NCBI GenBank assembly: GCA_965372365.1
Contig: CBDVCA010000001.1
Span: 5,810-69,809 of the forward strand
Length of the DNA: 64,000 bases
Direction: 5' to 3'
From: an uncultured bacterium
GTDB taxonomy: Bacteria > Planctomycetota > Phycisphaerae > SM23-33 > FEN-1343
Shown: positions 1 to 64,000 of the stretch, in pieces
Numbering within the stretch: the first letter of the stretch is position 1
Layout: the number at the start of each line of letters is the position of its first letter
Notes under the pieces: generated by a model
The model's input: the letters and a program-made list of their open reading frames with translations, nothing else
Told to the model about the DNA's origin: nothing
The model's database searches: none
Position numbers and translations under genes: made by a program

Positions 1-1204
1 CGGCGGAGGCGAATCCGTCGGCCATCCGCACCGCACCCAGCAGCATCCGCCCCGGGGGCGTGTCGGCCAGGGACAACTCCGCTGACGGGGCCGGCAGGCC
101 GGCTTCGGTGAACACTCGATGCAGGGTCTTGGCGTAGGGGTCGATTCGTCGAGCGATGACGGCGATCTGGTCGGCCGCGACGCCGGAGGCCAGCAGGCCC
201 TTGGCCCACCGCGCAATCGCCCGGCACTCGCTGTCGAGCCCGGCCGTTTCGACGGCGGCCAGCCCTTCGGGCCAGTCGGCGGCCGGCGCGATCGGCGCGA
301 ACAGCGTATCGAGCAGCCCGCCGGTGGGTCCGCGGTCGTCGGCAGCCGCGGCCGTCACATGCTGGCACTCGCCGCCGAAGGTCCGCTCGATCCGCTGCAA
401 CTGGCGCGAGGTCCATCGCCACAGCTTTTTCCGCTGGGGCTGGGCGTCATACGGCAGCGTAATCACCAGTCGCTCAAGGTCGGCCGACAGCAAGCGGAGA
501 ATTCCCAACTGCGTCGGCGTAAAATCGGTGAACCCGTCGGCCACCACCGCCGCCACGCCAGTCAGCGGCGAGCGGTCCATCGCCGCCAGATCGTCACGCG
601 CCTGCCACAGGCAGCCTTCTTCGTCGTACAGGGCCGACTCATGAAGATACTCTTGGTACGCTCGATAGATCGTCAGCAGGTCGCGATGCTTGCCCGCCCC
701 GCCGCCGCAGGCCGCGGCCAGGGCGTCGGGCTCGACGGCGGCCCGCTTCAGTTCGGCGACGGCGCGATCGACCGCCACGACCAATCCCGGCGTATCGGCC
801 ACCGCGCCGAGGGCTTCCAGTTCGCCGGCCGCGACCCGGTCGGCGATGATGCCTTTGAGCGCCATCCGCCGATGCACCGGCGAAATCCGCCCATACCCGG
901 CTCCAGCCGCCTCGGAGATGAGCCCCGCCAGGGACGTGAACGTCATCACCGCCGGCGCGACCAGCACCCCCGTCGAGCTCCGCTGGAGCAACCGCCGGCG
1001 AAGCTGCTGCACCGTCAGCCGATTCGGAGCCAGCAACACACATCCGGGGGCGGTCGGGTCGGTGAGGTAGTGCTCGTACAGGGCCAGAGCCGCGTCGGTC
1101 TTCCCCGAGCGAACCGGTCCCGTCACCACCACCGCGCCCGGTCGACAGGCGAGGATGGCCCCCGGCAGATCCCGATGATTCGATGCGTCGCCCATGGGAG
1201 CCAT
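1..1204 (-). CDS. AddB/RexB-like helicase-nuclease (UvrD-like N-terminal ATPase region); partial, 3' end lies outside the window
   Basis: My translation of the minus strand from ATG at 1204 is open to position 1 (not in the ORF track because no stop occurs). It starts MAPMGDASNHRDLPGAILACRPGAVVVTGPVRSGKTDAALALYEHYL, with Walker-A-like GPVRSGKT and helicase-nuclease-like downstream blocks. An in-frame TAA lies 90 nt upstream of the ATG. The + strand ORF 119..1303 is its GC-rich antisense artefact. Confidence 0.5.
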   Translation of the reverse strand, partial: MAPMGDASNHRDLPGAILACRPGAVVVTGPVRSGKTDAALALYEHYLTDPTAPGCVLLAPNRLTVQQLRRRLLQRSSTGVLVAPAVMTFTSLAGLISEAAGAGYGRISPVHRRMALKGIIADRVAAGELEALGAVADTPGLVVAVDRAVAELKRAAVEPDALAAACGGGAGKHRDLLTIYRAYQEYLHESALYDEEGCLWQARDDLAAMDRSPLTGVAAVVADGFTDFTPTQLGILRLLSADLERLVITLPYDAQPQRKKLWRWTSRQLQRIERTFGGECQHVTAAAADDRGPTGGLLDTLFAPIAPAADWPEGLAAVETAGLDSECRAIARWAKGLLASGVAADQIAVIARRIDPYAKTLHRVFTEAGLPAPSAELSLADTPPGRMLLGAVRMADGFASA

Positions 1205-1365
1205 TGTTACCGCGACGGCGGCCGGGCTCAAGAGGCTGTCGAGGCGAACCGGGGCAATCGGCCGGATTTCGCCGAACTTGCTGCTAGTTCCAACCGTTTA
1301 TAACCGATATAGATAAGCGCCCTAAGCCGGCAACGACGACCCGTAGATCATCGGTGGAGATTCAT

Positions 1366-3999
1366 ATGACGGTATCGCCCGCGGCCAACACCTACGAGCA
1401 ACTCGCCGAAGCCTTCGACGCAGCAGGCGTGGTTCGGCCCATGCGGATCGACCGCTATGAGGCCGGAGCCGAGCTGACCTACGCCGTCACCGGCGTCGCG
1501 CCGGCTGCCGAGGCGACCGTGCGACTGGTCATCGACAAGTTCGTCGGCGGCGGATTCGCCGGGCAGGTCTACCGGGTTATCGTCAAAGCCGTCGAAGGCG
1601 GACCCATCGCCGGGCTCAACGCCGGCGACAAGTACGCCATGAAGATCCTGATCCCCCCGTCGGGAGGGTCGATCCGCTTCCGAAACCTCATCTACTGGAT
1701 CGGGTTCCAGGCGCCGTTCTCGCTACAGGTCAACCCCGACGCCGCTCGCTCGGGCGCCTTGTGGCAGAAGTTCATCCGGCGGGCCGCGTCGATCGAATTC
1801 GGCTCCGAGCGAGCCGTGGTCGATATCATGGCCACGTTCGTCGATGAGCGGATGGGCAGTTGCGGGGAGCTCAGCGAATGGCTGGAAGGCCGCAATTGGA
1901 TCTTCGAAGTCGACGACAATCTCGCCGAACGCAAGAAATGGCGCGTCGGCGAGCCGATCGAGCAAGAGGGCCTCGGCGCCCCGGAGTATCGGGCGAAGAA
2001 GGATTTCATGGCCCGGATCGTCAAACTGTTCCACCAGGTGGGCGCCCCGGAGTTGGGTCGTCAGTACGAATGGTGGACCTGCAAGAGCCAGCCCAACTGC
2101 CTCAAGCGGCTCGACAGCGAAGGCGACCCGGCCGCGGGACTGACGGCCGTCGATTTTCGGGCTGGGCTGGCGCTGCTGTGCTGTCTACCGATGAGCCCCG
2201 GCGATATCAAACTGATCGGCGACGGCCTGTTCCAACGCGGCAGCCTCGTGCAGTTCGATCGCGGCAACGTCGACAAACTCCAAACCTACGTCGACGCCCA
2301 CGCCGACACCTTCGCCGACATGGGCGACGCACTCGACGAACTCAAACGCACCGAAGGCGCCTATCGCAACTCGATGATCGACGTCACGCACAACCACGTT
2401 CGCCTGCTGACCAGCGGGAAGTTGTGGGGTTCGATCTTTGACGCCGCGGTGACCAGTTGGCGCGTTCGGTCGATCGCCGACGACGCCTGCTGCGAGAAAC
2501 TCGGCCGCTCGCGAATCCGAACCGCCCTGTTCGCGATGACGGGCCTGTGCATCGCCATGGCCTCGCTGGCGAAGGTGGCCGGCGTGCTGGGGCTGATCGG
2601 CGCCGGCATCGCCGCAATGTTCAGCCGGCAAGGCGAACCGGCCATGACCTGGGCGACCCTCGCGGCCGGCGGACTCGTCGGCGGAATCGTACTGGGGGGC
2701 CTCGCTCGACTGATCCGAGCCGTATGGGGCCGGGCCGACCTGCGAAGCCATTACGGGCGGATGCTCACGTCGCCGGCGTACTTTCAGCGCGCCGCCAAGG
2801 CGCGAATCGCCGAGAACCTCATCACGTGGACCCGCCACGGACGCGTATCGCAAGAACGAGCCCTGCGCGTGAAGACGTCGGTCCTGTTCTACGCGGCCAA
2901 CCTTCCGCTGGCGGTGCTGCCGGCGGGGTTGCATCGGTTCTTCTCCGATGCGAAATTCGCCGCGTCCAAGCTGCATTACATCGTCACGCGACCGTTCAAA
3001 CTGTACTTCAACGCCGATGTCCGCGAGCAATGGATGCTGGAAATGCTCGATGACGGGCTCGCACATGGGATGGTCAGCGCCGACGAGGCCGAGACGATCC
3101 GTGGGCAGTTGAGCGAGCCGTTCATTCAGAAATACCTCAAGAGCCTCGCCGTCCACGTCTGCACGCTGCCGGTAACGCAGATCGTCTCGGTGGCCGTCGC
3201 GATCTTCTACTGGGACGGCGCCCTGTCGCCGAAACAGAACCTCGTGCGGGCCGTCGCCATCCTCGCGGCCTTCCAGGTGACGCCGATCTCCCCGGGCTCC
3301 ATCGTCCGCGGGCTGTACGTGGTGGCGATGGTCATCAAGGACCGCAATTACAAAGACTACAAAATCGCCGTGTGGATGGGCTTCTGGAAGTACATCGGAT
3401 ACCTGTCGTTCCCGATCCAGATGGCGTATCACTACCCGGCGATCGCCCGGTTCATGGCGGGCCGCTTCTCCACCGAGGCGGTGCACATTCTGCCGGTCTT
3501 CGGCGAGCACGGCGCCCTGGCCGAGCACGCGGTGTTCGACCTGTTCTACAACCGCCCCCTCACGATTCGCCGGCAGATGACCCTTCGCGCCGAGCAGCGA
3601 AAATCGCTCAAACCGCGACGGTGGCACATGCCGCTGATCGCCCTGGCGGCCTGGATCGTTGTGGCGCAGATGCCCGCCTGGATCGCCACACTCGGCGGCC
3701 GGCCGCTCGCCCAGCCGATCGTCGGAGGGTGGATGATGGCCCTGGCGGCGGTGCTCGGGGGGCTATGGACCTGCCGGCTCGCCGCTGGCGCATCCACCGG
3801 ATCGCGGATCACCATGGGCGCACTGTGCGGGCTGCTGATCGCCGCGTTCACCATCACAGCGAGCGTACTGTGGCCGATTGCCGGTGTGGCGAGTCTCTCC
3901 GAATCGATCGCCATCGCCCTCGTGCCGGCCTTCCTCTCAACACTGCTCGGGCTGCTGGCGGCGCTATCGACGGAGCTGTCGGCGACCGAAACGAACTGA
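1366..3999 (+). CDS. Large membrane protein: N-terminal protein-kinase-like domain fused to a polytopic (10 or more TM) C-terminal region; function unknown
   Basis: ORF track 1354(GTG)..3999; ATG at 1366 is preceded by GGTGGAG 6 nt upstream. Gly-rich loop plus lysine motif VIDKFVGGGFAGQVYRV...KYAMKIL, a KSQPNCL catalytic-loop-like segment without the canonical HRD Asp, and VDFRAG (DFG-like). After about aa 400 there are many long hydrophobic helices. Confidence 0.6.
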   Translation: MTVSPAANTYEQLAEAFDAAGVVRPMRIDRYEAGAELTYAVTGVAPAAEATVRLVIDKFVGGGFAGQVYRVIVKAVEGGPIAGLNAGDKYAMKILIPPSGGSIRFRNLIYWIGFQAPFSLQVNPDAARSGALWQKFIRRAASIEFGSERAVVDIMATFVDERMGSCGELSEWLEGRNWIFEVDDNLAERKKWRVGEPIEQEGLGAPEYRAKKDFMARIVKLFHQVGAPELGRQYEWWTCKSQPNCLKRLDSEGDPAAGLTAVDFRAGLALLCCLPMSPGDIKLIGDGLFQRGSLVQFDRGNVDKLQTYVDAHADTFADMGDALDELKRTEGAYRNSMIDVTHNHVRLLTSGKLWGSIFDAAVTSWRVRSIADDACCEKLGRSRIRTALFAMTGLCIAMASLAKVAGVLGLIGAGIAAMFSRQGEPAMTWATLAAGGLVGGIVLGGLARLIRAVWGRADLRSHYGRMLTSPAYFQRAAKARIAENLITWTRHGRVSQERALRVKTSVLFYAANLPLAVLPAGLHRFFSDAKFAASKLHYIVTRPFKLYFNADVREQWMLEMLDDGLAHGMVSADEAETIRGQLSEPFIQKYLKSLAVHVCTLPVTQIVSVAVAIFYWDGALSPKQNLVRAVAILAAFQVTPISPGSIVRGLYVVAMVIKDRNYKDYKIAVWMGFWKYIGYLSFPIQMAYHYPAIARFMAGRFSTEAVHILPVFGEHGALAEHAVFDLFYNRPLTIRRQMTLRAEQRKSLKPRRWHMPLIALAAWIVVAQMPAWIATLGGRPLAQPIVGGWMMALAAVLGGLWTCRLAAGASTGSRITMGALCGLLIAAFTITASVLWPIAGVASLSESIAIALVPAFLSTLLGLLAALSTELSATETN

Positions 4000-4103
4000 T
4001 GTCCTCCCCACGCACAGAAGCCATACGCTCGCGCGGACTATGCCCATGTGAGGTTCATCCGCGATTCGTGGGGAGTCCTTCCGATGAGCGCCCGCCGTTA
4101 CTA

Positions 4104-4264
4104 GTACTCTGTCACACCAAAACCTGCTAGGTCCGCGCCGTGCCGGATGGTCAGATGCAAGGAAGAAAGACGATGGCATATTCGAGGATATGCCGAGTTT
4201 TTCTGACGAAGCAGATGACCGTTCGCCACAAGCGGAGTTAGTAGGTTTTGGTGTGACAGAGTAC
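4104..4264 (+). mobile_element. MITE-a copy 1: 161-bp non-autonomous element with about 40-bp imperfect terminal inverted repeats (gtactctgtcacaccaaaacct...), flanked by TA (4102-4103 and 4265-4266)
   Basis: Seen in sequence: termini gtactctgtcacaccaaaacct / aggttttggtgtgacagagtac. Central core gatgcaaggaagaaagacgatggcatattcgaggatatgccgagtttttctgacgaagcagatgac is shared with the copy at 12562..12724. No ORF. Confidence 0.75.
4175..4202 (+). terminator. Terminator-like hairpin plus U-run inside MITE-a copy 1 (ggcatat-tcgagg-atatgcc gag ttttt)
   Basis: 7-bp stem and T5 run lying 176 nt downstream of the + strand kinase-like gene. The same motif is in copy 2 in the orientation of local transcription. 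The stem is AT-rich and weak. Confidence 0.3.
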
Positions 4265-4266
4265 TA

Positions 4267-4400
4267 GCCCCCCGCAGTGCGGGGGGTCGAGACGGGAGCG
4301 AACGGACAGAATGCGGATCGAGCTTTCGGTTTCCGCCGATCAGCGTTACATCCACAATAGGAATACCATCCGTCCCCATACCCCCTGCACTGCAGGGGGC
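4267..4400. mobile_element. Element Y: 134-bp TA-flanked element with 14-bp TIRs (gccccccgcagtgc / gcactgcagggggc), each terminus itself a GC hairpin; abuts MITE-a copy 1
   Basis: TA at 4265-4266 and 4401-4402. The outer flanks gccgttac (4094-4101) and gtaacggc (4403-4410) are reverse complements, implying a palindromic target gccgttacTAgtaacggc. Confidence 0.5.
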
Positions 4401-4511
4401 TAGTAACGGCAAGCTTCCGGCGGAGAGAACTCCCCGCTACTCCGTCATGGATCAGAAGAAACGCCGGCGACCCCCCCCAGCGGGGCGATCGCCGGCGGTG
4501 CGTGCGGTGTA

Positions 4512-6074
4512 TTAGAAGTCGGCCAGGCCGGACTCACCCGCTGCAACAGTCGATTTGGCCGTCGAAGCCGCAGGCGTCTGAGCGATCATGTGCCAAGGGT
4601 CGTCGCTGCCGGAGGAGGCCGGGACCGCTCCCGCCGCCGAATCGCTTCCGTCGACCAGTTGGGCCAGTAGGCGGACCTGCCCGGTCATCGCGACGGCCTG
4701 GGCGTCCAGTTCTTCAGCAGCCGAGGCCGACTCTTCGGCGTTAGCGGCATTGGCTTGGGTGCTCTGATCGAGTTGGGTTACGATCTCGTTGATCTGCTCG
4801 ATGCCTTGGGCCTGTTCGACCGTCGCATCGGAGATCTCGCCGATCAGGGTGTCCACTTTGCGAACACCGTCGGCGACGTCGGCCAACGACTCTCCCACCG
4901 ACCGGGTGATTTCCACGCCGCGATCGGCGTTGCGAGCGGACTTCTCGATCATCGAAGCGGTGTTCCTGGCCGCCTCGGCGCTTCGCTGAGCGAGGTTGCG
5001 AACTTCCTCGGCGACCACGGCGAACCCCTTGCCGGCCTCACCGGCCCGAGCGGCCTCGACCGCGGCGTTCAACGCCAATAGATTGGTCTGGAAGGCGATC
5101 TCATCGATCGTCTTGATAATCCGGCCGGTTTCGTCGGAGGACTTCTTGATGTCATCAATCGCGGTGGTCATCTTCGTCATCGCCTCGGCGCTCTGTTCGG
5201 CGGTGGAACTGACTTGGGCGGTAACTTCCTGGGCGAGCTTGGCGTTGTCTGCGTTCTGCTTGCATGACGCGGACATCTGCTCGGCGCCGGCCGACGCCTG
5301 CTCGAACGAGGCCGCCTGCTCGGAAGTCTGCTGGGCCAACGACTGGCTCGCTGTCGCCACTTGGCTGCTGGCCTCGCCGACCTGGGCGGAGCCCTCATTC
5401 AGGTTGGCAATGATCTTCCGCAGGGTCTTGGAGACGCCTCGGGCGATAATCGTCGCGATCACAACGCCTGTGACAATGGCGATGATCGATGCGACGGTCA
5501 CGATCAGCCGCGTCGACGACGCTTGGGCGAACACGTCGGCGTTGACCTGGTCGGCTGTCTCCTCTAGATGCGAGTTGGCGCCGTCCAGAAGCTTCTGGAG
5601 CTTGGCGAGCGTCGGCAGCGTCCGGGTCTGGAACGCATTCCTCGCCAGTTCCATGCCGTCAGCGCCTTGGGCGGCGTGCCCTTGAATTTCGATCGCCGAC
5701 TCATGCAGCGTCGCGTGATAACCTTCGACTTCCGACAGGATCGGCGCCAGAGCGGGCGCCAACGCCTCCGAATCCTTGCGATCGGGGCCGTAGAGCCACT
5801 TGCCCAGCGCGCACTTGTGATCGTCGGTCTGGACGTCCACCTGCGTAACCTCGTCGTCGGTGAACAGGGCGCTGACCTTGGCCGTCCAGTTGAGATGATC
5901 CACCTTCCTGCACAGCAATTCGGCATTCAACTTGCCTACGTCAATCGACGTAGTCACCCCACCTCGCATGCCATTGACGCCATAGACGGCGGCGCCGGCC
6001 AACACGACCAGCAGGGCGAGCACCGTAGCGAACCCCAGTCCGATCTTCTTCCCGACAGTTAGCTGCTTGAACAT
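4512..6074 (-). CDS. Methyl-accepting chemotaxis protein with an inter-TM CZB-like (zinc-binding) sensor motif, HAMP and MCP signalling domain
   Basis: Start at internal Met [10 protein letters not shown] with GAGAGG 6 nt upstream. TM1 [23 protein letters not shown]-like H-x2-W (DHLNW), 24 aa, CALGKW, 26 aa, HATLH. TM2 [25 protein letters not shown] core [38 protein letters not shown]. Confidence 0.85.
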
Positions 6075-6400
6075 ACTGGACCTCTCGAAATGCGAGACGC
6101 TGGGCGCGCCTCTGGGCAATTATGAATTCGCCGCATGGTTGTTCCGGACAGTCGCGGCGGCTGGCACAGTCGCATCAGAGAACCGGCGACAAGCCGACAG
6201 TAATGCCTGCATTCCGGGCAGGCGCAGGCTTGTCTTTGGCGAAACTACCGGGACGAGGTGAAACTCCTGGCTTCCAGATCACATATCATTCCAAGCTCCC
6301 CGCCGAGCGGGATGAGCCTATCTAGATAGCGACAGAATTGTCGTTCGACTTGAGCTGTACTCCGGCTCTGGAGCCATTCACGATTGAGATGCGGGAACCG

Positions 6401-6475
6401 AGCATGAGCGAGAACGAACGTGGCGCGGACGTAACAGCAGCCATAGCAACGCTATGGCGATACCGCAGCCGGCTT
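6401..6475 (+). repeat. Conserved hairpin module, copy A (GAGCGAGAACGAACGTGGCG...GACGTAACAGCAGCCATAGC-aac-GCTATGGCGATACC)
   Basis: Homologous to the copies at 11941..12030 and 12433..12505. Perfect 8-bp stem 6440..6458 with loop aac. Lies in the 480-bp MCP/pgpA intergenic region. Confidence 0.6.
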
Positions 6476-6557
6476 GGACCCATCGGTCAATCGCGCACCG
6501 CTCTAATAGAGATTTATTCCAACGGCAATGGCCCTACCCCCCATCCGGCGGCCCGCA

Positions 6558-7043
6558 CTAAACGACAAATCGCACGATCATCTGAGCGGCGATGTTGGCG
6601 TAGACGCCCGCGGCTAGATCGTCGCACAGTACACCCCATCCGGCGGGGAGTTTCTCCAACTGCCGCGCCGGCGTTGGTTTGAGGATATCAAATACGCGGA
6701 ACGCCACGAACGCCACACCCGCGGCTGTCAGGGCGCCGCCAACGCCGGCGGCCGGAAGAGCGATCAACGCCACCGCCTGTCCGGCCCATTCGTCGATCGT
6801 GACCTGGCCGGGATCTTTCTTGCCGAAGTGACGCTCAGCGAACGGCCCCAGGGCCACGCAGATGACGCTGCTGACCACCACCACCAAGACCATCGCGGCG
6901 TCAACCGCATACGAACGCTCGCCGTCGATCCGGCCGATCAGCAGATACAACGCGACCACCACCGCCGAGCCCCACGTGCCCGGTGCGATCGGCAGATACC
7001 CGGTCCCCAGGCCGGTCACCGCCAGCGTCTTGAGCCTATCCAC
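6558..7043 (-). CDS. pgpA: Phosphatidylglycerophosphatase A
   Basis: GTGYLPIAPGTWGS, TIDEWAGQ, FRVFDILKP...LPAGWGVLCDDLAAG motifs. Confidence 0.85.
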   Translation of the reverse strand: MDRLKTLAVTGLGTGYLPIAPGTWGSAVVVALYLLIGRIDGERSYAVDAAMVLVVVVSSVICVALGPFAERHFGKKDPGQVTIDEWAGQAVALIALPAAGVGGALTAAGVAFVAFRVFDILKPTPARQLEKLPAGWGVLCDDLAAGVYANIAAQMIVRFVV

Positions 7044-7695
7044 GGGTCGCCTCCACCAGCAACTTGCGAGCCCGACCCACGTAGGTGAGCCCGCTGAGAA
7101 TCGTGACGATGACGGTTCCCCACACCAGGGCGATCTTCAGAACCACCGCCCACGCCGCCTCCGGCAGCAGGGCGACCTGGAAGAGAACAACGCAGATCGC
7201 CGTACTCTGAACGGCCATCTTGATTTTACCCATCGACGTCGCCGGGAACGCCAGTCCCTGGCTCTCGCTAAAGCCGCGAATGCCCGAAACGATGAACTCC
7301 CGGGCGATCAGCACCACCACCATCCACGCCTGCACGGCGCTGGCCATACCGCCGTGGAGCCAGGGGGACATCGTCCGCTCCAGTTCGCTGGTGGCCTCGC
7401 CGCCGGGGAAGACGAAGTTGCTCCCCGAAAGCAGCGCGTAGGCGCCGCAGACGATGACCTTGTCGACGAACGGGTCGGCGATCCGCCCGAACGCGCTGGT
7501 TACGTTCCACTTGCGGGCCAGGTAGCCGTCGAGGATATCGGTAAGAGCCGCGATGATGAAGATCACGAACGCCGCCATCAGCAGCCCGACGTCGGGCTCT
7601 GGAACGATGTCGGCGACGGCCAGCAGCGAGAAGAAGACAATCGCCAGGACCAATCGGCCCAGCGTGATCTGGTTGGGCAATTTCGGATACACCAT
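7036..7695 (-). CDS. pgsA: CDP-diacylglycerol--glycerol-3-phosphate 3-phosphatidyltransferase
   Basis: CDP-alcohol phosphatidyltransferase motif DILDGYLARKWNVTSAFGRIADPFVDK. I chose Met MVYPKLPNQITLGR (7695) because GGTGGA lies 6 nt upstream; the track ORF extends to 7722. Overlaps pgpA by 8 nt. Confidence 0.85.
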   Translation of the reverse strand: MVYPKLPNQITLGRLVLAIVFFSLLAVADIVPEPDVGLLMAAFVIFIIAALTDILDGYLARKWNVTSAFGRIADPFVDKVIVCGAYALLSGSNFVFPGGEATSELERTMSPWLHGGMASAVQAWMVVVLIAREFIVSGIRGFSESQGLAFPATSMGKIKMAVQSTAICVVLFQVALLPEAAWAVVLKIALVWGTVIVTILSGLTYVGRARKLLVEATRG

Positions 7696-7725
7696 CGCTG
7701 TCCACCCATCAAGGGCCGCCAAGTC

Positions 7726-9096
7726 TTATCGGCGGCGGCGTTTGCGTCGCGAGGCCGCCTTCGAAGGCGTTACGATCAGGTCGTACTCGCTGTACTCGGC
7801 CACGGTCGCTCGCACAAAGGCTCCCGCCGGAGCCGGGTCGGTCAGGTAGCACACACTGTCGACGTCGGGCGCCTGTCCGGCGTGCCTGCCGACACAATAC
7901 CCGTTGGAATCGACGCCGTCGACCATTACCTCGATCGACTTTCCGATACGGGCGGCGTTGGCGGCCAGCGCGATCTCCTGCTGGGCGAGCATCAACTCCT
8001 CCACCCGCTTGGCGGCCACCTCCGGATCGACCGCCCCGTCCATCTTCGCGGCCGCCGTGCCGGGCTCGGGGGAGAAGGCGAACACCCCCATCGCGTCGAA
8101 GCGGGCCGCCTCCACAAACGCCAGCAACCGCCGATACTCGGCGTCGGTCTCGCCGGGGAACCCCACAATGAACGTCGTCCGAATCGTCATATCCTCAACG
8201 CGGCTGCGGAGCCGCTCGATGAGCCGCTCGGTTTCGGCCTCGCTCGTCCGGCGCCGCATTCGCTTCAGCACGCCGTCGGCCACATGCTGCAGCGGCACGT
8301 CGATGTACTTGACGACCTTCTCGCACTCGGCGATCGCGTCGATGATCTCGTCGGTCACCAGCGACGGATACGCGTACATCAGGCGGATCCACCGCACGCG
8401 ATCCAGCCCGTTGAGTTCGGCCAGCAGCCCGGCCAGGCCGGCGTCGTAGCCGATATCCCCGCCATAGCTGGTCGTATCCTGACCGATCAGATTCAATTCG
8501 ACCGCCCCGTCGGCGATCAACTCGGCCGCTTCGGCCATGATGCGGTCGATCGGCTTGGAGCGGAACGGGCCGCGAATAGCGGGGATGGTGCAGAAGCTGC
8601 ACCCTTGGCCGCAGCCCTCGCTGATACGCAGATACGCCGTATGCGCCGGCGTCAATCGCAGCCGCGACGTGTCGTCGCCGACCGCCGGACTGTCGGCGCT
8701 GCGCCGATACGCATCGACCGCCGTAACCTCCGTCGTCGCCGTCACCGCCTCGACCAGATCGGCGCGATTGTTCACCCCCACCACCGCGTCGACACCCGGC
8801 AAGGCCCGGCGTAACTCGTCGCCGTCCCGCTGGGCCATGCACCCGACGACGACCACCCGACGGACCGATCCGGCTTCCTTCATCGCCAGCGCTTCGGCGA
8901 TAACTTCGGTCGATTCGTCCCGCGCCGAGGCGAGAAACCCGCAGGTGTTCACGATAATCACGTTCGCTTGGTCCGCGTCGGCGCCCACGATGCAGCCGGC
9001 CTCGGCCAATAGGCCGAGCATCTTCTCGCTGTCGACGAGGTTCTTCGGACAGCCCAGCGAAATCAGGTTGACGATTGTCGGTTCTTCATTACTCAT
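7726..9096 (-). CDS. rimO: Ribosomal protein S12 methylthiotransferase (radical SAM MTTase plus TRAM domain)
   Basis: N-terminal ISLGCPKNLVDSE, radical-SAM CxxxCxxC (EGCGQGCSFCTIP), C-terminal TRAM-like region. Confidence 0.8.
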   Translation of the reverse strand: MSNEEPTIVNLISLGCPKNLVDSEKMLGLLAEAGCIVGADADQANVIIVNTCGFLASARDESTEVIAEALAMKEAGSVRRVVVVGCMAQRDGDELRRALPGVDAVVGVNNRADLVEAVTATTEVTAVDAYRRSADSPAVGDDTSRLRLTPAHTAYLRISEGCGQGCSFCTIPAIRGPFRSKPIDRIMAEAAELIADGAVELNLIGQDTTSYGGDIGYDAGLAGLLAELNGLDRVRWIRLMYAYPSLVTDEIIDAIAECEKVVKYIDVPLQHVADGVLKRMRRRTSEAETERLIERLRSRVEDMTIRTTFIVGFPGETDAEYRRLLAFVEAARFDAMGVFAFSPEPGTAAAKMDGAVDPEVAAKRVEELMLAQQEIALAANAARIGKSIEVMVDGVDSNGYCVGRHAGQAPDVDSVCYLTDPAPAGAFVRATVAEYSEYDLIVTPSKAASRRKRRRR

Positions 9097-9111
9097 AGAC
9101 CCGTTATTCTA

Positions 9112-9229
9112 CCAACTCGGCCCCGCCAAAGGAACCGGGCCGAGCCGACCGGATTTTCGCCTCGAGTTCCCACTCGGCCCCGCCAAAGGAACCGGGCCGA
9201 GCCGACCGGATTCTCCCCTTCGAGTTCCC
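9112..9229. repeat. Two tandem copies of a 58-59 bp unit, each with an 8-bp GC stem (ctcggccc...gggccgag) and 13-nt loop cgccaaaggaacc, in the divergent rimO/dus promoter region
   Basis: Units at about 9112..9171 and 9170..9229 are about 93% identical. Hairpins at 9117..9145 and 9173..9201. The minus ORF 9104..9487 translates the repeats (SARPGSFGGAE twice) and is not a gene. Confidence 0.7.
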
Positions 9230-9260
9230 CCCCCCTCCGCCGGCTGCTATACTATCGGCA

Positions 9261-10253
9261 ATGAGTGCTCCGATGAATGTCCAACCTCTCCGGATCGGCC
9301 CGATCGAATTGACCGCCCCGGCGGTGCTGGCCCCGCTGGCCGGGTATACCGATCTGTCGTACCGGCTCGTCTGCCGACGGCTGGGCGCCGAGTATTGCGC
9401 GACCGAGGTGACGCTGGACACGTCGATCAACCAAGGCGAAAAACTCCGCCGCAAGCTTATACAGATCCCCGACGAGGACCACCTCATCGCCGGTCAGATT
9501 ATGGGCCGCGAACCGGCGTCGGTGGCCGAGGCCGCCGGGCGCGTTGTGGCCATGGGCGCCGACGTGATCGATCTGAACTTCGCCTGCCCGGTCCGCAAGG
9601 CCCTTCGGCGCCGTCGCGGCGGGCACATGATGCGAGCGCCGCAAACCGCCATCGCCACGCTCAAAGCGGTCGCCGAGGAGGTCGATGTACCGCTGACGGT
9701 GAAACTTCGACGGAGCTTCGACGACGATGATACGACCCACGACGCGTTCTGGCGAATCGCCGAGGCGGCCTTCGACCTCGGATTCGCCGCCATCTGCGTC
9801 CACGGCCGCTCCGTCCGCGCCGGCTACGGCGGCCCGGCCGATTGGGCGTTCCTCGCGAGCGTCAAACGCCGCTTCGCCGACCGGGTCGTCATCGGATCCG
9901 GCGACCTCATGACCGCCGCCGACGGCGTCCGCATGCTGGTCGAAACCGGCGTCGACGGCGTCTCCTTCGCCCGCGGCGCCCTGGGCAACCCCTGGATCTT
10001 CGGCCAGTTCCGCCAACTCCTCGCCGGTCAACCGGCCGCGGCTCCGACCGTGGTCGAGCAGGCCCGGGTGCTCCGCGAGCATTACGCCATGTGCCTGGAG
10101 TTCTTCGGCCCGCGAAACGGCCCGGCCATGATGAACCGCTTCGGCATCCGCTACGCCAAGGTCCACCCCACCCCCCGTCCGGTCCGCACCGCCTTCATCC
10201 AGTCCGACTGCGGCAAGGACATCCCGAAAATCCTCGACACGTACTACGCGTAG
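9261..10253 (+). CDS. tRNA-dihydrouridine synthase (Dus family)
   Basis: LAPLAGYTDLSYR, GQIMGREP, DVIDLNFACPVRK motifs. TATACT lies 7 nt upstream of the ATG, which may indicate a leaderless start. Confidence 0.85.
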   Translation: MSAPMNVQPLRIGPIELTAPAVLAPLAGYTDLSYRLVCRRLGAEYCATEVTLDTSINQGEKLRRKLIQIPDEDHLIAGQIMGREPASVAEAAGRVVAMGADVIDLNFACPVRKALRRRRGGHMMRAPQTAIATLKAVAEEVDVPLTVKLRRSFDDDDTTHDAFWRIAEAAFDLGFAAICVHGRSVRAGYGGPADWAFLASVKRRFADRVVIGSGDLMTAADGVRMLVETGVDGVSFARGALGNPWIFGQFRQLLAGQPAAAPTVVEQARVLREHYAMCLEFFGPRNGPAMMNRFGIRYAKVHPTPRPVRTAFIQSDCGKDIPKILDTYYA

Positions 10254-10305
10254 GACTCTGTCCCATCGACAATGTGGAGTTGGCTGGCTTCCCGTTGAGG
10301 CGCCG

Positions 10306-11610
10306 TCATGGCCGCCGCGTCGGTCGACCGATAATCAGCCAGGCGTATTTGCCGCCGATGATGGACAGCAGGTTCGCTCCGGGGGGAACCAGGCGGATCA
10401 TCATCGCCACGATAGCGGCGACGACGCCGGCGATGAAGCCGCCGATGTGAGCCCAGTGAGCGGTGCCGGATTCCAACTTGGCGGCCACGTACAGCACGTC
10501 GAATGCAATATAGGCGCCCACGACGATGATGCCCGGCAACGAGAAGATCTTCTTGAACAGTCTGAACCCTGTGATGAGCCCCATCCGTAACCATACGACC
10601 ATATGGACTTTCTGGAGCGGGAACAGGATCAGGTACAACCCGCACATCCCCATGACGGCCCCGGAGGCGCCGAGCATGGGGATCGGCACGCCGCCGGAAA
10701 CCGAGGCCATGTGAGCCCACCCTGCGATCACCCCCAGCAACGGGTAGAGGATCAGCGTGGGAACATTGCCGATGACGCTGTTCACACGCGTACCGAACAC
10801 GATCAGGAACAGCATGTTGCCAGCCAAGTGCAGCAGCCCCCCGTGCAGGAATGCGTGGGTAATGAGCTGCAACGGCTGGAACTGACCGATCTCTCCCGAC
10901 AGTTCATAGGTCAGATCATCGACGGCCGCATCAAGCTCGGAACGATCGACAGTATCTGAGGTTCCGTCTGCGTACTCGACCTCCCCGACCGCCGGGTTTT
11001 CATCGAAGAACGCCTCGTCCACACCGGCGTCGATATAGGCCGCGACAGCGTATTCCCGGGCCGACATGGCGTCATTGTCCCAGAGCATCAAGTTCATTGC
11101 GGCCTTGCCGTCGCCGCCCATGTTGGCCGCGAAGAACCCCACGCTGGCCAAGACCGTAATCGCGAAGATCAGCCACGTAGCCACCGGCCGTTTGCCCCCG
11201 CCGGCCTCGGCGGCGATCGGATGCAGCCCTGTCGGGAACAACCAACTGAGCCAGCCGACAATGGTCTCGGCCCGGGTGTAGAGGTCGTCCAGATCGGGCT
11301 CGAATGATGTCATGACAGGCCGACCGCTGCTCGCCTTCACGCCGCAACGGACGCAGATCACAGCATTGGCCGCCAAGGTCTGATCGCAACTGGGGCATAT
11401 CGACCTGCCGCCGGAGGACCGGGAGACCTTGGCGGTGGGGATCGGAGTCGCCATGCGGGGATCGATCAACTCCTCGGCGAAATCGAGTTCAGCCTCCGGC
11501 GAGGGAATGGCCAGCGCCGCGCCGCACTTGGGGCACTTACCTTTCTTGCCGGCCTTGGAGTCGTCAACTTTGAAGTTGGCGCCGCATCCATTACACGCGA
11601 ATCGGATCAT
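10306..11610 (-). CDS. Rhomboid-family intramembrane serine protease with N-terminal zinc-ribbon domain
   Basis: Start MIRFACNGCGANFKVDDSKAGKKGKCPKCGA (MJ0042-type ribbon) with AAAGGG upstream. A second CxxC pair (CPSCDQ...CVRCG). Rhomboid GASGAVMG and AHIGGFIAG motifs. Confidence 0.8.
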   Translation of the reverse strand: MIRFACNGCGANFKVDDSKAGKKGKCPKCGAALAIPSPEAELDFAEELIDPRMATPIPTAKVSRSSGGRSICPSCDQTLAANAVICVRCGVKASSGRPVMTSFEPDLDDLYTRAETIVGWLSWLFPTGLHPIAAEAGGGKRPVATWLIFAITVLASVGFFAANMGGDGKAAMNLMLWDNDAMSAREYAVAAYIDAGVDEAFFDENPAVGEVEYADGTSDTVDRSELDAAVDDLTYELSGEIGQFQPLQLITHAFLHGGLLHLAGNMLFLIVFGTRVNSVIGNVPTLILYPLLGVIAGWAHMASVSGGVPIPMLGASGAVMGMCGLYLILFPLQKVHMVVWLRMGLITGFRLFKKIFSLPGIIVVGAYIAFDVLYVAAKLESGTAHWAHIGGFIAGVVAAIVAMMIRLVPPGANLLSIIGGKYAWLIIGRPTRRP

Positions 11611-11940
11611 CACCAGCCCTTTCGTGGTAGTTATATGCACAGGCCGCGATATGTCTGAGGCCCGGACCGGCGTAGGAGGCGAGCCCCCAAGCGATGCCCC
11701 AGTCAGAATGGAATCGGTCATCTGCCCGCGATGAAGACAATCTCACCCTCTCCGCAAGACGCCTGCCATGCATCGCCACACACCAGTGTACTCACCTCGC
11801 CCCCGCCGTCAACACCGCCGGGGGGACGGGCCTGCGCCGTCTCGATCCACGGACCGCTGTCGCGGCCCTGGTATTCTGTCCCTGGCATGAAGTCCAGCAT
11901 GAGATTATCTCCGCTTGGGCGCCGCGGGTTGCCCGAGCCA

Positions 11941-12030
11941 AGCGTGAGCGAGAACGAGCGTGGCGAGAACGAGCGTGGCGATGACGTTGAAGCAGCCATG
12001 GCAGTTCTGTGGCGATCGAAACGGACAATG
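11941..12030 (+). repeat. Conserved hairpin module, copy B (internal duplication of gagaacgagcgtggc; stem 11995..12013 kept by two G-U wobbles)
   Basis: gtgagcgagaacgagcgtggcg[agaacgagcgtggcg]atgacgttgaagcagccatggc-agtt-ctgtggcgatcgaaacggac. Lies in the roughly 500-bp rhomboid/nth intergenic region; no convincing CDS. Confidence 0.6.
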
Positions 12031-12401
12031 CCAGAAGGACTACCAGGCGCGCGATCCTCGCCATCGCATTCTTCATTGGCTCGGGGCCGCCGCGGTCGCG
12101 TCGGCGATGGAGTCACGACCGGTCCATCACCCCTCGCCCCCACGGGCACAGTTCCAACAGCCGACAATCGTCGCAACGCGGGCTCCTCGCCCGGCACACG
12201 GCTCGGCCGTGGGCGATCAGCAACAGGTGCATCGCGTACCGGTCCCGGGGGCGAATCAACGGGGTCAGCAAGTCGTGGGCCGCCTCGGCCGACGTTCCGG
12301 CAGGAAGAACCTCCAGGCGAATGGCGATGCGGAGAATGTGGGTGTCGACCGGAAAGACCGGCATACCGAAGCTGAACATCAACACGCAATAGGCGGTCTT
12401 A

Positions 12402-12559
12402 GAGCACTTTGCATAATAGATGTCGTGTTCAGGCGTAGGTGAGGACGAGGCTGGCAAGGACGTTGAAGCAGCCATAGCCTTTGCTATGGCGATGGAAACG
12501 GACGCCGCCAACCGATGCCGCAACCAGCATGAAGGCGACAGGTATTATGCAAAGTGCTC
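12402..12559. mobile_element. Element X: 158-bp TA-flanked element with perfect 17-bp TIRs (gagcactttgcataata / tattatgcaaagtgctc), carrying hairpin-module copy C
   Basis: TA at 12400-12401 and 12560-12561. Inserted in nth immediately next to MITE-a copy 2. Confidence 0.65.
12433..12505 (+). repeat. Conserved hairpin module, copy C (inside element X): gtaggtgaggacgaggctggcaaggacgttgaagcagccatagc-cttt-gctatggcgatggaaacggac
   Basis: Stem 12471..12490, perfect 8 bp with a 4-nt loop. A one-base loop-length difference from copy B shifts the reading frame while the nucleotide sequence stays conserved. Confidence 0.6.
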
Positions 12560-12561
12560 TA

Positions 12562-12724
12562 GTACCCTGTCCCAGCAATACTGTGGTGTTCTGACTTGCG
12601 GCGATGATGCGTCTGCTGCGTCAGAAAAGCTCGGCATATCAACCAATATGCCGTCACTTTTCTTCCTTACATCCACATCACCGGCGCGGCGTCATAACAC
12701 CACATTATCCCTGGGACAGAGTAC
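12562..12724 (-). mobile_element. MITE-a copy 2 (163 bp, inverted relative to copy 1), flanked by TA (12560-12561 and 12725-12726); inserted in nth
   Basis: Termini gtaccctgtcccag...ctgggacagagtac. Core (reverse complement) gatgtaaggaagaaaagtgacggcatattggttgatatgccgagcttttctgacgcagcag matches the copy 1 core. The TIR arms differ from copy 1 but stay mutually complementary. Confidence 0.75.
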
Positions 12725-13215
12725 TAGGGCCGACGCCCTTGAAACGGCATAGATACTCGAACGCCGCGGCGGGGGTCGCGTCGCCCAGAAAAGCCAAATC
12801 GATCGCTCCCCGCTCGGCGCGGATGTCGCGGAGGATCTTTCTGATTCGAGGCGCCTTCTGGCGTGACAAGCCGCTGACGCGAATGCATCGCTCGATGCGC
12901 CCGACCGGGACGTCGGCCGCGGCGTCCCAGGTGGACTCGGCGCCCGAGAACGATTCGACAAGCCGTCGGTATCCCGCTCGACTGTTCGCGCGGCTGGTCG
13001 ACTGCGACAAGATCGTCCCGATCAACACGTCGACCGGCGGACCGTGCGATTCCCACGAACGCCGACCGTACTGGTCGACCAAGCGGCAAAGGACATCGGC
13101 CAGAAGGCGACGGGATGTGAGGGCCGTGGGCATGGTGACGGTTCCGAGAATGCTTGCTCCGGCGAAGGGCGATCCAGGTGCCGACCGCCATCAAGCGCCG
13201 AAGACCGCTGCGCGT

Positions 13216-14739
13216 CTACTCAGATCGGACCTTTTCGGCGGCCATCCGGACGGCGCGGCGGCGGAGCCATTGCATGCGGAAGCTCAGAATACTGACGTAG
13301 TAGAAACCGACGGTGAAGATCACCAGGAATGGCGCGCCCATCAGCGACCGAGCGTCCAGCAAGGAGAAGACCGTGCAGACCGTCAGGTAGATCGCGAACA
13401 ACAGTTCCAGCCAGGGGACGATATCGAACTTCCTCGCCGTCGATGAAGGCTCGTCGGTCGCGTAGATATCGACGCCTTCGCCGACCTTGGGCGTGCGGAC
13501 GAACTCGCTCTGGCGGCCGAACAGGGCCTCCAGCACGGCCTTGGTGTTGGAGACGCACATCCCCACTCCCAGCGCCATCAGGAACGGTAGATACTTCAAC
13601 GTGGTTCGCCACGAACCGAACAGTTCCTGTTGACTGCACACGTAAAACGTGCTCGCCGACAGCGTGGCCAGCGAGAAAATGCTGATATCGAACATCATCC
13701 GCCACGGCGTTCCGTCGGCCAGCGGGACCGACTGAATGAACATCGCCGGAAACAGCATCATCACCAGGATCGCCATGTACAGGTGCACGGTAAAACTGGT
13801 CAGGTGGAACGTCGCCTCGATCTTGGCCTTCAACGGAGCGTTCGACATCCAAATTCGCGGCAACAGTTTCAACGCCGTCTGCGTGCCGCCCTTGGTCCAG
13901 CGATGCTGCTGGGCCTTGAACGCGTTGATGTCCGGGGGCAGTTCGGCCGGGGCGCCTAACTCCGGAAGAAAGATGAACGTCCAGCCGCGAAGTTGGGCGC
14001 GGTAGCTGAGATCCATGTCCTCGGTGAGCGTGTCGTGCTGCCAGCCGCCGGCGTCGGCGATGGCCTCGCGGCGCCAGGTTCCGGCGGTGCCGTTGAAACT
14101 CATGAACCGCCCGCTGCGGTTGCGGGCGACGTGCTCGATGACGAAATGGCCGTCGAGGAAGATCGCCTGCCCTCGCGTCAGGAGGCTGTCCTTGCGATTG
14201 AGGTGCTCCCACCGCGTCTGAACGACGCAGACCTTCGGATCGGTGAAATAATGAATGCTCCGCCGAAGGATGCTGGGCTCGGGAATGAAGTCGGCGTCGA
14301 AGATCGTTACGAACTCGCCGGTGGCGCTGGTGAGCCCGTTGGCCAGAGCGCCAGCCTTGAACCCGGTGCGATTGCCGCGGTGGATATACTGAATATCGAC
14401 GCCCGCGGCCCGCGCCTTCTCGACGGCCGCCGTTGCGATGACGACGGTTTCGTCGGTGCTGTCGTCGAGGACCTGTATCTGCATCTTCTGACGAGGATAA
14501 TCGATCTTGCAGGCCTCTTCGATGATCCTGCGTGCGACGTACTTCTCGTTGTACATCGGCAACTGCACCGTCACCAGCGGCAGTTCATCGAAATTGTTGC
14601 GAGGCACGCTGGGCCGATTGCGATGGCGGTAGTACAGGTAGACCAGCGACCAGCGGTGGAAGCCGAAGATCGAGACTGCAACCAGGACGACGGTATACAG
14701 TGTCATGAACAGCGCGTGTAGTAGTGCCGAAAAAGTCAT
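13216..14739 (-). CDS. Family 2 glycosyltransferase, processive type (cellulose synthase/PgaC/NodC-like), membrane-embedded
   Basis: DDSTDET, FDADF (DxD), QQHRW (QxxRW) motifs, with N- and C-terminal TM helices. Confidence 0.8.
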   Translation of the reverse strand: MTFSALLHALFMTLYTVVLVAVSIFGFHRWSLVYLYYRHRNRPSVPRNNFDELPLVTVQLPMYNEKYVARRIIEEACKIDYPRQKMQIQVLDDSTDETVVIATAAVEKARAAGVDIQYIHRGNRTGFKAGALANGLTSATGEFVTIFDADFIPEPSILRRSIHYFTDPKVCVVQTRWEHLNRKDSLLTRGQAIFLDGHFVIEHVARNRSGRFMSFNGTAGTWRREAIADAGGWQHDTLTEDMDLSYRAQLRGWTFIFLPELGAPAELPPDINAFKAQQHRWTKGGTQTALKLLPRIWMSNAPLKAKIEATFHLTSFTVHLYMAILVMMLFPAMFIQSVPLADGTPWRMMFDISIFSLATLSASTFYVCSQQELFGSWRTTLKYLPFLMALGVGMCVSNTKAVLEALFGRQSEFVRTPKVGEGVDIYATDEPSSTARKFDIVPWLELLFAIYLTVCTVFSLLDARSLMGAPFLVIFTVGFYYVSILSFRMQWLRRRAVRMAAEKVRSE

Positions 14740-14937
14740 TTATGATCGCCGAGACAAAGGTATCCGGTTTCCCCCTCTCAGGCAACGAAACTCACCGTCG
14801 AGGTAACTGCCCGAGTCGGCCACACCCAACCGATTGTGGTGTAAGGATTATACGTGTACCGAACAAGCATCGTCAACCACCCCCGAGGCCGCTCCGACGC
14901 CGCGTTGGCGGCGACGTGCGTGAAAGGCTCAACGCCT

Positions 14938-15369
14938 CTAACCTTCCATCGCGGATCGGATCTTGGCCAGCATAGCCTCCTGCTGACCTTCGCCATATTC
15001 TCCCGCGGGCCAGTTGAACTGGAACGGATCGTCGCAATCACGTGGGATGATATGGAAATGAAGGTGCATCACCGCCTGCCCAGCCGCACGTCCGTTGTTC
15101 TGCAGTACGTTATAGCCGCTGCATTCGGTGGCTTGCCGCACCGCTCGACCGAGAGCGGGCAGGTGTCGCAGCATCAACCCGGCCTGGCTGGCGTTCATCT
15201 CGTCGAGGCGAACGATGTGACGCTTGGGAATCAGCAGAACATGCCCATCCGCCAGCGGAGCGACGTCCAGGAAGGCGAGGGCGTCGTCGGTTTCGAGAAC
15301 CTTCGCACACGGAATCTCACCGGCGACGATCTTGCAGAAGATGCAACTTGGATCTGCGTTGGGTTCCAT
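14938..15369 (-). CDS. HIT-family (histidine triad) nucleotide hydrolase
   Basis: CIFCKIVAGEIP...HLHFHIIPR histidine triad. Start MEPNADP with AGGAG upstream. Lies directly downstream of rplQ on the same strand. Confidence 0.85.
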   Translation of the reverse strand: MEPNADPSCIFCKIVAGEIPCAKVLETDDALAFLDVAPLADGHVLLIPKRHIVRLDEMNASQAGLMLRHLPALGRAVRQATECSGYNVLQNNGRAAGQAVMHLHFHIIPRDCDDPFQFNWPAGEYGEGQQEAMLAKIRSAMEG

Positions 15370-15476
15370 CCATCCGCTCCTACCTGTGCCGCATGCCGCC
15401 AAACGCCCCATCAAGCACGACGAGCCCGACCTCTAGAAGCCGGGCTCATCAGAATACTTGACCGATAGAGTCTTTG

Positions 15477-16103
15477 CTAGGCTTTCTTCTCGTCGTCGGC
15501 GTCGGCCGCCTCGGGGGCTTCGCCTTCGGCGGCGGCGGCCTCGGGAGCTTCGGCTTCGACGGCTTCGGTCGGCTCGTCGTCGACAGGCGCTTCGGCGACC
15601 GTCTCGCCGGTCCCGGCCGCGGCGGCGGCTTCGTGACGATTGACCGCTCGCTGCTTGCGACGAGAGTTGGAACCTCCGCCGGCTTCGGCTTTGATCTCTT
15701 CGACCAACTGCAGAATCACCTGCTTACCGCCGTCACCGAGCCGTCGCTCGGCGATGCGGATAATGCGGGTGTATCCGCCCGGGCGAGAGGCGTAGCGGGG
15801 GGCGATATCGTCGAAGAGGATCTGGAGAATCGTCTTATCCAGTTCGTTCTCGTCGCTGTCGTACAACACGCCGCGTTGCCCGCGACGGTTCCCCAACTCG
15901 GCGCTAACCAACCGCCTGGCGTGAAGGGTGCCCTTCCGCGCGGTGGTGATCAGCTTCTCGACGAAGGGTTTCAGCTCCTTCGCCTTGGCCTCGGTGGTGC
16001 GAATTGCCCCATGCTGGAACAGGCTGATGGCCATGTTACGGCGCAGCGCCTTCCTATGGGCAGAGTTACGATTTAAAATTCTTCCGCTAACGCGATGGCG
16101 CAT
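15477..16103 (-). CDS. rplQ: 50S ribosomal protein L17 with long acidic/Ala-rich C-terminal extension
   Basis: MRHRVSGRILNRNSAHRKALRRNMAISL. The tail is about 90 aa of E/A/P-rich sequence. Confidence 0.9.
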   Translation of the reverse strand: MRHRVSGRILNRNSAHRKALRRNMAISLFQHGAIRTTEAKAKELKPFVEKLITTARKGTLHARRLVSAELGNRRGQRGVLYDSDENELDKTILQILFDDIAPRYASRPGGYTRIIRIAERRLGDGGKQVILQLVEEIKAEAGGGSNSRRKQRAVNRHEAAAAAGTGETVAEAPVDDEPTEAVEAEAPEAAAAEGEAPEAADADDEKKA

Positions 16104-16160
16104 AATGGCAACCTTCAACAAGACTCATTCGATTCGGCGCCCGAGGGGGCCGGACCGATG

Positions 16161-17234
16161 CTATTGCATTTCCTCGTGGTTTGCATCACCGACGCCGTCG
16201 CCGTCGACGCCGTCATCATCATCAATTCCCAATATCTCGGGCATTTCCGGCAAGTTCACGTTCATCCCAAGCGTCAGTCCGATATCGGCCAGCTTGCGTT
16301 TGATCTCACGCAGGCTCGTCTTGCCGAAACTGCGAACCTTCAGCAACGTCGATTCGGACATCGAAGCCAACTGGCCCACGGTGCGGACCTCGGCCGACTC
16401 GAGGCAGTTGTTGGCGCGGACCGACAGATCCAACTCGCTGATCCGCATCGCCAGCTTTTCCTTCAGCTCCTGGTCCTCTTCGCTGGCCGGCTCCGGAGCC
16501 ACGCCAATGGGCAGATCGCTGCCGAGGTCGAAGTACTGAACGAACGGATTGAGGTGCTTGCGGAGGATCTTGGCCGATTCGACCACGGCCATCTCCGGCG
16601 TCACCGTTCCGTCGGTCCACACTTCCAGGATGAGGCGATCGTAGTTGGTCTTCTGCCCCACGCGCGTCGCTTCGGTTTCGTACCGCACACGCGTAACCGG
16701 CGAGAAGGAAGCGTCGACGTAAATGATGCCGATGTCCTGCTCGGCGTCAGCAGGCGCCAACTCGACGGCGGCCACGTACCCGCGCCCGCTATCGACGGTC
16801 ATCTCCATCTCGAAGTCGAGATCTTCCGAAAGCGTCGCCAAGATCAGATCGCGATTGATAATCTCGATGGCCGGATCGGCCTCGATCATATCCGCGGTCA
16901 CCGGACCCTTGGTCGAGCTGACAACCCGCATCGTTCTGACGCCGGGGTTGTGCATCTTGACGATCAAGCTCTTGACGTTCAGGATGATGTCGGTGACATC
17001 TTCCATCACGCCGGGCATCGATTGGAATTCGTGGAACGCCCCGGCGATCTTCACGCTCGTTACGGCCGCTCCCTGGATGCTCGACAGCAAGACGCGCCGC
17101 AAGGAGTTTCCGATCGTCGTGCCCAGCCCCCGTTCGAAGGGCTCGATCGTGAAACGATTGTACGTCGGGGTCGACACGTCTTGATCGCTGACCACACGCG
17201 TCGGTAATTCGAGACCACGCCACCGTATTCGCAT
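16161..17234 (-). CDS. rpoA: DNA-directed RNA polymerase subunit alpha
   Basis: Alpha N-terminal and C-terminal domain signatures (…GNSLRRVLLSSIQGAAVTSVKI…; …LSVRANNCLESAEVRTVGQL…). Confidence 0.9.
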   Translation of the reverse strand: MRIRWRGLELPTRVVSDQDVSTPTYNRFTIEPFERGLGTTIGNSLRRVLLSSIQGAAVTSVKIAGAFHEFQSMPGVMEDVTDIILNVKSLIVKMHNPGVRTMRVVSSTKGPVTADMIEADPAIEIINRDLILATLSEDLDFEMEMTVDSGRGYVAAVELAPADAEQDIGIIYVDASFSPVTRVRYETEATRVGQKTNYDRLILEVWTDGTVTPEMAVVESAKILRKHLNPFVQYFDLGSDLPIGVAPEPASEEDQELKEKLAMRISELDLSVRANNCLESAEVRTVGQLASMSESTLLKVRSFGKTSLREIKRKLADIGLTLGMNVNLPEMPEILGIDDDDGVDGDGVGDANHEEMQ

Positions 17235-17335
17235 CGGCTATTGCCTCCGTCCTCTGGACTTTCATGTTCGGCTGACGTTCCCGCCGATCGGCGGTCGTCA
17301 ACCAGGACCGTTTGCTCTTGGAACTCCCGAGGGAG

Positions 17336-17968
17336 TTACTGACTGCAAAACTCGACGATCAGATGGTCTTCGACGGGGATCTCAACGTCATCCCGCGTCG
17401 GCAAACCGACGACCGTACCTTCGAGCTTCGTCATGTCCAGGGTCAACCAGTTCTGAAGAACCGGAGCGCCCAACTCTTCCAGGTTCCGGCGGATCAGCCC
17501 CTGGCTACGGGGGTTGTCCTTGATCGTCACCACGTCGCCGACGTTCACCAGGCAACCCGGACGATCACACTTGCGACCGTTCACGTGAATGTGACCATGC
17601 ACCACGATCTGACGAGCCGCAGAACGAGAGGGCGCGAAGCCCATCTTGTGAACGGTGTTGTCAAGACGACGTTCGAGAATCACCAGGATCGCGACGCCCG
17701 TGTTGCCCTTGGCTCGCTCGGCCATGCGATAGTACCGCATGAACTGCTTATCCCAAACGCCATAGTATCGCTTGACCTTCTGCTTCTCCCGAAGCCGAAT
17801 GCCGTATTCGCTGGTGCGACTGCGACGCCACCCATGCTGGCCGGGGGCGTTATCATGGCCCTGCCGCTCCAGCGGATGCTTGGATGTGCGGGAACGGATG
17901 CCCTTGAGCATCAAGTTGACGCCCTCGCGGCGATCCAGCCGGAATTTCGGTCCTGTGTACCGTCCCAT
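17336..17968 (-). CDS. rpsD: 30S ribosomal protein S4
   Basis: Start MGRYTGPKFRLDRREG with AGGAG 5 nt upstream. Confidence 0.9.
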   Translation of the reverse strand: MGRYTGPKFRLDRREGVNLMLKGIRSRTSKHPLERQGHDNAPGQHGWRRSRTSEYGIRLREKQKVKRYYGVWDKQFMRYYRMAERAKGNTGVAILVILERRLDNTVHKMGFAPSRSAARQIVVHGHIHVNGRKCDRPGCLVNVGDVVTIKDNPRSQGLIRRNLEELGAPVLQNWLTLDMTKLEGTVVGLPTRDDVEIPVEDHLIVEFCSQ

Positions 17969-18079
17969 CTTTACTCCTACTCCTATGCGATCGTTCGATC
18001 CGCGGCGGACATCGCCGCGGCCGGTCGTGCGTGTGCTGACGGCCGGACCCACTTGGGCTACGCGGCCGCTTCAGACGAA

Positions 18080-18457
18080 TCAGACGCGGCGTTTCTTCCT
18101 CGGACGGCACCCGTTATGCGGCAACGGGGTGACGTCCTCGATGGACGAAATACGCATGCCGGCCGCCTGCAGGGCCGTCACGGCGCCTTCGCGACCGGGG
18201 CCGGGGCCGCTCACCCGAACCTCCAGTTCGGCCAGACCCATCTTGCGAGCCTTCACCGCACACTGCTCGGCCGCACGTTGAGCGGCGAACGGGGTGCTCT
18301 TGCGAGAGCCCTTGAACCCGACGGTGCCGGCGGAATCGAAGCAAAGCGTTTCGCCGTTCATGTCGGTGATCGTGATCAATGTATTGTTGAAGGACGCCTT
18401 CACATGGGCCACGCCCTTGGCGACATTCCGTCTGACTTTCTTGCGGGTCTTAGCCAT
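18080..18457 (-). CDS. rpsK: 30S ribosomal protein S11
   Basis: …[18 protein letters not shown]…. Confidence 0.92.
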
Positions 18458-18514
18458 ATGCTCTTCTGCGTTCCTATCCTGGGTCTACACGACCGCCGTC
18501 ATCGGCTGGACGTG

Positions 18515-18898
18515 CTACCTCATTTCCTTCACGCTCTTCTTGCCGGCGACCGTCTTACGGGGGCCTTTACGCGTCCGGGCGTTAGTCTTGGTCCGCTGGC
18601 CGCGAACCGGAAGCCCGCGACGATGACGGAGGCCGCGATAGCAGCCGATGTCACGCAGTCGGGCGATATTCTGCTGCACCTGACGGCGAAGCTGACCTTC
18701 AACCGTGTACTCGGCGCCCAAAATGCCGGCGATCTTGCTGAGCTGACCTTCAGTGAGGTCCTTCGCCCGCATCTGAGGGTCCAGATCGGCCTTCTTGCAA
18801 ATCTCTTCAGCAAGCTTCGGGCCAATACCGTAGATGTATCGCAGCGCGATTCGCGTCGGCTTGTCGCCCGGGATGTCTGCACCAACTACACGAGGCAT
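18515..18898 (-). CDS. rpsM: 30S ribosomal protein S13
   Basis: [26 protein letters not shown]…. Confidence 0.92.
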
Positions 18899-18916
18899 AT
18901 GCCTACTCCTTGCTAT

Positions 18917-19030
18917 TAGCCTTGCCGCTGCTTATGACGGGGATTCGTGCAAATCACACGAACCACGCCCTTACGGCGAATGATCTTGCAGTTCTCGCAA
19001 ATGCGTTTCACTGAACTTCTTACTTTCATC
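18917..19030 (-). CDS. rpmJ: 50S ribosomal protein L36 (37 aa; below the ORF-track size cutoff)
   Basis: My translation: [37 protein letters not shown]. Confidence 0.85.
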
Positions 19031-19110
19031 GCTCTATATCCGATGGGGCCATTCAAGGTCGTCGGCACTCGGGCCGATACCAAGAATACGCCGAACTTCC
19101 TGGGTCACTA

Positions 19111-19884
19111 TTACCGTCCGTCGGTCAGAACATCAACGCCGTCGGCCGTAATGGCCAGCATATGCTCAAAATGAGCAGACGCCTTTCCGTCGGCCGTCAC
19201 CACCGTCCAACCGTCGTTCTCGACTTTCACATCGGCGGTTCCCACGTTCACCATAGGCTCCACCGCCAGCACCAGTCCTTCGCGGAGCACAATATCGTGC
19301 GCCCGCAACGCCGAACTGGCGTAGTTGGGCACTTTGGGCTCCTCGTGCATCTCGGTGCCGATCCCATGCCCGACAAACTCCTGAACAACGCCGAACCCGC
19401 GGTCGCCGGCGCTGGCCGCCATCACCTCGGCGATCCGGCTCCAACGTTCGCCCGGCGCCGACATCTCCACGGCGATTTCCAACATCCGCCGCGTCGCGTC
19501 GACCAATTCAGCACGTCGCTCATCGACCTGTCCGATCATCAACGTTGTCGCCGCGTCGCCGCAATAGCCGCCGAGACGAACGCCAAAGTCGATACTCACC
19601 AGGTCACCGGCCGCAATCTTCCGCCCGCCGGGTATCCCGTGGACGACCTGCTCATTAATCGAGCAGCAAATATTGCCCGGAAACGGCCCGCTCGGTCCGG
19701 GAACACCCTTAAACAGGCATTCGCCGCCCATCTCGCGGCACATCCTTTCAGCCTCGGCGTCCAACTCACCGGTCGTCACGCCAGGGGCGGCAATCTCACC
19801 CAAACGCTTCAGAACCGAGTACACGACCTTGCCGGCCGCTCGCATCAGTTCAATCTCACGTTTGCTTTTCAGCTTATAGGCCAC
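19111..19884 (-). CDS. map: Methionine aminopeptidase type I
   Basis: …VVHGIPGGRKIAAGDLVSIDFG…FVGHGIGTEMHEEP…. Confidence 0.9.
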   Translation of the reverse strand: MAYKLKSKREIELMRAAGKVVYSVLKRLGEIAAPGVTTGELDAEAERMCREMGGECLFKGVPGPSGPFPGNICCSINEQVVHGIPGGRKIAAGDLVSIDFGVRLGGYCGDAATTLMIGQVDERRAELVDATRRMLEIAVEMSAPGERWSRIAEVMAASAGDRGFGVVQEFVGHGIGTEMHEEPKVPNYASSALRAHDIVLREGLVLAVEPMVNVGTADVKVENDGWTVVTADGKASAHFEHMLAITADGVDVLTDGR

Positions 19885-19914
19885 CGGCGGACATCCTTTA
19901 TCAGAGCCACCCGG

Positions 19915-20571
19915 CTAGGCCTTCAGTTCCGCTACCAAATCAGCGGTAACGTCATCGGGGCTCTTGTTGCCGTCGAAGATCATAACCTTCTCGGCAGCGC
20001 TGTCCTTATAGTACTCAATCAACGGCGCCGTCAACTCGTTATACGCCATCAGCCGCTGGCGGACAACGTCTTCCTTGTCATCGGCACGCTGGTCGAACTC
20101 GCCCGCAAAGCCGCACTTATCGCAAACGCCCTCGACGGCCGGCTTGATGAACGTAATGTGATAGATCGCACCGCACTTGGGGCAACTGCGACGGCCGCAA
20201 ATACGCTCGACGACCGCGTCCTCGCAAACGTCGATCACAATGATCTTATCCACAGGCGTTTGCAGTGTCTCAAGCTGAGCGTCCAACGCCTCGGCCTGCG
20301 GTGTCGTCCGGGGAAAACCGTCCAGCAGCAGACCCTTTCCCGCGGCCGGATCGCTGATGGCCTTGGCCATCACGCCAACGACAACATCATCGGGAACCAG
20401 TTTCCCGGCGTCCATGTACGACGCCAGCTTCGCACCCAGGTCGCTCCCGGAGGCTTTTTCCGCACGGAGGATGTCGCCACTGGACAGATGCAACATATCA
20501 AAGGTTTCGGCCAGCCGCTTCGCTTGCGTGCCTTTGCCGGCGCCCGGTGCTCCCAAAAGAACGATTCTCAT
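19915..20571 (-). CDS. adk: Adenylate kinase with zinc-binding LID
   Basis: MRIVLLGAPGAGKGTQ…; CGRRSCPKCG…CDKCG. Confidence 0.92.
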   Translation of the reverse strand: MRIVLLGAPGAGKGTQAKRLAETFDMLHLSSGDILRAEKASGSDLGAKLASYMDAGKLVPDDVVVGVMAKAISDPAAGKGLLLDGFPRTTPQAEALDAQLETLQTPVDKIIVIDVCEDAVVERICGRRSCPKCGAIYHITFIKPAVEGVCDKCGFAGEFDQRADDKEDVVRQRLMAYNELTAPLIEYYKDSAAEKVMIFDGNKSPDDVTADLVAELKA

Positions 20572-22127
20572 CAGCGTGATCCCTTAATCTTGATGTTGTC
20601 GCCGAGGAACCCGCCGTAATTCCGCATCACCAACTGGGCCTCGATCCGCTGAACTAGGTCCAACGCCACCGAAACCGTAATCAGCAGGCCCGTTCCGCCC
20701 AGGAACGCCGCGATGTTGTACGGAATACCCATCGCCTTGGTGATCACCATCGGGATCACCGCGATCAACGCCAGGAACGCCGCTCCGCAGTAGGTAATCC
20801 GCTCCATGACCTTCTCGAGATACTCCGCCGTCCGCCGTCCAGGACGTAGACCCGGGATGAAGCTGCCGTTGTCGCGAAGATTCTCGGCCATCTCCTTGGG
20901 CTTGAACTGGATGGTCGTCCAGAAGTAAGCGAAGAAGAAGACCAGACCGATATACGCGACCCAGTATAGGTACGTACCCATCTGGAAGTAAGTCATGAGG
21001 AACAGCGTCACGTCGTTCTTCCACCACCCATGAAGCGTGGTGAACACGACGTTGGGGAACATCATCAACGCACTGGTGAAGATGATCGGCATGACGCCGC
21101 CGTGGTTGACCCGCAGCGGGAGGTACTGCCGTTGACCGCCGTACACGCGGCGGCCGCGAGTCATCTTCGCCTGTTGGATCGGGATTCGCCGCTGGCCCTG
21201 AGTGATCAGAATCGCCCCGGCGACCACGAACAGGAACATCGCGACCAGGCCGATGAGCTTCAGCGGACCAATATCGCCGGGCTCGCCGCCGGCGAAGGTG
21301 AGCGTGGCGTTGTCGAGCAACGTCACCACCGCACGCGGCATGCGGGCGACGATGCCGCCCATAATCAGCAGGCTGATGCCGTTGCCGATGCCGTATTCGT
21401 CAATCTGCTCGCCGAGCCACATCAGGAACACCGTCCCTGCGGTCATCCCCAGAACGCCCATCAGGCGAATCGAGAACCAGTCGAACTCGGCGTAATACTT
21501 CGATGTTCCCATACCGACCCAAGCTGAGGCCTGAACCATACACAGCGCAACCGTCGCGTAACGGGTGTATTCCTGAATCTTCCGCCGACCGGCCTCCCCT
21601 TCCCGCTGCAGCCGCTCAATCGAGGGAACGACCGTCCCGAGCAACTGGAAGATGATCGAAGCGGTAATGTAGGGCATAATCCCGAGACCAAACAGCGTCG
21701 ACTGCTGCAAATTTCCGCCGGTAAACAGAGCGACGGTTTCGAGAATCTGCCCAAGCGGCTGATCCTTCTGCGTTTCGGCAATCTGGGCCATCGCCGCCTG
21801 GTCGAGGCCGGGAATGGGGATCCAGAAACCGACACGGTAGATCGCCAGCAGAATAAGCGTGAACAGGATCTTCTTGACCAATTCGTGAATCGAGAAGATG
21901 TTCTCCATCGTCCGGTGCAAGCGCGTCTTGGCGATGAAAGTGTAGTAGAAACCACAAAGCAGCACTACCGAGGCGACCACTCCGGCGATAGGCCCGGCCA
22001 GCGTTCCGACGGCGCTCTCGCCGCCGATGACCTTGAGGATCTCCGGAACGGCGGCGGCGCACAGCCTCGCGGCAATCGCGATAACGCCTATGCCGCCGAT
22101 CAACCTGAATATCTTAAATGCCATCAA
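20571..22127 (-). CDS. secY: Protein translocase subunit SecY, with a possible 73-aa N-terminal extension (alternative start at MENIF, 21908)
   Basis: SecY core begins at about aa 74 (LILLAIYRVGFWIPIPGLD). The upstream 73 aa contain a hydrophobic helix and the 22127 start sits 22 nt after rplO. No clear SD at either start. Confidence 0.85.
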   Translation of the reverse strand: MMAFKIFRLIGGIGVIAIAARLCAAAVPEILKVIGGESAVGTLAGPIAGVVASVVLLCGFYYTFIAKTRLHRTMENIFSIHELVKKILFTLILLAIYRVGFWIPIPGLDQAAMAQIAETQKDQPLGQILETVALFTGGNLQQSTLFGLGIMPYITASIIFQLLGTVVPSIERLQREGEAGRRKIQEYTRYATVALCMVQASAWVGMGTSKYYAEFDWFSIRLMGVLGMTAGTVFLMWLGEQIDEYGIGNGISLLIMGGIVARMPRAVVTLLDNATLTFAGGEPGDIGPLKLIGLVAMFLFVVAGAILITQGQRRIPIQQAKMTRGRRVYGGQRQYLPLRVNHGGVMPIIFTSALMMFPNVVFTTLHGWWKNDVTLFLMTYFQMGTYLYWVAYIGLVFFFAYFWTTIQFKPKEMAENLRDNGSFIPGLRPGRRTAEYLEKVMERITYCGAAFLALIAVIPMVITKAMGIPYNIAAFLGGTGLLITVSVALDLVQRIEAQLVMRNYGGFLGDNIKIKGSR

Positions 22128-22148
22128 TCTCTCGCTCAGTTGAGAACG

Positions 22149-22601
22149 TTACGCGCCAGCTACTTCCAGCGACCCGCCCGCGGAGGCGACCTTCTCGGCC
22201 GCGGCCTTGGAGGCGCAAGTCACTTTGACGGTCAGTTTGCGGGCAAGATCGCCCTTGGCCAGCAGTTTGACGGTCACATCGGTCCGGTCGATCAGGCCCT
22301 TGGCGGCCAAGTCGTCGATCGTGACGGTGTCGCCGTCGGCGAAAACCCGCTGAAGGTCCGAGACATTGACGATCTCGACCACTTCGGCGAACTGCTTATT
22401 ATTGAAGCCACGTTTGGGGACCCGGCGGATCTGGGGGTTCTGCCCGCCTTCGAAGCCGACCAGACTCTTGGCGCCGGCTCGCGAGCCGTAGCCCTTGTGT
22501 CCGCGACCGGCGGTCTTGCCGGAGCCGCTGCCGTGGCCGCGACCGATCCGTTTGGCCCGCTTGTGTTTGCCGGCGGCTGTGAGTACTTCCTGCAACTTCA
22601 T
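22149..22601 (-). CDS. rplO: 50S ribosomal protein L15
   Basis: …RIGRGHGSGSGKTAGRGHKG…. Confidence 0.92.
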   Translation of the reverse strand: MKLQEVLTAAGKHKRAKRIGRGHGSGSGKTAGRGHKGYGSRAGAKSLVGFEGGQNPQIRRVPKRGFNNKQFAEVVEIVNVSDLQRVFADGDTVTIDDLAAKGLIDRTDVTVKLLAKGDLARKLTVKVTCASKAAAEKVASAGGSLEVAGA

Positions 22602-23119
22602 TGCTCGACCTCCACGCCGCGAAGGCGACTGACTTGTTCGGCCGTCCTCAGGTTCGCCAACGCGTTCAAGGCGGCCTTCACCAAGTTCTTCGGCGTCGTC
22701 GAGCCGTAGGACTTGGTCAGCACATCCTTCACGCCGGCCAGTTCGAGCATCGCGCGAATGTTCTTGCCGGCGATCACGCCGGCGCCCTCAGGCGCCGGAA
22801 CCATCACCACCTGAGACGCCCCGAAACGGCCAATGATCCGATGCGGGATCGTATTGCCTCTCAGCGAAACGTCGATGACGTTCTTCCGGGCGTCCTTGAT
22901 GCCCTTCTCCACCGACATGGGCACTTCCTTGGCCTTGCCGTAGCCGACGCCGATCTTGCCTTTGCGATCGCCCACGACCACCAGGGCCGCGAAGCTGAAA
23001 CGCCGACCGCCTTTGACGACGCAGGCGCAACGATAGATCTTCACAACCTGATCTTCGAAGCCGTCGTCACTTTCGCTCGACCGTCTTTGCCCACGAGGGG
23101 AATGTGTATTCAGAGCCAA
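22598..23119 (-). CDS. rpsE: 30S ribosomal protein S5
   Basis: …VVKGGRRFSFAALVVVGD…; overlaps rplO by 4 nt. No L30 gene lies between them. Confidence 0.9.
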   Translation of the reverse strand: MALNTHSPRGQRRSSESDDGFEDQVVKIYRCACVVKGGRRFSFAALVVVGDRKGKIGVGYGKAKEVPMSVEKGIKDARKNVIDVSLRGNTIPHRIIGRFGASQVVMVPAPEGAGVIAGKNIRAMLELAGVKDVLTKSYGSTTPKNLVKAALNALANLRTAEQVSRLRGVEVEQ

Positions 23120-23214
23120 GATCCTGCTCCCGCTACTTCGTAGCGATGGGTCAATCCTCCCCGCCGGCGGCGGCGGGTGCGAATCGACGTATCAAAACTA
23201 CCACTCATCAAAGT

Positions 23215-23580
23215 CTAGAAGGTCAATCCGCCCTTGCGGACCGACTCGGCCAGTTCTTTCACGCGGCCGTGATACTTATAGCCGTTACGATCAAATACAA
23301 TACTTTTGATTCCGGCGTCGCTCGCCTTGGCGGCCAGGGCCGCGCCAACCTTGGCGGCGGCGTCTTTGTTCCCGCCGTATCCGACATCGGCCAAAGCCTT
23401 GTCGCGGCTGGAAGCACTGACCAAGGTCACGCCCAGGGCGTCATCAATGATCTGGGCCGCGATATTCTTGTTCGACCGGAACACCGTCAGTCGGGGCCGT
23501 TCGCCCGTACCGGACACCTTGCCTCGCACGCGGCGACGACGCCGCTGGCGTTGGAAGATTTTCTTTTTGATTGCCTTCAT
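23215..23580 (-). CDS. rplR: 50S ribosomal protein L18
   Basis: …[18 protein letters not shown]…. Confidence 0.9.
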
Positions 23581-23636
23581 TCCGTCACATCCTATCCGGC
23601 CGTCGGGGCCGGTCTTAAGTTCGATCGTCTCGTCCG

Positions 23637-24215
23637 TTAGCCGCCGGCGCCGGCGAAAGCCTTGCCAAGCTTGCGGATGATCCGCTCGCCGGCATACCGA
23701 ATGCCCTTGCCCTTATACGGTTCCGGCTTGCGGGCCTTCTTGCACTGAGCGGCGAACTGCCCCACCGCCTGCTTGTCGCACCCCGAAACGCTGAACTTCG
23801 CCGGGTCGTTGTCGCCGCGAGCCTGCGGGGTCACCACCTCAACGGCCACGTCGTCGGGAATCTTCAGCACAACGGCGTTGGCGAAGCCGCACACCAACGA
23901 TAGCGTCTTGCCCTGTAGCGTCACCGAGAAGCCTACGCCGTACAGTTCCATGTTGATTTTGTAGCCGTTCGCCACGCCTTCAATCATGTTGGCGATCAGC
24001 GACCGCGTAAGACCGTGAAGGCTACGCGAAAACCGTTCGTCGTCGGCTCGCTTGACGATGAGGCACTGGGTCGCCTCGTCTCTGCCAACGGTAATCTTCT
24101 CGTGGTATTCCCACGACAGCTTACCCTTGGGCCCTTCAGTGGTGACGGTGCGCCCATCGAGGGTGACGGTCACGCCTGCGGGTACGGGTATTGGTTTATT
24201 GCCTATACGAGACAT
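23637..24215 (-). CDS. rplF: 50S ribosomal protein L6
   Basis: [15 protein letters not shown]…. Confidence 0.92.
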
Positions 24216-24224
24216 CGAACACCT

Positions 24225-24623
24225 CTAATAGACCGAACACAGAACTTCGCCGCCAATGTTGGCGCGACGGGCCTGCCGGTCGCTCATGACGCCCTGGCTA
24301 GTCGAGACGATCGCAACACCCAGCCCGTCCAACGGACGAGGGATTTCACTGGATCCCTTGTACACCCGGCAACCCGGGCGAGAGACCCGCTGAATGTCGC
24401 TGACGACCTTCTCGCCGCTGGGACCGTATTTCAGGTACACCCGCAGCAGGCCTTGCTTGTCGTCTTCGATACGTTTGAAATCTTCGATATAGCCTTCTGC
24501 CTTCAACACTTCGCAAATGCCGGCGCACACCTTGGAGGCGCGAATGTTCACGTGCTTGCGGTTAACGCGCACGCCATTGCGAATTCGTGTCAGCATATCG
24601 GCGATCGGATCGGTCAGACTCAT
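24225..24623 (-). CDS. rpsH: 30S ribosomal protein S8
   Basis: MSLTDPIADMLTRIRNG…. Confidence 0.92.
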   Translation of the reverse strand: MSLTDPIADMLTRIRNGVRVNRKHVNIRASKVCAGICEVLKAEGYIEDFKRIEDDKQGLLRVYLKYGPSGEKVVSDIQRVSRPGCRVYKGSSEIPRPLDGLGVAIVSTSQGVMSDRQARRANIGGEVLCSVY

Positions 24624-24636
24624 GATCTACGTCCTC

Positions 24637-24822
24637 TTACCAGCTGGCCTTTTTCAGACCGGGGATCTTGCCCTCAGCGGCCAGGTTCCGCAGACAAATA
24701 CGACATATGCGGAACTTGCGATACACCGCTCTGGGGCGGCCGCACAGTTCACAGCGACGCTGAATACGCGTCTTGAACTTCGGCTCGCGGGCGGCCTTGA
24801 TTTTCTGCGCCTTCGTTGCCAT
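24637..24822 (-). CDS. rpsN: 30S ribosomal protein S14, zinc-ribbon type (61 aa)
   Basis: …[20 protein letters not shown]…. Confidence 0.9.
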
Positions 24823-24834
24823 CGATTGGTAGTC

Positions 24835-25386
24835 CTATTGCTCTTCCGTTCGGAACGGCATGCCCATCATCGCCAGCAAACGCCGCGCCTCTTCATCGCT
24901 CGGCGCCGTTGTGGTGAAGCAGATGTCCATGCCCTGGGTAAACTGCACTCGGTCGGGGTCGATCTCCGGGAACAGCGTCTGTTCGGTCAGGCCCATGCTG
25001 TAGTTACCCCGACCGTCGAAGGCGTTGGGGTTCAAGCCCCGAAAGTCCTTCACTCGCGGAATCGCCACCATCACCAGCCGATCGACGAATTCGTACATCC
25101 GATCGCCGCGGAGAGTTACTTTCAGGCCTACTTCCATCCCCTTGCGGAGGTGGAAGTTGCTGATCGAGACCCGAGCCTTGGTGACGACGGGCTTCTGACC
25201 GGTGATCGCCGTAAGCTCCTTGATGGCCGCTTCCAGCTTCGCCGACTCTCGGGCGGTCTCGCCCATGCCCATGTTCACGGTGACCTTGCTCAGCTTCCCG
25301 ACGCTCATCGAGTTGCTGTAGGAGAACTCCTTGGCCAAGGCCGGGGCGATCTCACTCTTATATCGTTCAAGTAGGCGTGCAACCAT
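24835..25386 (-). CDS. rplE: 50S ribosomal protein L5
   Basis: L5 family sequence; sits in the conserved position between S14 and L24. Confidence 0.9.
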   Translation of the reverse strand: MVARLLERYKSEIAPALAKEFSYSNSMSVGKLSKVTVNMGMGETARESAKLEAAIKELTAITGQKPVVTKARVSISNFHLRKGMEVGLKVTLRGDRMYEFVDRLVMVAIPRVKDFRGLNPNAFDGRGNYSMGLTEQTLFPEIDPDRVQFTQGMDICFTTTAPSDEEARRLLAMMGMPFRTEEQ

Positions 25387-25397
25387 CGTAATCGTTC

Positions 25398-25745
25398 CTA
25401 GGAGGTAACCTTGTTCACCACACCCAGCGACTCGCCGGACTTCTTGGCAAAGCGTTCTTTCGTTCCGTCGGCGAGAGTGCGGAACCCAACACGGGTCTTC
25501 TCGTCGGTCTTGGGGTCGACGACCATGACGTTGGAGATCTGAAGCGGCATCTCCTTCTGGATCCGACCGCCTTGAGGATGCTGGCGGCTCGGACGCATGT
25601 GCTTGTAAGCCTGATTGACGCCCTGGACAAGAACCTTGCCCGTCCCGGGGTCCACGCGAAGCACTTCGCCGCGTTTGCCGACGTCTTTGCCGGCGATCAC
25701 CTCGATGGTATCGCCTTTTCGAATCTTACTCGCCATATCCTTCAA
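25398..25745 (-). CDS. rplX: 50S ribosomal protein L24 (KOW domain)
   Basis: …IRKGDTIEVIAGKDVGKRGEV…. Confidence 0.9.
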   Translation of the reverse strand: MKDMASKIRKGDTIEVIAGKDVGKRGEVLRVDPGTGKVLVQGVNQAYKHMRPSRQHPQGGRIQKEMPLQISNVMVVDPKTDEKTRVGFRTLADGTKERFAKKSGESLGVVNKVTS

Positions 25746-25789
25746 CTCCGGCGGATGCGTCCGCCTGTTCGGGGCGGTCGGTAGCCTGA

Positions 25790-26176
25790 CTAAACGACGT
25801 CGTTGGCCAACGACACGATCTTCATGTAATTCAACTCACGCAACTCACGAGCGACCGCGCCGAAAATGCGGGTTCCACGGGGGTCGCCCTTCTCGTCGAC
25901 AATCACCACGGCGTTGCCGTCGAAACGGACATAGCTGCCGTCCATTCTCCGGACGGCCTTGCGAGTGCGAACGATCACGCAACGGACGATCTCGCCCTTC
26001 TTGACCTCGCTGCCGGGGATCGCTTTCTTCACACTGCAAATAATCACGTCGCCGATCGTCCCGGTCTTACGGGTATGACGCCCGCGAGCGGTCGAACCGC
26101 CCAAGACCTTGATACATTGGGCGACGGTCGCTCCGCTGTTGTCGGCAACTCGAACTCTGCTTTCTACTTGAATCAC
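25790..26176 (-). CDS. rplN: 50S ribosomal protein L14
   Basis: [16 protein letters not shown]…. Confidence 0.92.
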
Positions 26177-26278
26177 GGTCTCAACCTCATTGGCTTCGTT
26201 CGCACCGCCTTCGCCGGCGGCGACTGGGGCGCCTGTCCCAACCCGTCCAAACTCAGCGAACGCCTGGCGCCGGGGAAA

Positions 26279-26566
26279 CTACTTGACCATCTTGGCCTTG
26301 GATACGACCCCGGCCAAACGCCATCGCTTCCGCTTGGAAATCGGACGGCACGGCACGACGGTGACCGTATCGCCGAGCCCGGCTTCGTTGCTCGGGTCGT
26401 GGACAGCCAGCTTCGTGCGGCGTTTCATAATCTTGCCATACAACGGATGCGCGACCTGCCAGCCGATTTCGACCGTGCAGGTCTTATCGCCGCCAGTGGA
26501 CACCACAACGCCGGTCTCGCTCTCAACTCGCTTCTGCGGTTGTGTTTTCTCAGTCGAATCTGCCAT
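26279..26566 (-). CDS. rpsQ: 30S ribosomal protein S17
   Basis: S17 family sequence; conserved position. Confidence 0.9.
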   Translation of the reverse strand: MADSTEKTQPQKRVESETGVVVSTGGDKTCTVEIGWQVAHPLYGKIMKRRTKLAVHDPSNEAGLGDTVTVVPCRPISKRKRWRLAGVVSKAKMVK

Positions 26567-26594
26567 AGTTCTATTCGCTATACCTCAGGGGCGT

Positions 26595-26804
26595 CTAGCC
26601 GGCGCTCTGCGCCCGGACCCGTTCTCTCTGCACCGTCAGGCAACGGGCGATGTCGCGTTTGGCGCCGCCGAGCATCGTCGACGATTCAAGCTTCTCCGTC
26701 ACCGCCTGCGCCCGCAGGTCGTACAGATGGCGACGCTGCCGCACAACCTCGTTGGACAGTTCCGCGTCCGACATATCCCGGATTTCTTTGATCTTCAAAG
26801 TCAT
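26595..26804 (-). CDS. rpmC: 50S ribosomal protein L29
   Basis: …[19 protein letters not shown]…. Confidence 0.88.
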
Positions 26805-26816
26805 AGCCGTCTCACC

Positions 26817-27236
26817 TTACAAACCGTGCCGACGCACCACGAAGCGGCATCGCACGGGCATCTTATGGGCCACACGCACCAGGGCCTGCTTGGCGGTGAA
26901 TTCATCCACGCCGCCGATCTCGTACAGGATGGTCCCCGGCTTCACCACGGCCACCCACATCTCCGGCTCGCCCTTACCTTTGCCCATTCGAGTTTCCAGC
27001 GGCTTGCTGGTCACCGGCTTGTCGGGGAAAATCCGGATATGCACCTTACCTTCGCGATGAAGGAAGTGCGTCGCCGCGACACGGCCGGCCTCGATCACTC
27101 GGGAATTAATCCAAGCGGGCTCCAGGCTCTGTAGGGCGTAATCTCCGAACGCCACTGTATTGCCTCGCGTGGCCACCCCGCGGTTACGTCCGCGATGGAC
27201 TTTGCGATGCTTCACTCGTTTCGGCATCAACGCCAT
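26817..27236 (-). CDS. rplP: 50S ribosomal protein L16
   Basis: [14 protein letters not shown]…. Confidence 0.92.
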
Positions 27237-27326
27237 GGTAACACCTGTACCTGAAAATTCTGATTAAGCCCGACCGCCCCACTGCGGCTTGGTCGGCGTT
27301 CGTCACAAATGTTCGCTGCTACCGAC

Positions 27327-28208
27327 CTACTTGGCCGCCGGGGGAGCCGCAGAATCGCCGGCCGGACCCGCACTCGGCGTGCTCGCCGGGCTTGGGGTCG
27401 GCGTACTCGCCGCCCCGCCCGACCTGGCGCCGCCGCCACGTTGGAACCCGCCGCGACCGCGACCACCGCCGCCGCCACCGGGCCGTCCACGTCCGGGGCC
27501 GCCGGGACCGCCACGCCGGCCGCCGCGTTGGAACCCGCCGCCGGGTCCGGTTACTTCGTCGCTGACCGCCTCACCGAAGATCCCGCGGTAAATCCACACC
27601 TTCACGCCCAGCACGCCGTACTTGGTCTTGGCGTGGACAAAACCGTAGTCCACGTCGGCGGTCAGAGTCTGCAGCGGAATCGATCCGGCCGCCTGATTCT
27701 CGGTGCGGCTCATTTCCGCCCCGCCCAGGCGCCCGGACAGTTGAATCTTGATGCCCTTGGCGCCGGCCATCATGCTGGCCTCCAGACGCATCTTCAACGC
27801 CCGGCGAAAACTGCTACGCCGCTTCATCTGCTCGGCGATACCCGAAGCGACCAGTTGGGCGTTGAGATCGGGGTTCTTGATCTCCACGATGTTGACGTTC
27901 ACACGCCGGTCGGTCAGGCCTTCCAACTCGCTCTTAATCTTGTCGATCTCGGCGCCCTTGGGACCGATCACCAGACCGGGGCGAGCCGTACGAAGCGTAA
28001 CCTTCACCTCTTCGCGGGTCCGCTCGATCAGCGTGCTAGCCACCGCGGCGTAAGGCGGCGACTCGTTCAGCCGCTTGTTGATGTAGCGCCGGATCCTCTC
28101 ATCTTCGATCAGAAACTCGCCGTAGTTGCTCTTGGGAGCGAACCAGCGACTTAGCCAGTCTTTGGTGATCCCGGTACGGAAACTAGTTGGATTGACTTTT
28201 TGTCCCAT
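27327..28208 (-). CDS. rpsC: 30S ribosomal protein S3 with a roughly 70-aa Gly/Arg/Pro-rich C-terminal tail
   Basis: MGQKVNPTSFRTGITKDW… KH domain. Tail GGFQRGGRRGGPGGPGRGRPGGGGGGRGRGGFQRGGG…. Confidence 0.92.
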   Translation of the reverse strand: MGQKVNPTSFRTGITKDWLSRWFAPKSNYGEFLIEDERIRRYINKRLNESPPYAAVASTLIERTREEVKVTLRTARPGLVIGPKGAEIDKIKSELEGLTDRRVNVNIVEIKNPDLNAQLVASGIAEQMKRRSSFRRALKMRLEASMMAGAKGIKIQLSGRLGGAEMSRTENQAAGSIPLQTLTADVDYGFVHAKTKYGVLGVKVWIYRGIFGEAVSDEVTGPGGGFQRGGRRGGPGGPGRGRPGGGGGGRGRGGFQRGGGARSGGAASTPTPSPASTPSAGPAGDSAAPPAAK

Positions 28209-28211
28209 AAC

Positions 28212-28562
28212 CTATTTCCTAGCCTCTTCGACCACCACCGTGATATGGCTCGTACGTTTGTTAATCGGATGCGCCCGCCCGCGGTCCTTCGGGTGGAACC
28301 GCTTCATCGTCGGGCCCTCGTCGACAAGGGCTTTCTGAATGTACAGGCTTTCAACGTTCGCTTCGGCGTTGTCGGCGTTAGCGACGGCGCTGTGAAGCAC
28401 CTTGTCGATCATGCCCGACGCCCGATGCGGGGAAAATTTCAGCACGTTCATCGCGTCAGCGACATTCAGCCCGCGGATCATATCCACAACCAGGCGGACC
28501 TTCCGTGCGCTCATGCGTGCGAACCGATGTTTGGCTAGCCATGCCATCTTCAAGGACTCCAC
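28212..28562 (-). CDS. rplV: 50S ribosomal protein L22
   Basis: L22 family sequence. Confidence 0.9.
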   Translation of the reverse strand: MESLKMAWLAKHRFARMSARKVRLVVDMIRGLNVADAMNVLKFSPHRASGMIDKVLHSAVANADNAEANVESLYIQKALVDEGPTMKRFHPKDRGRAHPINKRTSHITVVVEEARK

Positions 28563-28573
28563 TTCAATCGGAC

Positions 28574-28840
28574 TTAACGTTTGCGGCCGCTGTGTCCGCG
28601 GAACATGCGGGTCGGGGAGAACTCACCAAGCTTATGCCCGACCATATCTTCAGTAATGTAAATCCGGGTAAACACTTTGCCGTTGTGCACCATAAACGTG
28701 TGCCCGACGAACTCCGGCACGATGGTGCAGGCTCGATGCCAAGTCTTAATGGCATCGCGTCGCCCGGTCTCTTCCATCTTCATGACCTTCCGGTAGAGCT
28801 TCTCTACAACGTAAGGTCCTTTTTTCAAGCTACGCGCCAT
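28574..28840 (-). CDS. rpsS: 30S ribosomal protein S19
   Basis: [11 protein letters not shown]…. Confidence 0.92.
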
Positions 28841-28885
28841 GCTTTCGTTTCCTTCTCGCTCTCACCCCGAAGGGCTCAACGCCAG

Positions 28886-29737
28886 CTACAACACCAACTG
28901 GCCGGAGCGGACATTCCGCCGCCGCCGGATAATCATCTTGTTAGACAGCTTCCGCTTCCGCCGGGTCTTCCCGCCCTTAGCGAGTACGCCGGTGGGAGAA
29001 CAGGGGTGACGACCGCCGCCTGAGCGGCCTTCGCCGCCGCCGAGAGGGTGAGCCACCGGGTTCATCGCGACGCCGCGAACGTGCGGCCGACGGCCCAGAT
29101 AGCGGCGACGTCCCGCCTTACCGAGGCGGACATTGCCGTGATCGAGGTTACCGATCTGGCCGATGGTCGCCCGGCAGCGAATGTCAACCATTCGCATTTC
29201 GCCGGAGGGAAGAATCAGGACGGCCCGCTTGCCTTCTTTGGCGGCCAACCGCGCCACACCGCCGGCGGTGCGGACCATCTTGCCGCCCTGGCCAGGGTTC
29301 ATTTCGATGTTATGGACTTCCAAACCGGCCGGGATCGACTCCATCGGCATGCAGTTGCCGATGCGCGGTTCGACCTTCTCGCCGCTTTCGATGATATCGT
29401 CGACCTTCAGGCCCAGCGGAGCGAGGATGTACCGCTTCTCGCCGTCGCGATAGTGGATCAACGCGATATGGCAGGTGCGGTTCGGATCGTACTCGATCGA
29501 CGCGACGCGACCTGCAACGCCGTCTTTGTTCCGCTTGAAGTCGACCAAGCGATACATTCGCTTGTTGCCGCCGCCGCGGAAACGGACGGTGATTTTGCCG
29601 CTATGGTTGCGGCCGCCGGTCTTGTTGAGCTTACGGAGAAGGGTCTTCTCCGGCGTGCTCTTGGTGACTTCGTCCCGCGTATTAACGCTGGAGAACCGTC
29701 GTCCCGGCGATGTCTTTTTGTATACCTTGATGCCCAT
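28886..29737 (-). CDS. rplB: 50S ribosomal protein L2
   Basis: L2 family sequence (…[13 protein letters not shown]…). Confidence 0.93.
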
Positions 29738-29769
29738 CTTCGTCTGGTCCTCTTCGGCTGACGGCGTTA

Positions 29770-30048
29770 TCAGAACAGGTCAATGTGATAATCGGGGTGG
29801 AGCACAACAACTGCCTTCTTCCACGCCGCGGTCGTTCCCATCCGCCGGCCATGCCGTCGGGGCTTGCCCTTGCGGTTGGCCGTTCGCACGTCGGTCACCT
29901 TGACGTTGTACAGTTTCTCCACCGCCTGCTTGATCTCGAACTTCTTGGCGCCGCGATGCACTTGAAACGCGTAGGCGTTCAGCGTCTCGCTCTGGAAGGC
30001 GCCTTTCTCGGTCACCAGCGGCCTGACAATAACATTATGAATATCCAT
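29770..30048 (-). CDS. rplW: 50S ribosomal protein L23
   Basis: L23 family sequence. Confidence 0.9.
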
Positions 30049-30050
30049 GG

Positions 30051-30677
30051 CTACTTCTTCTTACCTTCCAGCAGCGTGTCCATCGCCTCGCGGCTGACGA
30101 CCATTTTCTGGCGTTTGGCCACTTCGAAGGCGTTCAGTTCCGAAAGCGTTCGCACCGCCGACTTGGGGATGTTTCGCGTACTGCGATACACCGCGTCGTC
30201 GCGGGCCGCCAACGTCAGCACAAAACTGCGATCGACGTTCAACTTCTCCAGCATCGCGACGATCGTCTTGGTCCTGGGCGCGTCGAGCTTGAGGCCCTGC
30301 ACAACCACAAGATCCTCACCGAGCATCTTGGCGAGAATGGCCGAGTCCAGGGCCCTCGCTCGCATCTTCTTGGTCATCGTATGGCGAACCCGATGGGGAA
30401 CCTTGGCGAAGGCGACGCCGCCGCCGCGGAGGACATTCGTTCGCCGGCCGCCCCGGCGAGCGCTGCCGGTGCCTTTCTGGCGGAACATCTTGCGGGTGGA
30501 GCCACTGACCATGCCCCGGCTTCGTGTGGCCGCCGAGCCCTGGTGCGTGTTCGTGTGGTAAGCCACCACCGCCTGCTTCAGCAGGGGAATGTTGACTTCA
30601 CCACCGAAGGCGGCTTCGTCAACGGAAAGCTTTTCCACTTCCTTGCCCTGCATGTCGTATACTGGAACTTCCAACAT
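30051..30677 (-). CDS. rplD: 50S ribosomal protein L4
   Basis: L4 family sequence. Confidence 0.9.
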   Translation of the reverse strand: MLEVPVYDMQGKEVEKLSVDEAAFGGEVNIPLLKQAVVAYHTNTHQGSAATRSRGMVSGSTRKMFRQKGTGSARRGGRRTNVLRGGGVAFAKVPHRVRHTMTKKMRARALDSAILAKMLGEDLVVVQGLKLDAPRTKTIVAMLEKLNVDRSFVLTLAARDDAVYRSTRNIPKSAVRTLSELNAFEVAKRQKMVVSREAMDTLLEGKKK

Positions 30678-30704
30678 GACGTCTATCCTTAACGCGAATA
30701 CCTG

Positions 30705-31364
30705 CTACGCTTTGGTTTGTTTGGTCTTGCCGGTCCGCACAAAAACGAGTCCGCCGTTGGGGCCGGGGACGGCGCCCTTGATCAACAGCAGGTTGTTTTC
30801 GGCGTCGACAGCCACCAGTTTATGGTTTCGGGAGGTGCAGCGAACGTTGCCCATCTGCCCGGCCATTTTCTTACCCTTCTTGGGACCGCCTGAGCCGCCG
30901 GTGCCGTTGCCGTGGGAGGCGATGGAGCCGGGAGAGCGATGCTTACGCTTCACGCCGTGGCTGGCGCAGAGGCCGCGGAAGTTGTGACGCTTCATCGTGC
31001 CGGCGAAGCCTTTGCCCTTACTGGTCGCCGTCACATCGACCCACTGGACCTCGCTGAAGCCCTCTACAGTTATCTGGGCGCCCAGTTCCACGTCGGCGGC
31101 CGGTTCACTCAGGCGGATCTCACGATACACCCGGGCGGGCTTGGAGCCGCTGACCGCCGCGTGGCCGATCAGGGGACGGCTGGCCCGATGAAGACGCGTC
31201 GACTCGAACCCGATCTGAACGGCGTCGTACCCATCGGTACCGACGTTCTTGATCTGGGTAACGGTGCACGGCCCGGCCTGAACGACGGTAACCGGCTGCA
31301 AAGCACCCGTCTCGTCGTACACCTGGGTCATGCCAATCTTTCTTCCCATCAACGCTGCTTGCAT
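30705..31364 (-). CDS. rplC: 50S ribosomal protein L3
   Basis: L3 family sequence. Confidence 0.92.
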   Translation of the reverse strand: MQAALMGRKIGMTQVYDETGALQPVTVVQAGPCTVTQIKNVGTDGYDAVQIGFESTRLHRASRPLIGHAAVSGSKPARVYREIRLSEPAADVELGAQITVEGFSEVQWVDVTATSKGKGFAGTMKRHNFRGLCASHGVKRKHRSPGSIASHGNGTGGSGGPKKGKKMAGQMGNVRCTSRNHKLVAVDAENNLLLIKGAVPGPNGGLVFVRTGKTKQTKA

Positions 31365-31478
31365 CTTCTGAATCCTTCTTGCTTCGCTTCACCTGATCCG
31401 CCCAAGCCTCCGCGGCCGTGACAGACTCCCATTCGGGATGGTGGCTTTAAGCCTGTTGCACTGCTCGAACCGAACCAG

Positions 31479-31787
31479 CTACGCCTTGATCTTCACGAAC
31501 ACGCCAGCCGGCACCACCAGGCGGTTGAGCGCCTCGATGGTGCGGACGGTCGGTTCGTAAATATCGATCACTCGCTTGTGAGTCCGCATCTCGAACTGCT
31601 CGCGGCTCTTCTTATCCACATGCGGTCCCCGAAGCACCGTGTATCGTTCGGTGCGGGTCGGCAGCGGGATGGGCCCGCGGACCCGGGCGCCGGTCCGCTC
31701 GGCGTGATCAACGATCTCACGGGCCGAGGTATCCAACGCACGGTGGTCGTAGGCTTCCATTCGAATTCTGATCTTGTCCTGCAACAT
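31479..31787 (-). CDS. rpsJ: 30S ribosomal protein S10
   Basis: …[21 protein letters not shown]…. Confidence 0.93.
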
Positions 31788-31990
31788 ATCGGCGTTTCTC
31801 CGTCATGGACAACCGTGCCGTCTTACGACTGCCGCGGCCAAGAGCCCATGCTTCTTTCCGGCGTTTCAACCACAATGGCTACGTTTGTTTCTAAGCCATT
31901 CTGTAGAGTCCATCTACCTTACTGAAGTAGACGCCGTTGTCAATGCAACCTGTGGCGTAATTCTCCATTTTTTTTCAACATCGTCACCTG

Positions 31991-34117
31991 TCAGACAAAT
32001 CGCAGCAATTTGTCCGCCACGTGGCGAGGAACAACCGCGTAATTGCTGGGTTCCATCGTACTGGTCGCCCGGCCTTGCGTCATACTCCGCAAGGCTGTGG
32101 TGTATCCAAATACCTCAGCCAGCGGAACTTTCGCTTCAATTAAACGCATCGTGTGACGCATGTCCATGCTGACGATCACGGCGCGACGCGAATTCAAGTC
32201 GCCGGTGACCGCGCCGAGAAATTCCTCGGGACAGACCACCTGCAAACCCATAATCGGCTCCATAAATGTCGGGGCGGCCTTCTCGACCGCCGCTTCGAAC
32301 GCCACCGTCCCGGCCTGGAGAAACGCCATCTCCGTACTGTCCACCGGATGGCACTCGCCGCCGGTCAGCGTGACTTTGATGTTCTCCAGCGGATACCCGG
32401 CGAGATGCCCGCTGCGGGCGGCGTCGCGAACGCCCTCTTCGATCGACGCGATGAACGATTTGGGGACATCCTCCGGGGAGCAGTCGACCACAAACATCAC
32501 CGGCGACTCGCCCTCACCGGGAGCGTGGGGCTCGACAGTCAGCGTGACCACGCCGAAATGCCCGCGACCGCCGATCTGGCGGACGAAACGCCCTTCGGCC
32601 TCGGCGGCCGAGCAGATGGTCTCTTTGTACGCCACGCGAGGCCTGCCCACCTTCACGTCGACACCCATGTCGCGGCGAAGCTTGTGATGGAGGATCTCGA
32701 GGTGCAATTCGCCCATCCCGGCGATCAGCGTCTGGCCCGTTTCACTATTGAACCGGCACTGGAACGAGGGGTCCTCCCGACGCAACACTTCCAGAGCCGA
32801 AGCCAGCTTGGCCTTGTCCGCGGAACTCCGCGGCTCAATCGACATGCTGATGACCGCCTCGGGAAAGTCCATCGTATCCAGAACCACCTGATTGCGCGGG
32901 TCGCACAACGTATCGCCGGTCAGGCTATACTTGCAGCCGACAAGGGCGACGATGTCGCCGGCGAGCGCCTCGTCGCGGCGGATTCGCTGCTTGGCGTACA
33001 TCTCCCAGATCCGCGAGACGATTTCCTTCTTCTCCCGCAACGGGTTGTACACACGCGATCCGGCCTTGAGGACGCCGCTGTAGATACGGGCGAAATACAG
33101 ATCCCCGTGCTGGTCGGAGGTGATCTTGAACACCAAGGCGCTCATCGGCTCGTCGATCGAGGCCGATCGAATGACCTCAGTCTCGTCGCTCACTCCGGCC
33201 CGACCCACCACCGGCGGCACGTCCAGCGGACTGGGAAGATACCACTGCACCGCGTCCAGCAACGGACGAACGCCAATGTGCTTCAACGCCGACCCGCACA
33301 ACACCGGGTGCAGCGCATCGGCGCACACGGCACGGCGAATGGCCTGGCGAATATCGGCCTCGGAAATATCGTCGTCGGCGATGAACTTCTCCATCAACCC
33401 GTCGTCCACCTCGGCGATCCGCTCGATCATGTCGTGACGAGCCTGGGTCGCCGCGTCGACCATCTCCTCGGGGATCTCGCTGACGATAAGGTCGGTGGCC
33501 ACCTCCGCCGGCGTATACACATACGCCTTCATGCTGACCAAGTCGACCTGGCCGATGAACGTATCCCCTTCGCCGATTGGCAGTTGTAATACCACGGGAT
33601 GACTGTTCAGCCGTTCGCCGATTTCGGCGACGACCCGATCGAACTCCGCGCCCAGACGATCCATCTTGTTGATGAAGCAGATTCGCGGCACGCCGTAACG
33701 GTCGGCCTGGCGCCAGACGGTTTCGCTCTGGGCCTCGACGCCGCCAACGCCGCAGAAAACAGCGACGGCCCCGTCCAGCACGCGAAGCGATCGCTCGACT
33801 TCGACGGTGAAGTCGACGTGGCCGGGGGTGTCGATCAAGTTGAACGTGTGGTCCTTCCACGGGCACGTCGTGGCCGCCGAGGTGATGGTGATCCCACGCT
33901 GCTGCTCTTCGACAAGATAGTCCATCACGGCGGTGCCTTTGTGGACCTCGCCGATCTTGTACGTCTTGCCCGTGAAGAAGAGCACCCGCTCGGTCACGGT
34001 CGTCTTACCGGCATCGATATGCGCCATGATGCCGATGTTTCGAATTTTGCTCAGCTCTCGGGCCACAGTCTCACCGTCAGAACCATAATCACCCGCCGCC
34101 GCGAGGGCGGCGCCCAT
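31991..34117 (-). CDS. fusA: Elongation factor G
   Basis: …[14 protein letters not shown]…[11 protein letters not shown]… An alternative GTG start at about 34067 ([18 protein letters not shown] upstream) better matches typical EF-G N-termini. Confidence 0.93.
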
Positions 34118-34488
34118 GCCTATGCGCGCATGAATATCGGGTCGTCCAGGTCGTCTTTTTCAGGCGAACCGTTCGGTCGGAATAGACGAACCGACCGCAG
34201 CGTAACGCCGTTACCAGCACAAAACACAGAATGCAATCCGTCGAAATACGCTTCCCGCCTCGGATACGGCGGGTCCGGCTTTGCGGAAAGCCGGTCCGGT
34301 TCACTTATCTCAAGCGGAACGCCCGTCGCCATATTGGCGAGGTCGCCTTCTCTGAGCCCCGGCACACACTCCGCCGACCTCGGTCGGCGTCGGCGCCGGG
34401 GTCGCTCCGGCATATCCGCCGCCGGAGCGATTCATCCCACACCGTCTGGCGATCCGGAGAGGATCGCGTGGGTACATCGCGATAAACA

Positions 34489-34529
34489 CAAACAAACAAA
34501 AAAGCCCGCATCCCAAATCGAATGCGGGC
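34489..34529 (-). terminator. Rho-independent terminator right after the rpsG stop (gcccgcat-loop-atgcgggc plus UUUUUUGUUUGUUUG)
   Basis: 8-bp GC-rich stem (minus-strand complement of 34504..34511 and 34522..34529) followed on the minus strand by a U-rich tract (A-run 34491..34503 on +). It lies inside the str operon between rpsG and fusA, so it likely acts as an attenuator. Confidence 0.65.
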
Positions 34530-34537
34530 GATCTTCG

Positions 34538-35020
34538 TTACCAGGCGAAGTGCGCGAACGCCTTGTTCGCGTCGGCCATGCGGTGCACATTCGTGCGAGT
34601 CTGCATGGCGGTTCCTTCTTTGTTGTACGCGGCCATCAGTTCAGTAGCCAAACGCTGGCAGATCGGCGAACCCTTCCCGGCGCGGATTGCGGTCAACACC
34701 CACCGAGTCGCCAGGGCCTGCTGACGCTTGCGATTCACCTGCATCGGCACCTGATAGTTCTGGCCGCCGACGCGCTTCGAACGCACTTCGATCGCGGGCT
34801 TGACGTTGTTCATCGCCCCCTCGAACACTTCCACGGGGGTGACTTCCTTGTCCTTCATCTTCTCGGCGATGATGTCCATGGCGTCGTAGAACACCCGCAG
34901 GGCGGTAGACTTCTTGCCGTCCAGCATGAGGCAGTTGATGAACTTGCTGACGACCTTGGAGCCGTACCGGGGGTCCGGAGAAAGCTGCTTGACCGAATTG
35001 GTGTAACTTTTGCCCGACAT
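34538..35020 (-). CDS. rpsG: 30S ribosomal protein S7
   Basis: S7 family sequence. Confidence 0.93.
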
Positions 35021-35160
35021 AGTCTTCCTTTCACGCCCGCCGGACGTCCCGGTCGGGTGAGTCTCGATTCATGCCTCGGCCTGTTCAGCGGCCCCGCGTT
35101 CGGGGCTTCCGCGCTTACTCCGACCGGTCGGGCCGGAGCCGAGGCAGGTAGGTGCGTCCG

Positions 35161-35550
35161 CTATTTCGGTCGTTTGGTGCCGTACTTGCTGCGGCCTTGG
35201 CGTCGGGGGCCCCAGTTTTCCTGCTCGGCGAGGCCGCTGCAGTCCAGCGTGCCGCGGACGATGTGATACCGCACGCCCGGAAGGTCTCGCACGCGACCGC
35301 CGCGAACGAGAACGATGCTGTGCTCCTGGAGGTTGTGCCCGCATCCGGGGATGTAGGCGCTCACTTCCTTGCCGTTGCTGAGGCGAACACGAGCCACCTT
35401 TCGCAGAGCGGAGTTGGGCTTCTTGGGCGTCTGGGTCTTCACCAGCAGGCAAACGCCGCGACGCTGGGGGCAATGCTCCAACGCCACGTTCTTCTTCTTG
35501 GAGGCCTGCTTCTTCCGACCGTGCCGGACCAGTTGATTGATTGTGGGCAT
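35161..35550 (-). CDS. rpsL: 30S ribosomal protein S12
   Basis: [14 protein letters not shown]…. Confidence 0.93.
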
Positions 35551-35634
35551 ATGGACTTTCCGTTCTATACGTCGTTGTCTTCGGGCGCTGGCCCGCTATC
35601 GTTTCACTCCCCCGCCATGCGAGGTTGATTCTTC

Positions 35635-39954
<4,320 letters not shown>

Positions 39955-40059
39955 TCGCTCCTTCGTGGAACGCCACTGTGCTTGCGATATCCGTCAGGCG
40001 GTGCGGTCGCGGCCAACGCGGGCCTTGCCCGAGCGGCCCTCTCTGCTGCGATCAGCCCG

Positions 40060-43000
40060 TCAGATCATCCGTCTCTTTTCCAACTGAATGTTCAGGCCAA
40101 GGCCCCGGATTTCGTTGCAGAGCACGTCGAAACTGACCGGCGTGCCCGCTTCCAGCGAATTGGAGCCCTTGACCATCGATTCGTAAATCTTCGTGCGGCC
40201 TTCGACGTCGTCGCTCTTGACGGTCAGCAGTTCCTGCAGGGCGTAGCTGGCGCCGTAGGCTTCCAGGCCCCACACTTCCATCTCGCCGAAACGCTGGCCG
40301 CCGGTGCGGGCCTTGCCACCCAGAGGCTGCTGGGTAATCAGCGAGTACGGCCCCGTCGATCGGGCGTGGATCTTGTCGTCCACCAGATGGTGCAGCTTGT
40401 TCATGTAGATGTAGCCGACGGTGACCTTCTGCTCGAACGGCTCGCCGGTGCGACCGTCGTACACGACGATCTTGCCGTCTTCGGGCATGGTCGCCAGCAG
40501 TTCCCGACAAGCGCCGGCCTTCTGGATCACCTCGATGTCCTCGCGACGCTTGGCCACCAGTTTGTTGGCCTCGCGAATGGTGTCGAAGATCTCTTCCTCC
40601 CGAGCGCCGTCGAACACCGGCGTAACGGCCTGGAACCCCAGCACCGCCGCCGCCCACCCGAGGTGGGTTTCGAGGATCTGGCCCACGTTCATTCGACTGG
40701 GCACGCCCAGCGGGTTCAGGCAGATGTCCAGCGAGGTGCCGTCTTCGAGGAACGGCATATCCTCTTCGGCCATGATCCGGGCGATAACGCCCTTGTTCCC
40801 GTGGCGGCCGGCCATCTTATCGCCTACGCTCAGCGTACGCTTGGTGGCCACGTACACCTTGACCATCTCCAGGACGCCGTTGGGAAGCTCGTCGCCGCGT
40901 TTCATATGGGCCAGGCGGCGTTCCTTCTCACGGGTCACTTCGAGAATTCGAGGCCAGTATCGTTCGTTGATCCGCTGCGCCTGTTCCTTGGCCGCGGCCT
41001 TGGCCGACTTGACCCAATCCAGCGTGAAGGTCTCGATCTGCTCCATCAGCACCGGAATCAGATCGCTCTGGCCCACCTTCTGACGAGTCGTCGGGTCAAC
41101 CATATCCGAACCGAGCACCTCGTTCATTTCGTCGCACATCTGACGGAACGAGTCGATCAGTTGCCGGTCCATCTCCTCGCCGTAGGCCTTCATCTCCGCC
41201 TGCAGTTGAAGCTTCTGGTCGTCGGTCATATGCACGCGACGGCTGAACCGCTGAGTGCCGATCACGACGCCTTCTTCACCGGCGGGCAGCATGAGGCTGT
41301 CGTTCTTGACGTCCTCGCCCGCCCGGCCGAAGATCGCATGCAGCAGCTTCTCTTCGGGGGACAGTTCGCTCTTGCTCTTGGGGGCGACCTTGCCGACCAG
41401 GATGTCCCCGGGCTGGACCCGGGTGCCGAGGCGGACGACGCCGTTGATGTCGAGATTGGCCAAGGCCCGCTCGCTGACGTTGGGAATGTCGCGAGTGAAC
41501 TCTTCGCGACCCAGCTTGGTCTCTCGAATTTCGGCGTCGTAGTCCTCGATGTGAATCGAGGTGAAGGTATCTTCCTTCACGAGCCGCTCGGAGATCAGAA
41601 TGGCGTCCTCGAAGTTGTACCCGTCGAAGGTCACAAAGCCGACCAGCAGGTTCCTGCCGAGGGCCAATTGGCCATTCTTGCAGGCCGGACCGTCGGCGAT
41701 AATCTCATCGGCCTTGACCCGCTGGCCTTCGACGACCACGGGTGTCTGGTTCAGGCAGGTCCGCTCGTTGAGGCGGGCGAACTTGCGGAGCGAATAGGCG
41801 TCGGCGTTATCGATCGTAATCCGCCGACTGTCGACATACGTGATCGTGCCGGCCTTGCGGGCCCGGACGACCATGCCGCTATTGGCGGCGACGACCCGCT
41901 CCATGCCGGTGCTGACGACGGGCGCTTCGCTTCGAATCAGCGGCACCGCCTGCCGCTGCATGTTCGAGCCCATCAACGCCCGGTTGGCGTCATCATGCTC
42001 CAGGAACGGAATCAGCGACGCCGAGACGCCCACCGTCTGCTTGGGCGAAATATCGACGTACTTGATATCGGGTCCGTCGACCAGGGCGACCTCGCCTCGG
42101 TCGCGGGCCAATTGCTGTTCTTTGGAGATGGTGGATCGCACCTTGCCGTCGGCGCCGCGAATCACTTCCGGTGGAGCCAGGGCGGTGTCCATCTCCTGGT
42201 CGGCGCGGAGGTACTCGACCTTGTCGGTCACCTTGGACTTTTCCACCACGCGGTACGGCGTAACCAGGAAGCCGTACTCGTCGACCCGCGAGTAGATGCT
42301 CAGTTGGCTGATCAGGCCGATGTTGTTGCCTTCAGGCGTTTCGATCGGGCAAATGCGGCCATAGTGGCTGATGTGCACATCGCGAACTTCAAAGCCGGCC
42401 CGCTTGCGGTTCAAGCCGCCGGGGCCCAGAGCCGAGAGGCGCCGCTCGTGGCCCATCTGGCTCAGCGGGTTGGTCTGATCGACCACCTGGCTCAGTTCGC
42501 TGCGACCGAAGAAGAAATCGATACTGCTGGAGACGCTCTTGGAGTTGACCAGTTCAGCGATCTTGGTGATGCTATCCTGATCCTTCATGCTCATGCGTTC
42601 CTGCACCGTTCGACGCAGTTTCAGGAAGCCCTTGCGAAGTTCGTCGGTCGCCAGTTCGTCGATGGTTCGAAGCCGCCGGTTGCCCAGGTGGTCGATATCG
42701 TCGACGACGCCGTCGCCGGCACGCAGCGTGAAGATGTACTTGAGGCTGTTGACGAAGTCCGCCGGGCGCAGGACCAGGTCCGACTCGTCGACATGCTGAT
42801 TGAACTTCCGATTGATCCGGAACCGGCCGACCTGGCCGAGGCGGTAGCGGTTCTCGTCGTAGAACTTCTCGGCGAATAGCGTCTTGGCCTTCTCCAGTTG
42901 CGGAGGGTTACCGGGACGCAAACGCGTGTAGATGCGAAGGACCGCGGCCTCGTAGCTGTCGGCGCCGTCTTCGGCGAGCGTATTGAGAATCAGCGGATCG

Positions 43001-43824
43001 CTGACCTTCTTGACGACAGGGACTTTCTTGATCGCCGACGCCTGCACGCGAGTGAGCGCTTCGCCGATCTGGTTGGCCGCGTCGACGAGCACTTCGCCGC
43101 TTTCGGGGTCGACGATCGCCTCGACGGCGTACATCTGCGGCTTCAGTTTCCCGACAGCGACCGCCGAGACCGGGTAGAACTCGCGGATGATCGCCTCGGA
43201 GGTCCCATACTTCTCGTCCATCGCCCGCAGGAAGGTGGTGGCCGGGATCTTGGACGACTGGTCGATCCGGACGGTGAGCGAATCCTTCTTGGAGACGATC
43301 AGTTCGATCCAACTGCCGCGTTCGGGGATAATACGGGCCCCGTGCAGCGGACGGTCGGACTCGGCCATTTCGACGGTGAAGTCGACGCCGGGCGATCGGT
43401 GCAACTGGCTGACGATCACACGTTCGGCGCCGTTGATGACGAACTCGCCGCCGCCGATCATGATGGGCATTTCGCCGAGGTAGATCGATTCTTCGAGGAT
43501 ATCCTCGCGATCTTTCATGCGAAGCCGGCAGGTGATCCGGAACGGCAACCCGAACGTCAGCCGCAACTGGCGGCACTCGTCGGGGGTGTATCGGGCCTCG
43601 CCGAGTTCGTAGCTGACGTATTCCAACGCCATCGACTCGTCGTAGCTGAGGATCGGGAAGATCTCTTGCAGCAGACCCTCCAGACCGATGCGCTTGCGAT
43701 CGCCCACAGGAAGATCCTCCTGCAGGAACCGCTTGTAGCTCTTGGTCTGAATGTCAATCAGATTGGGAATGGGCAACGCATCGCCAATCTTGGAGTAATC
43801 CCTGACCTTATCCATGTGAAGCAT
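40060..43824 (-). CDS. rpoB: DNA-directed RNA polymerase subunit beta (1254 aa)
   Basis: RpoB signature blocks throughout. Confidence 0.95.
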
Positions 43825-44075
43825 ATTGTCACACCCTCAGCTAATTCCAACACTGACGACCGGAGCCGTCGCGAGCTATGAGTAGAGAGTTACGGATCTC
43901 CACCAGTGATACACAAACGCAGGTGTCCCGAACTCTCAGAGGCGAACGGTTCGCATCAAAATGCGCATGAGGATTACCCGCCTATTCGCCTTCTACCCGG
44001 CGAACTTCAGCAGGTAACCCCTGCACTCTCTCACGTTCCATCATCAAATTGTAGCAACCCGGCGACCCGAGGCAA

Positions 44076-44513
44076 CTACTTCACCTCAACGGTTGCGCCA
44101 GCTTCTTCCAGTTGGGAGCGGGCCTCGTCGGCCTCGTCCTTGGTGACGCCTTCCTTGACCGCATTGGGGCAGCCGTCGACCACTTCCTTGGCTTCCTTGA
44201 GGCCCAGGTTCGTCAGAGCACGCACGGCCTTGATGACCTGGATCTTCTTGTCGCCGACTTCCTTGAGGATGACGTCGAAGCTGGTCTGCTCTTCGGCTTC
44301 GGCTTCGCCGGCCGGAGCCGCGGCCATCATCACACCGCCGCCGGCGGCCGGCTCAATGCCGTAAGCATCCTTCATGTAATCAGCAAGGTCGACAGCCTGC
44401 TTGAGGGTCAGCTCGGCGAGCTGATCGCCAAGAGCCTTGATCTCGGGGGCGAATTCCTTGGTCTCAACGGCTTCGGTGGTTTCTGCGGCAGCTTCTTCGG
44501 ACATTTCTAACAC
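44076..44513 (-). CDS. rplL: 50S ribosomal protein L7/L12 with about 18-aa N-terminal extension (alternative start 44504)
   Basis: C-terminal domain …[25 protein letters not shown]…. Confidence 0.9.
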
Positions 44514-44633
44514 TCCGTCTTGTCTATACGTACTTCCCGGCCTGATAGGTGAAGCCCCTTTGGCTTCATTTAACCCTTACGGGCCAATCCGCAGCCGAAA
44601 CCATTTGTCTCATATACGGTTAGACGACGGCGA

Positions 44634-45161
44634 CTACTCCTCGCCGTCCTCTTGTTTCTCTTCGATCGCCTTCAGCAGCCCGGCAATAACGCTGCCCGGG
44701 CCCAGCACGGCGCCGACCAACGTGGCGCCGGGAGCCAAGGCGATGCTGCTAACGCGGCCAAGGGCTTCGCTCCGTGTGGGGTACTTGCTCAACTCCTCGA
44801 TTCGATCGGAACCGAACAGCTCACCCTCCATCAGGGCGCCCTTGACTTCGAGGCCGGGGATCGTCTTGGCGCGATCAACCAACTCGCGAACGACGTCCAC
44901 GACACTCTCACCGCCATAGGCCAAAGCGCACGGACCCTCGAGCAACGCGCCGGCTTCGGCGATGCCGATATCCTCAAACGCCTTGCGGGCCATGGCGTTC
45001 TTGACGACCATGACGCGAATGCCCTTCTCGGCCAACTCGCCGCGAAGGCTGTTGTTGGTGTTGCCGTCAACGCCCATCACGCTGACCACGGCCACTTCGC
45101 TGACGCCCTCCAGCTGCCGGGCCAACTCCTTGCGAATCAGGTTCTTAATCGGTTTGCTCAT
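44634..45161 (-). CDS. rplJ: 50S ribosomal protein L10
   Basis: L10 family sequence; 10-nt gap to rplA. Confidence 0.9.
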   Translation of the reverse strand: MSKPIKNLIRKELARQLEGVSEVAVVSVMGVDGNTNNSLRGELAEKGIRVMVVKNAMARKAFEDIGIAEAGALLEGPCALAYGGESVVDVVRELVDRAKTIPGLEVKGALMEGELFGSDRIEELSKYPTRSEALGRVSSIALAPGATLVGAVLGPGSVIAGLLKAIEEKQEDGEE

Positions 45162-45171
45162 GCCGCACCGC

Positions 45172-45855
45172 CTATCTTACGTCCACCAGCACCGCGGGGC
45201 TCATCGTCGCGGTCAGGCAGGCTTTCTTGAAATAAGTACCCTTGGTCGTCGTGGGCTTGATCCGCTGGACGTAGTCGATGAAGAACTCGGCGTTCTCGAT
45301 CAACTTGACAGCGTCGAAGCTGACCTTGCCGACCGCCACCGCCAGGTTGCCGCCGGAGTCGTTGCGAAACTCCAACTTGCCGGCGCTGTACTCGGTAACG
45401 GCCTTGGCGACGTCGGGGGTCACGGTGCCGCTCTTGGGGCTGGGCATCTTGCCCTGGGGACCCAGAACCCGACCGAGGCGACTGACGTTCCGCATCATCT
45501 GCGGGACCGCGATCGCCACGTCGAAATCAAGCCATCCGCCCTGAACCTTCTTGATCAGATCGGCGCCGCCGGCCTCGATGGCGCCGGCCTCGATCGCGGC
45601 CTCGGCGTCAGGGCCTTCGCAGAACGCGATCACGCGTTTGGTGGCGCCGACGCCGTGGGGCAGCGAAATGGCGCCGCGGATGGCCTGGTCGGCCTGTTTG
45701 GGATCGATGCCAAGATGCAGCACCAATTCGACGGTCTGGTCGAACTTGGTCTTGGCGAACCCCTGAATACACGCGACCGCATCTGCAACGCTCACCGGCT
45801 CGGCCGGCACCTTTTCGATGTCGCGGCGGTAACGCTTACCATGTGATGTGGGCAT
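45172..45855 (-). CDS. rplA: 50S ribosomal protein L1
   Basis: L1 family sequence. Confidence 0.92.
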   Translation of the reverse strand: MPTSHGKRYRRDIEKVPAEPVSVADAVACIQGFAKTKFDQTVELVLHLGIDPKQADQAIRGAISLPHGVGATKRVIAFCEGPDAEAAIEAGAIEAGGADLIKKVQGGWLDFDVAIAVPQMMRNVSRLGRVLGPQGKMPSPKSGTVTPDVAKAVTEYSAGKLEFRNDSGGNLAVAVGKVSFDAVKLIENAEFFIDYVQRIKPTTTKGTYFKKACLTATMSPAVLVDVR

Positions 45856-46007
45856 TTTTCAGCTCCTTTCGCCGTCGCCCGACGGCTTCCACTGCAATCC
45901 GGGATCCGTGGTCAGATCCACATGCTTCTCTAGTAGGCGTCGGCGCCCGACGCCAACCCAACGCCGACCGCGCCGTTGACAGGCCGCGGCCGATACCGGG
46001 TGTAGCT

Positions 46008-46433
46008 TTACTGCGCGATTTCGATGCCCATACTGCGGGCCGTGCCCATCACCTGCAGGCACGCCGCGTCGAGGTCGAACGCATTCAGGTCGCCCATCTT
46101 CGTCTCGGCGATCTTGCGGACCTGGTCCATCGTCACCGAACCGACCTTCTCCATGTTCGGCACGCCGGAACCTTTGGCGACGCCGGCGGCTTCCTTCAGC
46201 AGAACCGCAGCCGGCGGGCTCTTGCACTCGAAAGTGAAGGTCTTGTCGGCGTACACGGAGATAACCACCGGGATGGTCATCCCGTTGGCCTCACGCGTTC
46301 GCTCGTTAAACTGGGAGACGAACTGACCGATATTCACATTGTGCTGGCCCAGAGCCGGCCCGATCGGGGGAGCGGGTGTCGCCTGTCCGCCGGGCGCCTG
46401 GAGCTTGATGACTGCTTTGACTTCTTTCGCCAT
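46008..46433 (-). CDS. rplK: 50S ribosomal protein L11
   Basis: [35 protein letters not shown]…. Confidence 0.93.
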
Positions 46434-46556
46434 GATTCACTATCTTTCGGTTTGGGTCGTTCGGGCCTCGCAAGGCAGTCCCCCCCGACCTTCAAAACGC
46501 CACGCCATTTCGAGCCGCACTAGTCCACTTCAGACCAAAACGCCAGGCAAAGAAGC

Positions 46557-47111
46557 CTACGCCTTTTCGATCTGCCAGTACTCCAACTCGACCGGGGTCG
46601 CCCGGCCAAAAATCGTCACGATCACGCGAACCAATCCCTTGTCGGCCAGAACTTCATCGACCGTGCCGTCGAAGTTCTCGAAGGCGCCTTCCTTGATCTT
46701 CACCGCGTCGCCCTTGTCGAACTCGACCTTCAACGCCGCCGCTTCTTCGGGACGGTCGATCTGCATGAGCATCTTGTCCACGTCCGCCGGCGCCATCGGG
46801 GTCGGCTTGCCCGCCGAACCGATGAAATCGCCAACGCCCATGGTTTCCTTAATCAGGAACCAAGCCTCTTCGCCAATCGACCCATCCTCGGCAAGATCCA
46901 TCTCCACGAACACGTACCCGGGGTACATTTTCCGCTCGACGTATTTCTTATCGCCCGGCTTGCGCTGCGGCTTGGGCCGGCGCTCGGTCGGAACGATAAT
47001 TCGGCCGATGTTCTCTTGGAGACCTTCGATCTTGACCTTGCGAATCAGGGCGTCCCTGACCTTCGCCTCCTTGTTGGAGGCCACACGCAAGACGTACCAC
47101 TGTTTGCTCAT
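46557..47111 (-). CDS. nusG: Transcription termination/antitermination factor NusG
   Basis: NGN plus KOW domains (…WYVLRVASNKE…). Confidence 0.92.
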   Translation of the reverse strand: MSKQWYVLRVASNKEAKVRDALIRKVKIEGLQENIGRIIVPTERRPKPQRKPGDKKYVERKMYPGYVFVEMDLAEDGSIGEEAWFLIKETMGVGDFIGSAGKPTPMAPADVDKMLMQIDRPEEAAALKVEFDKGDAVKIKEGAFENFDGTVDEVLADKGLVRVIVTIFGRATPVELEYWQIEKA

Positions 47112-47118
47112 CGTTCGA

Positions 47119-47508
47119 CTATCCTAGTTGGTGCAGAACACCGATCCACTTGAAGAAGCCCTGGAAGACGGTATCCACAATGAACAACAGAGCCGCCAAC
47201 AGGAACGTGGCGAACACCACCACTTTGGTCGAGCCGATCACTTCCTTGCGGCTGCTCCAGGCGACCTTCTTCATCTCGCCTTCGGTGGCGATCAGGAAAT
47301 CGGCCATCTTCGCCCGGTTGACGAAAACGAACATCACGTAGGCAATCACCATCACCACGCCGAACGGAACGAGGTATTGGACCCAAGGGCTGAAACTTTC
47401 GAGCCGCTCACTGAGCCAGTGCCCGCCAATAACGCCGAGGATCATCCCGCCGACAAATGTGCCGACGCGAGTGTGTTTGCCTTGGTTTTTCTTATAGATT
47501 TCAAACAT
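47119..47508 (-). CDS. secE: Preprotein translocase subunit SecE (long, 3-TM form)
   Basis: Sits in the conserved position before nusG; hydrophobic helices. Confidence 0.8.
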   Translation of the reverse strand: MFEIYKKNQGKHTRVGTFVGGMILGVIGGHWLSERLESFSPWVQYLVPFGVVMVIAYVMFVFVNRAKMADFLIATEGEMKKVAWSSRKEVIGSTKVVVFATFLLAALLFIVDTVFQGFFKWIGVLHQLG

Positions 47509-47643
47509 AGTTACAACCGCCTATCGCCATCGGGCCACCCGCCGCCGGCGTGCATCGCCAACGCCAGGCCCCTGGGGTCAATCCAGTCGACTGCAGCTCA
47601 CCACGTTACGGCCACGTCCTCACAACTTTGCGGCGTCCATCAC

Positions 47644-47716
47644 CACGGCAGGGAGGACTTGAACCCCCAACCTGCGGTTTTGGAAACCGCTGCTCTGCCA
47701 ATTGAGCTACTGCCGT
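47644..47716 (-). tRNA. tRNA-Trp (anticodon CCA)
   Basis: Cloverleaf folded by hand: acceptor ACGGCAG/CTGCCGT, D GCTC/GAGC, anticodon stem GCGGT/ACCGC with loop TTCCAAA, T arm GGGGG-TTCAAGT-CCTCC. No CCA is encoded. Confidence 0.85.
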
Positions 47717-47833
47717 ATCCGACCCGCCGTGCGGCGCGGCCCCGCCGTGCGGAGGCGCGCCACTGGGCGGCAGGTCGATATCCTGCTCCGGACGGCTCAT
47801 CCGGGGGGGAGGAGCCGCCCGCTATCGGGTTGT

Positions 47834-48001
47834 CTACTTCTTCTTGGTCTTGTGCACCGTGTGCTTACGGGTGCGCGGGCAGAACTTCTTGATTTCCAGC
47901 TTGCCGCCGCCGCCCTGAGTGCGGACCTGAACACGGTAGTTCAGATCCCCACAGTCGGTGCACTGTAGCCACACGTATTCCCGTGGCGAACCTTTGGCCA
48001 T
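47834..48001 (-). CDS. rpmG: 50S ribosomal protein L33 (55 aa; below the ORF-track cutoff)
   Basis: My translation: MAKGSPREYVWLQCTDCGDLNYRVQVRTQGGGGKLEIKKFCPRTRKHTVHKTKKK. Confidence 0.85.
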   Translation of the reverse strand: MAKGSPREYVWLQCTDCGDLNYRVQVRTQGGGGKLEIKKFCPRTRKHTVHKTKKK

Positions 48002-48005
48002 GATG

Positions 48006-49214
48006 TTACTCCAGGATCTTGGTCACGACGCCGGCGCCGACGGTGCGGCCGCCTTCGCGAATGGCGAAACGAAGACCGTCTTCCATGGCGATCTCGGTAT
48101 TGAGCAGTTCAACCATGATGGTGATATTGTCGCCGGGCATGCACATTTCGGCGCCGCCGAGCAGGTTGATGGTTCCGGTCACGTCGGTCGTGCGGAAGTA
48201 GAACTGCGGACGATAGCCGCTGAAGAACGGGCTGTGACGACCGCCCTCTTCCTTGGTCAGCACGTAGACCTCGGCCTCGAACTTCGTGTGGGGGGTGATC
48301 GAACCGGGGGCCGCCAACACCTGCCCGCGTTCCAGATCGGACTTCTCGACGCCGCGGAGCAGGCAACCGACGTTGTCGCCGGCCTGGCCCTGGTCGAGCA
48401 GCTTGTTGAACATCTCGACGCCGGTCACCGTCGTCTTGCGAGTTTCGCCCAGACCGACGATCTCGACCGTCTCGCCCACCTTGACGACACCGCGTTCGAT
48501 ACGGCCGGTGCCCACGGTGCCGCGACCCTTGATGCTGAAGACGTCTTCGATCGGCATCAGGAAGGGCTTGTCGATCTCACGCTCGGGCTCGGGAACGTAC
48601 GAATCCAACGCTTCCATCAACTCGTTGATGCAGGCGATGGCTTCGGGATCCTCGGGGTTGTTCATCGCGATCGACGCGGCGCCCTTGATGACGGGGCAGT
48701 TGTCGCCGTCGAAATCGTACTTGCTGAGCAGTTCGCGAACTTCCAGCTCGACCAGCTCTAGCAGTTCCTCGTCGTCGACCAGGTCGACCTTGTTGAGGAA
48801 GACGACCAGGGCCGGCACGTTCACCTGGCGGCTGAGCAGCACGTGCTCGCGCGTCTGGGGCATCGGGCCGTCGGCGGCCGACACCACCAGGATCGCCCCG
48901 TCCATCTGGGCGGCGCCGGTGATCATGTTCTTGACGTAATCGGCGTGACCGGGGCAATCTACATGAGCGTAGTGCCGCTTCTCCGACTCGTATTCCTGGT
49001 GACTGGTCGCAATCGTAAGGATCTTGGTCGCATCGCGACGACCCTGGCTTTCGGAGGCCTTGGCGACTTGATCGTACGACACGCCTTTGGCCAAACCCTT
49101 GGCGGCCTGCACCATTGTAATGGCAGCGGTCAGTGTGGTCTTGCCGTGATCCACGTGACCGATCGTGCCGACGTTAACGTGAGGCTTCGTTCGTTCAAAG
49201 ACCTCCTTGGCCAT
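48006..49214 (-). CDS. tuf: Elongation factor Tu (the only tuf in the window; tufB-type context)
   Basis: …[14 protein letters not shown]…DCPGHADY…. Confidence 0.95.
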
Positions 49215-49283
49215 TTTGTTGCTCCTGTAGAAACGCCGCTATTCGTGGGTCAAGACGACAGTTATCCTAACCGTTTCATTTCA

Positions 49284-49328
49284 GTCCAAACGACCTTCGT
49301 CCAAACGACCTTCGTCCAAACGACCTTA
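49284..49328. repeat. Three tandem copies of a 15-bp unit gtccaaacgaccttc in the tRNA-Thr(GGU)/tuf spacer
   Basis: Seen directly in the sequence. Confidence 0.8.
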
Positions 49329-49409
49329 CCGACTCTTCCGCCGGCAGCGCCGACGGCCGGGTGCAAACCCGTGCGTCACAAACACTATCGAGCGGGTTCT
49401 CCGCCCACG

Positions 49410-49481
<72 letters not shown>

Positions 49482-49640
49482 ACACGCCGCGCATCCCCGA
49501 GGGTACACCGCCCCTAGCGACCCTAGGGTGAACGGGGCATTATGCCTCAACGAAAGCGACTGTCAAATGAAAAATTATGCGCCCGACGCACAAAATGCCT
49601 CCAGGCAAGGGACCACGGGCCAAACACGCAGGGCCGCAAT

Positions 49641-49756
49641 CCGCCGACAAACGACTGAACGCCGCCGAAAAACAGCTGAACGCTACCGACAAACGACTGC
49701 ACGCTACCGACAAACGACTGCACGCTACCGGCAAACGACTGCACGCTACCGAAAGG
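49641..49756. repeat. About 5.5 tandem copies of a 21-bp unit (c[tc][ag]ccg[ag]caaacgactg[ac]acg) in the tRNA-Gly/tRNA-Thr(GGU) spacer
   Basis: Seen in sequence. Shares the core caaacgac with the 15-bp repeat at 49284..49328. Confidence 0.8.
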
Positions 49757-49795
49757 GGCCGCAAGTTGCCAAAGGGGCCGCGGATCGATCCGAAC

Positions 49796-49868
49796 AGCGG
49801 GCGACCGGGGTCGAACCGGCAACAACTAGCTTGGAAGGCTAGTACTCTACCAATTGAGCTACGCCCGC
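49796..49868 (-). tRNA. tRNA-Gly (anticodon UCC)
   Basis: GCGGGCG-TA-GCTC…CTAGC-CTTCCAA-GCTAG…GCCGG-TTCGACC-CCGGT-CGCCCGC-T. Confidence 0.85.
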
Positions 49869-49980
49869 AAGCAACGCCAAACCCGCCTCTCAGCCGCGGC
49901 CAGCCTCTGCCACAGACCCGACATACGGACCGGTCGGCCATCTCGTCGCACGGCAAGCCGCGGCAACGCCGCGACCTTAC

Positions 49981-50063
49981 TGGGAGCGGGTGGATTCGAA
50001 CCACCGAAGGCGTACGCCGTCAGATTTACAGTCTGATCCCTTTGGCCACTCGGGCACACTCCC
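49981..50063 (-). tRNA. tRNA-Tyr (anticodon GUA; long variable arm)
   Basis: GGGAGTG-TG-CCCG…TCAGA-CTGTAAA-TCTGA-CGGCGTACGCCTTC-GGTGG-TTCGAAT-CCACC-CGCTCCC-A. Confidence 0.85.
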
Positions 50064-50111
50064 ACGAACGTCTCGCCTGCAAGCGAGCGTAGCAATAAAG
50101 CATGATCCATG

Positions 50112-50143
50112 CGGCGTGTCAACCGGCTACACGTCGTTTTTTT
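50112..50143 (+). terminator. Candidate intrinsic terminator on the + strand (cggcgtgt-caaccggct-acacgtcg plus T7), antisense to the tRNA operon
   Basis: 8-bp stem (one G-U) followed by TTTTTTT. No + strand gene was identified upstream. Confidence 0.35.
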
Positions 50144-50185
50144 GCAGAAACCGCGTTCAATGCCGATATTCCACACGCCGCGTCA

Positions 50186-50257
50186 AGCCAGCGATGGGAT
50201 TCGAACCCGTAACCTCCGCTTTACAAAAGCGGTGCTCTACCGTTGAGCTACGCTGGC
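50186..50257 (-). tRNA. tRNA-Thr (anticodon UGU)
   Basis: GCCAGCG-TA-GCTC…CCGCT-TTTGTAA-AGCGG…ACGGG-TTCGAAT-CCCAT-CGCTGGC-T (one A-C mismatch in the T stem). Confidence 0.8.
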
Positions 50258-50503
50258 GACCGTCCCCCGCCCGATCCTTCGAATCGGCCGTTTCGCCCCG
50301 ACCCCTGCACCCAAACTCCGCCGCAGCGTCGGGGCGACAACGTTAGCCGAACACGACCCTTGGGTCAAGGGGGCGATGATTGTCGATTGCCAATTGAACG
50401 ACCAACGTCGCTGGCCGGTGATCTATCCCCCTTCGCCGATCGTACCTCTTCCACCGACGACGACCGAGTTGTATGATGGAACGCATCGCACAGGAGACCG
50501 ACC

Positions 50504-51058
50504 ATGCCCATCTCAACCCAAGACCGCCAAACCCTGCTGACGCTCGCCCGCTCATCGGTGACCCACGCCGTCACCGGCGATCCGCCGCCCCAAGCCCCCC
50601 CGCCGTCGGAGATCCTCACCGCCCAACGCGGCTGCTTCGTCACGCTCACCAACGCCGGCCGCCTTCGCGGCTGCATCGGAACCTTCAGCCCCCAAGGCCC
50701 CCTGGTCGCCATGATCCCCCAAATGGCGATCCACGCATCCCGGGATCCGCGATTCACCCACAACCCTATTACCGCACATGAGTTGCCGCAGATCCACGTG
50801 GAGGTCTCGGTCCTGAGCCCCTTAGAGCCCATCGACGACCCGCTCTCGCTAACCGTCGGCGTACACGGAATCTACATCACCCAAGGCCATCGCGGCGGCT
50901 GCTTCCTCCCCGAAGTCGCCACCGACCAGGGCTGGGACGCCGAGCAGTTCCTCACCCAATGCTGCGCCGGAAAAGCCGGCCTCGCACCCACCGCCTGGCA
51001 AGACCCCGCCACCGAAGTCCGCGTCTTCACCAGCGAGAAGTTCGGCGAAGGCGACTGA
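50504..51058 (+). CDS. AMMECR1-domain protein
   Basis: GCFVTLTNAGRLRGCIGTF motif. Confidence 0.8.
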   Translation: MPISTQDRQTLLTLARSSVTHAVTGDPPPQAPPPSEILTAQRGCFVTLTNAGRLRGCIGTFSPQGPLVAMIPQMAIHASRDPRFTHNPITAHELPQIHVEVSVLSPLEPIDDPLSLTVGVHGIYITQGHRGGCFLPEVATDQGWDAEQFLTQCCAGKAGLAPTAWQDPATEVRVFTSEKFGEGD

Positions 51059-51252
51059 TCTCGCCACGACCCGCGGCGGCCGGTCGCAACCAAACCAGGG
51101 GGGACAGACCGGATCGGCCGAACGGCCTGCCGCCCCTGTCGCGTGTCAAGCACACGTTTGTGGCTGCAAGGGTTACAGCCTATCTTCATGCCATTCGCTC
51201 CTGACCCCTTTCCCGCCAACGGCCTCAGAACGCCCTGAAAGGGCGAAGGCGT

Positions 51253-52092
51253 TTAGCCCGGATATTTCACACAGCGTGGTGGTTCCCCTATATCGCGACG
51301 GCCTTACTGTTTGGTATAACAAGAGTTAGCAAGATCTCCACCCACGCAGAAAGGCCGTCAACGATGACAGAGCGTCACCAAAAGCCCCTGCTGTTTTCAA
51401 GTCTTCTTCGGAAGAAGATCGTGGCGGATTTCAACGGTGACGACATCACCACCGATGGGGGTTTGCCGCTGATCCGCGAGGTGGACCGGAGGATCGGCCT
51501 GATCGACGCGATCGATAGCGCTATCGACGACCCCCGTTGCCCGTGGCTCATCGAGCACGACCAGCGAACGATCCTGGCCCAGCGGATTTTCGCTATCAAC
51601 GCCGGATACGAAGACCTCAACGACCACCAGACGTTGCGGAACGATACGCTCATGCAGGCCATCACCGACCGGCGGCTCAAGGTCGGACAGACCGAGCACG
51701 ATCCTCTGTCGAACCCACCGACTCTGTGCCGATTGGCCGGCACGGAACTGGCTACGGCGCAGGCGACCACGATCCGTCTGAAACTGCTGAAGATCGGGGG
51801 CCGCATCGTGCGGTCGGTTCGCCGTATCGCGATCCACTTGGCCGGCGGCTATCCGTTGCAGGCCCTATTCCACACGGTCCTGCACAATCTCCAGGAACGG
51901 AGATTCACCGCCGGCGGGCGCGACCTGGGCTTGCCGGAACCCTCTACATAACCTCCGGACAATTCGATTCTGACAGCGGGGGAAAGGGGGTTGTTCGTGC
52001 CGAGCGGGCGGCTATGCAAGCAAACCCAACTCCATATGCCCAAATGACCTCGCGACTCCCATCGCCAACGCTGTGTGAAATATCCGGGCTAA
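51253..52092 (+). mobile_element. Internally deleted IS1380-family insertion sequence (about 840 bp) with 25-bp perfect terminal inverted repeats ttagcccggatatttcacacagcgt
   Basis: IRL 51253..51277; IRR 52068..52092 is its exact reverse complement. It carries a 195-aa transposase remnant. No target-site duplication is evident. Confidence 0.7.
51364..51951 (+). pseudogene. IS1380-family DDE transposase remnant: N-terminal about 150 aa fused to the C-terminal about 45 aa, with the catalytic core deleted
   Basis: N-terminal family pattern FNGDDITTDGGLPLIREVDRRIGL…INAGYEDLNDHQTLRNDTLMQ…LSNPPTLCRLAG. C-terminal pattern KIGGRIVRSVRRIAIHLAGGYPLQALFHTVL. Full-length family members are about 430-470 aa. 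A possible internal promoter ttactg-N-tataac and GAAAGG SD lie upstream. Confidence 0.65.
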
Positions 52093-52182
52093 GAATCAGG
52101 CCGCATGGAACTCCAAGGGTACTCGACCGCTTGCGTGGGAACATGGCGTCTACCCTTATGGTTCACCGGTGATCCGGCAGTC

Positions 52183-53898
52183 CTATCGCTCGTCGTCCTT
52201 CGGTACGTTCAAATACGCTAACGCCTGCTCCAACACGTCCTTAACAACCGGCCCTGCGACGGTCCCGCCGTAGTGGCCAATGGACCTGTCGGGCTTGCGA
52301 ACGCTCACAAGGCACACCAGACGCGGCTTGGCCAGCGGGGCGCCGGCGATGTAGCTGGCGGTAAACTGGCCAGCCGAATACGGGGCGATCTGGGCGGTGC
52401 CGGTCTTGCCGAAACTGCTCCAGCCGTCGAGACGGGCGTGATTTCTCCCCGTCCCGTCGGTCGGCACGCGGCCTAGAACGTCGGTGATGAACCTTCGGCA
52501 CAGTTCCGGGCCAAGCACGCGCCCGACGACGGTCGGCTCGTCGTTATCGAGAACCACCGACCCATCGGGGCTGACGATCTTGCGGATAAGCTTCGGTTGC
52601 AGCAGCAGTCCCTCGTTCGCCAACGCCGCGAAGGCCATCGTCACCTGCAGTCCAGTGACGGCCACCTCCTGCCCCATCGGCACCGACCACGTCGAGTCGC
52701 GCCGCCACGTCCGCAGGGGATTGATCTGCCCGGTCACTTCGCCGGTGAGCTCTATGCCCGTCCGCCGACCGAATCCGAAGGCCTTGACGGCCTCGTAGAG
52801 CCGCCGGTTCCCCAGCCGTTCGCCAATCCGGGCCATGCCGATATTGGAGCTCTTGTAGACGACCGCTTCGATCGACAGTTTGCCGTAGGGATGCGCGTCG
52901 TGCAGCGTCCGCCCGCGACGGCAGCGGTAAGCGCCATTGTAGCAGAAGATCTCCTCGCCCCAGTTCACGACGCCGTCAGCCAGAGCGACCGAGGCGATGA
53001 ACGGCTTGAAGATGCTGCCCGGTTCGTACATATCGGCCACCGCCCGGTTGCGGCGATGGTCGCTTTCGCTGCGACCGAACGCGTTGAGATCGTACGTCGG
53101 CACGTTGGCCATGGCGAGAATCTCACCGGAACTCGGATCAACCACCACCCCCAGGGCCGACTCGGCGGCGAACTTCGTAACCGCTTCGGCCAAGGCCTCT
53201 TCGAGGCGTCGCTGGATGACCACGTCGATGGTCAAATACAGATGATCGCCATCGACGGGGGCCGTGTACGCTTCGGGTTTGTTCCAGATCGGCCGACGGG
53301 CGGCGTCGGTGAGCATTTCGTTGGCCCCGTCGACCCCGGCGAGATACTGCTCGGCGGCCTTCTCGACGCCCTCCAGGCCCGCGCCGTCGACCCCGGCGAA
53401 CCCCACCACGTGAGCGGCCAGCGACCCGTTGGGGTAGCGTCTCCGCCATTGGCGCTGAATGCCGACGCCGGTCAGGTCCAAGTCGCGTATACGTTGAACT
53501 TCGGCGTCGGTCAGATCACGCTTGACCCACACGAACCGCCTGGAGCGGCGAGTCACGAGGCGCTGGTGGATGGTGTCGGCCTCCAGCCCCAAGGCCGCCG
53601 CGAGGGCGTCGGATACCTCTCGAAAATCCTCTGCGCCGATAATCATCGGATCGGCGAAGCAACCGGGCGATTGATGACTGGCGGCCAGCAACTCATATCG
53701 GCGGTAGCTGCGGCCGTAGATGTTGCCGCGACGGGCGGGGATCTTCACCGTCATCCGCTGCTGGATGGCCGCCCGGCGGACCATGGCGTCATGATGGGTC
53801 TGCTGGAAGGCGAACAGACGGCCGCCTAAGGCGATCAGCGACAGACACAGGACGGCGAACACCAGATGATGCGTCAGGGCGGATCGTTCGGCAGCCAC
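52183..53898 (-). CDS. ftsI: Class B penicillin-binding protein (transpeptidase), likely FtsI given its dcw-cluster position
   Basis: SxxK (GSIFKPF), SSN (KSSNIG), KTGT (GKTGTAQ). Confidence 0.8.
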   Translation of the reverse strand: MAAERSALTHHLVFAVLCLSLIALGGRLFAFQQTHHDAMVRRAAIQQRMTVKIPARRGNIYGRSYRRYELLAASHQSPGCFADPMIIGAEDFREVSDALAAALGLEADTIHQRLVTRRSRRFVWVKRDLTDAEVQRIRDLDLTGVGIQRQWRRRYPNGSLAAHVVGFAGVDGAGLEGVEKAAEQYLAGVDGANEMLTDAARRPIWNKPEAYTAPVDGDHLYLTIDVVIQRRLEEALAEAVTKFAAESALGVVVDPSSGEILAMANVPTYDLNAFGRSESDHRRNRAVADMYEPGSIFKPFIASVALADGVVNWGEEIFCYNGAYRCRRGRTLHDAHPYGKLSIEAVVYKSSNIGMARIGERLGNRRLYEAVKAFGFGRRTGIELTGEVTGQINPLRTWRRDSTWSVPMGQEVAVTGLQVTMAFAALANEGLLLQPKLIRKIVSPDGSVVLDNDEPTVVGRVLGPELCRRFITDVLGRVPTDGTGRNHARLDGWSSFGKTGTAQIAPYSAGQFTASYIAGAPLAKPRLVCLVSVRKPDRSIGHYGGTVAGPVVKDVLEQALAYLNVPKDDER

Positions 53899-53905
53899 GG
53901 ATCGT

Positions 53906-54223
53906 CTACCTCCTCAAGTCCATGGCCGTCGCGCCGGTCGCGATGGGGACGCTTCGATCGGCCAGGACCTCCTCGGCGGGGCCGACGGGCTGTAGATCGG
54001 GTCGCAGCATGCGAAGGCCGAGGTCCTGGGCGCGTGCGGCAACCGCGTCGATGGCGGTCAAGTCGCCGAGCCGAACGTCGAGATCCCACAGGGTCGATCG
54101 TTGGGAGAGCAGCCGGCTTTGGAGACGATGGATCTGGTGCTGGGCGGCGATCTCCTCGTGGCGGCAGGCGACCAGCCCCAAGGCGACGGCCGTCAGTCCC
54201 ACGATGGCGAAAGCGATACGCAT
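53906..54223 (-). CDS. Cell-division protein FtsL-like (single TM plus coiled coil)
   Basis: Small bitopic protein directly upstream of ftsI; there is no sequence-level proof of identity. Confidence 0.45.
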   Translation of the reverse strand: MRIAFAIVGLTAVALGLVACRHEEIAAQHQIHRLQSRLLSQRSTLWDLDVRLGDLTAIDAVAARAQDLGLRMLRPDLQPVGPAEEVLADRSVPIATGATAMDLRR

Positions 54224-54269
54224 GCAGAAGATCCTCGTTGGGGCGTCGCCGCCCGCTCGTTGACGTCGG

Positions 54270-55007
54270 TTACTCGGGTAGGACCAGTACGGCGCCGACC
54301 CGAAGTTGGTCCGGATTGGCGATGGTGTCGCGATTGAGCTGATACAGCGCCGTCACCGCCCGGTGACTGCTCGAGCCAATCGTCTTTCGGGCGATCGCCG
54401 TCAGCGTGTCGTTCGGTTGAACGGTATAGGTCGCCCTCGGACGCCTGGCGGCCTGCTGACTGCGTTCGAGTTCAGACAGATACTGTCGCACCTGCGGGCC
54501 ATCCATCACGCGGACCTGCCCGGCGTGCGAGTCGGCCGCGACGCTGACCAGGGCGGGGATTCGCAGCTTCTGGCCGGGTCTGACCTGGTTGGGATTTCTC
54601 AATACGTCGCGGTTGGCCTCGAAGATACGCTGGTACTCGCCGGCGCAACCCGGCCCGTACACCTTCACGGCGATCTTGCTGAGCCGATCGCCCTCGACAA
54701 CGGTATACATCCCCATGATCGGCTGGGGGGCGGGGGTCGGCCGCGCTGGAGCCGGAGCGATCACCGCCACTGGCGCCGGGGCTCGCGGATCGGCGACCTC
54801 GGACGGATCGGGGCTGCGCCATCGCGGCAGCACGACCGTCATCGCCTCCAGGCGAACCACCTGCTCGGCGGCGCCGGGATCGACCGGCAGCACAACGGCG
54901 CCGGGGGCCTGGGCGATCTTGTCGGTCCTGGCCTCTGAAAGAATAACGCCAAAGCAGATTATGAAGCCCAAGCCTACCAGCAGGGCGATTTTCGACTCCC
55001 GTGTCAT
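54270..55007 (-). CDS. Membrane-anchored protein with two LysM domains
   Basis: YTVVEGDRLSKIAVKVYG…KLRIP and YTVQPNDTLTAIARK…VLVLP. Start chosen at MTRESKIALLVGLGF; the track ORF extends to 55091 and would overlap rsmH. Confidence 0.7.
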   Translation of the reverse strand: MTRESKIALLVGLGFIICFGVILSEARTDKIAQAPGAVVLPVDPGAAEQVVRLEAMTVVLPRWRSPDPSEVADPRAPAPVAVIAPAPARPTPAPQPIMGMYTVVEGDRLSKIAVKVYGPGCAGEYQRIFEANRDVLRNPNQVRPGQKLRIPALVSVAADSHAGQVRVMDGPQVRQYLSELERSQQAARRPRATYTVQPNDTLTAIARKTIGSSSHRAVTALYQLNRDTIANPDQLRVGAVLVLPE

Positions 55008-55072
55008 CGGAACAGCTCCATCGGTGAAGACCACGAACTGCGCCCGGCCGAACCGGCCCCGACGCCGTCGGA

Positions 55073-55981
55073 CTACAGACGCTCGACGCATCGCAGCTTG
55101 GCGCTGCGACTGCGCGGATTGCTCTGTAATTCCTCATCGTCAGGAACCATAGGTTTGGGCGTAATGATTTTTGCCAATTGGGCGGATTTCATGGAAGAAA
55201 ATGCATGTTTGACGCGACGATCCTCCAGGGAGTGGAAGCTGATGATGACCGCCCGACCGCCGGGGACGAGAATATCAGGTAGATACCCCAACAGAGCGTC
55301 CAACTCGCCCATCTCGTCGTTGACGGCGATACGAAGCGCCTGGAACGTCTTGGTGGCCGGGTGAATCCGGCTCTTCCCCCGACCGCCGACGGCTCGCTTG
55401 ACGATGTCGGCCAGCTCCCCGGTTCGCTCGATCGATCTGATCTTGCGTGCGTTCACAATGGCCCTGGCGATGCGTCGACTGCGATGCTCATCGGCGTTGC
55501 GATACAGCAGGTCCGCTAACTGCTGCTCGTCGAGCCTGTTGACCAACTCGGCCGCGGTCGGCCGATCGCTGTCGACGTCCATCCGCATGTCAAGCGGGCC
55601 GTCGCCGGCGAAACTGAACCCCCGCCGCGGGTCATCCAGATGCGTGGACGCCACACCCAGATCGGCCAGCACGGCGTCCACACGCTCTACCCCCACCTCC
55701 CTGAGCACCTCCGGCGCCCGGGCAAAACCCGAGTGGAACATCCGCACCCCCACCTGGGAACGTTCGGCTAATGCGTCCAGGCGGTTCTTGGCCAGCCGAA
55801 GATTGCCCTCATCTTGATCGATCCCGATCAGGGTCGTCTCGGCGCCGGCGGCGGCCAGCAACGCCGCCGCGTGTCCCGCCAACCCGACCGTGCAATCCAC
55901 AATCCATCGCGCCGCGGCCGGCCGGAGCAACTCAACCACCTGACCCAGCATGACCGGCGTATGCGAAAGAGGTTCGGACAT
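55073..55981 (-). CDS. rsmH: 16S rRNA (cytosine1402-N4)-methyltransferase
   Basis: MraW family motifs (…DCTVGLAGHA…DLGVAS…). Confidence 0.88.
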   Translation of the reverse strand: MSEPLSHTPVMLGQVVELLRPAAARWIVDCTVGLAGHAAALLAAAGAETTLIGIDQDEGNLRLAKNRLDALAERSQVGVRMFHSGFARAPEVLREVGVERVDAVLADLGVASTHLDDPRRGFSFAGDGPLDMRMDVDSDRPTAAELVNRLDEQQLADLLYRNADEHRSRRIARAIVNARKIRSIERTGELADIVKRAVGGRGKSRIHPATKTFQALRIAVNDEMGELDALLGYLPDILVPGGRAVIISFHSLEDRRVKHAFSSMKSAQLAKIITPKPMVPDDEELQSNPRSRSAKLRCVERL

Positions 55982-56105
55982 GAAACGAATCCACCGCCTT
56001 GTAATTAATCAGCGCCCATACTCAGAACGTGCGCCCCCGACCCGGCCTCCGTGCCGAGTCATGACGCGCGTACGCTGTCCCGGGCAGGATCCATGGAACA
56101 GCGTC

Positions 56106-56342
56106 CTAGACCGTCAACGACCTGACCCTGGCCTCAAGCTCAGGAGAAAAACACACCCGGGCATACTCATCCCCCAGCGCTTGAACGCGCGCCAACCGCT
56201 CGGCCAGATTCAGCAGGCGCCGCCGGGAAGTTCCGGTGGGAACCCCGGGGGCCGTCGGGTCGGCTTGCAGTTCGGTAAGCATCGAGCCGCGGCTTCCTTG
56301 CCTAGTCACGGGCTTACGCTGGGCTGACTGAAGAATGAGCAT
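56106..56342 (-). CDS. Hypothetical small protein (78 aa) in the mraZ/rsmH spacer
   Basis: ORF only; no recognisable motif. Confidence 0.2.
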   Translation of the reverse strand: MLILQSAQRKPVTRQGSRGSMLTELQADPTAPGVPTGTSRRRLLNLAERLARVQALGDEYARVCFSPELEARVRSLTV

Positions 56343-56417
56343 GACGGAATCCTTTCACTCCGGGCGGTTCAACCGCCGGTATCCACTGCCTGACCCGAAT
56401 GCTCCCGCCTCGGGCCG

Positions 56418-56891
56418 CTACGGCGCCGGCGGGGATCCATCCCGCGCCAACGCTTCACCCATTTCCAACAGAGCCTCGTCGTACATCGGCAAATGCTCGG
56501 CGATAAACGCCTCCCAATCGCCCCGGGGCCATATCTCGATATGGTCGTCGTGACCGACCAAGGTCACCGACGCAGCCATCGCCGCACGCTCGACCGACTT
56601 CTCCGGCAGCACGACCCGGCCCTGCTTGTCGCACTTGAGATACCGGGCCATGGCGAAGAACAACCCCATCTTGCGGCCGCTTCGAGTCGGGAACGGCGTC
56701 CGCTTCAGTGACGCCGTCAGTTCTCGGTAATACCGGTCCGGATACAGCCACAGGTGGCGATCCGACCCGAGAATCAAAAAGAAGCCCTCACCGTCAGTAG
56801 ACGGGTCGATCTGATCCCGCAATGCCGCGGGAACAGCCAGACGACGCTTGTCGTCAATTGCCTGATCGAATTCGCCAACGAACAATGCCAT
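56418..56891 (-). CDS. mraZ: Transcriptional regulator MraZ
   Basis: Two DxxxR SpoVT/AbrB-like repeats (DDKRRLAVP; DKQGRVVLP). Confidence 0.88.
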   Translation of the reverse strand: MALFVGEFDQAIDDKRRLAVPAALRDQIDPSTDGEGFFLILGSDRHLWLYPDRYYRELTASLKRTPFPTRSGRKMGLFFAMARYLKCDKQGRVVLPEKSVERAAMAASVTLVGHDDHIEIWPRGDWEAFIAEHLPMYDEALLEMGEALARDGSPPAP

Positions 56892-57261
56892 CGAAGTGCC
56901 TCATCAACCACTGACTGGGATTGACAGGGAAATTACCCCATTTATAGGGATAGCTCAAATGAAAAATCCAAGAAAGTGGAAAATCGGGCTAAAGATTTTT
57001 CGGCCGCGGGGTCAGAAGCCAACAAAGCCCCCATCAGGCGCCGATGGTGCTCGGGGAGCCACTGCATATAGAGGATGGGCCCAGGGATTGCCGACACCCC
57101 CGAAGTGCAGATTTCCCCTGAAAGACGCCTCCCTCAGAAGCCCGACGAGCAGGGCGGCGGCTCCACGCGCCGGCATCCGCACAGGGCCATGGCTACAGAC
57201 AGACTCATCGTCAGGAGGCTCCGGAGGCTTGGCGCCCCATGATCGCGGGCATCTGTTTGCA

Positions 57262-58032
57262 TCAGCATGGCCCCCTCAGGTCGAATCGCAGCGATTTCAG
57301 CCCCTCCATCCGGTCCGAATCGGTCAGGTCCACATGCAGGGGCGTAACGCTCACATACCCCTGGCCAAGGGCCGCCACGTCGGTATTGGCGGGCGGGTCG
57401 TGAAAACCGTACTCGTCGGTCAACATGTAGCACGCGCGGCCGCGATCGTCGGTCGACGCGGCATAGGTCTCCCAAATACCCGCCACGGATTGCCGATCCA
57501 CACGCACGCCCCGAGGCGGGCCGTTGTCCTGACAGGGCAGGTTCACGCTGACCAGTCGACCCGGGGCCAGGTCGCCGGCCAGCAGCGTATCGAGCACCGC
57601 CAGGCAATAGCCGGCGGCGAGGTCGAAATCGGGTTCGACGTCGGCCAGTTCCTGGCTGAACGCCACCGCCCGGGCGCCCAGGATCGCCCCCTCGGCCGCG
57701 GCCGCCACGGTGCCGCTGTAGAGAACATTGATCCCCACGTTCGCGCCGGGGTTGATCCCGCTGAGCACCAGATCGACCTCACCAACCAATTCACGCCGGG
57801 CCAGTTTCACGCAGTCGGCGGGGCGGCCGTCGACGCTGAATCCCCAGAACGCCCCGTCCCTTTGGACCCGCTCGACGGCGAGCGTATCATGCAGCGTGAT
57901 GCCATGACCGGTCGCCGACTGCGGCGCCGCCGGTGCGACCACGAACACCTCGCCGAGCCGCTGGGCCGCATGTGCGAGAGCGATCAAGCCGGGCGCCAGG
58001 ATGCCGTCGTCGTTTGTGAGTAGGATTCGCAT
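57262..58032 (-). CDS. surE: 5'/3'-nucleotidase SurE
   Basis: MRILLTNDDGI…. Confidence 0.9.
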   Translation of the reverse strand: MRILLTNDDGILAPGLIALAHAAQRLGEVFVVAPAAPQSATGHGITLHDTLAVERVQRDGAFWGFSVDGRPADCVKLARRELVGEVDLVLSGINPGANVGINVLYSGTVAAAAEGAILGARAVAFSQELADVEPDFDLAAGYCLAVLDTLLAGDLAPGRLVSVNLPCQDNGPPRGVRVDRQSVAGIWETYAASTDDRGRACYMLTDEYGFHDPPANTDVAALGQGYVSVTPLHVDLTDSDRMEGLKSLRFDLRGPC

Positions 58033-58300
58033 GGCCCGATTCTACGCCAACCGGCCGAGTCGCGAAACCCACAAGGGCTCGGCCCGGGGAGCCGAACGCG
58101 CGCTCGATGGCGAGATCGCCCCATTCGTCACGAAATTGACAGTGGAATGTACCCGTGGGCGCATGGTATTATCGGGGCCAGATAGTGGCCTGGGATCGCT
58201 TTGGCCCATGCGGGGATCCTGGCGTCGGGCCGAAGACGCGCGACGGGCTCGTTGATGTGCGACACTCATCTGTTCGTGTCTTGGAGACGGTTCCGCCTGC

Positions 58301-60745
58301 GTGGGGTCCGTGACAGCCATGACTCCCAAACACAACATACCTCGATTTGTAATGCGAACCATGACCGTGGTGACCGCCGCGGCCATCGGCTTGCTGGGCG
58401 CTCTATGGATCTCCAGTGAGTACATCCACTTCCACAAACAAATCCAAACGACCCGTCGGGAGTTGACCGAAGTTCGGAAGGCCCGCCTGAAGGACATGGT
58501 CGACCTGGCGGTGCAATTCATCGAATACAAGCAGTCGCAAACGGAACTGCGCACCCGGACGATGATCGCCGATCGCGTCCATGAGGCGCACGCCATCGCC
58601 ACGAACCTGTACGCGAGGTACAAGGACACCCACACTCTGGACGAGACTAAGCGCCTGGTGGCCGAAGCGTTACGCCCGATCCGCTTCGACGAAGGCCGAG
58701 GATCCATCTTCGCCACGTCACTTGAGGGTGTGGCGTTCTTGTTCGCGGCTCGTCCCGAAGCCGAAGGCAAGTCGATCCTGAACATGGTCGACACGGAGGG
58801 CCGACGCGTCGTTTCCGACCTGATCAGGATCGCCCGGGACCAAGACGAGGGTTACTACTCCTATACGTGGACCAGGCCAGGCGCCGAAGGAAATGACTTC
58901 CGCAAGCTGGCGTTCATCAAGCATTTCAAACCGTTCAACTGGTACCTGGGAACCGGGGCGTATCTGGACGACGCCGAAGCCGGAGCCAAAGCCGAAACCA
59001 TTGAATGGCTGGGCAGGATCACCTTCTGCGACGACGGCTACGTATTCGCCGGCCGGTGGGACGGGGTGAGCCTGACGGCGCCCGCGGTCGGTAGAAATAT
59101 GATCGACGTCACCGATCCCAACGGCGTGAAGGTCGTCGCCGAACTGATCGAGCAAGCCAAGGCCGGCGGCGGATTCGTCGAATACGTGATGCCGAAATTG
59201 GAAGGCCGGCGCCCGGCGCCCAAGATCAGCTACGCCGCCGGCGTCAACGACTGGCGATGGTATGTCGGCGCCGGTGTGTACGTCGACGACATTGAAGCGT
59301 CTGTCGCGGCCGTGGAAGCCGAGATGATCGGCAAGATGGCCATAAGCATGACGACCATCGGCGGCGTCCTGGCCTGTGTGCTGGTGACGGCGCTGCTGAT
59401 CGCCAGGCGGACGGCCCGCCGGACCGCGGCGGCGTTCGATGAATTCTCTTTGTCGTTCGAGAAGGCCGCGGCCGAATCGAGCGAGATGTCGGCCGAACAC
59501 CTGGGCTTCATCGAGTTGGATACGCTTGCCGCCACGGTGAACCGAATCATCCGTCAGCGCAAGGGGGCCGAGACCGAACGCGATCACCTGGAAGAGCAGT
59601 TGAGGCAGGCGATGAAGATGGAGGCCATCGGTCAACTCGCCGGAGGCGTGGCGCACGATTTCAATAACCTCCTGACGGCCATTATGGGCAACGCTGAATT
59701 GCTGACGATGACGCTCCCCGACGACTCCGAGGACGCCGCGTACGCCGAAGAGATCGTCAAGGCGTCGACCCGGGCCGCCGAACTGACGCGCCAACTGCTG
59801 GCGTTCTCCCGCAAGGGCAACCTCCAGAGCATTCGCGTGGACGTTCACGAGGCGATTGCCGATGTCGGCGCCCTGCTGACTCACAGCATCGACCGGAGGA
59901 TACGGATCGTCCAGACGCCGGGGGCCGCCCATTCGATCATCGACGGCGACCCCGTCCAGGTGCAGAGCGCACTGCTGAATCTGTGCCTCAACGCACGCGA
60001 CGCCATGGCCGAAGGGGGCGTACTGACCATCCTCACGACCAACCAAACGCTCAGCGAGCAGTTCTGCCGCGATAACTCGCACCAGGTGAAGCCGGGCGAG
60101 TACGTCGAGATCGTCGTTTCGGACACCGGAACCGGAATGGACGCCGAGACCAAACGGCGAATCTTCGAGCCCTTCTACACGACCAAGGATCCGGGCAAAG
60201 GCGCCGGCCTGGGCTTGGCGGCCGTCTATGGCTGCGTTCACAGCCACCGCGGGATGATCACCGTCCAAAGCAAGCTCGGCTCCGGCTCGACCTTCCGCAT
60301 CCTGCTGCCGGTCGCCGCCGCCGATACGCCCGCGTGGGAGGGATCGGTCATCGACGACAGCGGAAGCGCCGTCACCGGCGAGATCCTGCTGATCGACGAC
60401 GAGGAGATCGTACGCAATATCGCCGCCCGGCTGCTGACCGGCCTCGGTCACACGGTCCACACGTGCGCCGACGGCGTCGACGGCGTCGAGTATTTCCGCC
60501 GCAACCATGATCGCATCGATCTGGTCGTGCTGGACCTGATCATGCCCAACCTCAGTGGAGCAGAGACCTTTGCCCGCCTGCGAGAGGTCGACGCCCAAAT
60601 CCCGATCCTGATCTCCTCGGGCTTCAGCGGCGACGGCGGCGCTCAGTCGCTGCTCAACGAGGGGGCCGCCGGGTTCCTCAACAAACCTTTCCGCACCGAA
60701 GACCTCGCTCGGGAAGTGACCCGTATCCTCCGCAAAGGCGAATAG
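58301..60745 (+). CDS. Hybrid sensor histidine kinase: TM, tandem Cache-like periplasmic domains, TM, HisKA, HATPase, receiver
   Basis: H-box GGVAHDFNNLL; G-boxes GTGMD…GKGAGLGLA; receiver …LLIDDEE…VLDLIMPNLSG…. Confidence 0.85.
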   Translation: MGSVTAMTPKHNIPRFVMRTMTVVTAAAIGLLGALWISSEYIHFHKQIQTTRRELTEVRKARLKDMVDLAVQFIEYKQSQTELRTRTMIADRVHEAHAIATNLYARYKDTHTLDETKRLVAEALRPIRFDEGRGSIFATSLEGVAFLFAARPEAEGKSILNMVDTEGRRVVSDLIRIARDQDEGYYSYTWTRPGAEGNDFRKLAFIKHFKPFNWYLGTGAYLDDAEAGAKAETIEWLGRITFCDDGYVFAGRWDGVSLTAPAVGRNMIDVTDPNGVKVVAELIEQAKAGGGFVEYVMPKLEGRRPAPKISYAAGVNDWRWYVGAGVYVDDIEASVAAVEAEMIGKMAISMTTIGGVLACVLVTALLIARRTARRTAAAFDEFSLSFEKAAAESSEMSAEHLGFIELDTLAATVNRIIRQRKGAETERDHLEEQLRQAMKMEAIGQLAGGVAHDFNNLLTAIMGNAELLTMTLPDDSEDAAYAEEIVKASTRAAELTRQLLAFSRKGNLQSIRVDVHEAIADVGALLTHSIDRRIRIVQTPGAAHSIIDGDPVQVQSALLNLCLNARDAMAEGGVLTILTTNQTLSEQFCRDNSHQVKPGEYVEIVVSDTGTGMDAETKRRIFEPFYTTKDPGKGAGLGLAAVYGCVHSHRGMITVQSKLGSGSTFRILLPVAAADTPAWEGSVIDDSGSAVTGEILLIDDEEIVRNIAARLLTGLGHTVHTCADGVDGVEYFRRNHDRIDLVVLDLIMPNLSGAETFARLREVDAQIPILISSGFSGDGGAQSLLNEGAAGFLNKPFRTEDLAREVTRILRKGE

Positions 60746-61438
60746 ATGAAACGAATTGCCGTACTGATCTCGACGTCGGTCGCCCTGATATCGGCGATGG
60801 CCGCAGTCGCCGTCGCGGCGGACAACCTTGACTATTGGCTCGACCAAGCGAAGCCGGATGCGGCCGAACACGTTGCGGCGCCGCCCCCCCAAGCCCCCGC
60901 GACCAAGCCCGCGGCCAAACCGGCGGCGCCGCCGACTCGCCCCGACGCCCTCAGCGGGGCCATGGAACTCTCCGACGGCCGCCTGCTGGCCGGGGGGATC
61001 TACACGACCCGGGGCAAGGATCTGGAGATCTGGGTCGAAGGGCAGAAGCGATGGCGCCATATTCCCCTGCTCATCCTCCGAGGGATCCACGCTGTCGAGG
61101 TGAGCAGCGGATACGAGAACCAATGGCGGTGGAAGGAGATGGGCCGCGACGAGAAAGTCTACACCGGCCGTCGCCGGCCGATCCGCCGGCTGCAATGGCG
61201 ACTGAATCTGATCGACGGAACGTCGCTGACCGGCGAGATCAAGGGTCAGCCGCTCTGGATCGAATACAACGGCCGGCGAACGCAACAGATCCTCAGCGAT
61301 CGAACCAAGGGGGCGTGGGGCGAGGAACTTGCCGATTGGGTCTATCTGAAGCACGTCGTCTTCAGCCGCCGCGAGATGCGCCGCGTCGAGGCGATCACCG
61401 GTAACGCCGCCGGAGAGGCGATGGACGAGAAGCCATGA
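60746..61438 (+). CDS. Secreted hypothetical protein (signal peptide plus Pro/Ala-rich linker), translationally coupled to the kinase
   Basis: MKRIAVLISTSVALISAMAAVAVAA…; starts 1 nt after the kinase stop. Confidence 0.6.
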   Translation: MKRIAVLISTSVALISAMAAVAVAADNLDYWLDQAKPDAAEHVAAPPPQAPATKPAAKPAAPPTRPDALSGAMELSDGRLLAGGIYTTRGKDLEIWVEGQKRWRHIPLLILRGIHAVEVSSGYENQWRWKEMGRDEKVYTGRRRPIRRLQWRLNLIDGTSLTGEIKGQPLWIEYNGRRTQQILSDRTKGAWGEELADWVYLKHVVFSRREMRRVEAITGNAAGEAMDEKP

Positions 61439-62667
61439 TCGGTCGTTTCAGCCTCTACGGGTTCCTGAAGAACCAACAGTACTACGACCCCTTCATCGTT
61501 CTGGCCTTCCTGGAGAAGGGCCTGACGTTCACGATGATCGGCCTGCTGATCGGCTTTCGCGGGGTCTGCATGGCCTTGCTGGAGACCCCCACCGGCGCCG
61601 TGGCCGACGTGGTCGGGCGTCGTCGGGCGATGATCGCCTCGCACGTGGCCTACATCATTTCGTTCGTCCTCTTCGGCCTCACCGACCGGCTCTGGCTTCT
61701 CTTTGGGGCGATGTTCTTCTTCAGTATCGGCGAGGCTTTTCGCACCGGTACGCACAAGGCCATCATCTTCGGCTGGCTCGCCCACCATGGCCGATCCGAC
61801 GAGAAGATCCGCGTGTACGGCGTCACACGATCGTGGGCCAAAATCGGCTCCGCCGTCAGCGTCGTAATCGCCGCGGGGTTGGTGTTCGCCACGCAAAGGT
61901 ACAGCGTGATCTTCCTGTTCAGTATCGTCCCGTACCTCGCGAACATCGCCCTGTTCCTGACGTACCCCGCCTACCTCGACGGCCCGCCGGGGGCGTCCCG
62001 CGATATCGGAACCATCGTGCGGCTACTGATCCGCTCCGTGCGCCACAGTCTTACCGTCGCCCCGCTTCGCCGGTTGTTCGTCGAGTCGATGGGCTTTGGC
62101 GGCGTATTCAGCGTCTGCAAGGTGTACCTCCAGCCGATCGTCAAGTCCGCCGCATTGGCGGTCCCGGTGCTGATCGGCTGGGGCGATCGTCAACGAACGG
62201 CGGTGCTGATCGCGATCGTCTACGTCATCTTGAACCTGCTGGGAAGCCTCGCCTCCCGACGGGCGGACGCGCTGGTCAAACGGGCCGGTTCCCCTCAACG
62301 CGGCGCACGGCTGCTGTGGCTGATGAACCTCGGGTGCTACGGCGCGCTGGCCGCCGGAGCCCTGCTGCCCGCCGGAGGAGCAACGGTCGCGATCATCGCG
62401 TTCGTCGCACTGGCCGTCGGGCAGAACTTCTGGCGCCCTATCCAGGTGAGCCGCTTCGCCGAATGGGCCGACCCCTCCGAGACGGCGACCCTCTTGAGTA
62501 TTGAATCGCAGGCCAAGTCGATGACCGTGGTCGTCGTCGCACCGCTGCTGGGAATCGCCGTCGATGCGATGCCGGCGGGGCTGACGTTCTTGCCCGTCGG
62601 GCTCGTGGGGCTGCTGGCGGCCGCGGCTGTTCTGGCGACGCGACCCGGAGCCCAAACGCACGACTGA
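61435..62667 (+). CDS. MFS transporter
   Basis: 12 predicted TM helices; …GAVADVVGRRR… loop motif. Overlaps the previous gene by 4 nt. Confidence 0.8.
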   Translation: MIGRFSLYGFLKNQQYYDPFIVLAFLEKGLTFTMIGLLIGFRGVCMALLETPTGAVADVVGRRRAMIASHVAYIISFVLFGLTDRLWLLFGAMFFFSIGEAFRTGTHKAIIFGWLAHHGRSDEKIRVYGVTRSWAKIGSAVSVVIAAGLVFATQRYSVIFLFSIVPYLANIALFLTYPAYLDGPPGASRDIGTIVRLLIRSVRHSLTVAPLRRLFVESMGFGGVFSVCKVYLQPIVKSAALAVPVLIGWGDRQRTAVLIAIVYVILNLLGSLASRRADALVKRAGSPQRGARLLWLMNLGCYGALAAGALLPAGGATVAIIAFVALAVGQNFWRPIQVSRFAEWADPSETATLLSIESQAKSMTVVVVAPLLGIAVDAMPAGLTFLPVGLVGLLAAAAVLATRPGAQTHD

Positions 62668-62673
62668 TACGCG

Positions 62674-64000
62674 TCACGCCGGCGCCGGCGCCCACCGAAG
62701 GATCGGCTTCCGCGCGGCGGTAATCTCGTCGACTCGGGCGACCGGACACGTGACCGGCGCGTGATCGAGGGCGGCCGGATCGGCCTCCAGTTCGTCCATA
62801 ATGCCGCCGATCGCGTCGATGAAGGCGTCCAGCGTGGCCAGCGATTCGGTCTCGGTCGGCTCGATCATCAGAGCCTCCGGGACGATCATGGGAAAATAGA
62901 CCGTCGGGGCGTGGAAGCCGTAGTCGAGAAGTCGCTTACCGATCCTGCCGGCCAGCCCGTGATCGCCGGCGCCGTGCCGCTCGGCCGACAGAACAAACTC
63001 GTGCATGCAGTATTCATCATGGGGCAGCGGGAGCACCTTCTTCAACGCCGCGGCCAGGTAGTTGGCGTTCAGGACGGCCGTCTCGCTGACCCGCCGCAGC
63101 CCATCGGCGCCGTTGGCGCGAATGTAGCACCAAGCACGCAAGCACACGCCGAACTGCCCGGCGAAACTGCCAATCATCCCAATGCTATCGGGCCGGTCCC
63201 ATTGGAGCCGGTAGGCGTCCGCGTCACGCGTCACACGCGGTGTCGGCAGGAACGGATCAAGGTGAGCGGCCACCGCGATCGGTCCGGCGCCGGGGCCGCC
63301 GCCGCCGTGGGGGGTGCTGAACGTCTTGTGAAGATTGAAGTGCATCGCGTCGACGCCAAAATCGCCCGGACGGGTCACGCCCAAAATGGCGTTCATGTTC
63401 GCCCCGTCGAGATAAAGCTGGGCGCCCGCCTCGTGCACCATCGAAGCCGCCGTTGCGATGTCGGTCTCGAACAGGCCCAACGTACTGGGGTTCGTAATCA
63501 TCAGCGCCGCGGTGTCGCCGTCCAACTTCGCCGCCAAATCGTCCAGGTCGATCCGGCCGTCGGCTCTGCTGGCCACCGCCACCGCCTGACGGCCGCAGAG
63601 GGTGCAACTGGCCGGGTTGGTTCCGTGGGACGAATCGGGCGTGAGCACCTTGGTGCGATTCTCGCCGCGACTGCGGTAGTAGGCCATGATCGTCTTCAGC
63701 GCGGCCAATTCGCCCTGCGCCCCGGCCGCCGGCGCCAGCGACACGGCGGGCAAACCGGCGATCTCGGCCAGAAAGTCCTGCAATTGCCCCATCAGCCGCA
63801 GTGCGCCTTGAGCTGTCGGATCGGGGGCCAACGGATGCAAGCCGGCCATGTTCGGCGTGGCCGCGGCCTGCTCATTGACGCGAGGGTTGTACTTCATCGT
63901 GCACGACCCAAGCGGGTAGAAGTTCGCGTCGACCGATACATTCCGCTGCGACAAGTGCGTGTAATGTCGCACCACTTCCGGTTCGCCCACCTCCGGCAGC
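62674..64000 (-). CDS. gcvPB: Glycine dehydrogenase (decarboxylating) subunit 2; 5' end lies outside the window
   Basis: …YPLGSCTMKYNPR…; the frame is still open at the window edge. Confidence 0.88.
   Translation of the reverse strand, partial: LPEVGEPEVVRHYTHLSQRNVSVDANFYPLGSCTMKYNPRVNEQAAATPNMAGLHPLAPDPTAQGALRLMGQLQDFLAEIAGLPAVSLAPAAGAQGELAALKTIMAYYRSRGENRTKVLTPDSSHGTNPASCTLCGRQAVAVASRADGRIDLDDLAAKLDGDTAALMITNPSTLGLFETDIATAASMVHEAGAQLYLDGANMNAILGVTRPGDFGVDAMHFNLHKTFSTPHGGGGPGAGPIAVAAHLDPFLPTPRVTRDADAYRLQWDRPDSIGMIGSFAGQFGVCLRAWCYIRANGADGLRRVSETAVLNANYLAAALKKVLPLPHDEYCMHEFVLSAERHGAGDHGLAGRIGKRLLDYGFHAPTVYFPMIVPEALMIEPTETESLATLDAFIDAIGGIMDELEADPAALDHAPVTCPVARVDEITAARKPILRWAPAPA

Follow-up and report, generated by a model that had tools for sequence, protein, structure and literature searches.

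The window analysed in this work, a 64-kb stretch of DNA, carries on its minus strand two gene halves (12113..12399 and 12727..13133) that together make up one HhH-GPD/[4Fe-4S] DNA glycosylase gene, and the space between them is occupied by two short elements, here called X and MITE-a, each bordered on both sides by the dinucleotide TA. Read on the plus strand, the order is C-terminal half, TA, X, TA, MITE-a, TA, and N-terminal half. The gene halves were delimited from the ORF list and the alignment of homologues and the TA copies from the sequence itself, and the features of the locus are the following:

12113..12399, minus strand: C-terminal half of the glycosylase gene, with the catalytic Lys137, Asp155, and the [4Fe-4S] loop C-X6-C-X2-C-X5-C
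12400..12401, no strand assigned: first TA copy, left of X
12402..12559, no strand assigned: element X, 158 bp, non-coding, 54% G+C
12560..12561, no strand assigned: second TA copy, common to X and MITE-a, which reads CTAG once the neighbouring bases of X (its last) and MITE-a (its first) are included
12562..12724, no strand assigned: MITE-a, 163 bp, 52% G+C, palindromic over its full length
12632..12653, no strand assigned: hairpin at the centre of MITE-a, with the sequence CGGCATAT-loop-ATATGCCG and, on both strands, T-rich runs after it
12725..12726, no strand assigned: third TA copy, right of MITE-a
12727..13133, minus strand: N-terminal half of the glycosylase gene, codons 1-135 and the first two nucleotides of the Pro136 codon

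The surroundings of the gene have the look of a housekeeping region, with ribosomal proteins, EF-Tu, and tRNAs. The gene halves have a G+C content of 66%, against 54% for X and 52% for MITE-a, and each of them was recovered with the family profile in hmmsearch (7.8e-65 for the N-terminal and 3.3e-53 for the C-terminal half). The inserted block, formed by both elements and two of the TA copies, measures 325 nt and, because 325 mod 3 = 1, the two gene halves lie one frame apart. Deletion of 12402..12726 generates an ORF of 696 nt that encodes 231 amino acids, in which the joint reads GGC GTC GGC CCT AAG ACC GCC TAT, that is, GVGPKTAY. The target TA spans the codons of Pro136 (ccT) and Lys137 (Aag), precisely where the helix-hairpin-helix motif has its catalytic lysine, and the first A of the Lys137 codon is the one supplied by TA. 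The rebuilt junction sequence, GVGPKTAYCVLMF, aligns without gaps with the intact homologues. The sequence to be expected across the joint of an empty site is GGTCTTAGGGCC.

In its present state, the N-terminal ORF runs through 12705..13133 (142 aa) and ends with FKGVGPSTLSQG and a stop, that is, GVGPSTLSQG followed by the stop codon, which is located at 12705-12707, exactly 20 nt within MITE-a. The C-terminal ORF, 12113..12523 on the minus strand, reads YYAKCSKTAYCVLMFSFGMPVFPVDTH and, further on, CRARSPRCDDCRLLELC; its frame is open from 12544 within X and has a TTG at 12523, also within X. The original prediction had described an endonuclease III gene split by two adjacent insertions at TA, with halves offset by one frame, an N-terminal fragment ending 20 nt inside the MITE, and a sequence that could be rebuilt exactly to GVGPKTAY, and all of this was confirmed by the restored 231-aa ORF and its gapless alignment. 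It had also held that the C-terminal half could be made only from a start inside X; this statement is slightly too strong, as in-frame ATG codons follow the TTG at 12523, some of them in the C-terminal gene half itself (CVLMFSFGM).

Several lines of evidence bear on the kind of glycosylase that the gene encoded. Residues 38-179 of the rebuilt protein match the HhH-GPD base-excision repair superfamily (PF00730) with 44.6 bits, for a gathering score of 26.2, and residues 205-221 hold the [4Fe-4S] loop CRARSPRCDDCRLLELC, with the spacing C-X6-C-X2-C-X5-C that is characteristic of the endonuclease III family; its cysteines are conserved in at least 90% of the homologues, and the loop scored 17.1 bits with PF10576, just below the cut-off of 20.5. 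The segments GVGPK137TA and FPVD155TH align with those of EndoIII-1 and of the homologues, placing a lysine and an aspartate at the positions that we take, from established knowledge of Nth, to be catalytic (K120 and D138 in E. coli). The best solved structure was EndoIII-1 of Deinococcus radiodurans (8A5C/4UNF; E = 3e-39, residues 9-222), with E. coli Nth (2ABK; E = 4e-17) well behind it. The best NCBIfam model was NF053634, which describes DR2438-type monofunctional glycosylases, with 152.4 bits and thus below its cut-off of 400.

On sequence comparison, then, the gene falls within the endonuclease III family and has its nearest characterised relative in EndoIII-1 of Deinococcus radiodurans (DR2438; 4UNF, 8A5C), with which it shares the HhH motif GVG-K-TA, the aspartate of FPVDTH, and the C-X6-C-X2-C-X5-C FeS loop. 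Unlike a true equivalog, it reaches 152 bits where the curated threshold is 400. With canonical endonuclease III (E. coli Nth, 2ABK), the gene has in common the superfamily, the fold elements, and the arrangement of the catalytic Lys and Asp, but it falls under both curated thresholds for Nth (TIGR01083, 87.5 bits for a cut-off of 211.7; PRK10702/NF007978, 65.1 bits for a cut-off of 405). The label endonuclease III given to it before is therefore sound at the family level, whereas canonical Nth says more than these scores do. In D. radiodurans itself, the activity of DrEndoIII1 was called "unusual" and DrEndoIII2 is the principal endonuclease III (PMC9268735). No second HhH-GPD gene was found in the window.

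A search of 5.8 billion proteins at E <= 1e-10 yielded 753 relatives, and those with a source name were mostly from Planctomycetota or Phycisphaerae. Among full-length relatives, the highest identity to the rebuilt protein was 72%, and the only near-identical entry was the 142-aa N-terminal fragment itself (P0005), located on one 70-kb contig. Two alignments of the rebuilt protein were made, with 15 and with 116 homologues, and no gap appeared at the joint in either of them. DNA was available for two sets of relatives, L028/L029, with 69% identity (GCA_964535025.1 and a Logan contig), and L030/L031, with 66%. The gene order rpoA-L17-HIT-GT2-glycosylase is common to the window and to these loci, and the identity of the relatives that keep it is 64-69%, with a GT2 glycosyltransferase of 506-517 aa and an intact glycosylase of 216 or 246 aa. 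At the point that corresponds to the insertion, the relatives read GTC AAG or CCC AAG, with neither an element nor a TA; the target TA is present in the lineage studied here because its Pro136 is encoded by CCT. As the syntenic relatives are intact and have no element or TA, the interrupted state is derived and not ancestral. Two results named beforehand as fatal to the original prediction, a joined sequence out of frame with its homologues and an interrupted form that was ancestral among relatives, were thus looked for, and the opposite was observed in both cases.

The remainder of the gene bears no marks of decay. Conserved columns, 81 in number, were defined as those at least 90% conserved across the 116 intact homologues. 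The rebuilt protein is altered at 2 of these columns, a count equal to the median of the homologues, and 56% of the homologues deviate at least as often. The rebuilt ORF has no frameshift and no stop, and its sole difference in length is an in-frame insertion of four residues (SGAE). The lack of decay fits an insertion that is young on the evolutionary time scale of the gene, as had been proposed from the absence of other lesions, and it speaks for recency without giving a date; the identity of the terminal repeats is no measure of age for this class of elements.

Both inserted elements have several properties of MITEs. In bacteria, MITEs typically measure less than 200 bp, carry inverted repeats at their termini and end in TA, and their A+T content exceeds that of the host (PMC2229807). 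X (158 bp) and MITE-a (163 bp) are small, lack a transposase ORF, and end in inverted repeats; removal of the elements with two TA copies restores a conserved ORF exactly, and the orthologues are uninterrupted, a comparison of filled and empty site that shows the target-site duplication. The termini of X, GAGCACTTTGCATAATA and TATTATGCAAAGTGCTC, form perfect 17-bp inverted repeats (17/17) that extend imperfectly to 40 nt, whereas those of MITE-a are GTACCCTGTCCCAGCAATA and TATCCCTGGGACAGAGTAC, with terminal inverted repeats beginning GTACYCTGTCCCAG and arms of 40 nt that are 85% complementary. In the window, the terminal repeat of X gave 2 matches for 0.05 expected and that of MITE-a gave 5 for 0.03 expected. 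Compared with shuffled sequences, both elements fold, as single strands, into hairpins over their whole length (z = -7.5 for X and z = -9.1 for MITE-a), and six-frame translation revealed no ORF of note in either, all being short or due to chance.

The window holds further sequences related to each element:

4104..4264, no strand assigned: second complete copy of MITE-a type, intergenic and 161 bp long, with TA at 4102-03 and 4265-66
6410..6461, plus strand: third copy of the X-core repeat, intergenic, 75% identity to the X core
10253..10281, no strand assigned: MITE-a-type terminal remnant of 29 nt, preceded by TA
11958..12026, plus strand: second copy of the X-core repeat, intergenic, 82% identical to the X core at 12433..12503

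The MITE-a family is thus represented in the 64-kb window by two complete copies and one remnant, and of X only the core recurs; a family with intact copies flanked by TA was shown for MITE-a and not for X. The complete MITE copies have common termini and a common central block, differ in their sub-terminal arms, and are each self-complementary throughout. The central stem CGGCATAT/ATATGCCG is also present, with another loop, in the copy at 4104..4264, whose restored target is aCTAGc, and in MITE-a it looks like a bidirectional terminator-like site. The remnant lies within the 52 nt that separate the Dus gene from the rhomboid gene convergent with it, and the stop codon TAG of Dus spans the junction between TA and remnant.

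No second copy of X with the same termini was found in the window. The copy of its core at 11958..12026 sits in a stretch of 174 bp bounded by a 20-nt inverted repeat that is 80% complementary (11922-11941 / 12076-12095), and the one at 6410..6461 lies within 6371..6503, bounded by a 17-nt inverted repeat that is 76% complementary; both share one orientation and have different, decayed ends. Local alignments of the core, of about 70 nt, scored 73, 39, and 63, compared with 16 +/- 2.5 for shuffled sequences. X therefore has the appearance of the youngest copy in a repeat family of greater age. A coding or RNA role of the X core was considered and discarded, as frames are conserved on both strands merely from the DNA identity of about 80% and the hairpin is kept with weak z-scores of folding.

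Copies of the elements were also looked for in other sources. The terminal 17-mer of X gave 27 single matches in unrelated taxa and no paired copy among the GTDB species-representative genomes, and 50 single matches with no similarity past 18-25 nt among JGI metagenome contigs, all 77 of them being single chance matches. A Desulfobacterales MAG had two matches to the 17-mer, which turned out to lie in paralogous gene sequence and not in an element. Paired termini of MITE-a were absent from viral contigs, the whole insert found nothing in plasmids and phages by blastn, and a six-frame chimeric translation of X, both MITEs, and the core repeats, compared with the 5.8 billion proteins, showed no ORFs called over copies; Rfam gave only a sub-threshold chance match on the region. 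A Pfam scan of ten mid-sized ORFs of the window revealed no transposase. The families of X and MITE-a appear to be unrecorded, although they are of a known kind.

TA is the insertion target of IS630/ISY100/Tc1-mariner elements, which duplicate it (PMC2170065). Such a 2-bp duplication is present here, with TA at 12400, 12560, and 12725 and, around the other complete MITE copy, at 4102 and 4265. We considered other readings of the borders. A 3-bp TNA duplication, as in IS1031-like elements, needs TTA/CTA, and a 4-bp YTAR duplication, as in IS5-like elements, needs TTAG/CTAG, and neither has a match on both sides of X; if TA is taken as part of the terminal repeats, the flanks that are left do not match (CT vs GT). 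We accepted the 2-bp TA duplication because it alone fits all the junctions and restores the Lys codon, and the proposed TA target-site duplication held up, as removal of two of the three copies restores the ORF. This duplication is the single character that suggests a putative IS630-type assignment, and no transposase with matching ends was found in the scanned ORFs of the window.

The closest known counterparts among mobile elements are bacterial MITEs mobilised by IS630/Tc1-mariner transposases, such as RUP of Streptococcus pneumoniae, which are likewise shorter than 200 bp, end in terminal inverted repeats, insert at TA with duplication, are richer in A+T than their host, and form hairpins; RUP was proposed to be mobilised by IS630-Spn1 and inserts also into other mobile elements (PMC2229807; PMC2170065). 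Unlike RUP-type MITEs, X and MITE-a have no sequence similarity to elements in the collections searched, and their host is a G+C-rich, Planctomycetota-like organism.

We consider, with a probability of around 85%, that two short non-autonomous elements, both of which use and duplicate a TA target, inactivated the gene by inserting independently in cut-and-paste fashion, with X followed by MITE-a as the likelier order. In the eukaryotic Stowaway/mariner-type MITEs, a second element can land in the TA regenerated by the first, which results in TA-E1-TA-E2-TA. The present case differs from that nesting in that it is prokaryotic, the two elements belong to unrelated families, and a CTAG created at the junction would explain why they are adjacent. 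X would have inserted first, into cTTAGg. Since X ends in C and the gene resumes with G, its right junction would then have read gtgctC-TA-Gggcc, a new CTAG precisely at the position occupied by MITE-a, and insertion of MITE-a there would have produced TA-X-TA-MITE-TA. The transposase that mobilised them would act in trans, from outside the window.

The argument for this order comes from the target. CTAG accounts for 30 of the 1237 TA sites (2.4%) of the window emptied of the elements, and the rebuilt gene has eight TA and no CTAG. The copy at 4104 lies in CTAG, and MITE-a does so only if X was there before, in a family with few copies to compare. According to Tenzen and Ohtsubo (1991), as cited in PMC2170065, IS630 favours the TA in CTAG. 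X was placed first because its junction creates a CTAG, the target preferred by IS630, and because the 4104 copy is inserted in CTAG; the adjacency of X and MITE-a would be explained likewise, as X would have created that target. Given that the CTAG argument draws on one independent copy, X probably preceded MITE-a at about 65:35. As for the sequential insertions at TA that had been proposed originally, the TA triplet fits them, with each insertion adding one TA, whereas their succession and order are inferred.

The reverse order, in which MITE-a entered cTTAGg first and X inserted second into the left TA copy (in the context tTTAGt), is less probable. It leads to the same final arrangement, and X is of no help in the choice, as its own target is TTAG either way; however, MITE-a would have used TTAG, and yet its only independent copy is in CTAG, which represents 2.4% of TA sites, and the adjacency of the two elements would be left to chance or to a general liking for element ends. 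Much less probable is that X-TA-MITE-a moved as one composite, in a single transposition by means of its outer ends. Direct adjacency of the elements is compatible with this, and a single TA duplication could be read from the outer TA pair alone, but the outer ends are unrelated (GAGCACTTTGCATAATA vs GTACTCTGTCCCAGGGATA), such that one transposase would have to pair unlike ends; moreover, a second insertion would be expected to leave precisely such an internal TA, and MITE-a-type elements are found alone elsewhere in the window. We regard an artefact of assembly or binning, with repeats misjoined into an intact gene, as just as improbable. The source appears to be the assembly of an uncultured organism, the near-identical fragment is on a single contig, and short repeats are classic sites of misassembly, but a misjoin would not yield three TA copies in register, complete elements with both termini, and an ORF that rejoins perfectly, and the placement and orientation of the two gene halves beside the syntenic GT2 gene are conserved.

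With two independent insertions as the preferred reading, certain consequences for the gene are expected. The predicted N-terminal product, of 136 native residues followed by STLSQG, would be missing the FeS loop as well as the catalytic Lys and Asp. Transcription would run into the terminator-like hairpin of MITE-a and probably stop there. A sigma-70-like match, GGGACA-18-CATAAT, on the strand of the gene, spans the junction of MITE-a and X; it is weak (9/12), and a product made from this promoter-like site would be without most of the fold. Judging from the missing domains, no active glycosylase would be made and function would be lost.

The least probable of the alternatives is a reversible switch, in which precise excision by a trans-acting IS630-type transposase toggles the glycosylase or the promoter-like junction site expresses a stand-alone FeS fragment: once the elements and two TA copies out of three are removed, the gene is flawless, the sigma-70-like match lies at the MITE-a/X junction, and the reading frame is open from within X into the C-terminal half, but there is no sign of excision and no transposase nearby in the window, the match to a promoter reaches only 9/12, some 60% of the fold would be absent from the C-terminal fragment, precise exit would be required of each of two separate elements, and the intactness of the ORF is equally explained by recency. 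Were it true, the interruption would be a transposon-borne, phase-variable mutator or repair switch acting on an accessory endonuclease III-type glycosylase.

Inactivation of genes by MITEs and the adjoining of MITEs at TA are already known, and the finding is an ordinary one that leaves current understanding unchallenged. The locus is nevertheless a natural filled site of textbook quality, from which the empty site can be deduced to the base. For two non-autonomous elements that appear to be unrecorded, it establishes their ends, their TA duplication, and a probable preference for CTAG, in a Planctomycetota-like genome rich in G+C. If X came first, it illustrates how one insertion may create the preferred target for the next. 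The terminal repeats offer a handle for finding the partner transposase, and the case is of help in annotation, as gene callers turn the interrupted gene into two fragmentary "genes." For the lineage, the interruption predicts the loss of one glycosylase of the endonuclease III family, whose importance would depend on the other HhH-GPD genes in the genome.

The core of X, the 158-bp non-coding element that adjoins MITE-a in the interrupted endonuclease III-family glycosylase gene, belongs to a repeat of ~55-70 nt with the pattern …GAGAACGAGCGTGGCG.GGACGTTGAAGCAGCCATAGC…GCTATGGCGAT.GAAACGGAC, which occurs three times in the window, always in the same orientation.

Copies of the X-core repeat in the window
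12433-12503, within X
11958-12026, intergenic
6410-6461, intergenic

A small hairpin, CCATAGC/GCTATGG, is preserved in the repeat, and a comparison of the repeat with Rfam gave no match. Each intergenic copy precedes a minus-strand gene, rhomboid or chemoreceptor, lying ~240-290 nt upstream of it. Between the glycosylase and rhomboid genes, at the edge of the X-core-like repeat there, is also a 15-nt perfect tandem duplication (GCGAGAACGAGCGTG x2, 11948-11977).

A promoter-like match on the minus strand, GGGACA-18-CATAAT (12544-12573), spans the MITE-a/X junction, pointing towards X and the C-terminal half of the glycosylase gene; its CATAAT hexamer is inscribed within the terminal repeat of X and reads inward at each end. 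The centre of the MITE-a family (12632-12653 in MITE-a; 4170-4192 in the other complete copy) forms a hairpin that, with stretches rich in T on either strand, looks like a bidirectional terminator; its stem, not its loop, is the same in both copies. An 881-aa ORF ends shortly before the copy at 4104..4264, and right after this copy comes a second hairpin, rich in G+C (4270-4288).

Dus and rhomboid are convergent genes separated by a 52-nt spacer, much of which is taken up by a MITE-a-type remnant consisting of one terminus (10251-10281, including the flanking TA). This TA and the first G of the remnant form the TAG at which Dus stops. The MiaB-like radical-SAM gene and Dus diverge, and their spacer holds a tandem direct repeat of ~57-61 nt with 93% identity (9112-9229); elsewhere, a perfect 25-nt inverted repeat pair (51253-51277 and 52068-52092) encloses ~800 nt.

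The glycosylase protein rebuilt by deleting both elements carries an in-frame insertion of four residues, SGAE (residues 64-67, window about 12933-12944), found in none of the 116 homologues compared with it; the insertion is lineage-specific.

Overall, the window has a housekeeping character: it contains ribosomal protein operons and rpoA, and five minus-strand tRNA genes (47644-50257) are grouped around the EF-Tu gene (48006..49214). The MITEs have therefore got into core-genome territory.

Follow-up and report, generated by a model that had tools for sequence, protein, structure and literature searches.

In E. coli, ribosomal protein S7 is the repressor of the str operon; its binding there also exerts retroregulation on the cistron upstream and has an effect on fusA (PMC3616713). 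Its binding site is a small irregular hairpin in the rpsL–rpsG intercistronic region and is restricted to the Gammaproteobacteria (PMC3616713). Elsewhere, structured elements have been proposed for the rpsG–fusA gap or for sites 3′ of ribosomal-protein genes (PMC2965389, PMC2704228, PMC2864571). Among them, the Pelagibacter rpsL motif is a three-stem junction found 5′ of rpsL in the AT-rich genomes of SAR11 (PMC2704228); it sometimes precedes rpsG or fusA, and no protein partner has been assigned to it (Meyer et al. 2009, PMC2704228). The L17 downstream element, a conserved structured RNA directly 3′ of the ribosomal-protein gene rplQ (Weinberg et al. 2010, PMC2864571), has been proposed to act in feedback from the 3′ side, and no rRNA mimicry is obvious in it; rRNA similarity is often absent in genuine ribosomal-protein leaders (PMC2864571). 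Other lineage-specific structured elements of the str operon, of which the streptococcal one occupies the rpsG–fusA spacer, are defined by a terminator and an alternative antiterminator. To our knowledge, the regulatory RNAs in operons for ribosomal proteins and translation factors have been charted well in Gammaproteobacteria and Firmicutes but are almost unknown in Planctomycetota.

We analysed a 64,000-nt stretch of Phycisphaerae DNA (hereafter the window), in which the minus-strand order is rpoC, rpsL, rpsG, spacer, fusA and rpsJ (Table 1). The S7 protein encoded here is 65–81% identical to that of relatives, and exactly the same protein, with Pfam Ribosomal_S7, is also present in GCA_030634665.1. 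The fusA ORF as listed begins at ATG 34117. GTG 34066, however, lines up with the fusA starts of all relatives (VARLLS.., MARDL..), one of which (L001) has an in-frame stop shortly upstream of the aligned position. On the basis of these alignments GTG 34066, and not ATG 34117, is most likely the true start, which corrects the deposited gene call. With this start the rpsG–fusA spacer comprises 34067–34537, or 471 nt. An earlier note on this DNA had given its length as 420 nt; the long gap is real, and only its length changes with the start codon. The same note had put gaps elsewhere in the cluster at 0–150 nt, which is roughly so for rpsL–rpsG (140 nt) and rpoC–rpsL (84 nt) but not for fusA–rpsJ (203 nt). 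It had correctly described rpsG and fusA as nearly contiguous in the E. coli str operon, where the gap is 27 nt in MG1655.

Table 1. Coordinates of genes, signals and structural elements in the rpsG–fusA region of the window. RNA elements are given in transcript orientation.
Feature	Position	Strand	Basis or remarks
rpoC	35635-39954	(-)	upstream of rpsL in the gene order
rpsL	35161-35550	(-)	
rpsG (ribosomal protein S7, 160 aa)	34538..35020	(-)	ORF list; stop TAA 34540-34538
Intrinsic terminator	34484..34529	(-)	hairpin 34529..34504 plus U-tract 34503..34484 (UUUUUUGUUUGUUUGUGUUU); terminator scans
Conserved rpsG–fusA intergenic RNA motif (P0, four-way junction P1–P4, P5, P6)	34249..34468	(-)	covariance-model match, homologues, covariation
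P0 hairpin GCGAUCC-UCUCC-GGAUCGC	34449..34467	(-)	hairpin here in nearly all members, sequences differ
P1 5′ strand CGGU (34444-34441) and J1/2 GUGGGAUGAA (34440-34431)	34431..34444	(-)	J1/2 ends in near-invariant GAAU
P2 UCGCUCCGG ... CCGGAGCGA	34402..34430	(-)	includes stem cgctccgg/ccggagcg
P3 CCCCGGCG ... UGCCGGGG	34357..34401	(-)	with distal hairpin
P4 CUCAG-AGAA-GG ... CC-GCU-UGAG	34309..34356	(-)	conserved internal loop
J4/1 AUAAGUGA (34308-34301) and P1 3′ strand ACCG (34300-34297)	34297..34308	(-)	
P5 CCGGCUUU-CCGC-AAAGCCGG	34294-34275	(-)	stem ccggcttt/aaagccgg
P6 CCCGCC-GUAUCCGA-GGCGGG	34273-34254	(-)	stem cccgcc/ggcggg
Domain 2, ACGCUGCGG-[hairpin]-CCGAACGGUUCGCC	34163..34203	(-)	second module, specific to the window's sub-clade; holds cggtcgg/ccgaccg
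Variable GC-rich hairpin region up to fusA start	34067..34162	(-)	unconserved beyond closest relatives
fusA (EF-G)	31991..34066	(-)	most likely start GTG 34066-34064 (corrected); N-termini of relatives align there
Promoter TTGACA-N17-TAAGGT, fusA–rpsJ spacer	31916..31943	(-)	only exact TTGACA-N16-18-TANNNT match in the window
rpsJ	31479-31787	(-)	

The spacer holds a structured RNA that is specific to the clade and had not been catalogued before. In the 64-kb window, a covariance model derived from seven spacers had a single match (189.7 bits, E = 1.6e-44), and it returned one match per locus in 16 genome loci, always between rpsG and fusA, in addition to weak and partial matches in L007 and L010. 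A context-free DNA pattern scan of metagenomes identified 51 loci. In all, the motif was found in 67 loci of Phycisphaerae genomes and metagenomes, with 63 distinct sequences. In each of the 51 metagenomic loci, as far as the contig reaches the genes, the motif is downstream of rpsG, upstream of fusA and on the same strand, and the 67 loci show a single gene context, as expected of a leader in a ribosomal-protein or translation operon. The motif is nearer to the end of rpsG than to the beginning of fusA. Its 3′ end is located 72–352 nt before fusA across members, and the sequence in between is not conserved family-wide. The earlier note had held that lack of spacer conservation in close relatives would count against its reading; conservation is what we found. 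It had also proposed an Rfam scan. At gathering thresholds, Rfam 15 (4227 models) yielded only five tRNAs in the whole window, and at E ≤ 10 the interval 33900–34700 gave only noise (e.g., Thr_leader at 17.4 bits with a threshold of 55) and no str-operon family. Eight other members searched at E ≤ 1 had no match at the motif, and in the literature on fusA, Planctomycetes, Phycisphaerae and structured RNA we found no description of it.

The predicted fold of the whole spacer is unusually stable, with an MFE of −230.2 kcal/mol compared with −201.5 ± 7.0 kcal/mol for dinucleotide shuffles (z = −4.09; 0/100 shuffles as stable). RNAalifold applied to a MAFFT alignment predicted P1–P6 with 12 compensatory pairs. 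Over the 63 distinct sequences, 94.5% of the cells were paired and there were 217 double-change cells, as opposed to at most 56 in slid controls (0/500 shuffles). The earlier note had suggested aligning the spacers of relatives to look for covariation, and in this alignment compensatory double changes were seen in 28/48 pairs. A second alignment, which comprised 26 diverse members and was built without the covariance model, was 95.8% paired, with compensatory changes in 8/25 core pairs and 32 double-change cells versus at most 9. The GC stems listed in the earlier note are all present: three of the four (P2, P5 and P6) are part of this covariation-backed motif, and the fourth belongs to domain 2, a module conserved among the closest relatives. 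At the 60–65% G+C of the window, short GC stems are frequent; the z-score and the 67 homologous copies with compensatory changes would nevertheless remain unexplained if the hairpins had arisen by chance in GC-rich, non-coding sequence. The comparative data refute this reading, and we give it practically no credence.

Covariation and conservation are distributed differently over the helices. In P1, CGGU pairs with ACCG, and the first pair covaries (CG 40, AU 13, GU 7; in the independent alignment CG 18, AU 4, GU 3). P2 has compensatory changes in 5/7 modelled pairs (e.g., UA 33 / CG 22 / UG 8) and in 4/7 pairs of the independent alignment, P5 in 3 pairs and P6 in 7; most members carry an extra hairpin inserted in P5. 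The base of P3, CCCCGG(U)/(G)CCGGGG, is nearly invariant; distally, all members have a hairpin, but one that differs in sequence and length. Likewise, the base and internal loop of P4 are nearly invariant and its distal hairpin is variable. The junction nucleotides, GAAU...CGACCCCGGU...GCCGGGGCUCAG...UGAGAUAAGACAACC, are near-invariant, whereas the hairpins at the periphery differ between members in both sequence and length. J4/1 has the family consensus GAGAUAAGACAACC(G/U)G, from which the window departs by having GUGA in place of GACA. We found no coding potential or leader peptide in the motif, as the insert lengths of P2, P3 and P4 fall evenly into the three classes modulo 3. Domain 2, with invariant flanks around a variable hairpin, occurs in the window and in L001, L002, L004 (two copies) and L009, and is not conserved across the whole motif family.

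The motif resembles the Pelagibacter rpsL motif in being a multi-stem junction RNA of the str region that is confined to one clade and was found by comparative genomics (PMC2704228). It differs in having a four-way junction and three hairpins, in being GC-rich and in its invariable position 3′ of rpsG. Like the L17 downstream element it directly follows a ribosomal-protein gene; that element, however, follows another gene, in another phylum, has another fold and is in Rfam, whereas the Phycisphaerae motif matches no family. The resemblance to the E. coli S7 operator is that of a structured RNA within the rpsL–rpsG–fusA mRNA that adjusts, here putatively, the cistrons of the str operon. The E. 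coli site, in the rpsL–rpsG gap, overlaps the rpsG initiation region, whereas the Phycisphaerae element is 3′ of rpsG, is about 220 nt long, contains a four-way junction and has no evident similarity to it in sequence or structure.

Promoters were found on one side of fusA only. TTGACA (≤ 1 mismatch)-N16–18-TAnnnT occurs in 0/56 rpsG–fusA spacers compared with 36/36 fusA–rpsJ spacers of the same loci, a survey that covers TTGACA-type promoters and leaves room for dissimilar ones; a sigma-70 scan of the window's rpsG–fusA spacer also gave no promoter. From this difference, fusA is most likely co-transcribed with rpsG through the conserved RNA, which would thus be a covariation-supported structure within the mRNA of a translation operon. 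The motif is not a leader of the S10 operon, since rpsJ has its own conserved promoter. The fusA–rpsJ spacers also reveal what a strong promoter of this clade looks like: an A-tract followed by TTGACA-N17-TAnnnT.

The absence of promoters bears on the suggestion in the earlier note that a small RNA is embedded in the spacer. In the window, the terminator just upstream of the motif could separate the transcript of an independent, trans-acting small RNA gene from that of rpsG. Such a gene would, however, have neither a promoter (0/56 spacers) nor a terminator after it, and in many members it would begin only 10–30 nt past the rpsG stop. Together with strict synteny and orientation, these features favour a cis element, and a small RNA gene is very improbable.

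The strong terminator that had been noticed after rpsG is present and, with a 10-bp stem in place of the 8 bp given earlier, slightly stronger than described. Its hairpin, GCCCGCATTCGATTTGGGATGCGGGC followed by TTTTTTGTTT, begins 8 nt past the stop codon, contains 7 G–C pairs and a 6-nt loop, and is directly followed by the U-tract UUUUUUGUUU, as in canonical intrinsic terminators. It is lineage-specific: among 60 distinct segments upstream of the motif, 4 have a clear terminator and 7 if weak ones are counted, equivalents of the one in the window are restricted to L001, L002 and L025, and about 90% of the members of the motif family lack it. Between the motif and fusA, even weak terminators were detected in only 2/56 segments.

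The earlier note had also proposed an attenuator or leader. Read as a classical transcription attenuator, the terminator after rpsG would be a regulated switch and the downstream hairpins its leader. The terminator is canonical, and because no promoter is seen downstream of it, transcription of fusA in the window's lineage would pass through it. A terminator that precedes the conserved RNA, however, leaves that RNA unable to sense anything before the termination decision; no non-coding sequence that could form a sensing structure is transcribed ahead of it, and 8 nt after the stop codon there is no room for an antiterminator. Nor is the terminator conserved together with the leader across homologues (7/60 before and 2/56 after the motif). 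For the same reasons we rejected a role of the conserved RNA itself in a terminator/antiterminator device, and we regard classical attenuation as very improbable. In this the locus differs from the str elements defined by a terminator and an antiterminator: like them it is lineage-specific, it occupies the same spacer as the streptococcal one and, in the window, that spacer also has a terminator, but its conserved part is the four-way junction.

The RNA is complex enough to serve as a protein-binding operator or as a riboswitch. Its complex fold, near-invariant junction and variable periphery form a pattern typical of aptamers, and SAM-I-type four-way-junction aptamers likewise combine conserved junction nucleotides, variable peripheral stems and a 5′ leader position. 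Unlike them, the Phycisphaerae motif has no Rfam match, is found in one gene context and has no detectable terminator or RBS platform. A riboswitch, which would have to be a new class given the lack of an Rfam match, is conceivable although we consider it unlikely. The four-way junction would then be an aptamer for a metabolite, an ion or an alarmone (guanine nucleotide, (p)ppGpp) that controls EF-G in Phycisphaerae. Against this, the motif precedes only fusA in all 67 loci, rather than metabolism or transport genes in several contexts, and no expression platform, either a terminator or RBS sequestration via P1, is conserved in the family. Terminators after the motif are as rare as stated above, and the 3′ strand of P1 showed no enriched, family-wide complementarity to downstream sequence (5.45 vs 5.67). 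For the initiation region of fusA, moderate structure through local pairing only is predicted. Its accessibility, 0.45, is only modestly below the 0.55 of rpsG and did not change when the motif was included in the folded sequence; no sequestration of this region by the motif is predicted. A riboswitch might nonetheless act by Rho-dependent termination or by long-range effects that are hidden from thermodynamic folding.

Two candidate switch helices were also considered. About 25/56 members have a 5′ up-box (CAACAUUG or ACAACCUGG) complementary to the 5′ strand of P1, a possible alternative helix that would suit a riboswitch, with a few compensatory variants (L130, L107, L123). Its family-wide score of 5.39 was not significantly above the 4.91 of shuffled sequences and the window does not support it, so that we discarded it as a general switch or pseudoknot and retain it as an observation on a sub-family. 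The MFE fold of the window also shows a 9-bp helix that links GUGAACCGG to domain 2, a candidate anti-P1 pairing on the downstream side; with p = 0.10 and no enrichment in the family, it was likewise set aside.

With no expression platform detected, the motif could also be a ligand-independent structural element, i.e., a processing or stability determinant of the rpsLG:fusA ratio, or a folded spacer that shields a long stretch without translation from Rho and RNases. Its intercistronic, promoterless and presumably co-transcribed position close to the rpsG stop fits such a role, as does the remainder of the spacer, which is hairpin-dense yet unconserved. For stabilisation or insulation, however, simple hairpins would suffice, with no call for a four-way junction in which about 60 nucleotides are near-invariant. 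These nucleotides are kept across lineages in which S7 is only 60–80% identical, which points towards specific recognition, and a purely structural role seems quite unlikely to us.

The reading that we favour, with a probability of roughly 55%, is that the RNA represents a new regulatory leader or intercistronic operator, acting in cis, by which the synthesis of EF-G is set separately from that of S12 and S7. It would lie within the rpsL–rpsG–fusA transcript, between the S7 and EF-G cistrons, and a trans-acting factor binding to the conserved junction would tune EF-G synthesis in cis. Uncoupling of EF-G from S12/S7 had already been proposed in the earlier note; a conserved, functional-looking element is indeed suitably placed for it, whereas the attenuator and small-RNA forms of the proposal find no support. 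A single fixed genomic context is usual for ribosomal-protein leaders and not for metabolite riboswitches, and we consider a protein of the translation apparatus the more likely ligand than a metabolite. The first candidate would be S7, encoded directly upstream, although a regulator that binds downstream of its own gene is atypical. In the window's lineage, an intrinsic terminator appears to have been added between rpsG and the motif, so that transcription of fusA would require read-through. A ribosome terminating on rpsG could suppress this terminator because the hairpin starts so close to the stop codon.

We also looked for rRNA mimicry, of the S7 site (h29/h43), the sarcin–ricin loop or the GTPase centre. 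Comparison of the motif with E. coli rrs and rrl returned only chance-level 7–10-mers (E ≥ 0.2), and the best score of the covariance model on the rrn operon was 4.6 bits. Two 8-mers of 16S helix 29, AAGCGGUG and GAAUCGCU, are no more frequent than expected by chance, and an h29-like pairing does not fit the covariation. With no similarity to 16S or 23S rRNA detected, a mimic of the binding site of S7 or another ribosomal protein is unsupported.

Its 63 distinct sequences, four-way junction, strong covariation and fixed place in the str operon make the motif a new and well-supported RNA family that is fit for inclusion in Rfam. It may provide a handle on how the synthesis of EF-G is adjusted to that of S12 and S7 in this phylum, whose cell biology is unusual. 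A different conserved hairpin is located in the neighbouring rpsL–rpsG spacer (35021–35160).

The minus strand of the window carries, in order, rpoC, rpsL, rpsG, a long spacer, fusA, rpsJ and rplC. Both the ORF list, in which the longest ORF is reported, and the gene call of the deposited MAG locus L133 (gene from 3904) place the fusA start at the ATG at 34117. In every relative the N-terminus (VARLLSTIRNIG, MARDLRKIRNIG and similar) lines up with an in-frame GTG at 34066, GTG is also the fusA start codon in the closest relatives, and an in-frame stop codon lies just 5′ of the fusA start in the related locus L001. These comparisons indicate that, of the candidate starts in the 34064–34117 region (minus strand), the GTG at 34066 is used and not the ATG, which shortens EF-G by 17 residues. 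The rpsG–fusA spacer is therefore 471 nt long (34067–34537) and not 420 nt as given in the earlier note. The contrast drawn there with E. coli holds, as the corresponding gap in MG1655 is 27 nt; the hairpin-dense character of the spacer, its terminator and all four of the named stems were likewise found. The whole spacer is more stable than dinucleotide shuffles (z = −4.09; 0 of 100 shuffles equal it) and its G+C content is ordinary for the window. The top matches to the S7 protein came from uncultured Phycisphaerae and other Planctomycetota with identities of at most 81%, and MAG GCA_030634665.1 encodes an identical S7.

Genes, terminator and junction helices of the str region
Feature	Position	Strand	Sequence	Source
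rpoC	35635–39954	−		ORF list
rpsL	35161–35550	−		ORF list
rpsG	34538–35020	−		ORF list
Intrinsic terminator hairpin	34529..34504	−	GCCCGCAUUCGAUUUGGGAUGCGGGC then UUUUUUGUUU	Terminator scan
rpsJ (3′ of fusA)	31479–31787	−		ORF list
P1			CGGU/ACCG	RNAalifold, seven spacers
P2			UCGCYC../..GRGCGA	RNAalifold, seven spacers
P3			CCCCGG../..CCGGGG	RNAalifold, seven spacers
P4			CUCAG-AGAA-GG../..CC-GCU-UGAG	RNAalifold, seven spacers

We compared the rpsG–fusA spacers of 80 genome loci retrieved with S7. One group, labelled mainly Sedimentisphaerales or 'Pirellulales', had spacers of 60–250 nt and an EF-G ~53% identical to that of the window; a second group of ~17 loci had spacers of 360–614 nt and an EF-G 62–76% identical. 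Placed side by side, the long spacers had common blocks with variable hairpins between them, in the order ...ACGGUGU..GAAUCGC[hairpin]GCGACCCCGG[hairpin]CCGGGGCUCAGAGAAGGC[hairpin]GCUUGAGAUAAGACAACCGGGCCGGCUUGCC.CAAAGCCGG[hairpin]. RNAalifold on a MAFFT alignment of seven spacers yielded a four-way junction of helices P1–P4 followed by the hairpins P5 and P6. The covariance model made from this alignment matched exactly once per locus, each time in the rpsG–fusA spacer. The window match lies at 34249–34468 (minus strand, 189.7 bits), with no further match elsewhere in the 64 kb. Conservation in relatives, proposed as a check in the earlier note, was evident from 67 model matches.

In a model-based alignment of 63 distinct sequences, standard pairs accounted for 94.5% of cells, 28 of 48 pairs showed changes on both sides, and 217 double-change cells were observed, a number that fell to 56 or fewer on sliding the 3′ partners by 1–3 columns; none of 500 shuffles reached the observed values. 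The first pair of P1, for example, is CG in 40 sequences, AU in 13 and GU in 7, one P2 pair is UA in 33, CG in 22 and UG in 8, and covariation extends to several positions of P5 and P6. Since this alignment had been fitted to the model, we repeated the count for the core helices on 26 diverse members aligned with MAFFT alone: 95.8% of cells were paired, 8 of 25 pairs were compensatory, and there were 32 double-change cells versus at most 9 in slid controls. The basal parts of the P3 and P4 stems are almost invariant in sequence, so that covariation neither proves nor contradicts these pairs; their distal parts vary in sequence and length and are always a hairpin. The insert lengths of P2, P3 and P4 are evenly distributed modulo 3, and the conserved blocks are thus not kept in one frame, which shows that the region is not coding. 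It is firmly established that the motif is real, a structured RNA of ~220 nt that is conserved and does not code for protein; the reading of its stems as chance hairpins is poorly supported and scarcely credible.

A metagenome collection was scanned with the context-free pattern CCGGGGCTCAG-N25-55-GAGATA-N4-5-AACCKGRC. In all 51 loci recovered, as far as the contigs extend to these genes, the motif lay 3′ of rpsG and 5′ of fusA, with all three on one strand. Among the 67 model matches, the modelled region begins 29–257 nt (mostly 30–100 nt) past the rpsG stop and ends 72–352 nt ahead of the fusA start. The motif is unique to the rpsG–fusA spacer of one Phycisphaerae clade. It is absent from eight further Phycisphaerae/Planctomycetota loci (L013, L016, L020, L034, L037, L045, L062, labelled Phycisphaera mikurensis, and L077); no fusA follows rpsG within their fetched flanks, so the layout of the str operon varies within the class.

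The motif is also absent from Rfam. With the whole window, Rfam 15 returned only five tRNAs at gathering thresholds, a scan of 33900–34700 at E ≤ 10 gave only noise, and eight other members had no match at the motif at E ≤ 1; the scan suggested in the earlier note thus yielded no family. No description of the motif was found in full-text literature on fusA, structured RNAs of Planctomycetes/Phycisphaerae, ribosomal leaders and riboswitch candidates.

The terminator has 10 pairs, seven of them G–C, and begins 8 nt past the rpsG stop. Of 60 distinct rpsG-to-motif segments, 7 contain terminator-like hairpins; only those of the window, L001, L002 and L025, which begin 4–8 nt past the stop codon, are convincing. 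The two in 56 motif-to-fusA segments are both weak. With convincing examples in only four loci, the terminator was acquired recently by a few lineages and does not belong to the conserved device. It is transcribed ahead of the motif and hence beyond its control, so a classical attenuator is poorly supported and very improbable. In the window's lineage, fusA transcription would have to rely on read-through. A ribosome that terminates on rpsG would be expected to cover the 5′ arm of the hairpin, and efficient rpsG translation could therefore suppress termination.

In the fusA–rpsJ spacer (31788–31990, minus strand), an A-tract, TTGACA-N17-TAnnnT and GACUCUGC follow one another in this order and are strongly conserved. 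Allowing at most one mismatch in the −35 hexamer, this pattern was present in 36 of 36 fusA–rpsJ spacers (related loci L001–L129) and in 0 of 56 rpsG–fusA spacers; its sole exact match in the window is at 31916–31943 (minus strand). The clade thus uses recognizable sigma-70-type promoters; this one looks like the promoter of the S10 operon, preceded by an UP element, and offers a useful template for promoters of the clade. rpsJ lies 118–215 nt 3′ of fusA in all 37 motif-bearing loci covered. We considered the motif as leader of a fusA–S10 operon, but the S10 operon is served by a promoter of its own. The motif's spacer has none, and the conserved element begins only 10–30 nt past the rpsG stop in many members, too short a distance to fit both a terminator and a promoter. 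Most likely, fusA lacks its own promoter and shares with rpsG a transcript that runs through the motif; an independent small RNA is poorly supported and less probable still than an attenuator.

Between P6 and the fusA start, conservation is limited to sub-clades. A second module, domain 2 (ACGCUGCGG-[hairpin]-CCGAACGGU(G/U)CG; window 34163–34203, minus strand), is common to the window, L001, L002, L004 and L009. L004 has two tandem copies of it at about 4870–5030 (GCACGCUGCGG..CCGAACGGUGCGGUCC), each with a different inserted hairpin, and L009 alone has, within its 352-nt motif-to-fusA stretch (about 4900–5040), four tandem (A)GUAAGUGUU(A/G)C units; a perfect hairpin, different in every case, comes after each unit. 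In the fusA initiation region, the predicted probability of being unpaired averages 0.45 (0.55 for rpsG); folding the local context alone leaves it essentially the same, at 0.47, and no contact of the motif with this region is therefore predicted. Family-wide complementarity between the P1 3′ strand and downstream sequence did not exceed shuffles (5.45 versus 5.67), with no locus at p ≤ 0.05. In the window, GUGA replaces the consensus GACA in junction strand J4/1 and CGGUUCGC replaces CGGUGCGC in domain 2; together these changes give an 8–9-bp helix between the P1 3′ strand (34300–34308) and domain 2 (34163–34171, minus strand), which the MFE fold prefers over P1 (p = 0.10 versus shuffles). 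About 25 of 56 members (including L095, L103, L105, L111, L115 and L130) carry a conserved up-box (CAACAUUG; ACAACCUGG in AGGU members) 5′ of P0, the 5′ hairpin. The up-box could pair around P0 with the P1 5′ strand and junction strand J1/2, to which it is complementary, and in sequence it is almost a copy of the P1 3′ strand; an alternative helix or pseudoknot is thereby suggested. There are a few compensatory variants; the pairing is not significant family-wide, barely exceeding shuffles (5.39 versus 4.91), and the window itself gave no support for it. Mimicry of rRNA was detected neither by sequence nor with the covariance model on an E. coli rrn operon.

We give a probability of roughly 55% to the motif being a cis-acting str-operon leader or intercistronic operator that would tune EF-G relative to S12 and S7 by binding a trans-acting factor. 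The earlier note's leader uncoupling EF-G from S12/S7 was broadly right, whereas its attenuator and embedded small RNA mechanisms are unsupported. A riboswitch would fit the complex junction with its near-invariant nucleotides but is unlikely, given the single fixed context and no recognizable expression platform; for the same two reasons we favour a translation-apparatus protein over a metabolite as the putative ligand. A ligand-independent processing or stability element is doubtful, being less expected at such sequence conservation. By proximity and analogy with E. coli, S7 is the leading candidate ligand of the proposed operator. Precedents of the same kind are the E. coli S7 operator, which sits between rpsL and rpsG and also retroregulates S12 (PMC3616713), the Pelagibacter rpsL motif, a three-stem junction occasionally found 5′ of rpsG or fusA (PMC2704228), and the L17 downstream element, a structured RNA that follows a ribosomal-protein gene on its 3′ side (PMC2864571). 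Structured RNAs that regulate ribosomal-protein and translation-factor operons are thus a known kind, and the motif is a new family within it. It is of note for RNA biology, being complex and well supported and lending itself to direct tests.

Elsewhere in the window, the 84-nt rpoC–rpsL spacer (35551–35634, minus strand) has no TTGACA-type promoter, so rpsL–rpsG(–fusA) may be transcribed jointly with rpoBC. A tRNA cluster at 47643–50257 (minus strand; Thr-Tyr-Gly-Thr, then Trp) has the layout typical of a tuf/secE–nusG region. The rpsL–rpsG spacer (35021–35160, minus strand) is 125–168 nt long in the window's sub-clade and 18–77 nt in most other members. In the window, L001, L002 and L004 it contains a conserved hairpin, GUAAGCGCGGA[hairpin]CCGCUGAA, which may be a separate operator located where E. 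coli has its S7 site.

Follow-up and report, generated by a model that had tools for sequence, protein, structure and literature searches.

IS1380 and ISEcp1 are examples of the IS1380 family of insertion sequences (IS), which is represented by the profiles Pfam PF13701 and NCBIfam NF033539. Truncated transposases that act as inhibitors are exemplified by Tn5 Inh and by KP of the Drosophila P-element, the latter being an internal-deletion derivative whose protein lacks catalytic function. The recognised eukaryotic counterpart of IS1380 is piggyBac (PMC5718144), the ends of which have the layout TTAA/CCC...GGG/TTAA (PMC10140906). Miniature inverted-repeat elements (MITEs) were proposed to arise from IS by internal deletion and to be mobilised in trans (PMC3189936).

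The DNA analysed here is a 64-kb stretch (the window) from an uncultured planctomycete. A perfect 25-nt inverted repeat (51253-51277 and 52068-52092) flanks a 195-aa ORF on the + strand (51364-51951), and in the whole window only these two matches to the repeat were obtained at up to three mismatches, with 0 expected by chance. The original prediction placed an element between the AMMECR1 gene and ftsI, about 1 kb from a tRNA cluster, and the gene and tRNA coordinates agree with this. The element is intergenic between two convergent genes, an AMMECR1-domain gene (50504-51058, + strand) and a gene for a class-B penicillin-binding protein (FtsI-like, ftsI; 52183-53898, − strand). Its right end lies 90 nt after ftsI, and four tRNA genes (Thr, Gly, Tyr, Thr; 49409-50257) next to tuf are located approximately 1 kb from it. 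Based on its 21-bp termini and on comparison with multi-copy relatives, the element itself extends from 51257 to 52088 (832 bp). Judged from these and the following sequence comparisons, it is almost certainly an internal-deletion derivative of an IS1380-family IS of about 1.63 kb. This assignment together with a hybrid origin or rearrangement at the site is the best overall explanation for the locus, with a probability of roughly 0.85. The element is an unregistered member of the family in deletion-derivative form, an ordinary non-autonomous IS derivative that is catalytically dead. Little is at stake with a dead IS copy between convergent genes, and the position at a break of the dcw cluster and the features of the clade are the only points of some interest.

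The ORF matches PF13701 (DDE_Tnp_1_4) with an E-value of 5.5e-43 in two stretches, the better of which aligns ORF residues 12-125 with profile positions 2-107 of 435. It also matches the NCBIfam IS1380 family transposase profile NF033539 (E 1.9e-28), but with 99 bits it stays under the 180-bit cutoff because the middle of the transposase is missing. For comparison at the DNA level tblastn was applied to about 160 related loci, each encoding relatives of the ORF (79 from species-representative genomes and 80 from metagenomes). ORF residues 1-124 and 124 to approximately 180 match sites about 795 bp apart in essentially every full-length copy, usually in the same frame. Full-length relatives measure 1.59-1.66 kb and carry a single gene for a transposase of about 450 aa; the clade that they form is common in Planctomycetota. 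The ORF joins the N-terminal 124 aa of an IS1380-type transposase in frame to its C-terminal 71 aa. Its N-terminal segment (51364-51735, + strand) corresponds to residues 1-124 of full-length relatives (tblastn, 50-79% amino acid identity, about 150 loci), and its C-terminal segment (51736-51948, + strand; tblastn) to the last 64 or so transposase residues, followed by a short tail.

L002, a contig of 1.9 kb from a Planctomycetia MAG, carries a complete element whose terminal repeats begin near positions 160 and 1757. Its transposase comprises 453 aa from the family start MTEC..., covers PF13701 positions 2-432 of 435 and matches PF01609 (DDE_Tnp_1) over aa 152-381. Aligned with this protein, the window ORF has no counterpart of L002 aa 125-389, with ...PPTLCRL running into AGTELATAQ..., and its C-terminal segment begins with the equivalent of L002 aa 390, the last matching residue being aa 453. 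The 265 extra residues of full-length relatives thus sit between ORF residues 124 and 125. When intact full-length copies were aligned, the missing segment was found to hold the whole PF01609 match as well as the conserved motifs DFDAT, R[GA]DSGF and ENRIKE, which we take to be the DDE triad, given where they lie and what is generally known of such transposases. The two claims of a half-size IS1380-family element with an in-frame N/C fusion and of a lost DDE core are therefore borne out, the former by the profile matches and by the spacing of the two halves in relatives, the latter by the absence of L002 aa 125-389 including the PF01609 region. The 195-aa product would be unable to cut or join DNA.

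Like the IS1380 family, the locus shows profile matches in both the N- and C-terminal parts of the ORF (50-79% amino acid identity to full-length members) and CC(C) termini. It differs from the family in its length of 832 bp (approximately 1.5-2 kb for IS1380 elements, 1,592-1,672 bp in most relatives), in lacking the intact DDE domain of an autonomous element, in its score below the NCBIfam cutoff and in the absence of the usual 4-5-bp target-site duplication. The ends of the parent are kept and transposase function is lost, as is typical of a non-autonomous derivative.

Relative to the intact relatives L002, L086 and L089, 795 bp or 265 codons are missing, from which a length of about 1,627 bp results for the parent element. 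The closest full-length DNA relative found, L080, is a 1,679-bp Logan contig from another sample (run SRR14865926) with 88% DNA identity, and its transposase gene is itself disrupted. Element positions 2-484 align with L080 1-484 and element positions 479-839 with L080 1295-1655, each at 88% identity, and the C-terminal segment of the ORF is 92% identical to L080 at the amino acid level. The 3′ untranslated part of the element (51952-52067, + strand) follows L080 colinearly as far as the right end, again at 88% nucleotide identity. The two alignments overlap by six bases (element 479-484, L080 479-484 and L080 1295-1300), by which the deletion junction is located within a GATTGG microhomology at 51731-51736 (+ strand). 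At this junction the window reads ...CTGTGCCGATTGG followed directly by CCGGCACGG...; the left site of L080 reads CCGATTGG followed by AGAAC, and its right site GGGATTGA followed by CCGGCACGG. A full-length allele would run on beyond GATTGG into ...GGAGAACCGC.... The microhomology GATTG(G), 5-6 nt in length, has the same codon phase at both sites, and the fusion product is therefore in frame. We infer that the deletion arose by slippage or by microhomology-mediated joining inside one copy. As a side observation, L080 contains a 16-nt palindrome, GTCCGCCGCGGCGGAC, at 783-798 and 1255-1270 inside the transposase gene, the first of which terminates a called 231-aa N-terminal ORF. This palindrome is absent from the window and from all loci other than L080 and L081, the latter being an independent ENA assembly in which one of the sites recurs (878-893).

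Both ends of the element are intact and mutually perfect, as had been stated. The proposed 25-bp terminal repeats hold only in part: pairing over 25 nt is perfect, but according to multi-copy relatives the true terminal repeat comprises 21 bp and the remaining 4 bp are target-site bases. The left repeat (CCCGGATATTTCACACAGCGT; 51257-51277, + strand) is the perfect complement of the right one (52068-52088, − strand). The repeats begin with CCCGGATATTTCA, as do those of about 130 relatives, and the first 13 nt of the left repeat recur unchanged at the ends of multi-copy full-length relatives. An exact search with a 21-mer of the terminal repeat gave no match in the metagenome collection. One IS is present eight times in a single MAG (L020-L028); its copies agree fully from CCCGGATATTTCA... 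through ...TGAAATATCCGGG, and the four bases outside vary by copy but are the same on both sides in seven of the eight (CTAA, TTAG, CTAG, TTAA). Over the 129 elements counted, YTAR makes up 93% of the flanking tetranucleotides (CTAG 87, TTAG 62, CTAA 49, TTAA 41). The clade is characterised by CCC...GGG termini and a 4-bp YTAR target duplication. Flanks that differ but both fit YTAR were found in 8 of 66 copies embedded in longer contigs (about 12%, long-read MAGs included) versus 34 of 63 IS-sized short contigs.

In the window the left flanking tetranucleotide is TTAG (51253-51256) and the right one CTAA (52089-52092). Both are YTAR target-site sequences outside the element, and they are reverse complements of each other by coincidence and not a direct repeat; the apparent 25-bp repeat arises because of this. 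The view that no target duplication is visible holds, since the clade normally leaves identical 4-bp YTAR sequences. Its non-matching flanks indicate that the window copy did not arrive by simple transposition. The clade ends, YTAR/CCC...GGG/YTAR with a 4-bp duplication, resemble those of piggyBac in sequence layout; different from piggyBac are the degenerate target (YTAR and not TTAA alone) and the transposase of about 450 aa. Carry-over of donor flanks in the manner of piggyBac was set aside as a source of the mismatched flanks: it predicts mostly mismatched flanks, but 55 of the 66 embedded copies have identical ones, which argues against routine carry-over in this clade.

On the far side of the element from ftsI lies a block consisting of AMMECR1, tRNA-Thr/Tyr/Gly/Thr and tuf (48006-51058), and on the ftsI side a dcw block with surE, mraZ, rsmH, a LysM protein gene, an ftsL-like gene and ftsI (52183-58032, − strand). 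The closest available FtsI relatives, L165 (66% amino acid identity) and L166 (64%), are encoded in an intact dcw cluster. In L165 the order is surE, a gene for 361 aa, mraZ, rsmH, LysM protein, ftsL-like, ftsI, murE, murF, mraY and ftsW, and from rsmH on L166 is arranged likewise. An interval of about 135 nt separates ftsI from the start of murE in both, with murF and mraY coming next. The window keeps the L165 order from surE to ftsI on the − strand (58032 down to 52195), and a search of its 64 kb detected no murE, murF or mraY. The sister strain L163 described below also has the tuf-tRNA-AMMECR1 block, as probably does L164, a 69% AMMECR1 relative with an uncharacterised upstream gene and unscanned tRNAs. 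Next after AMMECR1 in L164 come genes for an SDR and a CotH protein, neither of which was found in the window. By gene order the element sits on a synteny breakpoint, as the two blocks are not adjacent in the closest available relatives, although these are distant (64-69% amino acid identity) and the breakpoint could predate the IS.

The sister strain is represented by contig L163 from another sample (ERZ23498442, SAMN18200495), which is 97.8% identical to window positions 44557-51494. It has the same left junction as the window and stops 238 nt inside the element. Since the left junction is common to both, it is real and the insertion is older than the split of the strains. Comparison of L163 6750-6994 with window 51253-51494 revealed two differences in 241 nt, one in the 3′ arm of the leader stem (ACAG versus GCAG) and one at the conserved Gly26, which is kept in L163 (GGC; window GAC). 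An ftsI of about 98% identity was looked for in the sister sample and not found. The original prediction had suggested a recent deletion or a MITE-like derivative; the insertion, being common to strains that differ by 2.2% in DNA, is not very recent.

Recombination between two IS copies classically leaves such a picture: an IS at the seam of two conserved blocks with a different target tetranucleotide on either side. From its flanks and gene order we give about an even chance to the window copy being a hybrid of two IS copies that was formed by IS-mediated rearrangement. One copy would have inserted after AMMECR1 (target TTAG), giving the present left end, and a second one after ftsI (target CTAA), giving the present right end; recombination between the two would then have joined the AMMECR1-side left end to the ftsI-side right end. 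We favour an inversion or translocation over a deletion, since the latter would have taken out the DNA in between, presumably with murE, murF and mraY. The 795-bp internal deletion would be an event separate from the recombination that mixed the flanks. A single deletion between two direct copies, which would account for the internal deletion and the flank mismatch at once, is unlikely given the same inferred loss of murE, murF and mraY. Neither a full-length master nor a reciprocal hybrid copy was found in the 64-kb window or in the collections, which do not contain the source genome. The element marks a probable IS-mediated break of the dcw cluster in an uncultured planctomycete, with ftsI set apart from murE-murF-mraY, or an assembly misjoin that users of the contig should know of. 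A real rearrangement and an assembly chimera each imply that the lineage has or had at least two copies of the element; explanations other than these two are together about as probable as the chimera.

An assembly chimera would presuppose a genome with two or more copies of the short element, itself real, in which the flank next to AMMECR1 and the flank next to ftsI belong to different copies and were put together only by the assembler. The two genes would in that case lie apart in the genome, and a regular target duplication could be present at each true copy. This is possible but somewhat doubtful. The excess of mismatched YTAR flanks on IS-sized short contigs (34/63) over embedded copies (8/66) shows that assemblers readily stitch flanks, and the join coincides with the synteny break. 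Furthermore, the sister assembly breaks inside the element, 238 nt from its start, and the IS ORF is absent from the Logan source that holds both neighbouring proteins; these two observations fit a repeat in these genomes. Nevertheless, the left junction recurs in an independent assembly, and real hybrids may exist, as the roughly 12% of mismatched copies embedded in long contigs include long-read MAGs. A second copy, moreover, was not seen in the 64 kb.

Simple insertion of one full-length copy between an already adjacent AMMECR1 and ftsI, with loss of the middle in situ and decay of the duplication by two transitions (T to C and G to A), is improbable. The insertion is old enough to be common to strains 2.2% apart in DNA, and one-base mismatches of the duplication are known in relatives (TGAG/TTAG in L070). 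Two changes within 4 bp are nevertheless set against none in the 42 bp of terminal repeats and a strain divergence of about 2%. Both changed positions still fit YTAR, as is expected of two independent target sites, and the site is a synteny breakpoint.

Even less probable is that the 832-bp unit was mobilised in trans by a full-length relative into its present site in the manner of a MITE. Both termini are intact and the same as in active multi-copy relatives, and the general view of MITEs as internally deleted IS mobilised in trans (PMC3189936) would accommodate such a step; like MITEs, the element is an internally deleted IS with both terminal repeats in place. It differs from MITEs, which are typically below 300 bp and non-coding, in its 832 bp, in its 195-aa ORF and in having kept leader and 3′ end, and also in being a single copy as far as seen in the 64-kb window and in lacking a duplication. 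Transposition in the clade leaves an identical 4-bp duplication, which the window copy does not have, and the GATTGG junction is unique in the protein collection. MITE-like spread survives only by way of the assembly chimera, where the data imply at least two short copies. For the deletion derivative as such, mobilisation in trans is conceivable from its structure, as both ends, the leader and the 3′ end are kept, and its movement would depend on a cognate full-length transposase provided in trans. There is no sign of past mobilisation: no duplication, no second copy in the window and no master were found, and the best relative is 88% identical and disrupted.

Short relatives of the ORF bear on whether it belongs to a separate protein family. 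About fifteen database proteins of 170-250 aa cover 87-96% of the 195-aa query in protein searches, and each has a junction of its own (among others, LVET/LRRV in P0002 and P0004, ENRV/KAQAG in P0003, SPPTG/AAAYL in P0023, GRIA/CSVRR in P0024, DFDAT/ELERA in P0027, ENR/IKEQQ in P0106). Because of these differing junctions they are independent deletion derivatives and not one short protein family. End-to-end alignment of the ORF with such a family would have spoken against a deletion derivative, and the short proteins found, each with its own N/C junction, leave that assignment standing. Further derivatives, in which other parts are lost, were recognised at the DNA level in L082, L005, L004, L018 and L058. 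Internal deletion is recurrent in the clade, and the derivatives are a small minority of the approximately 160 loci. Several junctions coincide with short peptides that the transposase contains in duplicate (VLVET, ENRI); these entail DNA microhomology in the same phase, so that in-frame fusions result automatically. The exact 195-aa product is unique in a collection of 5.8 billion proteins (one member, one contig). Multi-copy matches spanning query residues 1-187 were rejected as a conserved mobile short-protein family, since they are full-length copies in which tblastn over-extended the N-terminal match. The MAG CAIYVX01 carries both the full-length copy L002 and a different deletion derivative of the same IS, L005.

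The recurrence of in-frame N+C fusions in the clade would be explained if the fused protein kept the parts for end binding and multimerisation and interfered in a dominant-negative manner with full-length copies of the IS1380 clade, which would make it a bacterial equivalent of KP. This seems very unlikely. As with the KP repressor, the window element is an internal-deletion derivative with a non-catalytic protein; in contrast to Tn5 Inh and KP, a near-invariant Gly of the ORF is mutated, and selection or spread is not evident. Among 48 positions with at least 90% conservation in the family, the ORF carries a different residue at five (C4R, G26D, L37I, A79N, S117N), and G26D alters a Gly present in 129 of 130 relatives and in the sister strain. 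These departures fit relaxed constraint better than a selected regulator. An AlphaFold2 model of the 195-aa protein is fairly confident (pLDDT 79, pTM 0.73). A Foldseek search of the model against the PDB gave no informative match (best E 0.6), and a PDB sequence search with a full-length relative gave no match. That the fusion has been selected as a regulator, which would bind the IS ends or the transposase and damp transposition like Tn5 Inh or the P-element KP repressor, is the least likely of all readings: the ORF is intact and in frame, its model is fairly confident, several independent in-frame N+C fusions occur in metagenomes and dN/dS against L080 is 0.25 in the N-terminal and 0.17 in the C-terminal part, but the protein search is biased towards in-frame fusions, which same-phase microhomologies (VLVET...VLVET, ENRI...ENRI, RL/GL) give automatically, derivatives are few among the loci, five conserved positions including G26 are changed and the dN/dS values mostly reflect the history as a full-length gene.

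The window element keeps the complete 110-nt leader with a conserved stem-loop (51297-51359, + strand), detected as an inverted repeat and by covariation, in addition to the 3′ end. The 5′ arm (51297-51313) belongs to a segment about 65 nt upstream that is joined by the stem to an SD-like GAAAGG and the bases just before the ATG; the 3′ arm (51343-51359) includes this GAAAGG and stops 4 nt short of the ATG. In 47 diverse copies, compensatory changes were observed in 14 of 14 pairs, and 85% of cells are paired versus 34-47% when the partner is slid. The covariation score of 0.424 compares with 0.193 in shuffles, none of 500 shuffles reaching as high. An Rfam search of the leader returned no family, only chance-level matches, and a scan with consensus promoter and terminator models found no sigma-70 site and no terminator in the window copy. 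A possible own promoter may nevertheless lie at 51291-51320 (+ strand), with a −35-like TATCGC (51291-51296) and a −10-like TATAAC (51315-51320). These boxes keep their position across the 110-nt leaders of the clade, where one precedes and the other follows the 5′ arm. Transcripts reading in from outside would then be the only ones with both arms and would hence be blocked in translation, in analogy to IS10 and IS50, for which read-through transcripts have been described as blocked in such a manner. The comparison set provides rules that ease the annotation of such elements and their derivatives in this IS1380 clade: ends of 21 bp, 4-bp target sites of the form YTAR and a leader hairpin with covariation that covers the ribosome-binding site. 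The leader of the clade measures about 110 nt (109-113 nt in 104 of 107 distinct leaders), and that of Thiodiazotropha copies about 90 nt. Dozens of copies are present on the Thiodiazotropha chromosome OZ242974 (L057, L060, L063, L064, L071 and L078 among the loci), and several Thiodiazotropha copies are inserted back to back, with neighbours sharing one CTAG.
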